This document shows positions 1 through 64,000 of a stretch of DNA of 64,000 nucleotides, piece by piece; positions within the stretch are counted from its first letter, which is position 1, and each line of letters starts with the position of its first letter. Below the pieces are notes generated by a model. The model did not search any database and was not told the origin of the DNA. It saw only the letters and a program-made list of their open reading frames with translations. This DNA comes from an uncultured Planctomycetota bacterium (GTDB taxonomy: Bacteria; Planctomycetota; Planctomycetia; Isosphaerales; Isosphaeraceae): assembly GCA_963823665.1 (NCBI GenBank), contig CAWGMQ010000010.1, positions 1,856,001-1,920,000 of the forward strand, read 5' to 3'. The position numbers and the translations under genes were made by a program.

Positions 1-1242
1 TCGGCGACAATCTCATTGAAGATTGCACCGTCGCCGGGCTCGGCGCCGCCGAAGTGGAACCTTTGTGGGACGTGGATCTGGTCGAAGTCGCGGATCAGCG
101 CCGCGATCCTCGCGGCCGGGTCGCCCCCGCGCGGCGGGACGGGCCCGCGCGGTGCTTCCTTGGCCCGGCGCTCCTGGTCGGCGAGCAGCTCGGCTAGCAC
201 GTTCGCGTTTCGCACGTAGGCCGGTTGCAAGAGGCCCCTGTTGTGATTTGCATTCGGCTGTGGATCCAGCGGCCCTGCCTTCGCCGGGACGGCCTGGCGG
301 TAGCGGTCGAGCCGGCGGGCGGCGTCGAGCGCGACGACGTCGTCTCCCCCGCAGTGAGCTGCGATGAGACGCAAATAAAGCGTCTCCGCCCATCCACGCG
401 AAAGGGAAGGGAAGCTGATGATCTCATCCGCCACGTCGGGACGTGCGTTGTCGGGGGTCCAGGTGGTCGCGGCCGCGTAGAGCGACTCGGCGAGGTCGGC
501 CCGGCCCATCCGGAGGAGCATGCAGAGCGTCAGCGGTGACCGCGGCACGGCCGGTGGCGGCCAGCGAATTTCAAAAAACGGCGAGATCGGGTCGCGGTGT
601 TCCGTCATGGTCCCTTTCCCCACGTTGGGGGTGCTATATTCGAGGAATTGCGGCGACTCGCGACTCTTTTTCAGAACGAGTGCCAGCGCCTGGACGTCAG
701 AATCCAGGTCTACGTTTGCGCCGACGGTGCGCCGCCGGATGCACCAGGCCGTCCCACCCGACGACGAACCGGCCGGCCACGCCGGGCCGCTCTGGAATGA
801 TGAATCCTCGAATCTTCTCCACCCCTCGCCCGTCGTCGACCTCGACCTCCCGATAGTCGCAGCCGCGAGGGTCGGCGGCTTCCAGCTCGAAGAGTGCGGC
901 GGTTGCGTCGACGAGGGAACGGGGAAGCTTCGTCGCCGGGGGCGTCCACGGCAAGCCCCGGCTCGGCGGGTCGGGAATGGTCTTGCCCGCGAGCCTCTGC
1001 GCTTGCCGTTGCGGTTCCGGGCCACGTTCCCCGTTATCGGTGATCGGGAGCTGGGCCTGGATCAATGGGTCGGGAATCTCCGTGCCCGCGACGTTTCGGG
1101 CCGGCTTGACGATCTCTCCCCCGCATGCGACCAGGAGCAACAACGTGGGCAAGAGCCAGCGCGTGACGGTACAGTCTCGGTGTGACGGCCTCTGCCTGAT
1201 TCTCAGGGAATTCGTCGCCATTTTCCTGTGTCTCCCTGTCAT
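1..1242 (-). CDS. Large putative lipoprotein/secreted hypothetical protein, paralogue of 1272-4628; runs off left edge; frameshift near 730
   Basis: ORF 697..1242 (LLLLVACGG...GKTIPDPPS...AADPRGCDYREVEV) aligns with the N-terminus of the 1122-aa ORF. After a 1-nt shift near 730 the homology continues (GRADLAESLYAAATTWTP...IRDFDQIH) to position 1. Confidence 0.8.
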
Positions 1243-1271
1243 GTACCGTGATGACGAGCAGGGCTATCCTT

Positions 1272-4200
1272 CTACTTGTCGGGCTCAATGATCCAGAATT
1301 CCAACCGGTTGGTTGTCCCTTCACCGATCCCCGATTCGGCTCCGAAATTCACTTGCAGCCAGTATCCGCCAGGCTTGAGCCCGGCATACCAGTCGTTCAA
1401 GTCGACCCGCAAAGCCTCGAAGGATTCGGACGGCGCCAGCATCCGGGCCGCGTTGCCGGGATCGAACTGCTCCGTCGGCATCGGTTTCGGAGGCGGGGCG
1501 GAACGGGCACGCAGGAGGGCTTGATCGTCGGGATCGTCGGGACGCTTGTTCAAAACCAGTGACACTCCCCGGCGCAGAGCGGGCTTGCCGTCGGCCCCTG
1601 CGCGGATGAACTCCGTCGGCGCCGACTGCTCGATTCCACGAACATTGTACAAACGAAGCATGACGACGACGGGTTGGCCGGGCTGGAACACGGCGACGGG
1701 GGGCTCGGCCGTCTCGAGTCGTGCCGCGAGGCCGCCCGTCAATTTCAGCCACAACTTGCGGTCGGGCGAGAACTCGATTTCCGAGGCCGGCACACGGGCA
1801 ATCGTCGCATGCCCGACGAAACCGAAATACCGCTCCCAGCGGTCTCCCTTCTTCACTTCCTCCGACTGCCAGACCCAACCGTCCTGGAGAAAATCGCCGA
1901 GGCCCCGAAACCGGCTGGTACTGTGGTCAACCGGGAATGACTTGAGCGCGAGCCAGCGGGCGCGCACCGGATAGCCTGCCGCCAGCGGCGCGGCGCGGGA
2001 CTCTCCCTCCGCGGTCAACGAGAACACGGCGTGGCCCTCTCGGACGTCGTCGGGAGTGGCCGGGTGTGCGAGCGCCGGGAAGCGTAGATAGGCGACCGGG
2101 TTGCGGAAGTTGGGCTCGCCCGGGATGTATTCGGCCGCGAAGCGCGGGCCGTAGCGCCGCAAATACGCGGCGCACGCGGTGATGGCCGCGTCGCGTCGCG
2201 CCTCGGGCCAGGTCAGTGAGCATTCGGGGGCGCCGTCGAGCGCCGAGATCTTCCACGCGACATAATCGCACGTGCGCATGGGCACTGCGACCCCTTGCCT
2301 TTCTGCGGGATCGGGAACCCGCACGTCGGAGAAACCACCGTTCTGACCCGACACAAGCGTGTACTGAACCACGCCGCGCGGCTGTCGCACTGCCGTTCCT
2401 ACCTTCGCGTTGTCGGCCAGGGCGGCGAGCAGGGCCTCGCGGTACGCGGGAACGCACACCAGTGGCGAATCGATCTGGTCCATGTACTGATGATCGCGCC
2501 GGCCCTCTTTGACCGGAACGAGCGGCAGCCAGTGGGATTGCGGGTCGACGAACATCGCGTGCGCGGCCTTGGACAGCGCCGGGTGGTCCGGGTAAGTCCA
2601 CAATGGCTCGAGTGCGTCACGCCAGTCGTGTTCGATCGTTTCCGGTTCGATAAACTGAACCCATGCGGCGTATTCGTCGAGGGACTCGCGGTCACCGGCC
2701 CGAGCGCGCACGATCGTGAATTCGGCGATGTAGTGGGCGTAAAAGCCGGACTGCGACTGCTGTGGGTCGAGCGACCGTTCGCGGCAGGCCGTCATGAGTG
2801 ACTTGATTGTGGGCAGCGACGCGACCTCGTCCCACCAGGTGAACCTGAGCGCAAGGTTGCAGGCTTCGAGCAGCTCGGCCCGCGCCTTGCCGGTTCCTGC
2901 CATCTCCTGGCAACGACGGGTGAGTAGCTCCGAGACGGTGGGGCTGCGCAGTTTGCGAAGCGGCTCGCCGCGTAGCGCGCCGGGCTTCGGCTGCCCCGGC
3001 CTCCTCACGGTGAAGTAGCCCGTCAAGGAGGGTGGGACGCCGGGTGCCTGAATGAGGCTCGACGCTGCCTCGATCCAGCGGGCCGGGCCGGCGGAGTCGT
3101 CGCGCAGGCTCCGATACCAGCGCTCAACCAAGGGTACCGAGGCGTTCTTCTCCCAGAACGCGCGGGCTGCGTGCGCCAGGCGTTTGCGGCCCTCAGCAGT
3201 CTCTAATTCGGCGTGGTCGGACCCGTCGTCCAGGAAGCGCTCGGACTTGAGGAGGCGCTGGAGCGCGGCGTAGACGGCCAAGTTGACCGGCCGCGTGTGG
3301 TCGATCCCCGAGCGGCTAGCAATGCAGCGGGTCAGCCTGGTGTCCGATTCGAGCGCGGCCAGCAAGGGGCCGACGGCGCGGTCGCCCTCGGCAACCACTT
3401 CTTTGACAATTTCGCCGGTGCCGGGGTTGGGCACGGAGTTGTGGAAAATTTGCGTGACATGAATCTGGTCGAAGTCGCGGATCAGCGCCGCGATCCTGGC
3501 GGCCGGGTCGCCACCGGGCGGCGGGACAGGCCCGCGCGGTGCTTCCTTGGCCCGGCGCTCCTGATCGGCCAGTAGCGCCGCTATCGCATTTGCGTTTCGC
3601 ACGTAGGCCGGTCCCAGAACGAGCAGGCGGCGCGGTGTCTTGGGCTCAGCGGCGGGCGCGCCTGGCTTCGCCGCGAGGGCCTGGCGGAAGCGGTCGAGCC
3701 GGCGGGCGGCGTCGAGCGCGACGGCATCGTCTGCCGTGCAATGAGCTGCGATCAGCCGGGAGTAGACGGTGTCGGCCCAACCACGCGACAGGGAAGGGAA
3801 GCTGATGTTCTCATCCGTCAGGTCGGGGCGTGCGTTCTCAGGGGTCCAGGTGGTCGCGGCGGCGTAGAGCGACTCGGCGAGGTCGGCCCGGCCCAGGCGG
3901 AGGAGCGTGCAGAGCGTGAGCGGCCCACGCGGCACGGCCGTCGCCGGCCCGCGATCGTCGAAAAACGGGGAAATCGCTTCACGGTGTTCCGTCGTCTTCC
4001 CGGTTCCTACGCTGGTGGACCGATATTCGAGGAATTTTGGCGACTCGCGGCTCTTTTTCAGAACAACGGCGAGGGCCTGGACGTCGGACTCCAGGTCTGC
4101 TCTTGCGCCGACGCTGAGCGCCGGACGCACCACGCCGTCCCATCCGACGACGAACCGGCCGGGCACGCCGGGACGCTCTGGCATCACGAATCCTCGGGCC

Positions 4201-4628
4201 TTCCGCACCACTCGCCAGTCGCCGACCTCGACCTCCCGGTAGTCGCAGCCGCGCGGGTCGGCGGCTCCCAGCTCGAAGAGAGCGGCAGTCGCGTCGAGGA
4301 CGGATCGCGGCAGCTTGGTCGCCGGGGGCGTCCACGGCACGCCCTGGCTCGGCGGGTCGGGTATGGTCTTGCCCGCGAATTTTGGCGCTTGCGGTTCAGG
4401 TTCCTGGCCGGCTCGCAAGATTTGCGTGATCGCAGGTTCGTCCTGATTTGTGGGATCGGAGATCGTGTTCCCCGCGACATTCGGCGCCGGCTCTACCAGC
4501 TCTCCCCCGCACACGACCGCCAACAACATCGTCGGGACGAGCCCGCCCATGCTCGCACCGGCTCGGCTTCCCTGCCTCCGCATGTTTCTGAGGCCATTCG
4601 GCGTCATATTCGTATTCCTCACGTTCAT
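1272..4628 (-). CDS. Large secreted/lipoprotein-like hypothetical protein (about 1120 aa)
   Basis: Long uninterrupted ORF with hydrophobic LLAVVCGG segment. Start at 4628 is chosen because the upstream sequence and ATG are conserved with the paralogue starting at 1242. Confidence 0.85.
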   Translation of the reverse strand: MNVRNTNMTPNGLRNMRRQGSRAGASMGGLVPTMLLAVVCGGELVEPAPNVAGNTISDPTNQDEPAITQILRAGQEPEPQAPKFAGKTIPDPPSQGVPWTPPATKLPRSVLDATAALFELGAADPRGCDYREVEVGDWRVVRKARGFVMPERPGVPGRFVVGWDGVVRPALSVGARADLESDVQALAVVLKKSRESPKFLEYRSTSVGTGKTTEHREAISPFFDDRGPATAVPRGPLTLCTLLRLGRADLAESLYAAATTWTPENARPDLTDENISFPSLSRGWADTVYSRLIAAHCTADDAVALDAARRLDRFRQALAAKPGAPAAEPKTPRRLLVLGPAYVRNANAIAALLADQERRAKEAPRGPVPPPGGDPAARIAALIRDFDQIHVTQIFHNSVPNPGTGEIVKEVVAEGDRAVGPLLAALESDTRLTRCIASRSGIDHTRPVNLAVYAALQRLLKSERFLDDGSDHAELETAEGRKRLAHAARAFWEKNASVPLVERWYRSLRDDSAGPARWIEAASSLIQAPGVPPSLTGYFTVRRPGQPKPGALRGEPLRKLRSPTVSELLTRRCQEMAGTGKARAELLEACNLALRFTWWDEVASLPTIKSLMTACRERSLDPQQSQSGFYAHYIAEFTIVRARAGDRESLDEYAAWVQFIEPETIEHDWRDALEPLWTYPDHPALSKAAHAMFVDPQSHWLPLVPVKEGRRDHQYMDQIDSPLVCVPAYREALLAALADNAKVGTAVRQPRGVVQYTLVSGQNGGFSDVRVPDPAERQGVAVPMRTCDYVAWKISALDGAPECSLTWPEARRDAAITACAAYLRRYGPRFAAEYIPGEPNFRNPVAYLRFPALAHPATPDDVREGHAVFSLTAEGESRAAPLAAGYPVRARWLALKSFPVDHSTSRFRGLGDFLQDGWVWQSEEVKKGDRWERYFGFVGHATIARVPASEIEFSPDRKLWLKLTGGLAARLETAEPPVAVFQPGQPVVVMLRLYNVRGIEQSAPTEFIRAGADGKPALRRGVSLVLNKRPDDPDDQALLRARSAPPPKPMPTEQFDPGNAARMLAPSESFEALRVDLNDWYAGLKPGGYWLQVNFGAESGIGEGTTNRLEFWIIEPDK

Positions 4629-4919
4629 GTGCCGGAACAACGAAAAGGGCTATCCTTGTATGTTGAACTTGCCCTCCGGCGATGTTAACAAGAACGCCAC
4701 GCAATTGCTGCCGATTCAGAGCGGATTCCAGAACACCGGCGAATTCATTCGCGGTGCACGCACCGGCTCGGCGATATGCGGCCGATCGCTGTATGTAAAA
4801 CGGCGAGCCCTGGCGTTCCTTAGAAAATTCCTTCGGCCATCAGCAATTGGAGACGGACACGCGATCGGATGGTGTGGACGTCACACCGACGAGATCGTCC
4901 GATCCGGAGGCCCGATTTC

Positions 4920-5778
4920 ATGCCGACCACGGATGAAGCTACGGTTGTCGCGCCTGCTCCGACGAATGCTGTGCCGACGAGCAAAATGCGTCAATTGCTG
5001 CTCAGGCGGCTCCGACAACTGTTGCGGGCGACGATTGCTCTGGCGATTTGCCTCACGATCGCTGCTATGGGTCTTGGAATCCGGTGGCTGACGTGTCTGA
5101 ACGGGCTTCCGGACATTGGCGAGCCGTTCGATGTGGCGGCGTTCCGCAGCTTCCGCGTTCCCGACGATCAGAATGCCTTCGCCTATCTGAGGCAAGCGAA
5201 CGCAAAGCTCACCCCGATTCGAGGGGAGAAGGGGGATCATGGGACATACCCGGGCGGTCCGAAATTCTCGTGGTCAAGCGCGAGCCCGAGCGCAGCCGGC
5301 GCGTGCTGCGGTTGCTCTGCGCAGCTACCTGGCGCGTGCGGAAGCTCGCGAGCGGCCGCCAAGCGCGCCGGCTGTCTGGGCCATGTTCACATACCAGACC
5401 TCGACGAACCCGATCCGAACGGGCAAAATCAGCGTGCCGCTTTATCCCGCCAGTCCGAAAGCACCGGAGGAAGCTCGAGCGCTACCGCCTGAGAAGCTCG
5501 CGGGCTGGCTGGTCTCGACCCTCGACGCCAGGTTAGAAGTCGTATCGTCTCATAACCAGCTTTGGCCATGGCCACCGGAACGGATGGTGGACAGCAGGGG
5601 TGACGCGGACCGCACTGCCCACCGCGCCTTGGTCATCATGATGGCGACGGAGCTTTATCACCGCGAACGAGGAAGCCTCCCGCTTTCGGAAGAGGCCCTG
5701 GTTGGGACGTATCTCAAGAGCTTGCCCGAGGGATACTCGCCTGATGTGAACGATGGAACGGCGCCGGTCATCGAGTAG
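4920..5778 (+). pseudogene. Membrane-anchored hypothetical protein with internal deletion/frame break near 5285
   Basis: N-terminal TM followed by GLPDIGEPFDVAAF in one frame. C-terminal LYHRERGSLPLSEEALVGTYLKSLP lies in another frame, joined abruptly. Confidence 0.65.
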
Positions 5779-5892
5779 CTGGGAGGCGCGTCAGGCGTGT
5801 GGGGTGCATCGAAGTGGACGCGAAGGGAAGCAATGGTCAAGATGGGATGGAGGCCACGCTTACGGTATTGCCCGATCTGGAGGTGAGATTCC

Positions 5893-6138
5893 ATGTCGAT
5901 CGCGGATGATGCGCTTGATATCGCGCCGGCTGGGGCCAAGAACAAAGCGGGCCGATCGCCGCAAAACGGATCCGGCCGCTTTGAGCGTGCCACGATCGTG
6001 CTGGTGGTCTGCGTTGCGGTCGTCGCCATGGCTCTTGTCATTTTGTGGCTCTCGAGCTGGAACCAGGATGGGCTTCCCGACATCGGCGATCCGGAGGAAA
6101 TTGCGGCGGTGCGGGCCTTGGACGGTGCGGGTATCTGA
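5893..6138 (+). pseudogene. Truncated paralogue of the 4920 gene (TM + GLPDIGDP only)
   Basis: Shares the upstream ccgatc(c/t)ggagg SD region, TM helix and GLPDIGDP motif. Stops after 81 aa. Confidence 0.6.
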
Positions 6139-6214
6139 CCTGGCGCCGATTCTTGCGACCGTCAGTTCGAGTGCCGTGGGCTCCAGTGACTCGAGAGATC
6201 GAAGGATCTGTCTG

Positions 6215-7241
6215 ATGAACCGCGTGGGCATTACTGCAGCATTCATGTGCCTGGACCTATGTTGTGCGTGGGCATGCGCCTCCGAGCCTGCTGGCGAGGA
6301 ACGGACCCATTACCCCACGTTCGGCGTGGCGTTCAGCCAGCCGAAGGGCTGGATTGAGCAGACCAGAGACAAATCGAAGACCATCGCGTGGTGGATCAGC
6401 CCGGACTCTGCGCCAGCGAAGCCCCTGGCAATCATCATGGTTGAGTGCGGCCAGACTTCGGATCACTCCCTGGATGAGGTCGCTCGGGGGCTGGCGAAGA
6501 ACTTTCATGGCGAGGTCGATGGCTCGCCGACGACGCTGGGCGGCACGCACGCCCTCCGGGTGGTCGCAAAGAACGATGGTCGCACAATTCGCCCGGTGGA
6601 GGCCGTCGTCACGATCCACGACGGACTACTGTACCTGGTGATGGGCGGCGCGGTGACCGGACACTCCGTCAAGGATGAGCTTGAGGCCATCCGCGCGAGC
6701 TGGGACTGGACGGCGATCGAACCGCCCTACAAGCACTTGGAGTTTCGCGCCAAGCCGTTGTCCCTCGCCAAAGGAGCGGCGACGATTAACGTGCCTGCAT
6801 TAATGCACACCTATCCTGATGAGCATCCCGACCAGGTCCTGGACCTCGGGCTGCACAATGTTCTCCGGAACGAGCCGGACTTCCTCGCCTACGCTCAAGT
6901 CGTGACGATGGCCGAGGGGCAGTCTTTCGCCGATTATCGAATCGGGCTCTCCGAAAGACTGCGCGCAAGGCACGATTCAGGAACCAATTGCATGGCAGAC
7001 GCGGGAAAACGACCCATCGCGGGTCGTATCTCAGACGATCCAGATCCAGGCACCGAACAAGGCCGGTAAGCCGACGCGCATGCTGATTCGATGGGCGCTC
7101 GTGAAACTCGACGACCGCCGGATCGTCTCGGTTAACTTCACCCTTCCTCATGGGGCGCCCGGGGTCCCCGGCGCCTATAGCACGGTCATGGATCGGATTG
7201 TGGATTCCATCCATCCCGGCGTAGGTGGACGCCCAGATTAG
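6215..7241 (+). CDS. Secreted hypothetical protein, possibly tandem PsbP/DcrB-like domains; frameshift near 6965
   Basis: Signal-peptide-like N-terminus followed by FGVAFSQPKGW. After a shift in a gcgcgc run the frame continues AQGTIQEPIAWQ...VDSIHPGVGGRPD to a stop at 7241. Confidence 0.65.
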
Positions 7242-7577
7242 CGGACAGATTAACCCTGCCGGGACGGGTCAATCGGCGAGCGAGCCAGGGGCAAGTGTCA
7301 GAACTTACCGAAGGCCAGCCGTGCGACAGCCCCGGATGACGACGTGGCGGTGAAGGCCTCGGACGCCGGCGGCGTTCAGAAAGACTTCACATCATGAATG
7401 ATCACTCACTTCAGGCGTAGCGGAATCGTGCTCAACCGTCATGGCGGCGCAGAGCTTTGCCCCATGCTCCGTCACCTCACGCATTCGTGATTGACGGGCA
7501 TTGACGCGCGAGATGGACTTCGTATAGTTCCGATTCAGGATGCGGACGCGACGCTCGCGGCCAACCGAGTCAGCTTC

Positions 7578-9701
7578 ATGAGTCGTTCACGGAGGTCGAT
7601 CATGTACGGAGCCGTCTTGTTTCTGAGCCTGCTCTCCTCGGCGCCCTGTGCGGTTGCCGACGACGACAAGCCACCCGCCAGTCGTCTGCCCGCGGGGTGC
7701 GAGGTCGTGATGGCCCCTGGAATGAGGATCACCGCAAAGACGCCCGTGGGGACGATTTTGATCACTGCGGTCGATGAATTGACGCGCGCGTATACCTGGG
7801 ACGGGGCGACCCGGGCGGTCGAGATGGAGCCCCGTCGATCGAGGTTTCTCGGCAGTCTCGGCTTGTTTTACGATTCCACAGGTGAGCATTGGCGCGACCA
7901 CGGCGGTATCAACCGCTGCTTCACGAAAGAGGGTCAGCAGCACAAACGTTCGGTTGAGGAGGCGATAGATTGGATCAAGGAGCCCGACCGCGTTGCCTCG
8001 GTTTACCGAAACGACGGGCTGATGGTCGGGTGGCGCAAGAATCTGCCTGGGGGGAGTAGTTTGGAGGTCGAGGTCTGGCAGATTCTCGTCGACGGGAAGA
8101 AACCGGCACAACTCCCTGGCAGCCAAGACGACAAGATTGTTGTCGAAACGGTGGAGACCGAAACTTCGCCGCTGGTGCGCGCGGTCGCGACCAATGATCT
8201 CAGCGCGGTCAGCGCCTTGCTGGCCAAAGGGGCCGACGCCAATGGCAAAAACAGCGTGGAGATACCGGTTCTGGTCACGGCGATCCGGCGCGACTCGGCC
8301 CCAATCGTCGAGGCACTGCTGAAACACAAGGCCGACCCCAATGTCCGAGAGATCGATACCGATTGGACCCCGCTCTGGAAGGCGCTCAAACTGAACGCCG
8401 GCGACCGAATCGCCATCATCAAGATGCTGTTGGCGGCGGGTGCGGACGTGAATGCGACGAGCGGGAAGGCGGAGGATCAGGGCATCACACCGCTGATGGC
8501 TGTCGCACTCGACGACGGCGCGGACATGGTTCAGCTTTTTCTTGACAAGGGCGCCGACGTCAACGCCAGGACGGCGGGTGGTGAGACCGCCCTCTCTTTG
8601 GCGAAGTGGTCCGAGCTGAAGGATAAAGAGGCTGTTATTCGAAAGCTCGAAGCGGCGCGGGCAAAGACTGCGCTTTCCGGTGACGCCAAGGCACGAGCGG
8701 GCGGTCGCCCGGCGCGATCCGAGCTCGTGATGCCGCCCGGAATGAGGATCACCGCGACGACGCCCGTGGGGACGATCGCGATCACCGCGGTCGATGAACG
8801 GACGAGAGCTTACACTTGGGACGGTGCGACCCGGGCGGTCGAGCGGTCGTCCGAAACGGCCAGGGTCCTGGGAGGCGCCGGCGCATTCCATTGTTCGTTC
8901 GACGAGCATTGGCGCGATCATCACGGCATCTCGCGCGGCCTCACGAGGGAAGGGCAGAAGCACTTCAAGACGGTTTTCGAGGCGATGAAATGGATCAGGG
9001 AGCCCGACCAAGCCACGTTTGTCTACCGCAATGACGGGCTAGTCGTCGGGTGGGAGAAGGTGACGGACGATAAGGTGCTCACGGTCGAGGTCTGGCAGAT
9101 CTTCGTGGACGGGAAGAAACCGAAGCGACTGCCAGGCAGCGGGGATGACAAGATTGTCGTTGAGACTGTCGAGACGGAAACCTCGCCGCTCGTGAAATCG
9201 GTCGCGAGCGACGATCTCAAGGCGGTCACCGCGCTCCTGGCCGGCGGGGCCGACGCCAATGTGAAAAACAGCGTCGAGATTCCGGTTCTGGTGATGGCGA
9301 TCCGGCACGGGCCGGCCGCCATCGTCGAGGCTTTGCTCAAGAACGGGGCGGATCCCAACGTCCGGAATGTCGACACCGATTCGACCCCACTCATCGAGAT
9401 GTTCTACCGGAAAGAGCCCGACGGTAAAGCCATCGCCAAAATGCTGCTGGCCGCGGGCGCGGACATGAGTGCGGCGAGCCGGAAGCCGGGATCCAAGATC
9501 ACGGACGCCACGCCCCTCATGATTGCGGCAGCCGATGGATGCGACGACCTGGTTCAGCTCTTCATTGACAAAGGCGCAGACGTGAATGCGAAGATGCCAG
9601 ATGGCCACACGGCTCTCTGGATGGCGAAGTCGTTCGGCGTGAACAAGGAAGATAACAAAGGCGTGATTCGCAAGCTGATTGCGGCGGGGGCGAAAGAGTA
9701 G
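7578..9701 (+). CDS. Secreted ankyrin-repeat protein with duplicated [unnamed domain + ankyrin] module
   Basis: Signal peptide. Ankyrin motifs (TPLM.A, LL..GADVNA). Two homologous halves starting VMAPGMRITAKTPVG and VMPPGMRITATTPVG. Confidence 0.9.
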   Translation: MSRSRRSIMYGAVLFLSLLSSAPCAVADDDKPPASRLPAGCEVVMAPGMRITAKTPVGTILITAVDELTRAYTWDGATRAVEMEPRRSRFLGSLGLFYDSTGEHWRDHGGINRCFTKEGQQHKRSVEEAIDWIKEPDRVASVYRNDGLMVGWRKNLPGGSSLEVEVWQILVDGKKPAQLPGSQDDKIVVETVETETSPLVRAVATNDLSAVSALLAKGADANGKNSVEIPVLVTAIRRDSAPIVEALLKHKADPNVREIDTDWTPLWKALKLNAGDRIAIIKMLLAAGADVNATSGKAEDQGITPLMAVALDDGADMVQLFLDKGADVNARTAGGETALSLAKWSELKDKEAVIRKLEAARAKTALSGDAKARAGGRPARSELVMPPGMRITATTPVGTIAITAVDERTRAYTWDGATRAVERSSETARVLGGAGAFHCSFDEHWRDHHGISRGLTREGQKHFKTVFEAMKWIREPDQATFVYRNDGLVVGWEKVTDDKVLTVEVWQIFVDGKKPKRLPGSGDDKIVVETVETETSPLVKSVASDDLKAVTALLAGGADANVKNSVEIPVLVMAIRHGPAAIVEALLKNGADPNVRNVDTDSTPLIEMFYRKEPDGKAIAKMLLAAGADMSAASRKPGSKITDATPLMIAAADGCDDLVQLFIDKGADVNAKMPDGHTALWMAKSFGVNKEDNKGVIRKLIAAGAKE

Positions 9702-9708
9702 GGCGCGG

Positions 9709-10566
9709 TTACTCGAACACGACGGTGCGCACCCCCTGAACCAAAACGCGGTCTTGCAAGTGCCAGCGGACGGCTTGAGCGAGCACGCGGCGCTCGACCT
9801 CGCGGCCGATGCGGATCATGTCGTCGACTTCGTCCTTGTGGGAAATGTGGGCGACGTCCTGGTGGATGATCGGGCCGGCGTCGAGCTCGGCCGTGACGTA
9901 ATGGGCGGTTGCCCCGATGATCTTCACGCCGCGGTCGTGGGCCTGGCGATAGGGGTCGGCGCCGATGAACGCCGGCAGGAACGAGTGATGGATATTGATG
10001 ATCGGCCGGCGATATGATTCGAGCAATTGCGGTGAAAGGATCTGCATGTAGCGTGCCAGGACGACCAGGTCGATCTCGTGCTCGAGCAAGAGCTTCGCGA
10101 CGCGCGCCTCCTGATCGGCCTTTGAGGCGGGTGACACGTGAAGGTGATGGAACTGGATACCGTGCGCCTCGACCTTGGACCTCAAGGCTTCGTGATTGGA
10201 GATGACAAACGGAATCTCGGCGTCGAGCTCGCCGGCCTCCCAGCGCCACAGGAGGTCGACCAGGCAATGCCCGCCTTTTGAAACCAGGATCGCCATGCGC
10301 TTCGGGCGGTCGGTGTAGCTCACTCGCCAGCGCATCGTGTGCTGCCGTGCCAGCGGTGCAAAAGCCGCGTCGAATTCGTCGCGACCCAGGCCGAAGCGAT
10401 CGCCTTCGATCTCCATCCTCATGAAGAAGCTACCACTGGGCGGGTCGCTGACGTGCTGGTCGGCACTCAGGATGTTGCCGTTGTGGAGGGCGATGAAGCT
10501 GGAGACGGCCGCAATCACACCCTTGTGGTCGGGGCAGTCGATCAGGAGACGGATGTTGTAGCTCAT
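9709..10566 (-). CDS. purU: Formyltetrahydrofolate deformylase
   Basis: N-terminal ACT domain (CPDHKGVIAAVS), plus LARYMQIL, INIHHSFLPAF and GATAHYVT..LDAGPII. Confidence 0.97.
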   Translation of the reverse strand: MSYNIRLLIDCPDHKGVIAAVSSFIALHNGNILSADQHVSDPPSGSFFMRMEIEGDRFGLGRDEFDAAFAPLARQHTMRWRVSYTDRPKRMAILVSKGGHCLVDLLWRWEAGELDAEIPFVISNHEALRSKVEAHGIQFHHLHVSPASKADQEARVAKLLLEHEIDLVVLARYMQILSPQLLESYRRPIINIHHSFLPAFIGADPYRQAHDRGVKIIGATAHYVTAELDAGPIIHQDVAHISHKDEVDDMIRIGREVERRVLAQAVRWHLQDRVLVQGVRTVVFE

Positions 10567-10608
10567 GGGTGAAGGTCAATATAGACGCACCACCGGTTTG
10601 CGGGAAGA

Positions 10609-10687
10609 GCTCACGCAAAGGAGCTTGATTATTCGGGCAGATTGGATGAAGGAGAAAGTCAAGAAGGGCTCACGCAAAGGCGCAAAG
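10609..10687 (+). repeat. Short direct repeat gctcacgcaaagg (10609-10621, 10668-10680, second followed by cgcaaag); REP-like remnant
   Basis: Two identical 13-mers seen in the intergenic sequence. Confidence 0.5.
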
Positions 10688-10724
10688 AGAAGAAAGACAC
10701 CAAGAAGGGAAGATGCGACCCGCG

Positions 10725-10915
10725 AGCGATCGGTGCCGCACTTGGCGAAGTCGGAGGAGGCTTCGGGTCGTCGATCCGTGCCGCGACCACGGCAGCAGCT
10801 CCGAGAGACGCAAGCGCCGCCACTGCCAGGATGGTCGCAGTCGCGAATTTGAGCCGGGTCATGAGCAAGCTCCTGATGATGGAGTGGGTCAAGGCCGCGA
10901 CGGCGGCCGGGATCG
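10725..10915 (-). pseudogene. Remnant of the linker + TM segment of a planctomycete ECF sigma factor
   Basis: PAAVAALTHSIIRSLLMTRLKFATATILAVAALASLG resembles ALAQEVLRSMMIHKVKYAALTL in the ECF at 11154. No sigma domain is present. Confidence 0.6.
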
Positions 10916-11153
10916 GTCCGTTCGCTCCTGGGACTGGCTTCTTGCCGCTCACCAAGATTATAAGAGGGTCAGGATAGTCGACACGCACCGATTTTCTGGT
11001 AGCGTCCGGATCTTGAACGTGCATGGTGGCGTTCTTCGCTTTTCCGGACAACCCGGGAGAAAAACGCCGGCATCCGGGCAGTAGTCGACGTGGGGATGAA
11101 ACAACGCGGCATCGGTTTGGCGAACGTTCTTGATCCGGAGGGGGCGTGACAGG

Positions 11154-14015
11154 ATGTCAAGTGGGACTACACCCTCGCTGGTAAGCCAGCTCGGTTCGCT
11201 GTTCGATGGCGGTTCGGTCGCCGGGTTGACCGACCGCCAGCTCATCGAGCGGTTCAACGGCCGCTGCGATGCCGCCGCCGAAATCGCTTTCGGCGCGCTG
11301 GTGGCCCGGCACGGGGCGATGGTTTTACACGTCTGCCGCGGGCTCCTGGGCGACCGTCATCATGCCGAGGACGCTTTCCAGGCCGTCTTCCTGGTGCTGG
11401 CGCGGAAGGCCCGGTCGATTCGCGATCCCGACTTGCTGGGAAACTGGCTCTATGGGGTCGCGCTCCGCACCGCCCGCAAGGCACGCGTCCAACTGATCCG
11501 CCGGCGCAAGCATGAGGAGATCGACCCCATGAGTCGGCCCGGCGCTCCGATCGAACCGATGGTCGAGCCGGCCGAGCCGGCGGTCCTGGCGCGCGAGCAG
11601 GCCGAGATCTTGCATCGCGAGATCGACCGTCTGCCCGGCCCGTTCCGGCTGCCGGTCGTGCTCTGCTACCTCGAGGGCCTCACCCTCGACGAGGCGGCCC
11701 GACGGCTCAAGTGCCCCGCCGGCACCGTGCGCAGCCGGCTGGCCCGCGCCTGCGACAAGCTCCGCCGCAGCCTGAAGCGCCAAGGCGTCGCCTTGTCCGG
11801 GGCAGGTCTGGCCGCCGCCTTGAGCCCTCGATCGGCCGCGGCCTTGGTCTCGCCCCTTCTGTCCGACATCACGACCAAGGCCGCGATGAACTTCGCGGCC
11901 GGACTGGCCGCCGCGCCCGCCGCGACGGCCCTGGCGCAGGAGGTGCTGAGATCCATGATGATTCACAAGGTGAAATACGCCGCGCTCACGCTGGTCTTCC
12001 TCGGAGCCGCCGCGGGCGGTGCCCGGTTCGTTGGTCAGGTACCGGAGCGTCAGGCTGGAAAGCCTGACCTACCTCTGATCGCGGAGAAGCCCGCTCCGGG
12101 CCGGATGTTCGTGGTGGGTCGCGTGCTCGACCCCGACGGCAAGCCGGTGCCAAACGCGACGGCGATGGTGTGTGCTGCGCTCAAGCAGCCGGTGCGCGGC
12201 GACAGGTTCGAGAATCAACTGTCGTCGACCGGCCAGGCGCAGAGCGACGTCTCGGGCCGGTTCCGGCTCGACGCGATCCGCACCTCCTCATCGCTTCATG
12301 AGGAGGCCGTCGCCGTCGCCATCGCGCCTGGCTACGGCGCGGGCTGGGTCGATCTGGACCCTGACGCCGATCAACCCACGGCCGACATCACGCTGCAACC
12401 CGAACAGGTGATCCAGGGGCGTGTCTTCGATATCCAGGGCCGGCCCGTCCGGGGCGTCAGGATCGCGGTCGAAGCCATGGGCCGCGTCCTCCGGGACCCG
12501 GAAGGCGACCCCGAGGACGATGGCCTCGAAGGCCCCACGTTCACGGGGACGAGTCACGACAAGCATCTGCCGGCCTGGCCCCGCCCGGCGCTCACCGATG
12601 CCGACGGCCGCTTCACCGTGCGCAGCGCGGGCCGGAATCTCCGGGTCGTCTTGATGATCGATGATCCGAGGTTCGCCGTGCAATGGACCAACGTTGATAC
12701 CGACGGAGCTCCCAGCTCGAAACCGGTCGTCATCGCCGTGGAACTGGCGAGGATCATCGTGGGGCGCGTGCTGGCTGCGGACACGAAAAAACCGATCGCG
12801 AAAGCCCTCATTTCCGCCACTGACGGCGATGTCGTCGAGACCGACGCTCTTGGGCGGTACCGCACCCGTGCCCTCGGACGCTTTCCTCGTGCCGAAGCAT
12901 CTGAGCGCTGCATCGTCATGGTGAACGCTCCCAGGGGACAACCTTATCTGAACGTCCGGACGGAAGAGTTCGAATGGCCGAAAGGTGCCATCGAGCATCG
13001 GGTCGATCTGGTCTTGCCGAGGGGAGTTATGGTTCGCGGGAAGGTGACCGACGAGGGATCCGGAAGGCCGATCGCAGGGACGATGGTCGGCTATCTATCT
13101 TGGCCGACCCGGGCTCCCCAATCCGACGCTGGGTATGGATTGGCATGGGCGGGGCCGGACGGAACATTCCAGCTCGCGGTCTCGCCCAAATCGAAACATC
13201 TCGTCGCCTGGGGCCCGAGCGAGGACTATGTGCTTCAGGAGGCCGACGAGCGGATGATCCAGGAGGGCGGGCCCGGCGGCCGTCGCTTGTACGCACACGC
13301 CTTCATCGCCTACGACCGAAAACCTGGCGGTGACGCTCGGGACGTTCATGTCGTGCTCCGCCGCAGTAGCGCCGTGAAGGGCCGGGTCATCGACCCGGAC
13401 CGACAGCCGGTCCAGGAGGCCCTGATCGTGAGTCGAAGCCTCCTGATGCCGTCGGGGTTGCCTTCGCGTTCCTGGCAGGGAAGCTACCAGGGGCATATAC
13501 GCAACGGTCATTTCGAGCTGCATGGCCTGGCAGCCGACCAACAGATCCCTGTCTTCTTTCTCCAACCAAAGCGGAAGCTGGGCGCGATGGTCAATCTCTC
13601 GGGCAAGTCGGGCGCGGGCGGCCCGGTCACTGTCCGCCTCGACCCCTGCGGCCAGGCCAAGGCACGGCTTGTCGACCGGGCGGGAAAGCCGATCGCGGGG
13701 CATCGCGACCCGTATGTCATCGGCATCGTCGTCACTCCCGGCCCATCCAGGTTGAGCAGCGATCAGGGAGATGAGGGAGGCCTGGAGGCCGATCAAGATT
13801 ATCTGTGCCGGATCGACCCCATCAACTATCCGGATGGCTCGATCTCCGATACGAAGGGCTACGTGACATTCCCCGCCTTGATCCCAGGTGCCACGTATCG
13901 GATTCACGACATGAGCGACGAAGACGGCGGGCAACTTCGCAAGACATTCACGGTCAAACCCGGTGAGACCTTCGACCTGGGGGATGTCGTGATTCAGAAG
14001 CCGGAAGCGGAATGA
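11154..14015 (+). CDS. ECF sigma-70 factor with TM helix and C-terminal carboxypeptidase-regulatory-like beta-sandwich repeats
   Basis: Region 2 (LVARHGAMV...AEDAFQAVFLVLARKA) and region 4 (LCYLEGLT..EAA..L..PAGTVRSRLARA). TM helix, then repeated GRV.D..G.P(V/I) motifs. Confidence 0.93.
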   Translation: MSSGTTPSLVSQLGSLFDGGSVAGLTDRQLIERFNGRCDAAAEIAFGALVARHGAMVLHVCRGLLGDRHHAEDAFQAVFLVLARKARSIRDPDLLGNWLYGVALRTARKARVQLIRRRKHEEIDPMSRPGAPIEPMVEPAEPAVLAREQAEILHREIDRLPGPFRLPVVLCYLEGLTLDEAARRLKCPAGTVRSRLARACDKLRRSLKRQGVALSGAGLAAALSPRSAAALVSPLLSDITTKAAMNFAAGLAAAPAATALAQEVLRSMMIHKVKYAALTLVFLGAAAGGARFVGQVPERQAGKPDLPLIAEKPAPGRMFVVGRVLDPDGKPVPNATAMVCAALKQPVRGDRFENQLSSTGQAQSDVSGRFRLDAIRTSSSLHEEAVAVAIAPGYGAGWVDLDPDADQPTADITLQPEQVIQGRVFDIQGRPVRGVRIAVEAMGRVLRDPEGDPEDDGLEGPTFTGTSHDKHLPAWPRPALTDADGRFTVRSAGRNLRVVLMIDDPRFAVQWTNVDTDGAPSSKPVVIAVELARIIVGRVLAADTKKPIAKALISATDGDVVETDALGRYRTRALGRFPRAEASERCIVMVNAPRGQPYLNVRTEEFEWPKGAIEHRVDLVLPRGVMVRGKVTDEGSGRPIAGTMVGYLSWPTRAPQSDAGYGLAWAGPDGTFQLAVSPKSKHLVAWGPSEDYVLQEADERMIQEGGPGGRRLYAHAFIAYDRKPGGDARDVHVVLRRSSAVKGRVIDPDRQPVQEALIVSRSLLMPSGLPSRSWQGSYQGHIRNGHFELHGLAADQQIPVFFLQPKRKLGAMVNLSGKSGAGGPVTVRLDPCGQAKARLVDRAGKPIAGHRDPYVIGIVVTPGPSRLSSDQGDEGGLEADQDYLCRIDPINYPDGSISDTKGYVTFPALIPGATYRIHDMSDEDGGQLRKTFTVKPGETFDLGDVVIQKPEAE

Positions 14016-14025
14016 ACCCCGACGA

Positions 14026-14667
14026 TCAGCCGCCGAGCGGGTTGGCGGCGATGAAGTCGCAGAAATTCGGCCGGCGGTAGCCGGGTAGCGTCCGTTCCAG
14101 CACGTCGGAGTTCATTGTCCCGAAAGCCGTCACCGGCTTATGGGCGAAGCCGTCTGAGAACGCCTGGACGATTCCTCGCTTGAAGTCGATACGCGGGTAG
14201 GCGGCCAGCACGGAGTCCCGGTCGCTGGCCGGGATCTCGTCGAGGCCATCGCCGAGGACATCCGCCTCGACTCCGCCCGTGACCAGCGCGATCTCCGGCC
14301 GCTTGTGCCAGGGGATCTCCGGCGTCGTGTGCAGGGCGATCGCGTCCCACACGACGCCGGCCGACGCTTCATCGATGCCATTGGCCCGCAGGAATTCTCG
14401 GGCCGTGTTCGCACTATCGATCTCGAAGCGATGGTCCGGGCTGCGGTACTTCGCGGTCAGGCCCAGGTCGTGGAACACAGCCCCGAAATACAGCAGCTCG
14501 TGATCGACCGCCAGTCCCCGGTGGCGGCCCCGGATCGCCCCGAACAGGTAGACCCTCAGGGAGTGAGCGAGGATCAACGGCGTGCCATGCTCGCGCAGCA
14601 GGTCGGTTGCTTCCCGAGCCAGCTTGCTGTCGGGGATTCGGATCCCCGCGATGACTTCAGACATCAT
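14026..14667 (-). CDS. HD-domain metal-dependent phosphohydrolase (cyanamide-hydratase-like)
   Basis: HSLRVY...FHDLGL...RFEID...WDAIALHT motifs. Confidence 0.9.
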   Translation of the reverse strand: MMSEVIAGIRIPDSKLAREATDLLREHGTPLILAHSLRVYLFGAIRGRHRGLAVDHELLYFGAVFHDLGLTAKYRSPDHRFEIDSANTAREFLRANGIDEASAGVVWDAIALHTTPEIPWHKRPEIALVTGGVEADVLGDGLDEIPASDRDSVLAAYPRIDFKRGIVQAFSDGFAHKPVTAFGTMNSDVLERTLPGYRRPNFCDFIAANPLGG

Positions 14668-14724
14668 TCGACTCCTACGTAGGGCGTGGTATCCACGAAA
14701 AGCTGATCGCGTATGTGGCCGATC

Positions 14725-14900
14725 AGCAGGAGATGATGGAGTTCCCGCCCGTCCAGTTCTCCGATCGCGTAGAACCCGTCCCACGGCTCGCCAAACGCGA
14801 ACCCGAGCTTCTGGTAGTAGGCCATCGAGCGCGCAAGGTCACCGACCAGGAACTGGGGAGCGAACGACGTCACCCGCGGCTGCCGTTCAGGGTTGACCAT
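14725..14900 (-). pseudogene. Truncated VOC/glyoxalase family gene
   Basis: APQFLVGDLARSMAYYQKLGF...DGRELH. Homology ends after about 55 aa. Confidence 0.7.
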
Positions 14901-15110
14901 TTCGTGTTGAACTTCGTGTGTGTAGCCGCCTGACTTGTCATTATCCAACAAGAACGGGTAGATAATACAGTGCCGGCATCAGCCAGACAACAACGGGACT
15001 CACTAATGTCTGAACAGCATGGGGCGAATTCGGGGTGCTTCGGGAAAGCGGGTGAAACCATGACGCGAAGGCGTCTTAAACTCGGCACACTAAAGAGACC
15101 GGGGTGAACT

Positions 15111-15833
15111 TTGAGTCACAAACGATGGTGGCCTATCATCACGACTATGTTATTCGCACATCTCCTCGCTGTCGTTGTGATCGGTCTTTGCGAGTTCGTT
15201 TTCACGAGTGCTCGCGAGTCAATGAATTGTATTCCATCCAGTCCACGGTGGGAGACTCTTTGCTACTGGTTTCAATCGGGACGCATGCGACCCCTGTCGG
15301 ATTTTTTTACCGCCTTTGATATCAAACGCTTCAACGCGACCATCGCGGGTATTGTTCTTCTCGGAATGGGGCTCGGCTGGTCAATATGGCTCATGGAACC
15401 GCTTCGGCTCACCCTCCGTTTCCGACTCCGTACGATGATGGCCATCATCGCAGTTTTGCCGATCGAGGTTACCGCGGGTGCGGACGTATGGAACCGGTGG
15501 GCGCGGTGGGATGCTGATCAACGGTTTGCCCCTCTTGCCGCCTTTTTTTCTTCTCAGCGTCAAGAGATTTACGTCCAGGTCGGCGACTCACTTTCCGTCG
15601 AGGTGCACGACCCTTTGCCAGGCACACCACTTCACGGCGATTGGATCGTGCGTGCCGACGGTAAGATCGATCTAGACCGTTACGGGCGAGTCTACGTCAG
15701 CGGCCTGACTGCTTCGGAGACGAAGGAGAAAATCATTAGTCGTCTGCAAAAGCACCTCGGAGATCGGCGGCTCCTACCGATCGCGGCTTCAGAGCTCGAT
15801 TCTCGTACCACCGTCCGGATTAACAGGAAATAG
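15111..15833 (+). CDS. Membrane protein with C-terminal polysaccharide-export (Wza N-terminal-like) domain
   Basis: Hydrophobic segments, internal RFRLRTMM motif, and YVQVGDSLSVEV...VRADGKIDL..YGRVYVSGLT..E. Start uncertain. Confidence 0.75.
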   Translation: MSHKRWWPIITTMLFAHLLAVVVIGLCEFVFTSARESMNCIPSSPRWETLCYWFQSGRMRPLSDFFTAFDIKRFNATIAGIVLLGMGLGWSIWLMEPLRLTLRFRLRTMMAIIAVLPIEVTAGADVWNRWARWDADQRFAPLAAFFSSQRQEIYVQVGDSLSVEVHDPLPGTPLHGDWIVRADGKIDLDRYGRVYVSGLTASETKEKIISRLQKHLGDRRLLPIAASELDSRTTVRINRK

Positions 15834-15902
15834 AGGGCATTGGGCGAAACCGCTGTCCGGTAGAACTTGAAGTCGCCGTCGCGTGCCTGGAGACCGCTGC
15901 TC

Positions 15903-16586
15903 CTACGAGATCCACAAAACGTTGCATGCCCGTTCGTAGCTCTGCTCCAAGTCGAGCGCGATCACCAGATCGTCGCGCAACGATAGAGGCAACGTCGGCA
16001 ATGGCTGGCCGACCACCAGTGTGTGCGACCAGGCCTCGAGCCGCGCTCGTGTGCCTTTGGTCACCCACCGGCAAGAGGCCGCATAGATCGGCGGCTCCTC
16101 GTTCGCCATCGTCCGGTCCGGATGCCCTACGATTTCCATCAACTGGGCATACAAGTTGAATCGGCGGATGGTGACCAGATCGACGAGGCTCACAGCGACC
16201 CCGTTGCGGAGCAAGGCGGCAGATTTGGGGACAAAGGCCTGGGGCGACTCCGGTCGATCCTTGTTGGCTGGGCTGACAAATTCGATGGCAGCGACCAGCG
16301 TTCGTTCTCGCTCCACATCAAAGATACGGACTTCGTACTCGTATTCATCGGGCGGGTCGGTCTCAACTGACACCACCGGGGCCGTCACAGTCCAGGGGAC
16401 GGTGGCCGTGCCGCCATTGCCATCGATTTCGATCAGCGTGCCGAGATTGACGCGCGGCTCGGCAACGTACCCGGGCGGGAGCTGTTTCCGCAGTTGCTGA
16501 ATGATGGTCGCCGGCCACATGCCATGGAAACCCTCCCACGATGCTTTCTTGCTCACAGGGTGGCGAAAATGATCGCGAAGCGGCAT
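15903..16586 (-). CDS. DUF4058 family protein (carries an in-frame deletion relative to the second copy)
   Basis: MPLRDHF..P....SWEGFH..W, LVAAIEFVSPANKDRP, LPTLPL.L...LDLEQSYE. Confidence 0.85.
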   Translation of the reverse strand: MPLRDHFRHPVSKKASWEGFHGMWPATIIQQLRKQLPPGYVAEPRVNLGTLIEIDGNGGTATVPWTVTAPVVSVETDPPDEYEYEVRIFDVERERTLVAAIEFVSPANKDRPESPQAFVPKSAALLRNGVAVSLVDLVTIRRFNLYAQLMEIVGHPDRTMANEEPPIYAASCRWVTKGTRARLEAWSHTLVVGQPLPTLPLSLRDDLVIALDLEQSYERACNVLWIS

Positions 16587-16766
16587 GGCCCTCTCCTTCA
16601 TCGCAATTGTATCACGACGACCGTCGATCTCCGACCGGCTAAACGACGCAAAAACCGTTGGCACGATGGCGCCACCTCGTGTGATAATGTCATGGCCGAC
16701 TCCGTCCGGGAGGTGCGGCTTGGTCGACGCCGTTGACTCGGGTGCTTGTGGAAAGCGGGTGACACA

Positions 16767-17264
16767 ATGACGCGAAGGCTTTGGTACCTGATGGCGTTCG
16801 CGGCGGTGTTCGGGATCTTTTTGTCGATCGCAACGTCATCGCTTCAGTCCGGCGGGAACGATGCGACGTTGGCGATCAACGTCGACGACATCGGAACGAA
16901 GGTGACTCTTGTTGGTCGTCTGGGCCAGCCGCTTGGCAAGATGATGAAGCTTCGAGGCTCGTGGAAGTATCCGCGCGGCCTCGTGAAGGACGACTCGCTG
17001 AGGTTCACGGTAACCGAGGTGAACGGCCACAAACTCGCAACACCGGTCGAGTTGAATATCGCGCAGATCCGCGCCCGCTCGGACGATGATAAGGATGCAA
17101 TTCCACAGTACCAGCACCAGAAGGCTCTCGATGGTGTCGCTTGGACTCTCAATGCCTATGAAACGGGCCGCTTCTCGGCGGTCCCCCAGTCCGGCTTCAG
17201 TGTGGCACTTCCCTACTGGCAGCGCACGTTCACTTCGGAAGTGGTCGGCACGGTGGTGCCATGA
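16767..17264 (+). CDS. Secreted/membrane-anchored hypothetical protein, copy A
   Basis: N-terminal hydrophobic segment; close paralogue at 30299-30793. Confidence 0.85.
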   Translation: MTRRLWYLMAFAAVFGIFLSIATSSLQSGGNDATLAINVDDIGTKVTLVGRLGQPLGKMMKLRGSWKYPRGLVKDDSLRFTVTEVNGHKLATPVELNIAQIRARSDDDKDAIPQYQHQKALDGVAWTLNAYETGRFSAVPQSGFSVALPYWQRTFTSEVVGTVVP

Positions 17265-17296
17265 TTTGAAGCGTTCGGACCAGCACAGGAGACCCG

Positions 17297-17851
17297 ATGC
17301 TCAGAGCTTACCAGCGAAAGTTCACCCTGCTCGATGTGATGATCTTTGTCGCTGCGACTGGAGTGGCCCTTGGGTGGGAGCGTGTTTATCTGACTTTTGT
17401 TGCTACCGGCCTGGCGGCGATGCCACGTCAGATGGTGATGAAATACTACTTGTACGGAATCGTACCTTTCTTGGTGATGTATGCAGCGATACTGTTGATC
17501 TTGAGCCTGAAACTCTTCCCATCGCCGATTCGTAGCGTTGCCAGACGGCCGGGGACTATAGCGTGTTTTGCCATCATGCTCGGGGTTGTCGCTGCTGGTT
17601 TATCGGTATTCGTTGAGCTCGCTTTCTCGGCGTTCGTCTACAGAACCCTCACTGGAGGGAGAGACATCTACTCAGCGATAGTAGCCATTTTCACTCAACG
17701 CGTCTGGATTGCCGCACCTATCGTGGCAGGTGCGTGGTTGGCCCTCATCCTGACTGCCCGCTGGCGACCTGCCCCCGACTGGGTCGACAGGGCAGGCCGT
17801 GTCTTGGGAATCTGTATGGTCCTGGCCCACTTCATTTCCATGTCGTGCTAG
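17297..17851 (+). CDS. Multi-pass membrane protein (RKFTLLDVM N-terminus)
   Basis: About five hydrophobic helices, C-terminal RWRPAPDWVDRAGR, and an aggag SD. Confidence 0.8.
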   Translation: MLRAYQRKFTLLDVMIFVAATGVALGWERVYLTFVATGLAAMPRQMVMKYYLYGIVPFLVMYAAILLILSLKLFPSPIRSVARRPGTIACFAIMLGVVAAGLSVFVELAFSAFVYRTLTGGRDIYSAIVAIFTQRVWIAAPIVAGAWLALILTARWRPAPDWVDRAGRVLGICMVLAHFISMSC

Positions 17852-17877
17852 ATCGAAATCCCGATCCCAGGTGCCTG

Positions 17878-18222
17878 GGAACTCCCTGGAACGAGGCCGC
17901 CAAGCTGGTTCTCGACCCCAAAGTGGACGGCCTGTACTACTGGCTATTGATCAACGAGGCCGGCGAACAAAAGCCTCATTACGGGCGATTCACCGTCGTC
18001 GATCGTCCATCGAAGGTCCAGTACACGTGGATGTCGCTCCATGCGCGTGGTCTCGAATCGCTTGTGACCGTGACGTTCCAGAAAAAGGGCAAGGACACCC
18101 TTCTGACTCTTCGTCACGAGAACTTGCCGGATGACGAGTACGGACGAGGTCACGAGCAGGGCTGGGGTTACCTTTTGAGCCGATTTGCGGATCGATTTCC
18201 GCGCGATCGTGACCAGGCGTGA
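17878..18222 (+). pseudogene. 5'-truncated SRPBCC/AHSA1 domain gene
   Basis: LDPKVDGLYY...PHYGRF..VDRPSKVQYTW...TLLTLRHENLP...HEQGW. No plausible start. Confidence 0.75.
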
Positions 18223-18322
18223 CTTCAGAGACGAGCTGGTCGAGCTCCATTGGACTGAGTTGCTCGATCGCTTTCAGATGCGACTCACGAGAGACCTCTG
18301 CTTCGAGATGAATGGTGGGCAT
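18222..18322 (-). pseudogene. N-terminal fragment of a small antitoxin-like protein
   Basis: ggag SD followed by MPTIHLEAEVSRESHLKAIEQLSPMELDQLVSEV, which then runs into the antisense of the SRPBCC fragment. Confidence 0.45.
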
Positions 18323-18464
18323 GTCGCCAGCTCCGAAAAATCGGACAGAAGATCCAGATGCCTGATCAATCTCGGTAATTCGTTCCGTTTCCTTTTCGGG
18401 GCCGCGGTCAGGTGTAGCGTCTGGTCCGGCGGCGGTGCACAGGCGGCATCTTTGCAAGAAGGCG

Positions 18465-18983
18465 TCAGGCGAAATTTGCACGACGCGACACGCCCCGTTC
18501 AATGCAACCGAGCAACGTCCACCAATCGCGATCCTGTAGCGCTTTCAGTAGGACCCACAGATTCGGCAACGCATGGCTGCGGATGATACCGTCCTCATCG
18601 GGCTCGACTAACCGGTAGCAACCCGCGTCCAATCGATGCCAAAGCACGCCCGGTTCGGCGTCGACGAAAACGACGAGGTACTCCTGAACTCCGAAATTGC
18701 AGAACCGATCACGGCGACGCAAAAAGTCCTGATCGTCTTCCGAGTAAAACACGTCGAGCACGAAATTCGGTGCTCCATGAAATACCTCGTCGCGCACCTC
18801 ACACTGTTTCTTCCGTCCATAGTTCACCATCGCCACCAGTCCGGGAACCTCCGATTCCTCCGGGGATAACTGGACCTTTGCCAGAACGCACACGTACCAT
18901 CCCGGCGAAAACAAGCGATACCGGTTGACGCACAAAGCCAGGTCCGTCAGAAGCGCGGATTGATGGACTCCGAGCTCAAGCAT
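18465..18983 (-). CDS. Uma2 (DUF820)-like endonuclease-fold protein, probably 5'-truncated
   Basis: HGAPNFVLDV...FGVQEYLVV...WHRLDAGCY....PDEDGIIRSHALPNLW. Confidence 0.7.
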   Translation of the reverse strand: MLELGVHQSALLTDLALCVNRYRLFSPGWYVCVLAKVQLSPEESEVPGLVAMVNYGRKKQCEVRDEVFHGAPNFVLDVFYSEDDQDFLRRRDRFCNFGVQEYLVVFVDAEPGVLWHRLDAGCYRLVEPDEDGIIRSHALPNLWVLLKALQDRDWWTLLGCIERGVSRRANFA

Positions 18984-18984
18984 T

Positions 18985-21396
18985 TCATCGCTCCAAGTTT
19001 GGTTGTTTTGCCGTACCATTCATCGCCACGTACGCCTGTCGCCTGCCATTTGGGCTGAAGCGGAGTGTGTCGAAGAAGACTCTCTCGAACGGCGGTCTTT
19101 CGATCCGCTCGCGCTGGCGGCGTTCTCGCTGAATCAACTTATCCTTGAACGAGGCGGGATAATCCCGACGAATGCGCTCGCGAATCGCGCTCTGCTGGAA
19201 GCCGATGAGACAGGCATCGACGGCGCAAGACACGGCCAGCACCGCGAAAAAACAAATGATGGCCAGCCGGATGGCGGATGGCCATCGCGTCGGCGGATCG
19301 GCGAAACGCCGCCGGGCGACGACCAGGAACACCGCACACAGCGCCGCCAGCATCACGGCGACGGCCGCTCGGAACGTACCCGCGAGGATTCGGACCGGCT
19401 GGAGGATCTGGTGTTCAAGCACAGGAACCGCTAGCAATCGCGACAGGACCATCGGCGAGCCGCCGCTGATCTTCTCATTCAAGTCTCGCATGAACACGAT
19501 CAGCGTGTCGTTCTCCAGGAAGAAGAAGCCGACGAGCGCGACCGCGAAAATCGCGAGCAGGACCACGCCTACGCGAAGGGCGTACTTCAGCACGCGAAGT
19601 ACGTACTTCAGCCACCGTCCAATGCCGATCGTCGCCGCGAGCAAACCGGCGACCATCGCGAAGACCGTGGCCAGGCTCACGAGAGTGTACCACTCGACGC
19701 GGAGCTTAAACGCGGCCCAAGAGAGCAGTTCGCCGGTCCGTTTGTGGCCGGGCGCTTGCGCGGCGAACGACTCGGCCAGGGAGGCCGCGGTGCGGCCGTC
19801 GATCGGTTCCCCGAATCGGCGGAACGTCTCGAAGTAGAGCGCACTGTTCCGCAGCTCGGGATCTTTGGTCGTCTCGAGGACCTCGCGAATTTCGGCGTAA
19901 GCCACGCCCCCGTGACCGAACATGGTGAGCGAGGCCCAGCGCTCGGGCAAGTAACGGGCCACGCGCGGATCCTGGGGGTACGCCGTTCGCAATTCGCCGA
20001 CGAGTGCGGCGATCCGGTCGTGAACTCGCCGTCTTTCATCCGCCACGCTGAGGCCGACGAGGTTTCTGACCGCGTTCATGATCGAGATCTTGTCGATCTC
20101 CGTGAGCTCGTGGGGAGGCCACCGGGTCGGGAGCAATTGCTGAATATAATCGACCCAGGTGTTTGTGAACCGTTTCGCAGGGGAGTCCAGCACCATCTTG
20201 CCCTCGAGGTCGAACATCCGTAAGTAGAGGGCATGATTCACATCGGCGACGATGAAGAGGCGGTTGCCGGCTGACGGGAGAGCGTTCAGGTCGGTGACAT
20301 TCCGCATCAATCGGAGCTCGCCGTCGGCCGCGTATCCAATCCCTGGTTTGGTGGCCGTTGCGAGCGCCGCCTCGATCTCCCTGACAATCTCATCAGCCGG
20401 CCGGTGCCCGGCTGCTGAGTGCGCGACGGCGAGCGATGCGAGCGCGGGTGCTCGTCCGGCGTCGAGATCTCGAGCCGGGTGTGCGCGCACCGGTCCTGAC
20501 GCCGATCCCGGCTCCGACCGCGGCCGCGGCGACCGCGAGCAGCAGCAGGACCGCGGCAGCAACCTTGAGCTTGAACATGACCGCTGGCGCAGGACCGCAT
20601 TCATCAGTGAGACGGCTGCCGCGGGGATTGACGCGACCCCCGCTTGCGAGCCGCTGCCCATTGCGAGTCGCATGGCGGCCTGGATGGTCGCGGCGGCGAG
20701 CGGTTCGGAAACGGCCGCCCGAGCTCCGTCCGTGGCCAGCAGCGCGACCATCGAGCCGGCGGTCGGTGCCATCCCGCGGCGGACCAGCCGATTTTTCAAG
20801 AGATCGCGGGCTCGCGAGAGCCGTCCGCTGACGCTACCGACCGGCCAGCGCAGCCGTGCGGCCGCCTGGGCGTGGGTCAGGCCCTCGAGATCACAGAGGA
20901 GGATCGGCACCCGGTACTTCTCCGGCAACCGGCTCACTTCCTCGTCCAGCGCCGCCAGCAGCTCCACCCGGCCGGCGGGAGGTTCCGAGGCGACAGGATC
21001 GAATCCGAGCGGTACGGACCGCTCGCGGTCGCGCTCGGAGCGCGCCAAAGCCTTGGCGGCGACTCGTCGGGCCACGCCGTACAGCCAGCGGCCGAGGGAG
21101 TCTTCCACCCGGACCGATCGAGCCCGGCGCACCAGGACGAGGAACGTCGCCTGAAACGCGTCGTCAACGTCGTTCGGGTCGGTCAGGGCGCACCGGCAGA
21201 CGCCCAGGACCATCGGCCCATGCCGCGCCACCAGGGTCGCGAACGCCAACTCGGCGGCGACCGCGGCGTCCTCCGCCGCGTCACTCCGGGACAGGAATCG
21301 ATCCAGCAACTCCGCGTCGGAAGACACCCCGGTCACGCCCGCGCCAAAGAGCGTGCGGACGTGATGCAGCAGTCCCGACGACTGCACCTTCGCCAT
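18985..21396 (-). CDS. ECF sigma-70 factor with TM and extended C-terminus; two compensating frameshifts (about 20585 and 20490); 3' end probably truncated
   Basis: LVARHGPMVLGVC...DDAFQATFLVL and LCDLEGLTH..AA..L.WPVGSV..RL.RAR. The TM helix MFKLKVAAAVLLLLAV lies in another frame. Confidence 0.85.
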   Translation of the reverse strand: MAKVQSSGLLHHVRTLFGAGVTGVSSDAELLDRFLSRSDAAEDAAVAAELAFATLVARHGPMVLGVCRCALTDPNDVDDAFQATFLVLVRRARSVRVEDSLGRWLYGVARRVAAKALARSERDRERSVPLGFDPVASEPPAGRVELLAALDEEVSRLPEKYRVPILLCDLEGLTHAQAAARLRWPVGSVSGRLSRARDLLKNRLVRRGMAPTAGSMVALLATDGARAAVSEPLAAATIQAAMRLAMGSGSQAGVASIPAAAVSLMNAVLRQRSCSSSRLLPRSCCCSRSPRPRSEPGSASGPVRAHPARDLDAGRAPALASLAVAHSAAGHRPADEIVREIEAALATATKPGIGYAADGELRLMRNVTDLNALPSAGNRLFIVADVNHALYLRMFDLEGKMVLDSPAKRFTNTWVDYIQQLLPTRWPPHELTEIDKISIMNAVRNLVGLSVADERRRVHDRIAALVGELRTAYPQDPRVARYLPERWASLTMFGHGGVAYAEIREVLETTKDPELRNSALYFETFRRFGEPIDGRTAASLAESFAAQAPGHKRTGELLSWAAFKLRVEWYTLVSLATVFAMVAGLLAATIGIGRWLKYVLRVLKYALRVGVVLLAIFAVALVGFFFLENDTLIVFMRDLNEKISGGSPMVLSRLLAVPVLEHQILQPVRILAGTFRAAVAVMLAALCAVFLVVARRRFADPPTRWPSAIRLAIICFFAVLAVSCAVDACLIGFQQSAIRERIRRDYPASFKDKLIQRERRQRERIERPPFERVFFDTLRFSPNGRRQAYVAMNGTAKQPNLER

Positions 21397-21488
21397 GGCT
21401 GATCCCCGAAAGAGCCCGATGATACTCTATGCCTACCATCCCGGCTCGGGGTAATCTCATACAAGATTCTTTCCGGGAGGGGTTCCAA

Positions 21489-21980
21489 ATGTCCGTGCAG
21501 CGTCCCTCGACGGGTAATCTAATGGGGCTCGTGGCCGTCGCAGCTGCGAATCTGTTTCTGCTACGGCAAGGTATCACGCTGCTGCTTGGAAAACCGCTGT
21601 ATCTCTACCTGTTCGTATCCCTGAACATGGTTCTCATCCAGGCGGTCGTGCGCGGGAAGCCGCTCGGGCGCTCACACGCGAGTTTTCTGATCTTGGCTGC
21701 CATCTCTACCTGGCTCTGTACCTGGCTCTGCGACCAGCCGCAGATGTTGCGCGGTGTGAAAGCCATGTTGTACTGGTATCGCGAAGCGACCGGCTACTTG
21801 CCCGCGTTCTACTCCGCTGGGAGGCCCGGCTTCGATAAAAGGGTCCGACTTACGTTAATCGTGGTAAGTTTCATATTATCTGCCATCGCGGCCGCCGTTG
21901 TCGGATCGCACGGCCGCGGGCGGGAGACTCAACTTCCTGGTAGACGGCTCTCGTCCTCTTCATCCGTGACCGCGTCTTGA
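21489..21980 (+). CDS. Membrane hypothetical protein
   Basis: ggagg SD and four hydrophobic segments. Confidence 0.7.
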   Translation: MSVQRPSTGNLMGLVAVAAANLFLLRQGITLLLGKPLYLYLFVSLNMVLIQAVVRGKPLGRSHASFLILAAISTWLCTWLCDQPQMLRGVKAMLYWYREATGYLPAFYSAGRPGFDKRVRLTLIVVSFILSAIAAAVVGSHGRGRETQLPGRRLSSSSSVTAS

Positions 21981-22035
21981 TTCACGGTGACGTTGTGCGG
22001 CTTCGCGAAAAGCTCCTGGTGGAGTTCCCCCCCGT

Positions 22036-22064
22036 TTGACGCCCCTCCCTCACCCCTGTACAAT
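22036..22064 (+). promoter_or_regulatory. Sigma70-type promoter
   Basis: TTGACG (22036-41), 17-bp spacer, TACAAT (22059-64). Confidence 0.7.
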
Positions 22065-22070
22065 CCACCC

Positions 22071-22192
22071 TCGCGTACAGGACGCACCCAGTCCGCGGAA
22101 AGGGTAGAAGCCCACCTGCTTGTTGCATCGCCATACGAACCTTCTTTCGGCCCGTTATGCGGACACCGGGCGCACACGGAAAGAAGGTTGCC
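22071..22192 (+). ncRNA. Candidate cis-regulatory 5' leader RNA with SD-sequestering stem and pseudoknot
   Basis: Exact reverse-complement pairs: aaccttctttc 22138-48 with gaaagaaggtt 22179-89; gcccg 22150-54 with cgggc 22167-71; loop gcggac 22159-64 with gtccgc 22091-96. Confidence 0.6.
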
Positions 22193-23439
22193 ATGTCTAC
22201 ACACTCCGAAGAACCCGCGCGCCAGCTCCCGGCGAACCCCGACCTCCGTCATCTCAAGGACCAGGCCAAGGACTTGCTCAAGGCTGGTCAGGCCCAATCA
22301 CTGGCCAAGGCGCAGTTCCAGATCGCCAAGCGGTACGGGTTCGCGAGCTGGGCCAAGCTCAAGGCACTCGTCGAATCACTCCAGCTTGCCGGGCAGCTCA
22401 AGCTAGCGATCGACGCCAACGATCTGGCGCTGGTCAAGCGCCTCATGACACGCCACCCGGAGCTGCACCGCGCTCCACTCGGCTACGGCAAGAACGGGCC
22501 GCTCACGTGGGTTGCCGAATGCCGCGTGCCGCGCGTGCCGCCGAACGAGACACGGCTCGCCATGGCGCGCTGGATGATCGAAAACGGCTCCGACATCCAC
22601 CAAGGTGGCGACGGGCCTCTCATGCGCGCGGCGCTCGACGATATGAAACTCCCCATGACCGAGCTTCTTGTCGCCCACGGCGCCGACGTGAACGCAGTCT
22701 GGGGCGGAACGTATCCCATCATCCTCGCCCCGCTCGAGGCATTCGCGCCCGGACCTTGCAGTGGCTGCTCGACCACGGCGCCAACCTGCACGTGGCCAAT
22801 TGCGACCCGATCGAGATGCTCACATGTATCTATTCGCGAAGGGCCAAGGAGAAAAACGCGTGCTTCGAGATCGTCGGCGCGGCCGGCTTCGCGCTGCCGG
22901 ATACTCCGGTGATGGCACTGCACCGCGGACGGCTTGACCTGCTCCAGGAGCACCTCGACCGCGACCCGTCGCTGCTGGAGCGCCGATTCACTTACCGCGA
23001 GATCTTCTTCAATCGCGACGGCGCGCCGGGTGATGCGTATCCCGCGACGCCCGTGTCCGGCGGCACGCTCTTGCACCTGGCGCTCGAGTTCGACGACATC
23101 GACGTGGCGCGCTGGCTCATCGAGCGGGGAGCGGACGTGAATGCCCGCGCCGCGAACGAGGCCCTTGTCTTCGTGGGCCACACGCCGCTCTTTCACACCG
23201 TCGTCAACCTGGGGTCAATGGGCCGGGGAGACGACTCAAAGGCGAGGCTCCTGCTCGACCATGGCGCCGACCCGAACGCCCGGGCGAGCTTCCCGCACGA
23301 GGCCACGTTCCACGGCAACGCCCCCACCGAGGCGCTTCACGACGTCACGCCCGTCGGCTATGCCCGCCGGCACCCCGACCAAGGCGTGGTGAACGCCCCG
23401 GCGCTCGCGGCGATCATCGAGCGCGGGGGGAAGGAGTGA
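22193..23439 (+). CDS. Ankyrin-repeat protein with small N-terminal helical domain; frameshift near 22755
   Basis: RQLPANPDLRHLKDQAKDLL...AQFQIAKRYGFASWAKLK followed by ankyrin motifs (TLLHLA, GADVNAR, HTPLFH). ORFs 22157..22912 and 22120..23439 join. Confidence 0.85.
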
Positions 23440-23497
23440 GCCGGGTGTGTTCAAACCTGGGTCTTCGAGCGTGCCGAGGTTCCCTCCAGCGGTTCCG

Positions 23498-23755
23498 TCA
23501 CTGCGTCTCCTGGCGGTCCTGCGTCTGTTTCCGTTTTGCTAATGTCTCAAGACGTCTCTGGTTCCTCGCTTCAATGCTCAACTCGATCGCTTCCGCTCGC
23601 GCCTGCTGCTGCAGATACAGAGGCCAGGAACGCGCTAGCCGGGCCTGGAGGGCCGGCTCGCGTTGTGAGGCCCGGTTATGCTGCACCACCAGGGCGACGC
23701 ATAGGGCCGCGATCACGATCAGCAACATGAGCGTCCGCAGCCGGAAGCGTTTCAT
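23498..23755 (-). CDS. Small membrane-anchored protein, RFRLRTLM N-terminus + coiled coil
   Basis: gagg SD; MKRFRLRTLMLLIVIAALCVALVVQ. Confidence 0.75.
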   Translation of the reverse strand: MKRFRLRTLMLLIVIAALCVALVVQHNRASQREPALQARLARSWPLYLQQQARAEAIELSIEARNQRRLETLAKRKQTQDRQETQ

Positions 23756-23849
23756 GGCACCGCCTCGAATGTGACATGACTTTGTCCTTGCTCACTCCTC
23801 GCCGGAAGCCTCCTTCTTCAGCTCTGCCTCAAGCTCCTGCGAACCCCAG

Positions 23850-24298
23850 AGGCTGACGGCGACCCCCTTGCGGAGTAAGGCGGCACACTTGGCAACAAAG
23901 GCCTGACGCGACTCCGGCCGATCCTTGTTGGCTGGGCTGACAAATTCGATGGCAGCGACCAGCGTTCGTTCTCGCTCAAGGTCGAAGATGCGGACTTCGT
24001 ATTCGTATTCATCAGGTGGGTCGGTCTCAACTGAGACCGCCGGGGCCGTCGCAGTCCAGGCGACGGTGGCCGTGCCGCCATTGCCGTTGGTTGCCACAGT
24101 GCGGGGTATCTCGTGCGATTCCAGGGCGCCCACATCGATTTCCATCAGCGTGCCGAGATTGACGCGCGGCTCGGCAACCTACCCGGGCGGGAGCTGTTTC
24201 CGCAGTTGCTGAATGATGGTCGCCGGCCACATGCCGTCGAAACCCTCCCACGATGCTTTCTTGCTCACAGGCGGGCGAAAATGATCGCGAAGCGGCAT
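23850..24298 (-). pseudogene. Second DUF4058 copy, frameshift near 24180, 3'-truncated
   Basis: High nucleotide similarity to 16187-16586. Ends in an unrelated tail (GSQELEAELKKEASGEE). Confidence 0.85.
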
Positions 24299-24329
24299 GG
24301 CGCTCTCCTTCACCGCGATTGTATCACGG

Positions 24330-24396
24330 CGATCACCGTCGACGACATCGGAACGAAGGTGACTCCTGTCGGTCGTCTGGGCCAGCCGCTTGGCAA
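24330..24396 (+). pseudogene. Internal fragment of the 16767/30299 gene
   Basis: gtcgacgacatcggaacgaaggtgact...ccgcttggcaag matches 16881-16940. Confidence 0.85.
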
Positions 24397-25805
24397 GTGG
24401 AATCGATTTTTGCGAGTCGGAAACCGGAGATCGGGAACACGCACAGGTGGTAATGAGGAACGCAGGAAGCCAGGAACTGTGGGCGAAAGGCTGGATTCTC
24501 GCGCTTCGCCTTCGGTCCGAGGAAGGCGGTGTACAACCCAGTGGCAACAAGTCTCGAGATGGTGAATTTCAAAGGATAGGCGGTGGAGAGGGCCTGCTTG
24601 GTCTGCAGGGTGAGGACATGGGTTGCCGCATTGTATGTGGCTCTCGAAAGTATCAGGGCTTTATCATCCTTATCGCCGAACCGGCGGTCGCGGCCGGCGG
24701 AAGTGAGGGCGTAGTGCGAGAGCGCTTCGATCGCTGCGGGGTCGACCGTACCGGAAAAGACGATCTGGATGACCTTTGGTCCTCGCCTCTGCGAAGCGAT
24801 GGTCACTGCGTTCACGACGGGCCCAGTTGCGCCAGTGCCTCCGCCACCTCCGCCGCCGCCGCCACCCCCGGAGTTTGTCGCAATCGTTATGGTCGAGGTG
24901 GCGGTAACAGGCGAAGTGTAGCCGTACGAATCGCGGGCTCTCAGGTAGAGTTGGATTCGACCTGTGAGCCCCTTCGGAAGCTGGATCTGGAAGGAGGAGT
25001 AGGTCATCATCCCCCCGGGTATCTGCGCAGTGACCAGCACATTTCCCGAGCCGTCCAGCAAATCGACCGAGGTTGCGAACCCCGCGCTGGCGAACACGAT
25101 AGGCTGGGGGTCTGTCGTGACACCGCCGGCGGGAATCAGTGTGCCGTCACTATTCTTGAAACGCGGCGGCCCCAGGGGCGAAAATATCGATGGATCGGAT
25201 TCTGGGGCAATGACCAGCAGCGTGTTACTCACGACGCCAGCCCCGTCGATCGGATAATACGGACTTGCGACGAAATCGCCCGCGACGCTTGGCGAATCCG
25301 TGATTGTGATCACTCCCGGTCCGACGCGGGAACCCACGTCGACCCTGGTTCCGGGAGGCAGTGAGGACGAATCCCCCGGGCTGTTGAAGAGGGTGACCGG
25401 GGTGTCGGGTGCGACGCCGGAAACGAGGAAGCTCGGCGTTCTCGAGGAACCCCCTTCGATCTGGGTCAGCGCTGCACCGGTCGGCGCGATCGGGATGGGT
25501 GAAGTCGCCGCGACAAAGTAGCTCGCGAGAGTTGGTCCTGCGCCGTACGTCAGTTGTGGCAGATTGGTGGGTTCACCTGGACCGATGCCGAAATGGGCGA
25601 GATTTGCGAAGTTGCCCGCCACGTAGACGTCGCCAGCCGAGTCGGCGCCGACCTGGCTGATTGGCGAGATACTTGCACCTGCCCCTCCAGACTGCATCGT
25701 GTCGCCGATCGCCACGGCGAACGGGAAAGCGGCATCGAGAACAATGCGAGACTCCATTGCCTCTGCCCAGGTTCGGTAGAGTTTCCTACCTCGTACGATC
25801 TTCAT
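24333..25805 (-). CDS. Secreted protein with planctomycete LE(S)R-xxL signal motif, Ig-like domains and poly-Gly linker; true 3' end probably near 24490
   Basis: EAMESRIVLD, a single propeller-repeat-like DSAGDVYVAG segment, RARDSYG, and GRDRRFG.KDD...ATYNAATH. Confidence 0.75.
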   Translation of the reverse strand: MKIVRGRKLYRTWAEAMESRIVLDAAFPFAVAIGDTMQSGGAGASISPISQVGADSAGDVYVAGNFANLAHFGIGPGEPTNLPQLTYGAGPTLASYFVAATSPIPIAPTGAALTQIEGGSSRTPSFLVSGVAPDTPVTLFNSPGDSSSLPPGTRVDVGSRVGPGVITITDSPSVAGDFVASPYYPIDGAGVVSNTLLVIAPESDPSIFSPLGPPRFKNSDGTLIPAGGVTTDPQPIVFASAGFATSVDLLDGSGNVLVTAQIPGGMMTYSSFQIQLPKGLTGRIQLYLRARDSYGYTSPVTATSTITIATNSGGGGGGGGGGGTGATGPVVNAVTIASQRRGPKVIQIVFSGTVDPAAIEALSHYALTSAGRDRRFGDKDDKALILSRATYNAATHVLTLQTKQALSTAYPLKFTISRLVATGLYTAFLGPKAKRENPAFRPQFLASCVPHYHLCVFPISGFRLAKIDSTCQAAGPDDRQESPSFRCRRR

Positions 25806-26007
25806 CGGGGGGAAGCCTCGTCGATGCCGCGGACCGGACGTTCGATCTCTTGAAACCGGATTGGCATCCCTATGCTACACATTTCTTTACAATGTGCGCT
25901 GGGAAACGCGAATGACGCACAGTCTGCGTGGCGGTCTTTCCGGGTTCAAGGACATCGTGAGCCTGATCGGGCGGCGGATTGCGGCGCTCTAGCACGCTGG
26001 CTTCCGT

Positions 26008-26385
26008 CTAGCAGGAATGCACCATGCGACAAGCGGAATTCGTACCACGCTGTGGCCTCCATGATCGCTTTGCGCTCGATTGCTTCTCGTCCAGACTAAT
26101 CGTTTCGTAAACCAATCGCATTTCACGTAGGTACTCATACATTTTATGTATCAGGGTTTCTCGTGGGTCAGCGTCCGGATCACCGATTTCATTCCGTGCC
26201 GATTCCTCTTCGTGTTGCTTGATATAACGCTGCGGATCTGTTGAATAAAGGGCCGCATAGGCGTGAGTCAATGACCTGCGTCGGGATTTCTTCTCTCGGT
26301 CACTCTCTCTACAAAATCAAACCTGGAATGAATGTCTCGCAAGTCCGGCGAAGCATTGTGGATTTCAAGGAGGGCTCGGTTTTGA
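26008..26385 (-). pseudogene. Low-GC fragment of an unknown gene
   Basis: AT-richer segment with ORF 26008..26271 and a frameshifted upstream extension. Family not recognised. Confidence 0.35.
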
Positions 26386-26427
26386 TTAGCCATGCAAGCT
26401 AGCCATATCGTTTAGGCAGCCCCCGGC

Positions 26428-26487
26428 ATGGACGCCGCCACCGAACATCTGGTGCGGAAGTGAGCCGCCGAGCGGTGCGAGCATTGA
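26428..26487 (+). pseudogene. Decayed N-terminus of an HNH endonuclease
   Basis: MDAATEHLVRK*AAERCEH* resembles the MDAATR.LVR.RA..RCEYC start of small HNH nucleases. Confidence 0.5.
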
Positions 26488-26566
26488 CCCACAGCGGCAC
26501 GTAGACAAACCCTTGGCACAACCATTGAAGTAGGCTAGGCTAAGAAATCTGAAAGAGAGTCGTGCT

Positions 26567-26839
26567 ATGCCCATTAATTTACCTAAAGACTTGGAGAGCG
26601 ATGTACGTGCGGCGGTGCTCAGCGGGCATTTTGCGAGCGAGGATGACCTCGTCGCTGCCGCCGTGCGGGCGTTGCTCCGGCAGCAGCCACGGGAGCAGCT
26701 CGCCGCCAAGGCATCTGGCATGGGGTCGATTGGCGCGATGCACGACGACGCGGAGCTCCTCGAGCTGATCACCCAGGGCATCATGAACAGTCGAGAGACA
26801 CGGGCGTTAAGGCTCTCGCCGGAGCTATGTTGCTGCTGA
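26567..26839 (+). CDS. ParD-like ribbon-helix-helix antitoxin (no adjacent toxin)
   Basis: MPINLPKDLESDVRAAVLSGHFASEDDLVAAAVRALL. Confidence 0.75.
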   Translation: MPINLPKDLESDVRAAVLSGHFASEDDLVAAAVRALLRQQPREQLAAKASGMGSIGAMHDDAELLELITQGIMNSRETRALRLSPELCCC

Positions 26840-26873
26840 GGAGGTTCTCGACTTCGGCCAACCGGAGGCAGAG

Positions 26874-28706
26874 TTAGACGACTCGTAACAGTTCTTCGAT
26901 CGAGGTGCGGCCCTGGATCACCTGGCGCAGGCCGTCCTCTTGCAGATAAATCAAGCCCCCTTTGCGGGCCTCGGCCTTGATCTTGCTGATCGATGGGTTC
27001 TCGCGGATCATGTCGCGCATGGCCTCGGTCAGCACCAGAAGCTCGTAGATTCCGGTGCGGCCGAAGTACCCCGTGCCGCCGCATTGCTGGCAAACCTGCT
27101 CGGGATTCTCCGGCCGTCGATAGAGAACGTCGATCTTATCCGCGGGTAGATTCGCCTTCTTCAAGAATTCGGGCTTGGGCTTGTACGGCTCCTTGCACGC
27201 TTCACAGAGCAACCGCACCAGTCGCTGGCCGAGCACCCCGGAAAGAGCCGAGGCGACCATGAACGGCTCGACACCCAGGTCGAGCAAGCGGAACAGGGCT
27301 GTCACCGCATCGTTGGAGTGAACGGTTGAGAAGACCATGTGCCCAGTGTTGGCAGCCTGGCAGGCGATCGAAGCCGTCTCTTGATCGCGGATTTCACCGA
27401 TCATGATCACGTCCGGGTCCTGCCGAAGAATCGAGCGCAGGCTGGTGGCGAAGGTCTGCCCCGCCTTCGTGTTCACCTCCATCTGGGTGATGTTCTCAAG
27501 GTGGTGTTCGATCGGGTCTTCGATGGTGATGATGTTCTTCTGGTAGCGATCAATCTCCCGAAGCGCAGCATACATCGTGGTCGACTTGCCGGCGCCGGTT
27601 GGGCCGCAGCAGAGGAACATGCCGTGAGGCTGGGTAACCAGGCCGCGTACCTGCTCGATCAGCTTGGGGCGCATTCCCAAGTCTTCCAACTTGGTCATGG
27701 CCGAACTGTTGTCGAGGATTCGCATCACCAGCTTCTCGCCTGCGTTCGACCCGGCTGTCGCCACGCGGAAGGCGAGGTTGCGCCCTGCCAGGGTCGCGCC
27801 GAAGGATCCGTCCTGAGGCTTCCGCTTATCGGCGATATCCAATGCCGAAAGGACTTTGAGTACGTTGACGACCGCGTCGCCGGTCGGCCGGTCGAACGGC
27901 TCGGCAACGTGCAAGATACCGTCGATGCGGTACCTCACAGAAAGCTGCTCGCTGGTTGGCTCGAGGTGGATGTCGGTTGAGCGCCTGAGCACCGCGTCGT
28001 ATACCAGTTCCTTGGCGGCCATGTAAGAGCGCGACGCTTCGGCTTGCCGTACGCGCGACGGATCTTCCTTGGCCGAGCCCTGCGTTTTGCCGATGAACAC
28101 GATCGGAGGCCCGGAGCGGTCTACCGTGCCCACGTCCGTCCGCTCCGCGTCCGGATTGTCCGCCTGGCGAACACGCGAAGCACCGCTCGTGGGCGGGTCC
28201 AATTTGAAGGATTCTTCATGCCTCGGCTCAGGTCGGTTCGCCGGCGTTTCAGCGGCAATTATACTGTCATCCGTCACAGATCTCCTTTTACCAGGAGACG
28301 TGTCGGTGGTCGGTACGGATTGCTCAAGGCCAGTCCGGCGCAGATACCAGTCGAGAACCTCGCACAAATCATCCAGTACCCTAGCCGCATCACTTGGTTC
28401 TACGTTTTCGCCGTGAGGGCCGAGGTTGCCCATGTCCCTGATCGAGCTCATCCTCGACAGGATGCGGCGTTCCAGCTTCCGGGTGAATTGATTGTCGTTC
28501 AGCACATCTCCAAGCAATGGCCGCCTGGGTTCTTGGCCCATCTCCGCCTTGTAAATGCGGAGTACGAGCTTTTCCAGTACGATCCGAGATTTGGTGAGGG
28601 AGCTCCCTGCATCGGGGCGGATATAACTCAATGCCAGCCGGAGTTCCGCAGAGAATTCCGTGAACTGTTCCTCCAGCTTTCTAACGCGGGATTCTAGATC
28701 GTCCAT
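26874..28706 (-). CDS. DUF4145 (HEPN-like) domain fused to a GspE/PulE/PilB secretion ATPase
   Basis: N-terminus: SR..LEKLV...IRDMGNLGPH. C-terminus: TDIHLEP, RYRIDGIL, Walker A GPTGAGKST, TIEDPIE, LRQDPDVIMIGEIRD, TGHMVFSTVH, CxxC...CxxC. Confidence 0.9.
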   Translation of the reverse strand: MDDLESRVRKLEEQFTEFSAELRLALSYIRPDAGSSLTKSRIVLEKLVLRIYKAEMGQEPRRPLLGDVLNDNQFTRKLERRILSRMSSIRDMGNLGPHGENVEPSDAARVLDDLCEVLDWYLRRTGLEQSVPTTDTSPGKRRSVTDDSIIAAETPANRPEPRHEESFKLDPPTSGASRVRQADNPDAERTDVGTVDRSGPPIVFIGKTQGSAKEDPSRVRQAEASRSYMAAKELVYDAVLRRSTDIHLEPTSEQLSVRYRIDGILHVAEPFDRPTGDAVVNVLKVLSALDIADKRKPQDGSFGATLAGRNLAFRVATAGSNAGEKLVMRILDNSSAMTKLEDLGMRPKLIEQVRGLVTQPHGMFLCCGPTGAGKSTTMYAALREIDRYQKNIITIEDPIEHHLENITQMEVNTKAGQTFATSLRSILRQDPDVIMIGEIRDQETASIACQAANTGHMVFSTVHSNDAVTALFRLLDLGVEPFMVASALSGVLGQRLVRLLCEACKEPYKPKPEFLKKANLPADKIDVLYRRPENPEQVCQQCGGTGYFGRTGIYELLVLTEAMRDMIRENPSISKIKAEARKGGLIYLQEDGLRQVIQGRTSIEELLRVV

Positions 28707-28729
28707 ACACCTTGATCCCTCGAGTGAGG

Positions 28730-29010
28730 CGGACCAGCGGCCGGTCCTTGGCATCCGCCCCGATGCCCATAGCCTCGAAGCAGGCCAGTATATCCCGCTG
28801 CAGTTCCACTCGCACAGGTATTCCCCGGCTCTTGCGGCCCTTTTTTGTGGAACGGCAGGGTGTATTGCTCGCTGTCATGCTGAAAATCCTGGAGCCGCAG
28901 CTTGGCGACGGCACCGGCCCGGCAGGCGGCGCAGGCCAGCGTCGAGAGGATCGCCCGGTCCCACAGCCCCACTACATGTTGATCGACCTGATGCACGCCA
29001 AGGCCCGCTA
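28730..29010 (-). pseudogene. Tyrosine recombinase (integrase) internal fragment
   Basis: HVVGLWDRAILSTLACAACRAGAVAKLRLQDFQHDSEQYTLPFHKKG, frameshift, then KSRGIPVRVELQRDILACFEA...KDRPLVR. Covers the box I Arg and KG-K region. Confidence 0.75.
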
Positions 29011-29074
29011 TTCCCTCAAGAAACACGCTCAGGATCCAAGGAGGGCATTGACGCCGCGTTGCAGCACAGTGTAT

Positions 29075-29170
29075 TCCGACCCAGTTCGAGCCGCACAGGT
29101 ATCTCGCGGCTGTTGCCGCCCATTTCGTGAAACCGCAGCGCGAACTGCTCGCCGTCATATTGATGATTTT
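29075..29170 (-). pseudogene. Second tyrosine recombinase fragment
   Basis: QYDGEQFALRFHEMGGNSREIPVRLEL, homologous to the adjacent fragment. Confidence 0.65.
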
Positions 29171-29351
29171 ACACAGCAGCAAACTCAGTGCTTGGCGACA
29201 AACACGGATCCTCCGCTCCGAACTTTCTCTCGCAAGTCCGCAAGCCCATTGGCGTCCCAGGAAGGGGCAATAAAACCGCATCCCAAGCAGGCGACGTCGT
29301 GCACCGGGATCGACTTCAACAGCGCCAGAGTGCGTGTCAACAATGACAGTC

Positions 29352-30047
29352 TCACGTCGTCGGCAACGGCAGCGGTGTAATCGTCGTGGTCGACCGCAGG
29401 TGATTGGTAACCGCGCCGCTGGGCCCGGTGGTCTTGGTGCTGACGGTCGATTCGAGCGGACTGATCTGGGTCACGACTCGATGGTAGTGATAGACCTTAC
29501 CGGCGGCCGTGTGGATCACCTCGGTGGTGACCGCCTTCGGTGCGGTCTGAACCGTGGTGCCCACGGTGGTCTGGATGCCCAAGCCAGGTAAATCGAGCCA
29601 TGCGTCGATGGTGGTCTTGCGGCCGTAGGAGTTCAGGATCCTGGTCTCGGTCGTGGTCGAATCGTCGGGCAGCGTAGTCGTGATGTTCTCGGTCGTCGTG
29701 TTGCCCTGGGTGGTTGCAACGTTCACGACCGTTTCGTGACCGGCGGTGCCGGGGAGATCGACCGAGGCTGTGCTCGTGGTCGTGTTGCTACCGGTCGGCA
29801 CCGTCAGGCGATATGCGGTCTCGGTCGTGCCGTGGATCTCGCCGATTCCTGCGATGTTGCCGGCATCCCCGTTGGCATAGGTCGTCGTCAGCTCCTCGTA
29901 TGATGGCGAGGTCGTTGCGGTGATCGCGGCTTGGGTTTCCGCCGCGACGACGGAGGACTGGTGGCGTACGGCTGCTGCGCTGCTCAAGGCGATTCGGCCT
30001 TCCAGAACATTCGAGAGCGCGGGACGAAACGCTCGCCGTCGTGGCAT
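29352..30047 (-). CDS. Thr-rich secreted protein with planctomycete LEGR-xxL motif
   Basis: MPRRRAFRPALSNVLEGRIALS followed by a Thr-rich beta-like sequence. Confidence 0.8.
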   Translation of the reverse strand: MPRRRAFRPALSNVLEGRIALSSAAAVRHQSSVVAAETQAAITATTSPSYEELTTTYANGDAGNIAGIGEIHGTTETAYRLTVPTGSNTTTSTASVDLPGTAGHETVVNVATTQGNTTTENITTTLPDDSTTTETRILNSYGRKTTIDAWLDLPGLGIQTTVGTTVQTAPKAVTTEVIHTAAGKVYHYHRVVTQISPLESTVSTKTTGPSGAVTNHLRSTTTITPLPLPTT

Positions 30048-30260
30048 GGATTTTTCGCTCCAGTTCGGTCTTCGCTGGGTAACCGGGTCGAAAGCCCCGC
30101 AGCGATTCGGCTTCTCCGTGCCGCGTCGCATTCTGTTGTGGTGCCGGACGAGTTGTTGCCCTATTATCTAGTCGTCGGTTGGCGCTGCCGCAATAGACTT
30201 TTTTTCAAAGATCGACGCCCAGAGTAGGGAAAGCGTACGGTGTTGCAGACACGATTTCCC

Positions 30261-30865
30261 GCCGTTGACTCAGGTGCTCGGCGATAGGTGGTGACACGAT
30301 GAAGCGAAGGCTTTGGTACCTCGTGGCGTTCGCGGCGGTGTTCGGGATTTTCGTGTCGATCGCAACGTCATCGCTTCAGTCGCGCGGGAACGATGCGAAG
30401 TTGGCGATCAACGTCGACGACATCGGAACGAAGGTGACTCTTGTTGGTCGCCTGGGCCAGCCGCTTGGCAAGATGATGAAGCTTCGCGGCTCGTGGAAGT
30501 ATCCGAACGGCCTCGCGAAGGACTACTCGCTGAGATTCACGGTAACCGAGGTGAACGGCCACAAACTCGCAACACCGGTCGAGTTTAACATCGAGCAGAT
30601 CAGCGCCCGCACACAAGATGATAAGGGTGCAATCCCAGAGTACGAGCGCCGGAAAGACCTCGATGGTGTCGCTTGGACTCTCAATGCCTATGAAACCGGT
30701 CGCTTTTCGGCCTACCCGTCCGACGTCGTTGTGCAACATCCCTACTGGTGGCGCACGTTCACCTCGGAGGTGGTCGGCACGGTGGTGCCATGATATGAAG
30801 CGTTCGGGCCAGCACAGGACAGCCGATGCTCAGAGCTTACCAGCGACAGTTGACCCTGCTCGATG
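30261..30865 (+). repeat. Dispersed direct duplication of 16729-17336, including the first 13 codons of the downstream gene (30826-30865)
   Basis: Alignable from gccgttgactc to accctgctcgatg. Confidence 0.9.
30299..30793 (+). CDS. Secreted/membrane-anchored hypothetical protein, copy B
   Basis: Paralogue of 16767-17264. Confidence 0.85.
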   Translation: MKRRLWYLVAFAAVFGIFVSIATSSLQSRGNDAKLAINVDDIGTKVTLVGRLGQPLGKMMKLRGSWKYPNGLAKDYSLRFTVTEVNGHKLATPVEFNIEQISARTQDDKGAIPEYERRKDLDGVAWTLNAYETGRFSAYPSDVVVQHPYWWRTFTSEVVGTVVP

Positions 30866-31189
30866 GATCAAGCACTGCGCCAGCGCGCATACAGAATGAA
30901 TTTTCTTCGCTAATTGATCTGATCGCTGGAACCCGGACACTCTCTGGAAATATCCCGGTCGCTGGCGCCAACAGTCTGGAAAGTCCTCGCATATTGTAGA
31001 TGAGGGAGTGCGCTGCGCGGTGGCGTTTTTGCAGCCGGCGGGGAGCTGGGTTGCGCCCGGGGTTTTTGGCGGAGTGCGATGGATGATTACGGCCGTTGCG
31101 TTCTCGGAGTCGGAGCGAGACATGTCATCAAGATCGGGACGAAAGTGTGGCCGGTTTACACTAGTGTACGGTTGCTCGAAGGGGCTCGT

Positions 31190-32105
31190 AATATTGCCAC
31201 TTATTGCCATTTTTCGAGCGGGCACGGCGATTGCTTCGAGCGGAGTGGCCGCTCTGTAAGTTAAATGAATATAATTAGATAGGGATAGAGCGAGGTGCTC
31301 TTCCACGATGACAAGAATCCCTTGGCACGAGCCACACGAAATTGCCATTTTCGATTGCGGGTATTGTTCACTATGTTTTTGGGCGGTTTTTTCATGGCAC
31401 TCGAACGGGGATCCACGGTGCCAACGCAGCCTCGGGTACGCGGTCTTTCCGGCGCACAAGCCCGCCGCCGCCGCCTTCGGCGGCACCTCTCACGCATGGC
31501 CGGATGACGGAGCGAAGGGCGACAATGCGTGTGCGGACCGTCCGGGTTTGATGAAACGCCTGCGGGCGGGGGGAAATGGGGGGCGCCGGCAGAAACGCCG
31601 TCAGGCGTAAGTTGTATGAGCGACAAGAGATGCGTCAGATTGGCGTTCGGGGCGAAACGGTGCCGTCAGACGTAAGTCCAATCCCAGTAAGGCGCTGACG
31701 GCATGACGGCACTTTCCTGGGGTGCGCATTCGTGTTGTGGGGGGTACTCGGCGGGCGCGTGTTGGGTGAGACGGAGACTGATCGCGGCCGGAAGCTGGGC
31801 TGCGCGGTCTGCGCTCGCGCGAGCCCCCACCGGGGTGGAATGCGATTGCGTGGCTGGTCGGGTTCGTTCCCTTAACCCTTGTGGGCAAAGGACGCGCGTC
31901 GAATATACAAAACGAACGGTCATGCCAGGAGGCAGGGGCATCCAGCCCCGTGAAAGTGCGTGAATGCACGGTCCAGCCGTGGGAGCTCAATTCTCAGAGT
32001 AACACATTACGCGGACATCGTTTGCGTTTGAAAAAATCGTTCCGATTATTCAGCCGTCACTATCAAGTACAAGGCATAGAAGGAGATGACAGCGGTGACA
32101 GCGAT
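31190..32105. repeat. Non-coding cluster of palindromic sites with short iterated motifs
   Basis: tgccgtcag 31661-69 with ctgacggca 31695-703; gttcgtt 31862-68 with aacgaac 31911-17; gccgtcac 32053-60 with gtgacagc 32095-102; attgcca three times. Confidence 0.55.
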
Positions 32106-32174
32106 TTGGGGGTCCAAGGGTCGGCGCATCTCCCACTGCGAGTCAACAGCCGATGCACTCGCTATAATCTGTGC

Positions 32175-32285
32175 GATGGGACGGCGTCGGGGGTTGATGC
32201 GGCAATCGATCGACGCACATGCGAAACAAATGGATCAACTGACGACGATCATTCGCGAGCTGTGGGATCGGCTCGAGCGACAGCA
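32175..32285 (+). pseudogene. 3' remnant of a paralogue of the 33941 gene
   Basis: MRQSIDAHAKQMDQLTTIIRELWDRLERQ versus MRQSIDARAKQAAELTTILREMRDRLERQ. Confidence 0.8.
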
Positions 32286-33865
32286 TGGCGCTCTCGATCA
32301 TGAACTGGCTAGAGTCGAACGAATGTCGACCGGTGGTGCCTGAAGCGCTGGCCGAGGGCACTGCGAGAATTGTTGCGGAGAGTGCGGCCGGGATGGTCCC
32401 GGCGGCCGTCGCCGCATTGGCGTCATTTGGAATGAGGAGCAGCTTGATGTCGAAAGCACTCGTGACCGCGGCCGTTCTGGTTGGCCTTGGATGCCTGGGG
32501 ACCGGCGCGGCGGAATTCGGTCGCGGAGAAGTGCAGACGCCGGCGACCGCGAAGGACGAATTGAAACCCAAGGCCGAGAAGGTGTCGATTGCCGATCAAT
32601 ACAAGCAGATCGTCGCCGAGTTCGAGGGCGAGCAGAAGAAGCTCTCCGAAGCGGTCGAGAAGGTGAAGACCCAGGCCGAGATAGTGAGCATCTATAACAA
32701 GATGACGCCCGATGACAGTACCTATTCACGTAGAATGGTAGATCTGGCGGAAACCAATCCCAAAGATCCGGCCGCGCGCGATGCCCTGGTCTGGGTTTTG
32801 AACAAGTTGTATCGATCCGACGCAGGCACTTACGGCGACCAGGTCGCCCGCGCTGTGAGACTCTTGGTGGAGCACCACGCGAACGACCCGGAGGCCGTCC
32901 GGGTGGGGCTGATGCTCAACAACGTGTTTTCCCGAAATCGCGACGCCTTGATGGAGGGGATGTACGCGAGCTCCGAAGGCCGCGAAGCAAAAGGGCTGGC
33001 GCGGATCGCGCTCGCTCAGTACCTCGAACGGAAGATGCTGATTGTGAAGTCAGCGCACAGGCTGAAGACGCGCAAGACCTACACCTATGATACCTATGAG
33101 GACGGAAAGCCGATCAAGAAGACGGTGCCGGCGTCGAACGAGGAGGAAGGCTATCGCGCGGGTCTGCGCCTGATCGATCCCGAAGCGCTCGAGCGTGAGG
33201 TCGCGAGACTCTACGACGAGGTGATTTCCGATTACGGCGACATACCTTACATCACCACTCATCAACGCAAACTGGAAGAACTGCTGAAAGAGCCGGTTCC
33301 GAAGTGGAACAACAAGCCGCTGACCGACGACGAACTAAAGCAGCTCAAGAGCCGCGTGAACAAGAAGCAGACGCTGGCCCAGGTCGCCGAGGGACACCTC
33401 GACGAGATGCACAACCTGATCGAAGGCAAGCCCGCGCCCGAGATCGACGGCAAAGACATCGACGGCAGGTCGATGAGGCTTTCCGATTTTCGCGGCAAGG
33501 TGGTCGTACTGGTCTTCTGGGGCTCGTGGTGCGGCCCGTGCATGAGGGAAGTACCCCACGAGCGGGACCTCGCTGAGAAATACAAGGGCAGGCCGTTCAC
33601 CCTGCTGGGAGTGGATTGCAATGAGAAAGCGGACGTCGCCAAGAAGACGATGGAATCCGAGAAAATGAACTGGCCCCAGTGGCACGACGGCGAGGAAACC
33701 GGCGGGCCGATCGTCCAGAAGTTCCACGTTCGAGCCTATCCGACGATTTTTGTGATCGACGCGAACGGGATCATTCGCAGCAAGAATGCCCGCGACGAAG
33801 TAATCGACAAGACAGTCGAGACGCTGGTGAAAGACGTGGAATCCAAATTGCCAGGCAAGAAGTAA
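32285..33865 (+). CDS. TlpA/ResA-like thiol-disulfide oxidoreductase with helical N-domain; probably the 3' part of an ECF sigma fusion
   Basis: GKPAPEIDG.D.DG..MRLSDFRGKVVVLVFWGSWCGPC. The N-terminal VPEALAEGTAR...VPAAVAALA...TM resembles an ECF linker. Start uncertain. Confidence 0.85.
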   Translation: MALSIMNWLESNECRPVVPEALAEGTARIVAESAAGMVPAAVAALASFGMRSSLMSKALVTAAVLVGLGCLGTGAAEFGRGEVQTPATAKDELKPKAEKVSIADQYKQIVAEFEGEQKKLSEAVEKVKTQAEIVSIYNKMTPDDSTYSRRMVDLAETNPKDPAARDALVWVLNKLYRSDAGTYGDQVARAVRLLVEHHANDPEAVRVGLMLNNVFSRNRDALMEGMYASSEGREAKGLARIALAQYLERKMLIVKSAHRLKTRKTYTYDTYEDGKPIKKTVPASNEEEGYRAGLRLIDPEALEREVARLYDEVISDYGDIPYITTHQRKLEELLKEPVPKWNNKPLTDDELKQLKSRVNKKQTLAQVAEGHLDEMHNLIEGKPAPEIDGKDIDGRSMRLSDFRGKVVVLVFWGSWCGPCMREVPHERDLAEKYKGRPFTLLGVDCNEKADVAKKTMESEKMNWPQWHDGEETGGPIVQKFHVRAYPTIFVIDANGIIRSKNARDEVIDKTVETLVKDVESKLPGKK

Positions 33866-33940
33866 CGAGTATTTCCATGCAGCGGTCGGTTTTGTGGCAG
33901 TCTACTCACGGCTCAACCCACTCTTCGAGCGGCAACGGTA

Positions 33941-34147
33941 ATGGAAGGTAATCGACGGTCAAGGATTCGCTTTCGGCTCAGGACAATTCTCGTCGTCGTT
34001 GCTTTCGTTGCATTACTGACCGTGGTGGTGATCCAGCAGGTGCAGATGGGACGGATGAGGCAATCGATCGATGCACGTGCGAAACAAGCAGCCGAACTGA
34101 CCACGATCCTTCGCGAGATGCGAGATCGCCTCGAGCGGCAGAGGTAG
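33941..34147 (+). CDS. Small membrane-anchored protein, RFRLRTIL N-terminus + coiled coil
   Basis: RIRFRLRTILVVVAFVALLTVVVIQQ. Confidence 0.75.
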   Translation: MEGNRRSRIRFRLRTILVVVAFVALLTVVVIQQVQMGRMRQSIDARAKQAAELTTILREMRDRLERQR

Positions 34148-34165
34148 GAGTGGGAGGCAGGGCTG

Positions 34166-37100
34166 ATGAGGATCGGGCCGCATTACTTCACCATGGAGCT
34201 GCTCGAAGGGGGCAGCCTGTCCCAGGCCCTGGCCGGCACGCCGCAGCCGGCCCGTGAGGCGGCCGCGATCGTGGCCACGCTGGTCGAGGCTGTGCGGATG
34301 GCGCACAAGGGTGGGATCGTGCACCGCGATCTGAAGCCGGCCAACATCCTGCTCACCGCCGACGGCACGCCCAAGGTCGCTGATTTCGGGCTGGCGCGGC
34401 GCTTTGACGAAGGGTCGGCCCTGACCCTGAGCGGTACTCGGATCGGGACTCCCAGCTACATGGCCCCGGAGCAGGTGATCGGGAAGGCGGGTACGATCGG
34501 GCCGGCCGCGGACATCTACGCGCTCGGCGCCCTCCTTTAAGAACTGCTCACCGGAAGGCCGCCGTTCCGAGGCGAGACGGCGTCCGAAACGGAGCGGCAG
34601 ATCCTCAATCACGAGCCGGTAGCGCCCCGCGCGATTGAACCCGAAAGTGCCGCGCGACCTCGAGACGATTTGTTTGAAGTGCCTGTCCAAGGAGCCGCAG
34701 CGTCGCTACGCCAGCGCCCTATCGCTGGCCGACGACCTGACTCGCTTCAGGGAGGGGCGGCCGATCCAGGCCCGGCCTCCAGGTTGGGGAGGGCGGTTGT
34801 GGCGCTGGGGCCGGCGCAAGCCGACGACGGCGGGGTTGCTGGCGGCGCTTCTGGCCCTTTTCATCCTCACTGTTGGCGGCGGGCTGTGGTTGGAGCGAGA
34901 GCGGGCCGCGCGGCAGGGGCGGGCGCGGGCGGCGGTCGACACGGCATTGGCCGAGGTCCCGGACCTGCGGCAGCAGGGCCTGGCCGGAGGCGCAGGCCGT
35001 TCTCACGCAGGCCCGGAGCCGCCTGGACGAGGCCGGCTCGGACGACCTGCGGCGGCGGCTGGTCCAGGCGGACGAGGACCTGCGGCTGGCGGCCGCGCTG
35101 GAGCGGATCCGGCTGACTCCGGCGATCGAGGGCAACCGCCTTGATTTCCGAGGCATGGCTGACGCCTACGCACGGGCCTTCGAGAACGCGGGGCTGGACG
35201 TTCGGGGGGAAGAGGAGGCCGTGGCGGCCCGGATCGGCGCCTCCGACCTGCGTCCGCAACTCGTGATGGCCCTGGACCACTGGGCTTATCTCGCCGACGA
35301 GCTCGGCGATACACGGTCGAGGGCACGGCTGCTTGGCCTGGCCGGGCGGGTCGATCCGGATCCGCGGTGGGGCGACCGCTTCCGCGCGCCGGCGCTGTGG
35401 GGAAACCGCGATCGCCAGAGGCGCCTGGCCGCGGAGGCGCAGCAGCGGCTAGACGAGGGGGCACCCGAGAGCGGACCGCCGACCCCGCTGATAGCGCTCT
35501 TGGCGAAGAAGCTGGGACAGAAGGACGAGCAGGCCGAGCCGCTGCTGCGGGCGGCGCAGGGGAGGCACCCGGAGGACTTCTGGCTCAACTACGCGCTGGG
35601 CGAGGCGCTGCGGGACCGGAAGCCCGCGGAGGCGGTGGGCTTCTACCGGGCCGCCCTGGCGTTGCGGCCGACGGCGGCCGAGGTTCACTTCGGCGTCAGC
35701 ATGGCCTTGGAGCACCACGGCCAGGTGGACGAGGCGACCCGGGCCGCCCGCAAGGCTATCGAACTCGCCCCGAAGGTGGGTGCGCACCACCACCGGCTGG
35801 GCTTCTGCTTGCAGGTCAGGCGCCAGCTCGACGAGGCGATGGCCGAGTTCCGCCGCGCCATCGAGCTCGACCCCAAGGGGGGCGCGGCCCACCACCTCCT
35901 CGGGATGTGCTGGCAGGACAAGGGCCAGCTCGACGAGGCGATGGCCGAGTACCGCCGCGCCATCGAACTCGACCCCAAGGCGGCATTGGCCCACTTCCGG
36001 CTCGGCATGTGCTGGCAGGCCAGGGGCCGGCTCGACGAGGCGATGGCCGAGTTTCGCCGCGCCACCGATCTCGATCCTGGAGGTGGCACGGCGCACGAGT
36101 GCCTGGCTGAGGCGCTGCTCCGGAGCGGCCGCTTCACCGAGGTCCGCACGGCCGTCCGCCGCGCCTTCGACTTGCTCTCGGCCAAGGATCCCCACCGCCC
36201 GGCCTTGCAGGAGAAGCTAAATGTTTGCGAACGCATGCTCGCCCTCGACCCGCGGTTGTCGGCGCTCCTCCAGGGCAAGGAGCGGCCCACCCTGGAAGAA
36301 CTGCTGGGGCTGGCCCACTCTTGCCGGGAATACGGACGGCCGCATGCCGCCGCCGGCCTGTACGCCGCGGTCTTCGCTGCGCGACCCTCGCTGGCCGATG
36401 ACCTGGGCAGCGGCAACCGCTACAGAGCCGCCTGTGCCTCCGTGCGAGCCGCCGACGACCCGGGCGCCGACGAGGCGAGGCCCGGCGAGACGGAGCGAGC
36501 CGGCCTGCGCCGGCAGGCGCTGGATTGGCTGCGGGCCGACGTGGCCCAGGGGGCCAGGTTGCGGCGAGACGGCAAGTCGGGGGGGCCCCGTTCACCTCCT
36601 GGCGGACCGACACCGACCTGGCGGCCGTACGGGACTTGGTGCCATTGGCGAAATTGCCCGCCACCGAGCGCGAGGAGTGGCGGCGCCTTTGGGCGGACGT
36701 GGATGCGTCGCTCGCCGCAGACCCGCTGGAGCAGGGCCGGGCGTTCGCTGCACGCCGGGACTGGGCCCGGGCCGCCGACTGCTATACAAAGGCCATCAAG
36801 GGCGGCGCGACAAACGACGGCCACTTCTGGTTCGAGTACGCCGCCCTGTTGTTGCTGTCGGGCGATCGCCCGGGCTACGTCAGGGCCTGCGCCTCCATGA
36901 TTGAGCGGTGTGGCAAGGCGGGCGGCCCGCGGTCCTACCATGTGGCCCGCGCCTGCACCCTGGCTCCCGACACCGTCGCCGAGGCGTCGCTGGCCGGCCG
37001 GCTGGCCGAGAAGGAGCTCCAGGCCTCCACCCGAGCGTTCTGGTCGCTGACCGAACAAGGGGCCCTGGCGTACCGGGCCGGCCGGTTCCAGCAGGTGGTG

Positions 37101-37409
37101 CCCTTGTTCGAGCAGAGCCTGGAGGCCGAGCACAAGTCGGGCCGTGCGGTGCTCAACTGGCTGTGGCTGGCCCTGACCAGTCAGCGCCTCGGGAAGGCCG
37201 AGGCGGCGCGTCGCTGGCTGGAGAAAGCCCAGGCGTGGCTCGACCAGTACCCTGACGGGATGCCAGCCCGGGCCGAACAGGAGTCAGGGTTGCACTACCA
37301 CGACTGGCTGGAAGCGCACGTCCTGCGGCGCGAGGCGGAAACACTGATTCCGTTCACAGGTCCCCGAAGCGGTCCGGAAAACCGGGAACGCGCGGCGGCA
37401 CATAAATGA
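34166..37409 (+). pseudogene. 5'-truncated Ser/Thr protein kinase with TM and TPR repeats
   Basis: HRDLKPANILL, DFGLA, GTPSYMAPEQ; the N-lobe is missing. TAA at 34538-40; frameshifts near 34630, 34980 and 36585. TPRs LDEAMAE(F/Y)RRA. Confidence 0.85.
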
Positions 37410-37419
37410 ACGCCTTCTG

Positions 37420-37512
37420 AGGCAAGCCGATGTCTTCGACACGCGAGGCACTGACCGCCGCCGCCGTCTGATGACCGCTCTGGACGCGATCAACCGCCGC
37501 GTGGGCCGCGAT
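37420..37512 (+). pseudogene. Fragment of a UmuC/Pol V-type Y-family polymerase C-terminus
   Basis: RQADVFD...RRLMTALDAINRRVGRD: a clamp-binding-like QxxxF motif followed by a DUF4113-like motif. Confidence 0.6.
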
Positions 37513-37532
37513 TTTCGCCGCGGCCGTGCTCG

Positions 37533-38289
37533 GTGGTGATGCTCGTGGTAGGTCAGGAATCGCGTGAGGTTTCCCAGCTCGGCCTGCGTGCCGGCGGCGC
37601 GCGAGCAGCGGCCGTCGCAATCGGCGCAGAGGGTTGAGCCGTGTGCGAGGGTTGCGTCGCGAAGCTGGTGAATGTCGGCTTCCTTGAGGGGCTCGTAGCG
37701 AGTGGCCGCCTCGGAGTTTTCGCGAACGTGGTCCATATTCCGCATCGTGGTGCAAACGGCGGCCAGGCGCTCGTCGCTCCAGATTGCGTGGAGCAGACCC
37801 TGATACGGCGTGAGCTTCCGCTCGGCGAGCACGGGCACGCGGCGGGTGACTTCCTGCAGGATATTTCCCTGCGGCTTGTCGCCCAGGTAATTGCCTGCGA
37901 TCTGTTTCATCGAGATCAGGCCGATGCCGCGCTTGTGGGCCGCGTCGATCGCCTTGTTGAGCGGGGAATCCTTATCGAGCCAGGGGCGATACTGGAGCAT
38001 GATCACGTCCACGAAACCTCCCTCGGCGGCCGCTTCGATCAAGGCGGCGCGGTCTTTGTGATGCGTGGAGATGCCGACGAGTCTCGCCTTGCCGGACTTT
38101 TTCGCCGCTTCGGTTGCTTCCTTCAGCTCTTTGCTCTTGAGCATTGCGATGGCGTCGTCCAGTTTGTGGTTGTCGCCGAAGCTGTGAATGAAGAAGAGGT
38201 CGACGTAGTCGGTGCCCAGCGCGGCGCAGCGCTTGTCGAGCATGCCCATGAGCTGAGCGGGGGTTTTGGGTGCGTCCTTGGTGACGATG
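37533..38289 (-). pseudogene. Aldo/keto reductase, truncated at both ends
   Basis: IVTKD...LGTDYVDLFFIH...GKARLVGISTH...GIGLISMK...CADCDGRC. Confidence 0.8.
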
Positions 38290-38622
38290 GCCCGAGCTCG
38301 CGGGCGCGGCGCACTCACGTCGCCTGTTCCTCCTCTGGCTCGAACGAGTTGTCATCTTCGTCGTCGAACCACTCTACCAGAAATGGATCTGGCACGGTGC
38401 ATGCGTTTGCCGCATCAGGGCCGCTAGACAAGATGCGGGTATCACAAGGCCGCACACCGCGAGACCGTTGGATTGTGCGCACGCGCACCGTTACAATGCA
38501 CGATCGTTGCCGGCTGGAGACAGTTCGATCGCACCTTGCGGCATGAACCAGCGGACAGACGGCGACCAAGCGCACTGAATGGCTTTTTGCGACTCGGGGA
38601 CGGCGAGGCAACCGGGCATACC

Positions 38623-38720
38623 ACACTGGCGAAGCCAGTGTCACCCAACCGGCAAACTCGGCGGACGGCACACGGAGTGTGCCTGCTAGGGCGGAGCACT
38701 GGCGAAGCCAGTGCCACCCA
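38623..38720. repeat. REP-like hairpin cluster
   Basis: cactggc-gaa-gccagtg at 38624-40 and 38697-713, each followed by (t/c)caccca; ggcacac-gga-gtgtgcc at 38667-83. Confidence 0.75.
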
Positions 38721-38798
38721 CCTCAGTCTCCTGATCGTGCAAAGCTATTTGGTTCGATTTCGATCAACGCGCAAGCGCACGACTCAGGAAAACAGAAC

Positions 38799-40064
38799 TT
38801 GAGTGACGCACGGTCGAAGCTGGTGATTGTGGGGATTGGCGACGATGGGCTGGCCGGTTTGACGGAGCCGGCGCGGAAGGTTGTGCTGTCGGCCGATTTG
38901 ATTCTGGGCGCGCCGCAGGCACTGGCCTTGCTCGAAGAGACTCCGGCGCGGAAGCAGGCGCTCGAGCCGGAGATGGGCGAGGCGCTCAAACAAGTGCGTG
39001 AGGCACTCAAGGCGCGGCGGCCGGTGCTGGTCAGCAGCGGCGATCCGCTGTTTTACGGCGTTGCGCGGTATCTGTGCGACCGGTTGGGGAAGGACCTGTT
39101 CGAGGTTGTGCCGCATGTGAGCAGCATGCAACTGGCGTTCGCGCGGGTGAAGGAAAGCTGGGAGGATGCGACGCTGATCAACCTGGCAGGGAGGCCGATC
39201 GAGTCGATCATCGACCGCATCCGGACCGCGGAGAAGATCGGGTTGTTCTCGAGCGAGGAGTGCCCGCCGCCGCGACTGGCGCGCGCGCTACTGGATCACG
39301 GCATCGATTACTTCAGGGCTTTCGTGTGCGAGAACCTGGGCTCACCGGATGAACGGGTCACACAGGCCGAGCTGAGCGACCTTCTGGACATGGAATTCAA
39401 CGCGCTCAACGTCCTCATTCTGATTCGTCTGCCGAACCGGCCTGACCGAGGAAGCCGGCTCTCACGGCGGCGGCTCTTCGGCAACCCGGATGAGGCTTTT
39501 GCGCAAGCTCTTCCCAAACGCGGGTTGATCACGCACGCCGAGGTGAGGGCGATCGCGCTGGCCCAGCTCGACATCCGGGCGACGAGCGTGGTGTGGGACA
39601 TCGGCGCGGGGTCCGGCTCGGTGGCGATCGAGGCGGCACAGCTCGCGTACCAGGGGATGGTCTACGCGGTCGAGCCGGAGCCGGCGGATATTGCGCTGAT
39701 CCAGGCGAATGCCGAGGAGTTTGGTGTGCCGAATGTGAAGGCTGTGCTGGGGAGGGCGCCTGAGATTCTCGATGGTCTGCCGGAGCCTGATGCGGTCTTC
39801 GTGGGGGGGACTGGGCGGCAGCTCGACCTGGTGCTGGGGGCGGCGTACACGCGGCTGTGCCACGGGGGCAGCATGGCGATTAACGTCGCCACGATCGAGG
39901 GGCTCTCGGCTGCGTACCACAAACTGAAGTCGCTGGGCGGGGAAGTGCGGGTGTGGAACATGACGATCTCGCGCGGAATCGAGCAGATGGACCGCCTGCG
40001 GTTTGAGTCGATTGCGCCGACATTCTTGCTGGTGATCACGAAGAGGCTGGAATCGGATGATTGA
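38799..40064 (+). CDS. cobL: Precorrin-6Y C5,15-methyltransferase (CbiE-CbiT fusion)
   Basis: IVGIGDDG, SGDPLFYG, ENLG...ER, VWDIGAGSGSVAIE, PDAVFVGG. TTG start. Confidence 0.93.
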   Translation: MSDARSKLVIVGIGDDGLAGLTEPARKVVLSADLILGAPQALALLEETPARKQALEPEMGEALKQVREALKARRPVLVSSGDPLFYGVARYLCDRLGKDLFEVVPHVSSMQLAFARVKESWEDATLINLAGRPIESIIDRIRTAEKIGLFSSEECPPPRLARALLDHGIDYFRAFVCENLGSPDERVTQAELSDLLDMEFNALNVLILIRLPNRPDRGSRLSRRRLFGNPDEAFAQALPKRGLITHAEVRAIALAQLDIRATSVVWDIGAGSGSVAIEAAQLAYQGMVYAVEPEPADIALIQANAEEFGVPNVKAVLGRAPEILDGLPEPDAVFVGGTGRQLDLVLGAAYTRLCHGGSMAINVATIEGLSAAYHKLKSLGGEVRVWNMTISRGIEQMDRLRFESIAPTFLLVITKRLESDD

Positions 40065-40245
40065 GGCAACGAGAGTAGGGCGGGGACGAACGCGGGGATG
40101 GGAATATGCCGGTCCTGGTGAGTTGATTCATCAGGAGCATCGACAAGTCTCTTCCCTTGAGCGCACGAATGTGAAGAATGGTAGCTGGTGGGAGTGAGGA
40201 TCGCTGCCTGATCTACAAAGATACGGAACTGGAGGACTGACCCGC

Positions 40246-41009
40246 ATGGCCGCATCGCCGGAGCCCGAGCTGGACTTGATCGCCGTGGGGCGCACCCGGA
40301 CGATGTCGAGATCGCGTGCGGGGGGACGCTGGCCCGGCTGGCGCGCAAAGGTTACGCTGTAGGTATCGTCGATCTTACCGACGGCGAGCCGACGCCGCAC
40401 TCGCCCGGGCCGGAGGTCCGGCTGGCGGAGGCGATGCGGGCGGCCGAGATCCTGGGTGCGGTCACGCGGATCAATCTGAATATGCCGAATCGGCGTCTCT
40501 TTGATTCATTCGAGGCACGCGTCGAGCTTGCAAAGGTGTTCCGGCGGCTGAAACCGAAGGTTGTGATCGGATTTGGAGGCAAGACAGTGCTGGCCTCACC
40601 GGACCATTACCAGGCGATGTTGATCACGGACGCGGCCGTGTTCTACAGCCGGCTGACCAAGTGGGATGAGTACTTCAACGGGTTACCGACGCACGTGGTC
40701 ACGAACCAGTTGAGTTTCCCGATTGGGCTGCATGGGTTGGACTTGCCGGAAGCGTCCGGGTACATTGTTGCCGATATCGGTTCGACACTCGAGATCAAGC
40801 TTGAGGCGATCCGAACTTACAAGACGCAGTTTCCGGCAAGCAAGGCAGGGATCTTCCGTGGCGTTGAAGCCATGAACCGTTATCAAGGCCTGACCGCCGG
40901 GTTCGAGGCGGGAGAAGTCTTCATGACCTATCGCTCGGTCGGCGTCGATGATTTACTGGGATGGGCCGCGCCGGCCCACGCCCGGCAGCCGGAGAGTTTG
41001 CCAAAATGA
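40246..41009 (+). CDS. PIG-L/LmbE family N-acetylglucosaminyl deacetylase (BshB1-like); frameshift in a G run near 40290
   Basis: [29 protein letters not shown]. Confidence 0.85.
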
Positions 41010-42118
41010 GTCACGGCCGGTCCGATCCTTGCGTTCAATTGAAAGGTGAGTCAGAGTTGGGGGCGGCGGGGGGACTGCTAAGCTGGTTGAAGAAGATCTT
41101 CGGCTTGCCGTCTGCACCCAAAGAACACAAGCCAACGCATGCTGGATCACTGATGGGCTGGATCAAGCGACTGCTGGGCATCGGCAACTCCGACCAGGAT
41201 TCGGCGACGGACGAGTTCGCCACGCTTTCGTCGTTCACGCTCTTGCCGGGGCAGCTCAAGCTCAGGGTTGGCGTGGTCTCGGTGCGGGGAAACTACCGCG
41301 ACCACAACGAAGACAACTTTTACGTGCCCGGGAGGCGGTCCGTCCGGCACGACAGCGGCACCGAGAGCCATTCCGAAATGCCGGCACTGACCATGGAATC
41401 GTCAAATCTGTTCATCGTGGCCGACGGGATGGGGGGGCAGCAAGCCGGGGAACAAGCGAGCTTGATGGCAATTGATTTGATTCCGCGAGCGATTCAGCGG
41501 CGGCTGACGCCGGAGGAGGCGGACCCGGCACGGATCAAGGAGGCGATCCGGGACGCGGTTGCCGAAGTGAATCAAGAGATTCTGGGGAGTTCGGGGGCGG
41601 TCACTGAATTCTCCAACATGGGAACAACGGTGGTGCTGGCCCAGTTCCGGTCTGATCGGGTGTTTGTGGCCGGAATTGGCGACTCGCGGGCGTACCGGCT
41701 TCGCGAAGGGAAGCTCGAACAGCTCACGAAGGATCATTCGCTTGCGGATGCGCTACTGGACGCGGGCACGATCACGGCCGAGGAGCTCGCCAACCACAAG
41801 TTCAAGAACGTGTTGTATCTGTACCTGGGCAGCAAAGACGCGCGGGGGGGGCCGGAGGAGGTGCGAGCGATGGACGTGAGGCCCGGCGATCGGCTGCTGC
41901 TGGCGAGTGACGGGTTGACCGGGGTCGTACCCGACAAGGATCTGAGCCATATCCTGGGCTCGGTCGATGACCCTCAGCGGGCGGCGGTGATGCTCAAGGA
42001 CTTGGCGCTCGCGAATGATTCGAAGGACAATGTGACCTGCCTGATTATTCATGCGGTTGCGCACGAGGACTCTGTCACCGGCGTCTCCAGCGGGGGGGAA
42101 GCTGGCGGTGGGGTCTAG
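41006..42118 (+). CDS. PP2C/Stp1 family Ser/Thr phosphatase
   Basis: RDHNEDN, VADGMGG, MGTT, GDSRAY, LTKDHS, SDGLTG, DNVT. ATGA overlap with the upstream gene; alternative start 41152. Confidence 0.93.
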
Positions 42119-42210
42119 AGAGCCGGGCCGGCCCCGGCCTGCTCGGGGCGGCCGAAGCAGCTAAGCCTTTCGCCGCCTCTTGCGGCGGCGTGAAAGGATG
42201 TGGGTGGACG

Positions 42211-43579
42211 ATGCTCCCGCTGGACGACTTCATCGCGCACGTCGCCGCGTCGGGACTGGTTGCGCCGGAGGTGCTGGCGCAAGTGCGCAGCCAGATTGAA
42301 CCCGAGCCGGCGGGTGAGGCGTCCGTGCGCCTGGCGCGGCGGCTGCTGGAGCACGGCTGGTTGACGAGCTACCAAGCGAAGAAGCTCCTCGGTGGTGCCA
42401 CCCGCGGGTTTTTTCTGGGCGGATACCGGCTGATGAGACCGATCGGAGAAGGGGGGATGGGGAAGGTGTACCTGGCGATCGACGATCGCCGGGACCAGGT
42501 GGCGATCAAGGTGCTGCCGCCGCGAAAAGCGGTGGCGGAAGAGAACGCACTGCGGCGCTTTCGCCGCGAGATGGAGCTATCGCAGCGCTGTGTGCACCCG
42601 AATCTGGCCCGCACGCTTGCGGTCGGGAGCGATGGCGATGTGCATTTCATGGTGATGGAGTACATCCCGGGGAAAAGCCTCTTCGACCTCGTCAAGAATG
42701 AAGGGCTCGGTCCGCTCCGCGTACCCGATGCCGCCAAAATCTTCCTGAAGGTTGTCGACGGCCTCGAAGCGGCGCATGGCGCGGGCTTGGTGCATCGCGA
42801 TATCAAGCCGTCGAACATCATGATCACTCCGCTGGGCGAAGCGAAGCTGCTCGACCTGGGTCTTGCGCGCGCACTGGACGACGAGAAGGGGCTCACGCGT
42901 GCCAACACGGTGCTGGGCACGCTCGACTACGCGAGCCCGGAGCAGCTTCGCGACGCGGCCAAGGCCGACGCCAGGAGCGACCTGTACAGCCTGGGATGCA
43001 CGCTCTACTTCGCTCTTGCGGGGAGCCCGCCGTTTGAGGGGGGCGACATCATCAACAAGATTTACAAGCAGCGGATGGAGGACCCGCCGCCTCTCGAGAG
43101 CCGGGCGCGCGGCGTGCCCGCCGCATTTGCAGCGGTCGTGCGCAAGTTGATGAGCAAGAATCCCGACGAGCGGTATCAAAATGCGGCCGAGTTGCGCGGA
43201 TCTGACGCGCTGGACCGACCCGACACGGGTCCGCGCGATCCTGGGGGCTGAAGCGGACGCCGCCCGGAGTTTTCGACCGCCGCCGCCTGAGCTCGGTGAA
43301 GATGACCTTCGCCTCCTCGACGACGAATCGACCGTGAGCAGAGACCAGGTCTCGATCCGGGACCTCGGCGGCGCGGAGCCGTCGGTTGCTCCCCGCCATC
43401 AAGCACCTGAAGCCCCCATGCGTGCATTGGTGCGTCATCGGGAACCGTCCGAGTCCATGCACCGTCCATTTCCACAGTCGGGCAACGGCGACACGCGCTG
43501 GCTGGTTCATTTTGCGATCATCGCGGCGGCAACGGGGCTGATTGCCATCCTGATCATCGCGCTCTTTCTCCGATCTTGA
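42211..43579 (+). CDS. Ser/Thr protein kinase with C-terminal TM; frameshift near 43195
   Basis: IGEGGMGKVY, VAIKVL, HRDIKPSN, DLGLA, GTLDYASPEQ. The tail continues in ORF 43181..43579. Confidence 0.9.
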
Positions 43580-43661
43580 GTCAATTGGCGCGAAACATGC
43601 TCTCAGAGCATCGGGCTATGGGCGTTGACTTTTCAAATGTTTCGGTTGGGATGGCTTTCTC

Positions 43662-43886
43662 ATGCTAAAGGTTGATTCTGGATCGGTTTCCGCCTCTTGT
43701 GTCGACAGTCGTGCTGAACGACCGGGCAATGCGGAGGTTCCCGCGGTGGTGGAAGTTGGGTTGCTGATGCCTGCACATTGGGCAGCCGCGTTGATTGAGC
43801 TGTCAAAGGTACGACAGGTGAGCGTCGCCCAGATTTTGCGCGCGTCCGTTGCACAAACTTTGCGCGATGTTGGGGTGGCTGTGTAA
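43662..43886 (+). CDS. Small hypothetical protein, possible ribbon-helix-helix
   Basis: VVEVGLLMPAHWAAALIELSKVRQVSVAQILR has a strand-helix-helix pattern. Confidence 0.55.
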   Translation: MLKVDSGSVSASCVDSRAERPGNAEVPAVVEVGLLMPAHWAAALIELSKVRQVSVAQILRASVAQTLRDVGVAV

Positions 43887-44130
43887 GATTTGCCGAACGT
43901 TTCTTTCTGTGCGGCATTCGCCGCGCGATTTCGCCGATCGGCCAACCTCCTTCGCCGACTGACATTTCTCGGTTTTTCTCAAAATCCCAAAATCCCGATA
44001 CAGGTCGTCGAATAGGCGGCTGCGCCGCGATGCTGCTGTGCGCTGCTTTGAGCCGAGTTGCGGCTCGGCTCAACGGGAGCGAGAGTGAGATTGGACCCTC
44101 GAAGTTAGATCGTGTGCAGCACCTAGATTA

Positions 44131-44183
44131 GGTGCAACCCACCGGCCGTAATGCTTTATCGGATGGTGGGTTGCACCCACCCT
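44131..44183. repeat. REP-like inverted repeat
   Basis: ggtgcaacccacc 44131-43 with ggtgggttgcacc 44165-77, a perfect 13-bp IR. Confidence 0.75.
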
Positions 44184-44314
44184 GCGGAAAGACCCGACGC
44201 GTTCGCACCCGAACGGTCTTCAGGAGAGTTCCCGGCGCTTGAGACAGGCCCGCGATTGTTTCTCTCACAATGTTTAAGAGAATCGACAAAGACGTCCGGA
44301 ACGAGATATAGATC

Positions 44315-44343
44315 TTGTCAATCGATTTAGTAGACAATAAGAT
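44315..44343 (+). promoter_or_regulatory. Putative sigma70 promoter with overlapping inverted repeat
   Basis: TTGTCA-17 bp-TAAGAT; ttgtc-N13-gacaa IR at 44315-37. Confidence 0.45.
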
Positions 44344-44420
44344 CGTGAGCGACGGGGCAATCAGATCCGCGTACAAGCAGACCGACGAGTGCGCGACGAG
44401 CGCTTCGAGGCGAAAACACG

Positions 44421-47111
44421 ATGCGTTCGACCGTTTCTGGGATCACTCCAAGCGAGGTAGCTTCAGGCAATGAGACCGAAGCCAAGCTGGCTCGACTTTG
44501 GGCGAACGTGCTCCGGCTCGACCACGTCGTTCACCACGACAACTACTTCGCTCTGGGCGGAAACTCGCTGATGGCTGTGAGTCTGATCGCTCGGATCGAG
44601 GCTGAATTCGGGGTAAGGCTGCCGCTGACATCGATTATCCAAGCTCCGACTGTCCGTGAGTTTGCTCGGCTGCTCGAAACCGGCGGGTCGCATGAGCCCG
44701 TCGTGCTGGTGCGGGCCGGGAGCGGTGAATGGCCACTGTTCCTGGTTCACGACGCCGATGGCGAAACGATCCTGTATCGCAGCCTCGCGTTCAACCTGAA
44801 TCCGACGCAATCCGTCTATGGTCTCCAGCCCTACAGTCAGCCGAGCCATCCGATGCTGCATACGCGCATCGAGGAGATGGCGGCCTACCACATCACGAGC
44901 ATGCGGAAGATTCAGACGCGTGGTCCATATCTACTCGGCGGACTGTGCGCCGGGGGCATCATCGCCTTCGAGATAGCCAGGCAACTCGAGCGAGCCGGTG
45001 AAACGGTGGCGATGGTCGCGCTCATGGACGCCGCGGACGTCGCCGCGAAGGAACAGCCGATTCGATTTGCCAAGAAAAGGCTCGAACGACTGTCGGCCGC
45101 ACTTCGCGAGGGGCATGATGTCGGGAAACTGCGCCGCGTTGCGCAGGCGGCACGGGTGATCATGGGGAAAGCCGTCAGCTTTAGCCGCTACGCGATCTCG
45201 AGCCGGGTTGGGGCGATCCGCAATCAGGCCACGGTGAGCTCGTTCCGGCTTTGCTTGAAGCTCGGTGTCCCCGTTCCTGCTTTCGTTCGTAACATACCCG
45301 TCAGAACGTTATACAACGAGGCCAAACGCTTCTACCGGCCTTTGACTCCGATCCGCGGCGAGCTGTTGCTGCTGAGGGCATCGAGCGGCGTTGGCGACGA
45401 TGCACCGCACTCACATCGCTGCGCTGATCCGCTCATGGGGTGGGAGCCGCGCACGACACACGGAGTGAAGGCCTTCGACGTTCCCGGCGGCCATTCGAGC
45501 ATGCTCCAGGAGCCAAACTCTCGAATGGTCGCGGAGATCATCGAGAAGTACGTCGATTCCGCCGCAGAGCGTCTGATGGTCGGATCGAAAAAGGCCGGAG
45601 CGGCGGTTGATAACGCCGCGTCAGGGAGTGTTCCTCGCCACGGAGTCGTCGATTCGGTATCCGCTCAACCCAACGGGAAACCTTCTGAACTCGTGAGCAA
45701 GGTGCCCGCCACAACCTACAAGTTCTTGCTCTTGTCGGCGAGCAGCCGCGATCAGCTTGAATCCGCCTCGGCCCGGCTGGCCGGCTATCTTGATCGCGAT
45801 GCCGAGACGGAGCCATCCGATGTGACCGAGATTGCGGCCGCAGGAACAAACCAATCAGGGTGGCGCCAGGCGGTTGTAGGTGCGAACCGTGCCGAGCTGG
45901 TCGAGCGGCTGCGTAAGGGGATTGGCCCGGGGGTCTGGACGAGCTCCGAGCGGGTCGTCCGCAGGGACGTGGCGTTCATCCTCGCCGGCGTAGGAGAGCA
46001 GGGGGCGGGGGTCGGACGCGATCTTTACGATGCGGAGCCGGCCTTCCGCGACGCGGCCAACGACTGTGCAGACCTCGTGAAGCCAATTCTGGGCCGGGAC
46101 CTGCGCGAGGTGGTGTTTGCAGCCCGGCAGTCGACGGGGGGCTGGCTCCGGGGTGGAAACAGCGGCGTGCTCAAGGAGACGCAGGTCGCGCAGCCCGCGG
46201 CGTTCATCCTTGACTGGGCACTGGCCAGAATGTGGATGAACTGGGGTGTCAGGCCATCTGCGGTGCTCGGCTACAGCGTGGGCGAGTACGTTACCGCGGC
46301 GCTGGCCGGAGTCGTGGCGATGAATGACAGCCTCACGATGCTGGCCAGACGGGCACAGTGGATCGATCAGCTCGCGGAACCGGGCGTCATGCTGGCGGTG
46401 GCGGCCGGTGAGGCGGACGTCTCGCCTCGACTGGGGGACGGGGTCTGGCTTGCGGCGGTTAACAGTCCGCAGGCAACGGTCGTTGGCGGACGTTCGGAAT
46501 CGATCGAGCGACTGGAGGGCGAGCTGCAGTCAGCCGGGTTCGCGACGCGCCGGGTGGTCTCGATGCACGGGACCCACACGCCGTTGCTCGACGCGGTGAG
46601 GGGGAACCTGCTGCGCCTGGCCGAGGGAATATGGCACGCCCCGCCACAGATCCCGATGCTTTCGAATGTCACCGGAACCTGGCTCACCGCGGCGGATGCC
46701 GAGGACTCCGGCTACTGGGGCGCGCACATGTGCGGAACCCTGCGTTTCGAGGCGGCGATTGCCGAATTGCTGCAGGCGCAGGACAGGGTGCTGCTGGAGA
46801 TCGGTCCTGGGGCCGGCCTGGGTGCGATGGTCCGCCAGCACCCATTGTGCAGCAGAGACCAGGCGGCGCGCACGTTTTCAAGCCTGCCATCGGCGTGGGA
46901 CCGGGCGAGCGAGCGGGAACACGTCGCGGGCACGCTCGGCAGGCTGTGGGTAGCCGGAGTGGATATCGACTGGAACTCTGTCACGACGGGAAGGAAACGA
47001 CAACGCGTGGCGCTTTGGGACGTCTCGGCCGAGGAGCAACCGATCGTGGCGGATTGCGGGCTGGAAGCTGTCAACAGTGGCGAATCTCTACGTTTCACCG
47101 GTCAAGGGTGA
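44421..47111 (+). CDS. Carrier protein - thioesterase - KS/AT linker - acyltransferase fusion (no KS)
   Basis: DNYFALGGNSL (PP-binding); GPYLLGGLCAGG...MDAA...GGHSSM (TE); AQPAAF...GYSVG...AAVNSP...HGTH...LEIGPG (AT). Confidence 0.9.
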   Translation: MRSTVSGITPSEVASGNETEAKLARLWANVLRLDHVVHHDNYFALGGNSLMAVSLIARIEAEFGVRLPLTSIIQAPTVREFARLLETGGSHEPVVLVRAGSGEWPLFLVHDADGETILYRSLAFNLNPTQSVYGLQPYSQPSHPMLHTRIEEMAAYHITSMRKIQTRGPYLLGGLCAGGIIAFEIARQLERAGETVAMVALMDAADVAAKEQPIRFAKKRLERLSAALREGHDVGKLRRVAQAARVIMGKAVSFSRYAISSRVGAIRNQATVSSFRLCLKLGVPVPAFVRNIPVRTLYNEAKRFYRPLTPIRGELLLLRASSGVGDDAPHSHRCADPLMGWEPRTTHGVKAFDVPGGHSSMLQEPNSRMVAEIIEKYVDSAAERLMVGSKKAGAAVDNAASGSVPRHGVVDSVSAQPNGKPSELVSKVPATTYKFLLLSASSRDQLESASARLAGYLDRDAETEPSDVTEIAAAGTNQSGWRQAVVGANRAELVERLRKGIGPGVWTSSERVVRRDVAFILAGVGEQGAGVGRDLYDAEPAFRDAANDCADLVKPILGRDLREVVFAARQSTGGWLRGGNSGVLKETQVAQPAAFILDWALARMWMNWGVRPSAVLGYSVGEYVTAALAGVVAMNDSLTMLARRAQWIDQLAEPGVMLAVAAGEADVSPRLGDGVWLAAVNSPQATVVGGRSESIERLEGELQSAGFATRRVVSMHGTHTPLLDAVRGNLLRLAEGIWHAPPQIPMLSNVTGTWLTAADAEDSGYWGAHMCGTLRFEAAIAELLQAQDRVLLEIGPGAGLGAMVRQHPLCSRDQAARTFSSLPSAWDRASEREHVAGTLGRLWVAGVDIDWNSVTTGRKRQRVALWDVSAEEQPIVADCGLEAVNSGESLRFTGQG

Positions 47112-47173
47112 GTCATTCCAATCGCCGCGGCGAGGCCGGGGCGATCGAATTCTTCAACATGGAGCATCAACGC

Positions 47174-47434
47174 ATGAGCCTTGACGACATCAAACGGAAA
47201 ACCAAGTCTTTCATTTCAGGCAGTTTCCGGAACTTTGACCTCAAAGATGACGACGATATCTTTTCCCTCGGCCTGGCTAATTCGCTTTTCGCGATGCAAC
47301 TGGTGATGTTTGTCGAGAAGGAATTGGAAGTGAAGGTGCATGACGACGATCTCGACATCGATAACTTCCGCACCGTCAATGCGGTCACGGGCCTCGTGAC
47401 GAGGAAACTCGCGGCTGTGCAGGCCGTCGCCTGA
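47174..47434 (+). CDS. Stand-alone acyl carrier protein (FkbJ-like)
   Basis: DDDIFSLGLANSLFAMQLVMFVEKE...DNFRTVN; ggag SD at 47161. Confidence 0.9.
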   Translation: MSLDDIKRKTKSFISGSFRNFDLKDDDDIFSLGLANSLFAMQLVMFVEKELEVKVHDDDLDIDNFRTVNAVTGLVTRKLAAVQAVA

Positions 47435-47621
47435 CGATCGAAGGCATTGTGCGGCGGGTGCTCACGCCCGGCGCTGCCCGCGCGCCGGAGGCTTTCGGAC
47501 GCGGTTTCAAGACCTATACTCGAGCGCGACGCTCGGGGCTCCGGCCCCATTCTGCGCACTGCGCTAGCCAATGAGACCCAAACTTTGAGGCGCGATTGCT
47601 GCCGCTCGAAAGAAGGGCGGA

Positions 47622-48786
47622 ATGGCTCGCGAGTTCGTGATGAGACCGGAGTTGAGCGCTGCTCAGAAAGATGCACAGGCACGCTATCGTGAATTCGTGC
47701 AGGCGGAGATCACACCCCACGCGGATCGATGGGACAGCGAGGGGCGGATACCGCCGGAGCTGATAACCCGCATGGGACGGGAGGGGTATCTCGGTGCTTT
47801 CGTGCCGGCAGAACGCGACGGGCGCGGCATGGATATGGTGACCTTCGGCATCCTGAACGAGGAAGTCGGGCGTGGCTGCTCGTCGGTGCGCAGTCTGCTT
47901 ACAGTCCACGGGATGGTCGAGCACGCCATCCTGCGCCTGGGGGAGCGAGGAGCAGAAGAAGCGTTGGCTGCCGCGGCTGGCGACGGGCGAGGTGATCGGG
48001 GCGTTCGGGCTGACCGAGCCCGGTGCCGGCAGCGATGCCGCTGGAGTTGAGACCAGCGCCACGCGATCCGAGGGATCGTACACCTTGAATGGAACCAAGG
48101 TGTGGACTTCGTTCGGCCAGATCGCGGATGTCGTGCTCGTCTTTGCACGGCTGGAAGGCAAGATGACCGCGTTCCTGGTCGAGACGCGGAGCCCCGGTTT
48201 TTCTACCACCCCGACCACCGGGCTACTGGGTACGCGAGCAGCCATGCTGGCCACTCTCCGGATGGAATCCTGCGCGATCCCCAAAGAAAACTGCATCGGC
48301 GGCCCTGGGTTCGGATTGAGCGCAGTCGGCTCGGCGGCGCTGGACATCGGCCGCTACAGCGTTGCCTGCGGCAGCGTTGGCATCGCCCAGGCCTGCCTCG
48401 ATGCCTCGATCAAATATGCTGCTTCACGCGAGCAATATGGCAACTTGCTCATGGACCACCAGCTCATCCGGAAGATGATCACCGAAATGGCCGTGAACGT
48501 GAGCGCGGCACGAAGCCTTTGCTATCGCGCCGGCTATCTCAAGGACACCGGTGATCCGCGGACCCTGCTCGAGACGCTGATGGCCAAGTACTTCGCGTCT
48601 CGGGTTGCCGTGCAATCCTCCAGCGACGCAGTGCAGATTCACGGTGCCAACGGGTGCGGCGGCGATTACCCCGTGCAACGCTACTATCGTGACTCCAAGA
48701 TCATGGAAATCATCGAAGGCAGCTCGCAAATCCTCGAGATCAACATTGCCAAGCAGTTCTGTGACGTCTATGGAGGCGCATCATGA
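47622..48786 (+). CDS. Acyl-CoA/acyl-ACP dehydrogenase (FkbI-like); frameshift in a G run near 47940
   Basis: CSSVRSLLTVH, AFGLTEPGAGSD, LNGTKVW, AVQIHGANG, MEIIEGS. Confidence 0.9.
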
Positions 48787-49844
48787 GTTCCGGTTCCGCC
48801 GTGGCGCACGTCGATGAAGTGTCAGAACAGGCAGTGAAATGCCTCGTCTGGGATCTCGACAATACACTGTGGGACGGAATCTTGCTCGAGGATCCGGACG
48901 TCCTGCTGCGGCCCGAGGTGCTCAATTTGCTCCGTGCGCTCGACGAGCGCGGCATCCTGCATTCGATCGCGAGCCGCAACGATCCTGAGGACGCTTTGAA
49001 GAAGCTGAGGGAGTTCGGACTCGCGGATTATTTTCTCCATCCGCAGGTAAACTGGAATCCCAAGTCCGAGTCCATCAAGGCCATCTCCGAGAATCTGAAG
49101 CTTGGCCTCGATACGTTCGCGTTCATCGACGACCAGCCGTTCGAGCGCGCCGAGGTCTCGTTCGCACACCCGAACGTGCTGTGCATCGACGCCACAGAGT
49201 TGACCACGATTCCCGACATCCCGCGGATGCATCCGCGGTTCATCACCGACGAATCGAGGACACGGCGGCACATGTATCGCAGCGACGAGCGCCGGCAGGA
49301 GGCGGAGAAAGAGTTCACCGGCACGAACCAGGAATTCCTGGCCGGCCTGAAAATGGTCTTCAGCATCTCAAATGTGGGCGAGTCTGACCTCAAGCGCGCC
49401 GAGGAATTGACCGTCCGGACCCACCAGTTGAATACGACCGGCTACTCGTATTCATACGAAGAACTCGACGCGTTGCGCGATTCGCCGGACCATCTTCTGC
49501 TCATCGCCGGACTGGATGACGTGTTCGGCACATATGGCAAGATCGGGCTTGCGGTTGTCGAACTGGGGCCGGAAGTCTGGACGATCAAGCTGCTTTTGAT
49601 GTCGTGCCGGGTCATCGCGCGCGGAGTGGGCGGCGTATTGCTCTCACGGATCATGAATCTGGCGAGGGACGCGGGAGCAAAGCTCCGCGCCGATTTCGTG
49701 TCGAATGACCGCAACCGAATGATGTACATCACCTACAAATTCGCAGGCTTCCGTGAAGTCGAGACGAGAGGCAGGGTATCCGTGCTCGAGAACGATCTCG
49801 AGAAGGAACAGGCGTTCCCGGACTACATCAAGGTGCACGTCTGA
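48783..49844 (+). CDS. fkbH: FkbH-like glyceryl-ACP synthase (HAD-IIIC)
   Basis: KCLVWDLDNTLWDG, FIDDQPFER, RTHQLN, LMSCRV. ATGA overlap with the upstream gene. Confidence 0.93.
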   Translation: MSSGSAVAHVDEVSEQAVKCLVWDLDNTLWDGILLEDPDVLLRPEVLNLLRALDERGILHSIASRNDPEDALKKLREFGLADYFLHPQVNWNPKSESIKAISENLKLGLDTFAFIDDQPFERAEVSFAHPNVLCIDATELTTIPDIPRMHPRFITDESRTRRHMYRSDERRQEAEKEFTGTNQEFLAGLKMVFSISNVGESDLKRAEELTVRTHQLNTTGYSYSYEELDALRDSPDHLLLIAGLDDVFGTYGKIGLAVVELGPEVWTIKLLLMSCRVIARGVGGVLLSRIMNLARDAGAKLRADFVSNDRNRMMYITYKFAGFREVETRGRVSVLENDLEKEQAFPDYIKVHV

Positions 49845-49926
49845 CGCCCCTGCGGGAAAGGCTCTCAGCCACGCGGGCAGCGTCGCATCGACCGAATTGA
49901 TTGTTAACTACATCGGGGCCTTGGTC

Positions 49927-50961
49927 ATGAAACTCTACATTGTGATCCTTTGTTATCGAGTGCCCGATCTGACGATCGATTGTCTGCGCTCGCTCAGCAG
50001 CGAGATCGGGAAGGTACCCGGGGCAAAGGTGGGCCTTCTCGAAAACGGTTCCGGCGGCGACTGCGCGGAACGGCTCCGCCAGGCGATCCGCGAGAACGGC
50101 TGGGGATCTTGGGTTGAACTGACAACAGTCCTCGTGAACCTCGGCTTCACGGGGGGAAACAACCTGCTGATCCGCGACGCGTTCCAGTCTGCCGATCCGC
50201 CCGAGTATGTCCTCCTGCTGAATTCCGACACAATCGTCTGGGAGCACGCGCTTGATGCCCTTGTCGATTTCATGGACAGCCACCCGCGGGCGGGAACCGC
50301 CGGCAGCCGAATGCTCAACCCCGACGGCAACGTAAGGGCTTCGCCGTTCCGCTTCCCGGGCGTTCTCACCGAGTTCGATCGCGGACTGAGATTGGGGATC
50401 GTCTCGAAGCTCATGTCTCGCTGGGCCATCGAGCCGCCCAAGCCCCAGCAACCCACCAAGGTCGACTGGGTCTCCGGGGCAAGCATGATCCTCCGGCGAA
50501 CGATGCTGGAAGAAATCGGATTGCTCGATGAGGGGCTCTTCACCTACTTTGATGATGCCGATCTGGGCATCCGGACGAAGCGAGCTGGGTGGGAGACGTG
50601 GTATGTTACTCAGAGCCCCGTCGTCCATCTCGGCGGAGCCTCGACTGGCTTGACTGCGAAGGCCGTGGCGCGACGCCCGGCTTACTGGTATCAGGCCCGC
50701 CGCCGGTTCTTTTTGAAGAACTACGGCAAGATTCGCACAGCACTCGCCGATGTCGCATTCATTACCGGGTATGCGCTCTGGCGCCTCAGGCGAATCATCG
50801 AGCGCAAGGCCGTTCGGGACCCGGAGTACATGCTGCTTGACTCGATCCATCAGAGCGTTTTCTGGGCGGGATTCCGCTTGAATACGGTCGAGAACCCGGC
50901 GCTCAAGGAAGCGAACCCGTCCACGGAGTCAAGTGGCAAGTCAGTCGGCGCCTCCGCGTGA
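49927..50961 (+). CDS. Glycosyltransferase family 2
   Basis: NLGFTGGNN, LLLNSDT, DWVSGA, DEGLFTYFDDAD. Confidence 0.93.
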   Translation: MKLYIVILCYRVPDLTIDCLRSLSSEIGKVPGAKVGLLENGSGGDCAERLRQAIRENGWGSWVELTTVLVNLGFTGGNNLLIRDAFQSADPPEYVLLLNSDTIVWEHALDALVDFMDSHPRAGTAGSRMLNPDGNVRASPFRFPGVLTEFDRGLRLGIVSKLMSRWAIEPPKPQQPTKVDWVSGASMILRRTMLEEIGLLDEGLFTYFDDADLGIRTKRAGWETWYVTQSPVVHLGGASTGLTAKAVARRPAYWYQARRRFFLKNYGKIRTALADVAFITGYALWRLRRIIERKAVRDPEYMLLDSIHQSVFWAGFRLNTVENPALKEANPSTESSGKSVGASA

Positions 50962-51083
50962 CCGCGCGCTAGGGCTCAACGAGCGCGACGTTTGCGTCGG
51001 ATGGCATCAACCGTCATGGCGCCACCTCGAACTGCACCGCGCGTCGGGATCTTTCTTCTTTTGAAATTGAAAGGGGCGAGTTC

Positions 51084-51746
51084 ATGCGCATCAAGTGGTA
51101 CGGCCACGCAGCGTTTCTCGTGGAAACCCAGGGGTTGCGAGTCATTCTCGACCCTTACCGCTCTCCCGATTCAGGGGGCTATCTGCCGATTGACGAACCG
51201 GCCGATCTGGTGATTGTCAGCCACGAGGAAGATGTTTACCACAGCCATATCGGGCAGATCGTCCCGCCTTTCGAACACGTCAAAGCACTCGAAATACCCG
51301 AGGGGGGTGAGGTGAAGAGGGGCATTCGATTCGAGACGGTCCATGTCTACGAGCACGCTGATCGCAAGCCGGAGGAGAAAGTCACGATCATTCACTTTCG
51401 CTCGGAGGGCATGCACCTGGCCTTTCTGGGCGATCTAGGACATTCGCTCACCGAAGAGGAAGTCGCGCCGCTGCGAGGGGCGGAGATCGTGTTGATCCCG
51501 GCCGGAGGGCCGCCGACGATCGACTACCCTGATATTCCCCCACTCATTGCCGAGATCGGTCCTCGGCTGGTTATCCCGATGCACTTCAAGACGCGCAAGA
51601 TCAACCTCAACATCAAGCCGGTGATCAAGTTCCTCGAAGCGATGCCGGGTGAACCGGTCCTCCGGATTGGTACGAGCTCGATCGACGTCACGCTGGATAC
51701 GCTTCCGGCAACCCGGACCATCATGGTCTTGGATTACGCGAGATGA
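51084..51746 (+). CDS. Metallo-beta-lactamase-fold hydrolase
   Basis: WYGHAAF, DPY, SHEEDVYH, GDLGH, IPMHF. Confidence 0.88.
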   Translation: MRIKWYGHAAFLVETQGLRVILDPYRSPDSGGYLPIDEPADLVIVSHEEDVYHSHIGQIVPPFEHVKALEIPEGGEVKRGIRFETVHVYEHADRKPEEKVTIIHFRSEGMHLAFLGDLGHSLTEEEVAPLRGAEIVLIPAGGPPTIDYPDIPPLIAEIGPRLVIPMHFKTRKINLNIKPVIKFLEAMPGEPVLRIGTSSIDVTLDTLPATRTIMVLDYAR

Positions 51747-51866
51747 ACCAGTCGATCCGCCGAGGCACGCGTTCGCTGCGCGAGCTTTGCGCGAAGTTCG
51801 TGTGGCGTGTAAGATTTGCCGGATGTCTGCTTTTCGCGGGGTTGGCTGCGCGGGTGCGACGGCCGG

Positions 51867-52586
51867 TCAGTCTTCCTCCACGTAGCGCCATTTCTCGGTG
51901 AGTTTCCGCTTATAGGACAGTGCGTAGTACGCGTAATAGCCCGGGGGCCTTCGTCCGCTCCGCTCGAAGCCGGAATGGCCGCCTTGACTGGGATCCGTGA
52001 TCAAGCGGATGCCGCCCGTGAAGACGTTGACATCCGAGCCGACGATTCGGAAGGCACCCGCCCACTCGGGATCTGTGACGGGATTGCCGCGGCCAACTCG
52101 GTCTGCGAGTCGGTCGAGGGCTGGTTGCGAGGCCAGGAACGCGAGCTGAAAGGGCCACTGGCAAACCAGCATCGTGAGTGGGGCGAGCGTAAGGACCAAG
52201 TTGATCGTCCGCCGCAAAACGCGCGATCGTAAGGAGATCAAGGGTGCGCGATCGGGTGGCCTGGACCAAACTGCGCCGAAGCCGAACGTCAATGGCATGC
52301 CGAGGGCGCACGCGCACATCGAGATCAGAACCCCGACAAGCCAAGAAGAACAGATTGGTGCAACGAAGCAAGTTGTGTTTGTGACGATGGCCGCGGTGGC
52401 GAACCCGAGGGCCGAGACTCGGCGAAATGGGCGGGCGGCGAGCCAGAGGCCGCGCGTAAGCGCGAAGCACGATGCCAGCAGACCGCAGCCGAGCACCTGG
52501 GAAAACGCGGCCTGAGAGCGCGTCGCGAAGAGCACCACCGCGGCTGCGGCGATCATCAGCATGATTGTCCGGAGCTTGAATCGCAT
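51867..52586 (-). CDS. Multi-pass membrane protein, RFKLRTIM N-terminus, copy 1
   Basis: Tandem paralogue of 52727-53443; shared WPF.LAFLASQP...KWRYVEED. Confidence 0.85.
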   Translation of the reverse strand: MRFKLRTIMLMIAAAAVVLFATRSQAAFSQVLGCGLLASCFALTRGLWLAARPFRRVSALGFATAAIVTNTTCFVAPICSSWLVGVLISMCACALGMPLTFGFGAVWSRPPDRAPLISLRSRVLRRTINLVLTLAPLTMLVCQWPFQLAFLASQPALDRLADRVGRGNPVTDPEWAGAFRIVGSDVNVFTGGIRLITDPSQGGHSGFERSGRRPPGYYAYYALSYKRKLTEKWRYVEED

Positions 52587-52726
52587 GGTCGATGCCTATG
52601 AGTCCTCCAGCGTAGCAGTTCTGCGCTGTGCGCGCAGCTCGGGTCGCGGGACGGAGCCGGCTCCAACAGGCGTCGGCGCGTCGTCGGCGTCTTTTGCGGG
52701 GTTTGCTGTGCGGGTGCGCCGGCTGG

Positions 52727-53443
52727 TCAGTCTTCCTCCACGTACCGCCATTTCCCGGTGAGTTTCAGATCATAGGAAAGATTGTAAAACGGGCCGTTGC
52801 CTGGAGGTGCTGGTCCGCGCCGTTCGAAGCCGGATCGGCCGCTGGCGTTGGGGTCCGTGATCAAGCCGACGGCGCCCGTCACTGTGTTCCGATCTGATCC
52901 AACGATTCGGAACACGCCCGCCCATTCGGGGGTCGTGACGGGATTCCCGGCGCCGACTCGGTCGGCGAGGCGCTCGAGCGAGGGTTGCGATGCCAGGAAC
53001 GCGAGCCGGAAGGGCCACGGGGTGAGTAGCATAGTGATCGGGGCGAGCGACAGCGCGAGTGTGGTCGCCCATCGGAGAACGGCCTGACAGGTGATGGCCC
53101 GCGTGCGGCCGGGCGGAGTCGACCAAGCCGCGCCGAATCCGAATGTGATAGGCATTGCGAAAACACACAGTAACACGAGGATTGCGATACGCGGGAACAA
53201 CGAAAAAGCGACAGAGGAAACGAGCGCTGTCGCGTTCATCGAGCTGGCTGCGACGGCGAACCCCAAGGCAGAAACGCGCTGAAACGGGCGGGCGGATTGC
53301 CAGAGTCCGCGAGCCATGGCGAGGCACGATGTCAGCAGGCCGCCGACGATCAGGACGGCAAACAGGGTTTCGTCGCGCATCGCGAGAAGCAGGAGAGCGG
53401 CTGCCGCGATCACGAGCATGATCGTCCGAATCTTGAATCTCAT
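52727..53443 (-). CDS. Multi-pass membrane protein, RFKIRTIM N-terminus, copy 2
   Basis: Tandem paralogue of 51867-52586. Confidence 0.85.
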   Translation of the reverse strand: MRFKIRTIMLVIAAAALLLLAMRDETLFAVLIVGGLLTSCLAMARGLWQSARPFQRVSALGFAVAASSMNATALVSSVAFSLFPRIAILVLLCVFAMPITFGFGAAWSTPPGRTRAITCQAVLRWATTLALSLAPITMLLTPWPFRLAFLASQPSLERLADRVGAGNPVTTPEWAGVFRIVGSDRNTVTGAVGLITDPNASGRSGFERRGPAPPGNGPFYNLSYDLKLTGKWRYVEED

Positions 53444-53723
53444 GGGCGAGACCTAAAAGGCCTCCGCGGTAGGATCTCTGCGCCTTGCGCGTGTCTCGGG
53501 TGGACGGACGGAGCCGGCGCCAACCGGCTTGGGTGCGGCGCAGGACTTTCTGTTGGATGGGGCCCGGTCGCCCGATTTTCGCGGTTGCGGCTCGGCCGCG
53601 GTAGGCAGTGGATCTGACAGTCTGAGCGTAAACGTCCGTTCAGAATGCGCTTGCCAGAATCGGAACGGTTAGGGAAAATCGACGCCGAATGACCCGATCG
53701 TGGCCTGAAGGGCAATCGGCGAT

Positions 53724-56700
53724 ATGGACGACGGTTCGGTGGCACCGACTGAGCTCGACATGTTTCACCCGGCGGTGGCGTCGTGGTTCTCCGAACGCTT
53801 CGGTGAGCCGACGCTCGCACAGCGACTGGGTTGGCCGGCGATCGCGTCGGGTCAGAATGCCCTGATCGTGGCGCCGACGGGATCGGGCAAGACGCTGGCG
53901 GCGTTTCTGGCGGCGCTCGATCACCTCTGGAGGAATCCGCGGCCCAAGCCGGGTGTTCGCATCCTTTATGTCTCACCGCTGAAGGCTCTGAACGAAGATA
54001 TCTGGAAGAACCTCCAGGTTCCCCTCGAGGAGATTCAAGCACGTTCTCGAGACATGGGCAATCCGCTGCCGGTGTTGCGGGTGGCGGTGCGAAGCGGTGA
54101 CACGCCGAGTCACGAACGCGCGGCGATCGTGCGCAAGCCGCCCGACATCTTGATCACGACGCCGGAATCGCTGCATCTGATGCTGACGAGCCGGGCGCGG
54201 GAGATCCTGCGCGGAGTCTCGCACGTGATCGTCGACGAGATTCACGCGGTTTGCCCCAACAAGCGGGGAGTATTTCTGGCGCTTCTCCTCGAACGGCTCG
54301 AAGCCATCAATCCGCAGGGCTTCGTCCGGATCGGGCTTTCGGCCACGCAGCGGCCGCTCGAGGAAGTCGCTCGGTATCTGGGAGGAATCTCTCGCGGTGG
54401 CGGCCAAGCGGGGGAGCAGGCGCCGGGGTTTCGGCCGGTCACGATCGTCGATACGGGCTTCCGGCGCGACCTCGACCTGGAGGTACTCTGGCCGCGGACC
54501 CTGGGGCGCAAGGTCGTCGCGGGCACGATCTGGCCGGAGATTGAAGACCGACTGCTGGCGCTCGTCGGCGCGCACCGGTCGACGATCATCTTCGCCAACA
54601 ATCGGCGGACGGTAGAAAAGTTGACGGCGCGGCTGAATGTGCTGGCGGATCCGACTTGTGACGATGAAGCCGAGGTGCAAGGTGTGCCGCCCGGTGAGGA
54701 CACCGTTGCTGGCTCGCGACGGTTTCGCGCGCATCATGGAAGCATCAGCCTGCCAGAGCGACGGGCGACAGAAGAGGCGCTCAAAGCGGGTGAGGTGCCG
54801 GCGGTGGTGGCGACGGCCTCGCTCGAGCTTGGCATCGACATGGGGGCGGTCGATCTGGTGTGTCAAATCGAGTCGCCGGGGAGTGTTGCTCGCGGATTGC
54901 AGCGAGTGGGGCGAGCCGGCCATGTGGTGCGGGGGGTGAGCAAGGGGCGATTGATCGCCAAGACGCCGGGCGATTTGCTGGAATCCGCGGCGCTCTGCCG
55001 CGCGATGCTCGAGGGCGAGATCGAGCGGCTCACGGTGCCCCAGAACTGCCTCGATGTGCTGGCGCAGCAAGTTATCGCTTGTGTGGCGATGGAGCCCTGG
55101 GACGTTCCGGCGCTGTTCGACCTGGTCCGATCGGCCTATCCGTTCCACGGGCTCTCGGCCGAGTCGTTCGAGAGCGTGCTGCGGCTGATCTCCGGGCGAT
55201 ATCCGACCCCGGAGCTGCGCGATCTGCGCGCAGAGTGGTGTGGGACCGGATCCACAACCGGCTTTCCTCGCTGCCGGGCACCGCGCAGCTTGCGCTTGTG
55301 GGAGGCGGGACGATTCCCGACACGGGCCAGTATCCGGTTCATCTCGGGGCAGGGGGGCCGCGGCTGGGCGAGCTGGACGAGGAGTTCGTTTACGAGCGGC
55401 GCGTCGGTGAGACATTCTCCCTGGGCAACGCGAGCTGGCGAATCGAGCAGATCGAGCCCCATCGCGTGGTGGTGTCGCGCGCGGCCGGGCACACGGCGGT
55501 GATGCCGTTCTGGCGGGGGGAGAGTGCGGCACGCTCGAGCGAGCTCGGCGAAGCGATCGGGAGGCTCTGCCGCGAGTTCTCCGAAGGGCTGGACGACCCG
55601 CAATCGCTCGGCCGGCTCGAAGCGGAGTGCCGGCTGGCACCGCAGGCGGCCCGGGCGCTGCGCGAGTACCTGGCCCGGCAGAGGCGGCTGGCCGGCGCGG
55701 TGCCGGATGATCGGACGGTACTGGTCGAGACGTTCGTCGACCCCGCGGGCGAACAGAGCCTGGCTGTGCTCTCTCCCTTCGGCGGGAGGCTTCATCACGC
55801 GCTCAAGCTCGCTCTTTCGGGTATGATTCGCCGGCGGCTGGGCTTTTCGCCCGCGTGTCTGCATTCCAACGACGGACTGTTGTTTCGCCTGCCAAACATG
55901 GACGAGCCGCCCTTGGACCTGTTCGACGAGTTGACACCGGAATATGCCGAGCGGTTGATTCGTGAAGAACTTCCGGAGACGGCGCTCTTCGGGCTGCGGT
56001 TTCGCCAGAACGCCGCCCGATCCCTTCTTTTGCCGCGCCCGAACCCGGCCAAACGTACGCCGCTCTGGCTTCAAAGGCTGAGGGCCAAGGACTTGCTGCA
56101 GATCGCCAGGGGAATCCCTGACTTTCCGATCGTTCTTGAAACGGTTCGCGAATGCCTGGACGACGATCTCGATGTTCCAAGGCTGCGGCGCTTGCTGGGG
56201 GCAATTCAATCGGGTGACGTTCGGGTCCAGACGCGGCGCGGCGAGATTCCATCGCCGTTTGCGTCCGAATTGATCTTCGAGTTCACCGCGGCGCACCTCT
56301 ATGAGTGGGATGAGCCGAAGCGGGGCGACCTTCCGCCGGCGGGATCGGTGTTCAACGACCAGATGCTCGAACCGCTGCTGCGCGGGGGTGCTCCTCCTGA
56401 TTGGCTCGATCCCCAGGCCGTGGGTAGGGTGGAGAACCGGTTGCGGCATCATGGATTTCCTCCGCGCAGCGTCGAAGAGATGGCTGAACGACTGAGGCTG
56501 CTGGGTGACATCACAGATTCCGAGCTGTGCGGGCCGATGGCGGCGTTCCTGGCCGATCTGGAGCAATCGGACCAGGCCGTGCGGATCGAGCTTGCCCTAA
56601 CGCGAGAGCCGGAGCGATGGATTCTCGCCGAGGAGGCCGGCCGCTACGGTGCGGCCTTCCCGGGGACATCGAGCGGTGACCACGAAGCGCGGGCGGCGAT

Positions 56701-58252
56701 CGTCCGCCGGTTCCTGCAGACCCATGCGCTGGTTGCGCTGGTCGATCTGAGCGCTCGCTACCCGATCGATCCGGTTGAAGCGGCCGAGCTTCTGGAGCAC
56801 TGGTGCGACCAGGGCGAGGTTGTGCGGATTGGCGAAGGCACACCGGCGGGCCAGTCGCAGTGGGCCGAGCGCGCGAACCTGACCGAGATGCGCCGAGCGA
56901 CAGTGGCGGTTCGCCGCCGTGAGAGTATTGCGGTGTTGCCCGAGGTTTTCGCCGATTGCCTGCTGCGGCGGCAGCACGTTCATCCGGCATCGCGCCGCGA
57001 GGGATCAAGTGGGGTCGAAATTGTCCTCGAACAACTGCAAGGCTACGCGGCACCAGCGTTTCTCTGGGAAACTGAGCTTTTGCCGAGCCGTGTGAAGGAC
57101 TACCGTCCCGCATTGCTGGATGAAGTCCTCTCGCGAGGAAACTGGTTCTGGCGGGCGGAAGGTGCCCTCGCGGAGGAGACGCGGGTCGCGTTTTACTCGC
57201 GTGCGTTCCCGGCTCTTTCGCCACTGTCGGCGCCCGCTCTTGAACTGGCGGCGCCGGAGAGGCTGATTTTGGATTTGCTGGACCGGCACGGGGCGAGCTT
57301 CGCCGTCGACCTGGCGAGGCTCTCGGGTCTCGGGCCGTCCCAGACTCGGGGAGCGCTCCGAGGTCTCTTGCGGCACGGGCTGGTGACCAACGACCGATTC
57401 GACCCGGTCCGCGGCGGGTCCGACGCAACTCTGGACGCGTTATCGGAGGCACGCGCGGGACGGCATTCGAGACTCGGCAGAAGTGCGCGGGTGGGGCGCC
57501 GGGCGGCGTCTGCTGTGCCCGAGGGTCGTTGGTGGCGTCTCAACGGCCAGGAGACCAGTGCCGTTGCCGTGCTCCAGTGGTGGGTGGAGGTGCTTATCGA
57601 TCGATACGGCGTGCTGGCACGCGAAGTGGTCGCGCTCGAGCCGTCGGCCCCGTCGTGGGGGAGCTGCGCGCCGATTCTTGCGAAAGCGGAGTGGCGGGGA
57701 GAGATACGCCGGGGCTACTTCGTAGAAGGTCTTTCCGGGCTACAATATGCCTCGGCGCAAGCTGCTTCTGAGCTCGCTCACGCAGGCGCCCGGAGCGGGG
57801 TTGCGGACACGCCCCGGAACGGCTCTGCGGGGATCGCTGCAGCGTCGCCGTCGGCATCGCTCGCTGTGGTCTGTGCCGCCGATCCCGCCAACATTTACGG
57901 GTCGGGTGCACCGCTGGATATTGAGCTTCTTGAAGGCGGCGTTGCGCGGCTGCCTCGTAGCGGCGGGAACTACCTGGTGGTGCGCGACGGCCGGCCGGTG
58001 TTGATTGTCGAAGCGCAGGGCAAGCGACTGACCGGGCTTCCCTGGTCCGAGCGTGCTGATATCGATCGGGCGCTCGAGCTCTTGCCAGCCGTTCTGGGAA
58101 AGAGCCGAAAGATCCTGAAGATTGAGACATATAATGGCCGGCCTGTCGCCGACAGCCCCGTCGCAGGCCGGCTCGGTGAGATTGGATTTGTTCGCGACTA
58201 TCCAGGAATGACATTCTACGTGGGGTGGCCCGTGGCACCGCTGCGGGCATGA
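53724..58252 (+). CDS. lhr: Lhr family DEAD/DEAH helicase (long form); frameshift near 55230
   Basis: APTGSGKT, VSPLKAL, TTPESL, DEIH, SAT, HHGS, LELGID, QRVGRAGH; then GGTIPD, LDEEFVYE, RRGYFVEGL. Confidence 0.93.
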
Positions 58253-58334
58253 ACGGGCGACGAGTGTTGCGGCCTGGAGATCTTCTTGCGTAATTCTTGT
58301 TCCGTTCCATCAGTACGTCCAGAGGAGCCAGAGC

Positions 58335-59168
58335 ATGGAAAGCTTGAAACCGGAACGGTCCCAGAGGGCTCCCCACTACGACTGCCTGGTCATCAGTGAC
58401 CTGCATCTGGGAAGCGACGTCTGTCAGGCCAAGTTGCTCGAAGAGTTCCTGATCTGGGCGGTCGAGCACTGCGACCAGATTGTCATCAACGGCGACATTT
58501 TCGACGACCTGAACTTCAAGAGATTGACGAAGCGCCATTTCGCGTGCCTGAAGGTGATTCGTCGCAACACGGATCGACCCGATTTTCGCCTGGTCTGGGT
58601 GCGCGGCAATCATGACGGGCCGATCGACATCATCAGCCATGTAGTCGGCGTGGATATTCTGGATGAGTATGTCTACGACAATCATCGGATCCGGCTCCTG
58701 ATCCTGCACGGAGACCAGTTCGACACGTTCATCACGGCGAATCCGGTTTTGACGGGATTCGCCTGCGGGTTGTTTTATTTCATCCAGAAGTGGATGCCGC
58801 ACCGGGCAGCGCGGTACATTCGGCGAATCACGAAAAAGTGGCAGAGGAACAGCGAGCTGATCGAGCACCGAGCGGTCGAGTATGCCCGAACACGGGGCTT
58901 TCGATTCGTGACATGTGGCCATACCCACCTTCCACTGGTTGCAGAACACGGCGACGTGACGTACGTGAACAGCGGCACCTGGACCGACTTCCCGCCTTGT
59001 CCGTACGTGGTCGTGCAGGGGGACGAAGTGCGACTGGAGTACTGGCCGGCGGAGCGGGAAGGGTTGACGACCGGGAAAGAGCTCGCGGGAAGTTCTCGAA
59101 CCGGTCCGGACCAATCAATCGAGCTCGGCGCCCATAGAGCGGGTGCAGAAAAGTCGGAATCCTGGTAG
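58335..59168 (+). CDS. LpxH-like metallophosphoesterase (UDP-2,3-diacylglucosamine diphosphatase family)
   Basis: SDLHLG, GDIFD, GNHD, HGDQFD, GHTH, NSGTW. Confidence 0.9.
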   Translation: MESLKPERSQRAPHYDCLVISDLHLGSDVCQAKLLEEFLIWAVEHCDQIVINGDIFDDLNFKRLTKRHFACLKVIRRNTDRPDFRLVWVRGNHDGPIDIISHVVGVDILDEYVYDNHRIRLLILHGDQFDTFITANPVLTGFACGLFYFIQKWMPHRAARYIRRITKKWQRNSELIEHRAVEYARTRGFRFVTCGHTHLPLVAEHGDVTYVNSGTWTDFPPCPYVVVQGDEVRLEYWPAEREGLTTGKELAGSSRTGPDQSIELGAHRAGAEKSESW

Positions 59169-59205
59169 GATATCTGCCAGTCCTGACTTCCAAGGGGATC
59201 TCGCG

Positions 59206-60502
59206 ATGAATGACGCCGATCGACCTGCTCAAGTTTCACTGGAATCCGACCGGCTGGAACAGTTGCTCGAGGTGCCTGCGCCGGCTCAACCGGTTGTGAT
59301 GATCGAGTATCGCAACCGCGGGGTTCCATGGTGGTTGCTGGTGACCTTGGTCGTGCTCGTCCCGCTGGTTGCGGTGATCGCCTACCAGCAACTGGTCGTC
59401 CAGACATATCAGGCACAGGCCGCGAATGCCCGGTATCTCACCGAAAAACTGAAAGCCGAGCGAGCCGTTGACGAACAACCGAAAGCAGAGCCACCACCAG
59501 TCGCGCCCGCCGCCGCAAGCGCGGCTCCAGCCATGATCTCTGCCGAGGCGGCACCAGCACCCGCCGCGGCCCAGCCGCCTGCTTCGCCAGCGGCCTCTCC
59601 CGACCTGAAGCCGCAGCCGGCCCGGTCCGACGGAGCGGGTGAGCCGACTCTCGCCGGCGTTGGTCAGCTGGCGGAGCCGCGTGTGCGGTCGGTCTTCCCG
59701 ATCCCGCTCGAGGCCGCAGCGGCTGCCCCAGCTCCGAAGGGTGCAGCCGCCGGCTCGATCAGCCCCTCGACCGGATCGCCGGCGGGCGCGCAGCGTGATG
59801 ATTCGGTGAAAACACACGTCGCCGGGCCGGAGCAAGCGCGCCGTGCCGCCGACCCCCCGTCGGAGAACGGCCCCGCAGGCGATCGTGACCGGGCGGCGCT
59901 CGCATCCGGTGCCGGGGCGAGACTCGGTCGAACCGGCAGGTCACCCGGAACCGGCTCCACGGAATGACCCTCTTCCGACGGCAGAAGAAATGCGGACCCA
60001 GCTCGCCGAGGAAGCCGCCAGGAAGAATGCGGATGAAGCCGAGGCGGCTCTTCTTCTCAACGATCGGATGCGTGTGCGTCGCTACGAGGATCGCATGCGA
60101 TTTCACGACGATCTGCGCCAGATCCTGGCGCGGGACCTGAAGAATGCGGGAACGGAGATTGATGAATTGTCCAAGCGCCAGCGCGGCGACAGCGATCCAC
60201 GAACGCGCGCCAAGGCGCGAGTTATCTGGCGTGACAAGCGCTCGCCGTTGGCCACGCGTGTCAGTCAAATTCGATCGATGAATATTTCTGAATCCGACAT
60301 CCTCGATCTCATGTCGGACAACCTCTATGCTCGGATGCACGCGCCCGGCGGGCCGCGAGACAGCAATGAAGTGCGCGTGCGAGCGGCGCGGCTGCTCCTG
60401 AGTTGTGAGCTTTCGGGCGCGAACAGCGCCCCGGAAGCGGGCTCCGCTCCGGGAAGTGCACCGAAGCGGCGTCGGACGACCGGCACGGATTCCCCTCCAT
60501 GA
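59206..60502 (+). CDS. Single-pass membrane hypothetical protein with Pro/Ala linker; frameshift near 59915
   Basis: TM segment GVPWWLLVTLVVLVPLVAVIAY; the helical C-domain is in ORF 59843..60502. Confidence 0.7.
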
Positions 60503-60558
60503 ACTGGCGGTTTGACGCCGGTCAGCGTTTCATCTTTCCCAAAGAGCAGGGTAGGCTC

Positions 60559-62056
60559 ATGCGAATTCTCACGGCCGGCTGCATCGTATTCATCTCTTCG
60601 CTCTGCCTTGCGTCCGGCGCTGGGCTTGCCGATGACGTCCCGGCGGCAGATGGTCCCAAGCTCCTCGAGCAAGGAGACAAGCTCGCCGACGCCGGCCAGT
60701 TCACGGAGGCAGTTATCCGGTACAAGAGCGCGATGGAGAAGCTGCTGCCGACGCTCAGGAAAACTCCCGTTCAAGCATGAAGTGAAGCGTGACGTCACCA
60801 AGCGCGAAAACATGAAGGAGTTGATTCTCAAGGAAATCGATGAGGACATGACGCCGCAGGAGTTCCGTGCCAATGAGCTGGCTCTCAAGGCTTTCGGCTT
60901 GCTGCCGGCAGAGTACAACCTGCGTGAGGCGCTGGCCCAGGTTTACGCGGAGGAGGTCGCCGCGTTCTACGATCCCAAGACCAAGACAATGCACTTGATC
61001 GAAGAACCGAAGAAGCCGGCCAAGGACAAGCCCGGCTTCCTCGAGCGGCTCTTCGGCAAGAAGAGCGGGTTCGACAAGGACGAGAACAAGACGGTGATTG
61101 CTCACGAGTTGACACATGCCCTGGCCGACCAGCACTACGATCTCGACGCCCTGCAGAAGAGTGTGAAGAAGGACGACGACCGATCGCTGGCGCTCTCCGC
61201 CTTGATCGAGGGCGAAGCCACTCTGGCGATGTTCGGCGCCGGCATGTCCGACTGGAACGGGGAGCAGATCGTTGCCTTGCCGGCCGAAAACCTCGAGTGG
61301 ACTTTCAACCTGATGGCGCCGTTCATGACTTTCATGGGCGGTGGCCAATCGATCCGCAACGCGCCGCCCATCATCAGCGAATCCATGACCTTTCCCTACC
61401 TCCGTGGGATGGTCTTTTGTGCGAAGCTGGCCAACACAGGAGGATGGGCGGCGATCGACCAGGTTTACCGCGATCCGCCGCTTTCGACGGAGCAGATCCT
61501 CCATCCCGAGAAGTATCGTGTGAAGCCCGATTACCCCATGTCGATCGAGCTCGGCACGCTGGCTCCGGGCGAAGGCTGGAAAGAAGCTGGGCGAAATGTG
61601 CTCGGCGAGATGCAGCTCGCCATCCTGCTCAAGAAGCACGGCGGAAAGGATGCGGCGGCCGGCTGGGACGGCGACCGATACGCCGTATTCGAGGGCCCGA
61701 CCGCAAAGCTCGGGCTGGTTTGGGTCTCCACCTGGGACAGCACGGATGACGCCCGTGAATTCCTGCGCGGTTATGCCGCTTGTCAAAACGATAAGGTCGA
61801 AAATCTGGGCGGGCTTCCCCGTCGCCTGCCCGATTCGATCTGGCGAAACGACGGCGAAGCGCTCTACGTCATCGAGCGGCACGGCTGCGACGTGATCGTC
61901 GTCGAAGGCTTTGCTCCAGAAGCGACCCTCGCGCTCCTCTGCTCTGCGCGAGCGGCGAAGAAGACCGAACTGAAGCCTTCGCCTCGCAAGGAAGAAAAAG
62001 CCGGCGCTAAGCCGGAAAGGGCTTCGGCCGCCGTTCGCTCTAGGATATCTCACTGA
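60559..62056 (+). CDS. Secreted zinc-dependent metallopeptidase-like protein (HExxH); frameshift in an A run near 60762
   Basis: Signal peptide; AFYDP, AHELTHALADQ, ALIEGEA, PPLSTEQILHPEKY, AAGWDGDRY. Confidence 0.8.
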
Positions 62057-62135
62057 AATGTTCCCCATGACCTGTTGAAATGTCGATGGTCCCTCGTGTT
62101 GAGTTACTTTCGCAGCCACCCAAAGGAGGCAACCG

Positions 62136-63005
62136 GTGAAGCCGATCCTCACGCGATTCTGGGTGTTCCTGGCCACGTCTGCACTTGTGGTGGGCTCTTT
62201 CACGCTTCACGCCGCAGGGCAGGACTTTTCTGAAAGCTCCAAACAGCAGGGCCGAGACTCTTCGGCCGCTTCCGACGGAAAGACCGGAAGCGCGAATGAC
62301 GCTGCCGGCAGTGATCAAACCGCAAAGGACGCCGCCGGCAAGGACCCTGACGGAAAGCCCGATCCCAAGGCGAAAGCCGGGTCCAAGGCCAAGGCCAAGC
62401 CAGAACCGGAGTTCGTTCGCAAGACCGACGCCGAGTGGCGAAAAATCCTGACGCAAACGCAATACATGGTGACTCGTCTGAAAGCAACCGAGCCCGCATT
62501 CTCCGGCGACTACGCGACTGGCCACTTCCGCGGGATGTTTCACTGCGTTTGCTGCGATGCCGAGCTGTTCAGCGCGGAGACCAAGTTCGATTCGGGCACC
62601 GGCTGGCCCAGCTTCGATCGCCCATCGAGCGCGAGGGCCGTCGCGCGGGCGATGGACTACGATGCATTCGAGCCGCGGATCGAGGTGATGTGCCGTCGTT
62701 GCGGCGCCCATCTGGGGCATGTCTTCGACGATGGCCCGACGATCACGGGCCAGCGATTCTGCATCAACTCCGCAGCGATCAAGCTCAGGCCCCCTGAAGG
62801 CGAATCGGTCCCGACCAAGGCCGCGAGTCGAACGTCCTCGCGAGCCCGCGCCAAGGCACGCGCGAAAACGATGACGAAAGCCAAGGTCAACCCCAAGGCG
62901 AAGTCCAAGCAGTCGCCGGCTGATTCTCACGACTCGCCCGGCTCGGCCCAGGACGATAAGCCCGCCGAAACCGACGCGGCCCGCGCCGCCAAACCGTCGG
63001 AATAG
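62136..63005 (+). CDS. msrB: Peptide-methionine (R)-S-oxide reductase with signal peptide
   Basis: TEPAFSG, CVCC, KFDSGTGWPSF, CRRCGAHLGHVF.DGP, RFCINS. Confidence 0.95.
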   Translation: MKPILTRFWVFLATSALVVGSFTLHAAGQDFSESSKQQGRDSSAASDGKTGSANDAAGSDQTAKDAAGKDPDGKPDPKAKAGSKAKAKPEPEFVRKTDAEWRKILTQTQYMVTRLKATEPAFSGDYATGHFRGMFHCVCCDAELFSAETKFDSGTGWPSFDRPSSARAVARAMDYDAFEPRIEVMCRRCGAHLGHVFDDGPTITGQRFCINSAAIKLRPPEGESVPTKAASRTSSRARAKARAKTMTKAKVNPKAKSKQSPADSHDSPGSAQDDKPAETDAARAAKPSE

Positions 63006-63279
63006 CCGGCGGTCGACCGCCTGGTCAACCGCGATTGATCGCGCGATCCGCCGCTTGCTGGCGAGATTGCACCTCCGGCCGCTCCAGCCGCGGCTCGGGT
63101 GTTGCCGCCGGGCGCTGGCACCGGGGATCGACAACTCGCTGCGCTCTGTGTTAGATTCGTTCGGTTTCTCGAAGCTCGACATGCCAGGGTGTCTGCTTCG
63201 AACCGGAGAAAACTCATCTCGACTGGTACGTGGCCAGTTCTCGGATTCACCACCTGCCTGGAAGGAGCCATTAGAAGTC

Positions 63280-63905
63280 ATGGCGACGGGACGAAACATG
63301 AGCAGAATCTTGCGGTTGGGCCGTCTTGGGCATGGGATTGAGTGCGCTCTTGCTGCCAACCGCGTCAAGTGCCCAGGACGACGAGAAGAAACCGGTTGTC
63401 GTTCTGGACACGTCGATGGGAAAGATCACCATCGAGCTCGACAAGGAGAAAGCCCCGATCACGGTTGAGAACTTCCTCAAATACGTCGATTCCGGCTTCT
63501 ACGACAATTTGATTTTCCATCGCGTGATTGAGAAGTTCATGATCCAGGGAGGCGGGTTCAGCACAAAGATGGAAGAAAAGAAGGAGGGCCAGCGCGGTGG
63601 GATCAAGAACGAGTCCGGGAATGGTTTGAGCAATGTGAAGGGGACGATTGCCATGGCCCGGACGTCTGACCCCAATTCGGCCCAGAACCAGTTCTATATC
63701 AACGTCGAGGACAACAACGCGAGCCCGAACCTCGACAGAGGGCGGCTACGCCGTCTTCGGCAAGGTCATCGACGGCATGGACGTGGTCGAAAAGATCAAG
63801 AAGGTGCGCACCACGACCCGAACGGGTGCGGACGGCCATGATTACGAGGATGTTCCCGTCGAGCCGGTGATCATCAAGTCCGCCAAGCGGAAGGCCAAGG
63901 AATGA
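63280..63905 (+). CDS. Cyclophilin-type peptidyl-prolyl cis-trans isomerase; frameshifts near 63320 and 63740
   Basis: [46 protein letters not shown]. Confidence 0.92.
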
Positions 63906-64000
63906 CCTGCCGATCGCTTCGAGTGTTTGATTCGGTTGGAAGTCTTGACCCAAAAGTTTGCGACTTCTAAGATGGCTGACATCCGGCCGTGCTCGCCGTT

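Follow-up and report, generated by a model that had tools for sequence, protein, structure and literature searches.

Riboswitches of the SAM-II, preQ1 and SAH classes, which are held in Rfam, act on translation through a pseudoknot that occludes the SD sequence. The leader described here, which consists of the approximately 120 bases ahead of an ankyrin-repeat gene in a 64,000-nucleotide stretch of planctomycete DNA (the whole of which we call the window), resembles these classes in its compact pseudoknotted 5' domain, its conserved junction bases, its SD helix and its presence in several phyla, but it differs from them in having no Rfam match at E <= 5-10, no metabolic gene context in common and a strict link to one protein domain. 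A second design is that of the 5'-pseudoknot standby systems, in which timP is reportedly grouped with tisB. As presented in PMC7708055, tisB mRNA has a 5' pseudoknot and a single strand upstream of a sequestered ribosome-binding site, and its likeness to our leader is one of layout only; unlike tisB, the leader is about 120 nt long and is predicted to start at the promoter, its product is a long repeat protein, and it would make a loop-loop contact to the SD hairpin.

A third design is found among ribosomal proteins. According to PMC10931766, S15 (uS15) and S4 (uS4) stabilise pseudoknots in mRNA and repress their own translation, and pseudoknotted autogenous operators include those of E. coli rpsO (uS15) and the alpha operon (uS4), along with the long-range pseudoknot of bL20. 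Our leader, like these operators, is a pseudoknotted 5' leader that includes or overlaps the ribosome-binding site and immediately precedes the gene for the protein presumed to bind it. Unlike them, it has a non-ribosomal partner with neither a known primary RNA target nor a fold match, it combines two pseudoknots with many paralogs per genome and with unrelated fused cargo, and in sequence it matches none of the leaders in Rfam. The 'protein binding candidate' class of PMC11109978 stands with these operators among the nearest known systems. Double-pseudoknot cis-regulatory RNAs that extend across several phyla are rare finds.

Rfam 15 was searched with 20 homologous loci, which gave six weak matches, none of them at the strand and place of the motif. 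Within positions 21500-22700 of the window the sole Rfam match has an E-value of 1.5 and lies off the motif, in agreement with the initial annotation of this DNA, which had been unable to assign the leader to a known family. Rhodopirellula-1 and Solibacter-1 (PMC2864571), which are not in Rfam, were considered and rejected, the first rows of their alignments being unlike the motif by eye, and when eight supplementary files were searched with two of the motif's core words, nothing relevant came up. We found no description of the leader in the literature searched, including the main texts of PMC2864571, PMC5737381, PMC8632094 and PMC11109978, and a word search of the main texts of the preprints 10.64898/2026.10.21.760802 and 10.64898/2026.09.15.751765 likewise gave no leader description. 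The supplements of PMC5737381, PMC8632094, PMC11109978 and the preprints may list the motif, above all the first preprint, which reports 1.52 million unnamed motif clusters. The leader is a real RNA family, uncatalogued in Rfam 15 and in the literature searched, and most likely a variant of the autogenous operator. Specifically, we consider it moderately probable that the three-helix domain of the leader's own product binds this RNA and represses translation.

Fold of the leader and covariation among its copies

The predicted elements of the leader are bounded by a promoter-like site on the 5' side and by the start codon of the ankyrin-repeat gene on the 3' side (Table 1). Two promoter-like sites were found in positions 21500-22700, compared with 0.2 in shuffles, and the near-consensus promoter given in the initial annotation is present as stated. 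Also present are the other elements listed there: the 11-bp stem over the SD sequence (P4), the inner 5-bp stem whose loop is complementary to an upstream strand (P5), and the gggt-agaa-gccc hairpin (P3). From the position of the promoter, transcription is predicted to start at about 22071-73, the first base of P1. A TANNNT hexamer lies, by eye, 6-9 nt upstream of P1 in 33 of 46 aligned copies, and because of this placement the RNA probably begins at P1; it would then span the entire 5' UTR. The linker ahead of P4 is a possible ribosome standby stretch.

Table 1. Predicted elements of the leader and of the gene behind it, in positions of the window
Feature	Positions	Strand	Description
Sigma-70-type promoter-like site	22036..22064	+	-35 TTGACG (22036-41), 17-nt gap, -10 TACAAT (22059-64); 10/12 consensus
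P1 hairpin	22073..22085	+	22073-76/22082-85; 97.3% of cells paired, double changes in 3/4 pairs
P1 loop	22077..22081	+	Supplies the 5' strand of pseudoknot 1
Pseudoknot 1	22078..22118	+	22078-81 (CAGG)/22115-18 (CCUG); encloses the junction with P2 and P3
P2	22088..22098	+	2-bp stem 22088-89/22097-98, displays loop 22090-96; 99.5% paired
Pseudoknot 2 (loop-loop)	22091..22164	+	22091-96 (GUCCGC)/22159-64 (GCGGAC); 99.2% paired
P3 hairpin	22102..22113	+	22102-05/22110-13, variable loop; 100% paired, double changes in 3/4 pairs
Linker	22119..22137	+	Variable in length and sequence, without conserved pairing in the alignments
P4	22138..22189	+	Anti-SD 22138-48/22179-89, over SD GAAGG (22183-87); 89.8% paired
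P5	22150..22171	+	22150-54/22167-71 inside P4; displays the 3' strand of pseudoknot 2
Ankyrin-repeat gene	22193..23439	+	Start codon ATG 22193; two frames, the first ending after 239 aa as assembled
N-terminal three-helix domain	22226..22390	+	About residues 12-66; first helix basic

Folded alone, the window leader has a z-score of 0.07, no better than shuffles, and chance alone would give a 6-bp complementary pair with this spacing 0.94 times per window; neither single-sequence folding nor pattern statistics rise above chance, and both were rejected as proof of structure. It is only through comparison with homologues that the predicted structure exceeds chance. For this comparison we used 101 distinct copies from 100 loci picked for diversity, and a shuffle control that ignores relatedness, applied to an alignment fitted to five nested helices. 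At the 37 pairs of the fold, 94.3% of the cells are paired, compared with 86.7% in shuffles; double changes are seen at 31 of these pairs, compared with 13.7 in shuffles; and none of 500 shuffles matches any measure of the full fold. Sliding the pairing partners, as a control, lowers pairing to 33-53%, and further alignments of leader copies give the same covariation picture. On this comparative evidence, the leader is a conserved RNA motif with a predicted fold of five nested helices and two pseudoknots, and the window copy, which scores 128 bits with the covariance model, keeps all seven helices. The structured, SD-covering leader with a kissing pseudoknot that the initial annotation had proposed is thus upheld by covariation, in a more complex form with two pseudoknots. 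P1, P2, pseudoknot 1 and the frameshift in the gene, described below, are elements beyond that annotation.

Pseudoknot 1, which is absent from the covariance model behind the alignment, covaries strongly on its own: 84.7% of its cells are paired, compared with 70.7 ± 1.3% in shuffles, and 89 cells carry double changes, compared with 34 in shuffles (0/500 shuffles). Double changes also occur at both pairs of P2 (in six and one of the 101 sequences), at 10 of the 11 pairs of P4 and at four of the five pairs of P5, which is 98.6% paired. No fewer than 97 of the 101 copies retain each of the inner eight pairs of P4, whereas the outer three persist in about half to three quarters. Pseudoknot 2 is mostly invariant, with a double change at four of its six pairs, in one sequence each, and with one further double change noted by eye at locus L350. 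The junction of the leader holds conserved unpaired bases. At locus L203, two divergent genes about 70 nt apart each have their own leader and domain (651-806, minus strand, and 876-1012, plus strand), and in one of the two leader copies pseudoknot 2 shows a double change.

Occurrence of the leader and its association with an N-terminal domain

Homologous loci were sought with the first 188 codons of the gene as query, and of the 344 related loci the 80 best were taken, the closest among them being labelled Singulisphaera (89%). The titles of related loci name Planctomycetota, Acidobacteriota, Armatimonadota, Gemmatimonadota, Proteobacteria and others, and the orthologues are mostly ankyrin proteins of about 400-430 aa. 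The motif is present in 75 of these best 80 loci, so that the homologous leaders are conserved as well as covarying, as expected under the initial annotation. Of the five loci without the motif, one (L045) lies on a contig that stops at the start codon; a second (L014) has lost the 5' end of the gene, and with it both leader and domain; a third (L019) has a decayed leader of 29 bits and acidic residues in place of conserved basic ones; and the remaining two (L025 and L088) have an intact domain and a leader reduced to its SD end. Within the source genome the leader precedes the window gene and both of its paralogs, which are all three of the domain genes, and is found nowhere else. A search of that genome with a 12-base pattern was discarded as unspecific (32 matches, compared with 22 for the reversed control).

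A covariance model of the leader (R1), built from 58 copies, matches 9 of 151 Planctomycetota genomes, 7 of 41 Gemmatimonadota genomes and 4 of 41 Acidobacteriota (Vicinamibacterales) genomes, one match in the last set, in genome G367, being taken as chance. Among carrier genomes that were chosen as such, five of five have the leader, in up to six copies each, and a match at L153 is due to chance. This G367 match has no domain behind it and falls within a reading frame that contains a Walker A-type stretch. We also scanned metagenomes with a DNA pattern alone, using no protein, which gave at least 120 stretches. Eighty loci were fetched, and 74 of them contain the 75 model matches obtained; the other six have no model match even with filters off, one of them being in unrelated sequence. 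Another of these six, at L183:880-985 (minus strand), is a decayed leader remnant that keeps both pseudoknot-2 strands and the anti-SD and has lost the SD and P1, and no domain gene is seen behind it.

The 75 matches that were found from the RNA first allow the association with the protein to be read directly: by eye, the first helix of the domain follows in 73 of them, and in the other two the locus edge comes after 2 and 9 codons. Across the 41 Gemmatimonadota genomes, the genes marked by the RNA model and by the domain profile are identical: 17 genes (17/17) in 7 genomes, six of these genes having contributed to the domain profile. All 21 strong domain matches in the five carrier genomes lie behind an RNA match, most of these domain matches being already in the profile. 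The 41 Acidobacteriota genomes hold 12 domain genes, 10 of which have a leader: seven through the genome-wide RNA match and three further ones on reading (L347, 44.8 bits; L349, 14.9 bits; L350, by eye), where the leader is full or diverged and had been missed by the filter. One of the 12 genes (L348) has an intact-looking domain and no leader, and one (G353) was assigned to neither side. At L302, the N-terminal copy of the domain is absent and no leader is shown. Judged from these sequences, RNA and N-terminal domain go together near one-to-one, whatever cargo follows. The tie between the leader and a small N-terminal helical domain, which the initial annotation had pointed out, is thus borne out, and of the two binding partners it had put forward, the domain and a ligand, the domain seems the better one on co-occurrence alone.

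The same association might arise if the leader were a protein-free or trans-controlled device, with the pseudoknots and the linker either making up a ribosome standby site, which would hold translation from a sequestered SD at a low rate or postpone it, or being the target of a common cellular factor, and with the domain co-spreading as part of a 5' cassette. We regard this as unlikely, since the leader is not seen before unrelated genes in the 75 RNA-first matches. Such a device would also leave unexplained the joint retention of leader and domain among domains that are only 30-69% identical to the one in the window, as well as the joint decay in L019, which is one case, and the gene encodes a large repeat protein where tisB-type leaders precede a small toxin. 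What speaks for it is that a 5' pseudoknot and a single strand upstream of a sequestered ribosome-binding site are the tisB design (PMC7708055), that no ON fold covaries, as described below, and that some intact domains have no leader.

Of 105 downstream proteins, 44 were scanned for cargo. Ankyrin repeats were found in 25, LRR in one, WD40 in one and T2SSF plus T2SSE in one, and no family was found at E 1e-6 in the other 16, many being shortened by the locus end; among 120 listed homologues, one has a beta-lactamase-family domain. At L129:1-1506 (minus strand), in an A/T-richer genome, leader and domain are fused to T2SSF and T2SSE (pilus/secretion ATPase), which is the clearest case of unrelated cargo.

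This cargo bears on the ligand-sensing RNA that the initial annotation had offered as its other idea, namely a riboswitch in which the 5' double-pseudoknot domain would have a small molecule or an ion as its ligand and lock or free the SD helix, the protein domain serving the same response. The presence in several phyla, the two pseudoknots, the conserved unpaired junction bases and the SD helix all fit the criteria for 'sophisticated' RNAs in PMC5737381. However, the 44 proteins, which are repeat proteins, a secretion ATPase fusion and unassigned sequences, have no common metabolic or transport theme, the RNA occurs almost only directly ahead of one domain, and the sister domain has another leader. 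We consider a riboswitch quite unlikely. If the domain does not bind, the RNA would be a strong orphan riboswitch candidate.

The three-helix domain and the leaders of its sister families

The domain is modelled with helices at residues 18-30, 37-48 and 53-65 (pLDDT 75.7), and 11,273 clusters, formed at 50% identity, contain it (E <= 0.001). It is a homologue of the N-terminal segment of PF20066 ('Glyoxalase_8') and of the N-terminus of NCBIfam PRK05973, a 'DNA helicase' that it matches weakly. PF20066 scores 18.6 bits on the domain of the window, under its cut-off of 23.7, whereas an HHalign comparison of the domain with PF20066 N-domains gives 97% (E 7.8e-11); among 60 domain members, 24 match PF20066 and 17 match PRK05973 at E <= 0.1. 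Because it is homologous to PF20066 yet below the Pfam cut-off, we class the domain, by profile comparison, as a sister family of PF20066, the genes of which differ further in carrying another leader. A search of a literature library found no publication that names PF20066.

Most of the top-scoring proteins (P0121-P0270; L299, L301, L297, L303 and L338) have two or three copies of the domain, and the internal copies are without the proline-rich N-terminal lead-in. One ankyrin protein (L296) has a copy at its C-terminus. Searched by fold, neither a 66-aa model nor a 163-aa tandem model gave a match at E <= 0.001 (best Z of 4.2 for the former and 3.9 for the latter), and none of the known nucleic-acid-binding proteins came up as a fold match. 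In a PDB sequence search the best match had an E-value of 0.019 (chain JUBO2), followed by designed helical proteins. Kinship to LOTUS/OST-HTH, raised by one weak Pfam match, was rejected (HHalign 4.7%, with three sequences only).

PF20066 loci were sought in 121 genomes of one class (that of a genome labelled Rhizomicrobium), and all 11 loci found there have a different conserved leader, which covaries. In this PF20066 leader the loop of a 5' hairpin pairs downstream, and two helices, one of 4 bp and a long-range one of 6 bp, are arranged in pseudoknot order; double changes are seen at 8 of 15 pairs, and no shuffle attains the pairing level. The PF20066 leader was noted at L304-L314 and L343, about 150 nt upstream of the gene (for example L310:1355-1500, plus strand). 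Its cargo is, by eye, glyoxalase-like, Lon-N-like, ClpX-zinc-finger-like and other. The PF20066 leaders have no Rfam match, and the models of the ankyrin-type and PF20066 leaders, when searched against each other's RNAs, each miss them. Of 17 further genomes, two have both the PF20066-type RNA and the domain, one of them being a held-out genome in which leader and domain stand side by side, and the other 15 have neither.

A third leader that looks structured is common to two PRK05973 genes (L340:2330-2200 and L341:2345-2215, both on the minus strand). In these two sequences a C-rich strand has its complement, by eye, both in a G-rich strand and in the SD region, and neither leader has an Rfam match. 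Downstream of the PRK05973 gene of L341, on the opposite strand, lies a near-threshold Rfam match to SorX (1293-1358, plus strand; 46.1 compared with 46.6 bits).

Distinct domain subfamilies with distinct leaders would be the expectation for co-adapted RNA-protein pairs; cassette descent would give the same. Tentatively, we propose a superfamily of RNA-protein pairs in which a three-helix RNA-binding domain has subfamilies that would each recognise their own pseudoknotted leader, the whole being a portable self-limiting cassette. At least two covarying leader classes appear to be part of it, and a third is hinted at. Were this reading true, it would supply natural orthogonal repressor-operator pairs for self-limiting, possibly cross-paralog, translation.

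Proposed control of translation and the gene in the window

Sequence comparison shows the helices, both pseudoknots, the SD pairing, the placement from promoter to ATG and the domain link. As in an autogenous operator, the structured RNA lies in the gene's own 5' UTR and its structure overlaps the ribosome-binding site. In the autogenous reading that we prefer, transcription would start at P1 and the 5' domain (P1, pseudoknot 1, P2 and P3) would fold first, after which pseudoknot 2 would dock it onto the P4/P5 SD hairpin. With the protein absent, the A/U-rich P4 would breathe, or be opened from the unstructured linker, and the gene would be translated; as product builds up, the domain would clamp the docked fold, the ribosome-binding site would be shut and translation would drop. 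Promoter, leader and domain would together form a portable self-limiting module on varied cargo, and paralogs, of which there are up to six per genome, might cross-regulate.

The joint loss or decay of leader and domain at L302, L014 and L019 counts for the autogenous reading. Against it count the negative fold searches for a nucleic-acid-binding relative of the domain and the intact-looking domains without a leader at L025, L088 and L348, as does the adjacency of leader and domain, since a duplication of the 5' end would carry both without any interaction. The second internal domain copies found in many proteins may point to another role.

The weak point of the autogenous reading is the translated (ON) state, because the candidate pairing is without covariation and there is no shared alternative fold. 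Segment 22098-104 resembles the SD and could pair with the anti-SD. This ON pairing is formable in 94% of cells, but it was rejected, as it shows no covariation (168 of 500 shuffles are as high), and 12 folded transcripts, 11 of them ending before the SD, have no common alternative fold. The translational switch between two folds that the initial annotation had envisaged has this as its sole candidate ON pairing and therefore finds no backing in the alignments. The SD helix is the default predicted fold, so something must open the SD, and this, along with the tandem internal domain copies that are common, would suit a domain that binds the RNA to activate translation or to some other end, such as positive feedback, mRNA anchoring or co-translational assembly of the cargo. 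We judge such a role highly improbable: all seven helices are compatible and are conserved together, which suits a ligand-stabilised closed state, and a closed default with positive feedback would need a primer.

Under the autogenous reading, the leader names its own candidate ligand and is therefore open to a direct test, with one 60-residue domain, one 120-nt RNA and natural compensatory mutants. If the domain binds, it would represent a new RNA-binding family, and the N-terminal segment of PF20066 proteins, which looks mislabelled, would gain a function; autogenous control, known mostly from ribosomal proteins, would then be seen at work in soil bacteria as a module shuffled among ankyrin, LRR, WD40 and ATPase genes.

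The ankyrin-repeat gene of the window has one base missing near 22747-50 in comparison with an intact 416-aa orthologue (P0023), with which it aligns at 89% over residues 1-186 and at 81% over residues 187-416. Relatives in sequencing run X4 have one base more at the frameshift site; the DNA contigs compared there come from relatives or are short, and none spans the break for this strain. An assembly error, as opposed to a pseudogene, is plausible because one of the two paralogs (G000:C3) likewise breaks frame. The N-terminal domain is encoded upstream of the frameshift and would be made either way. A divergent gene for an ECF sigma factor with a long membrane-type C-terminus lies at 18985-21396 (minus strand), and a part of it at about 20400-20600 reads better in another frame, a change that suggests more indels in the assembly.
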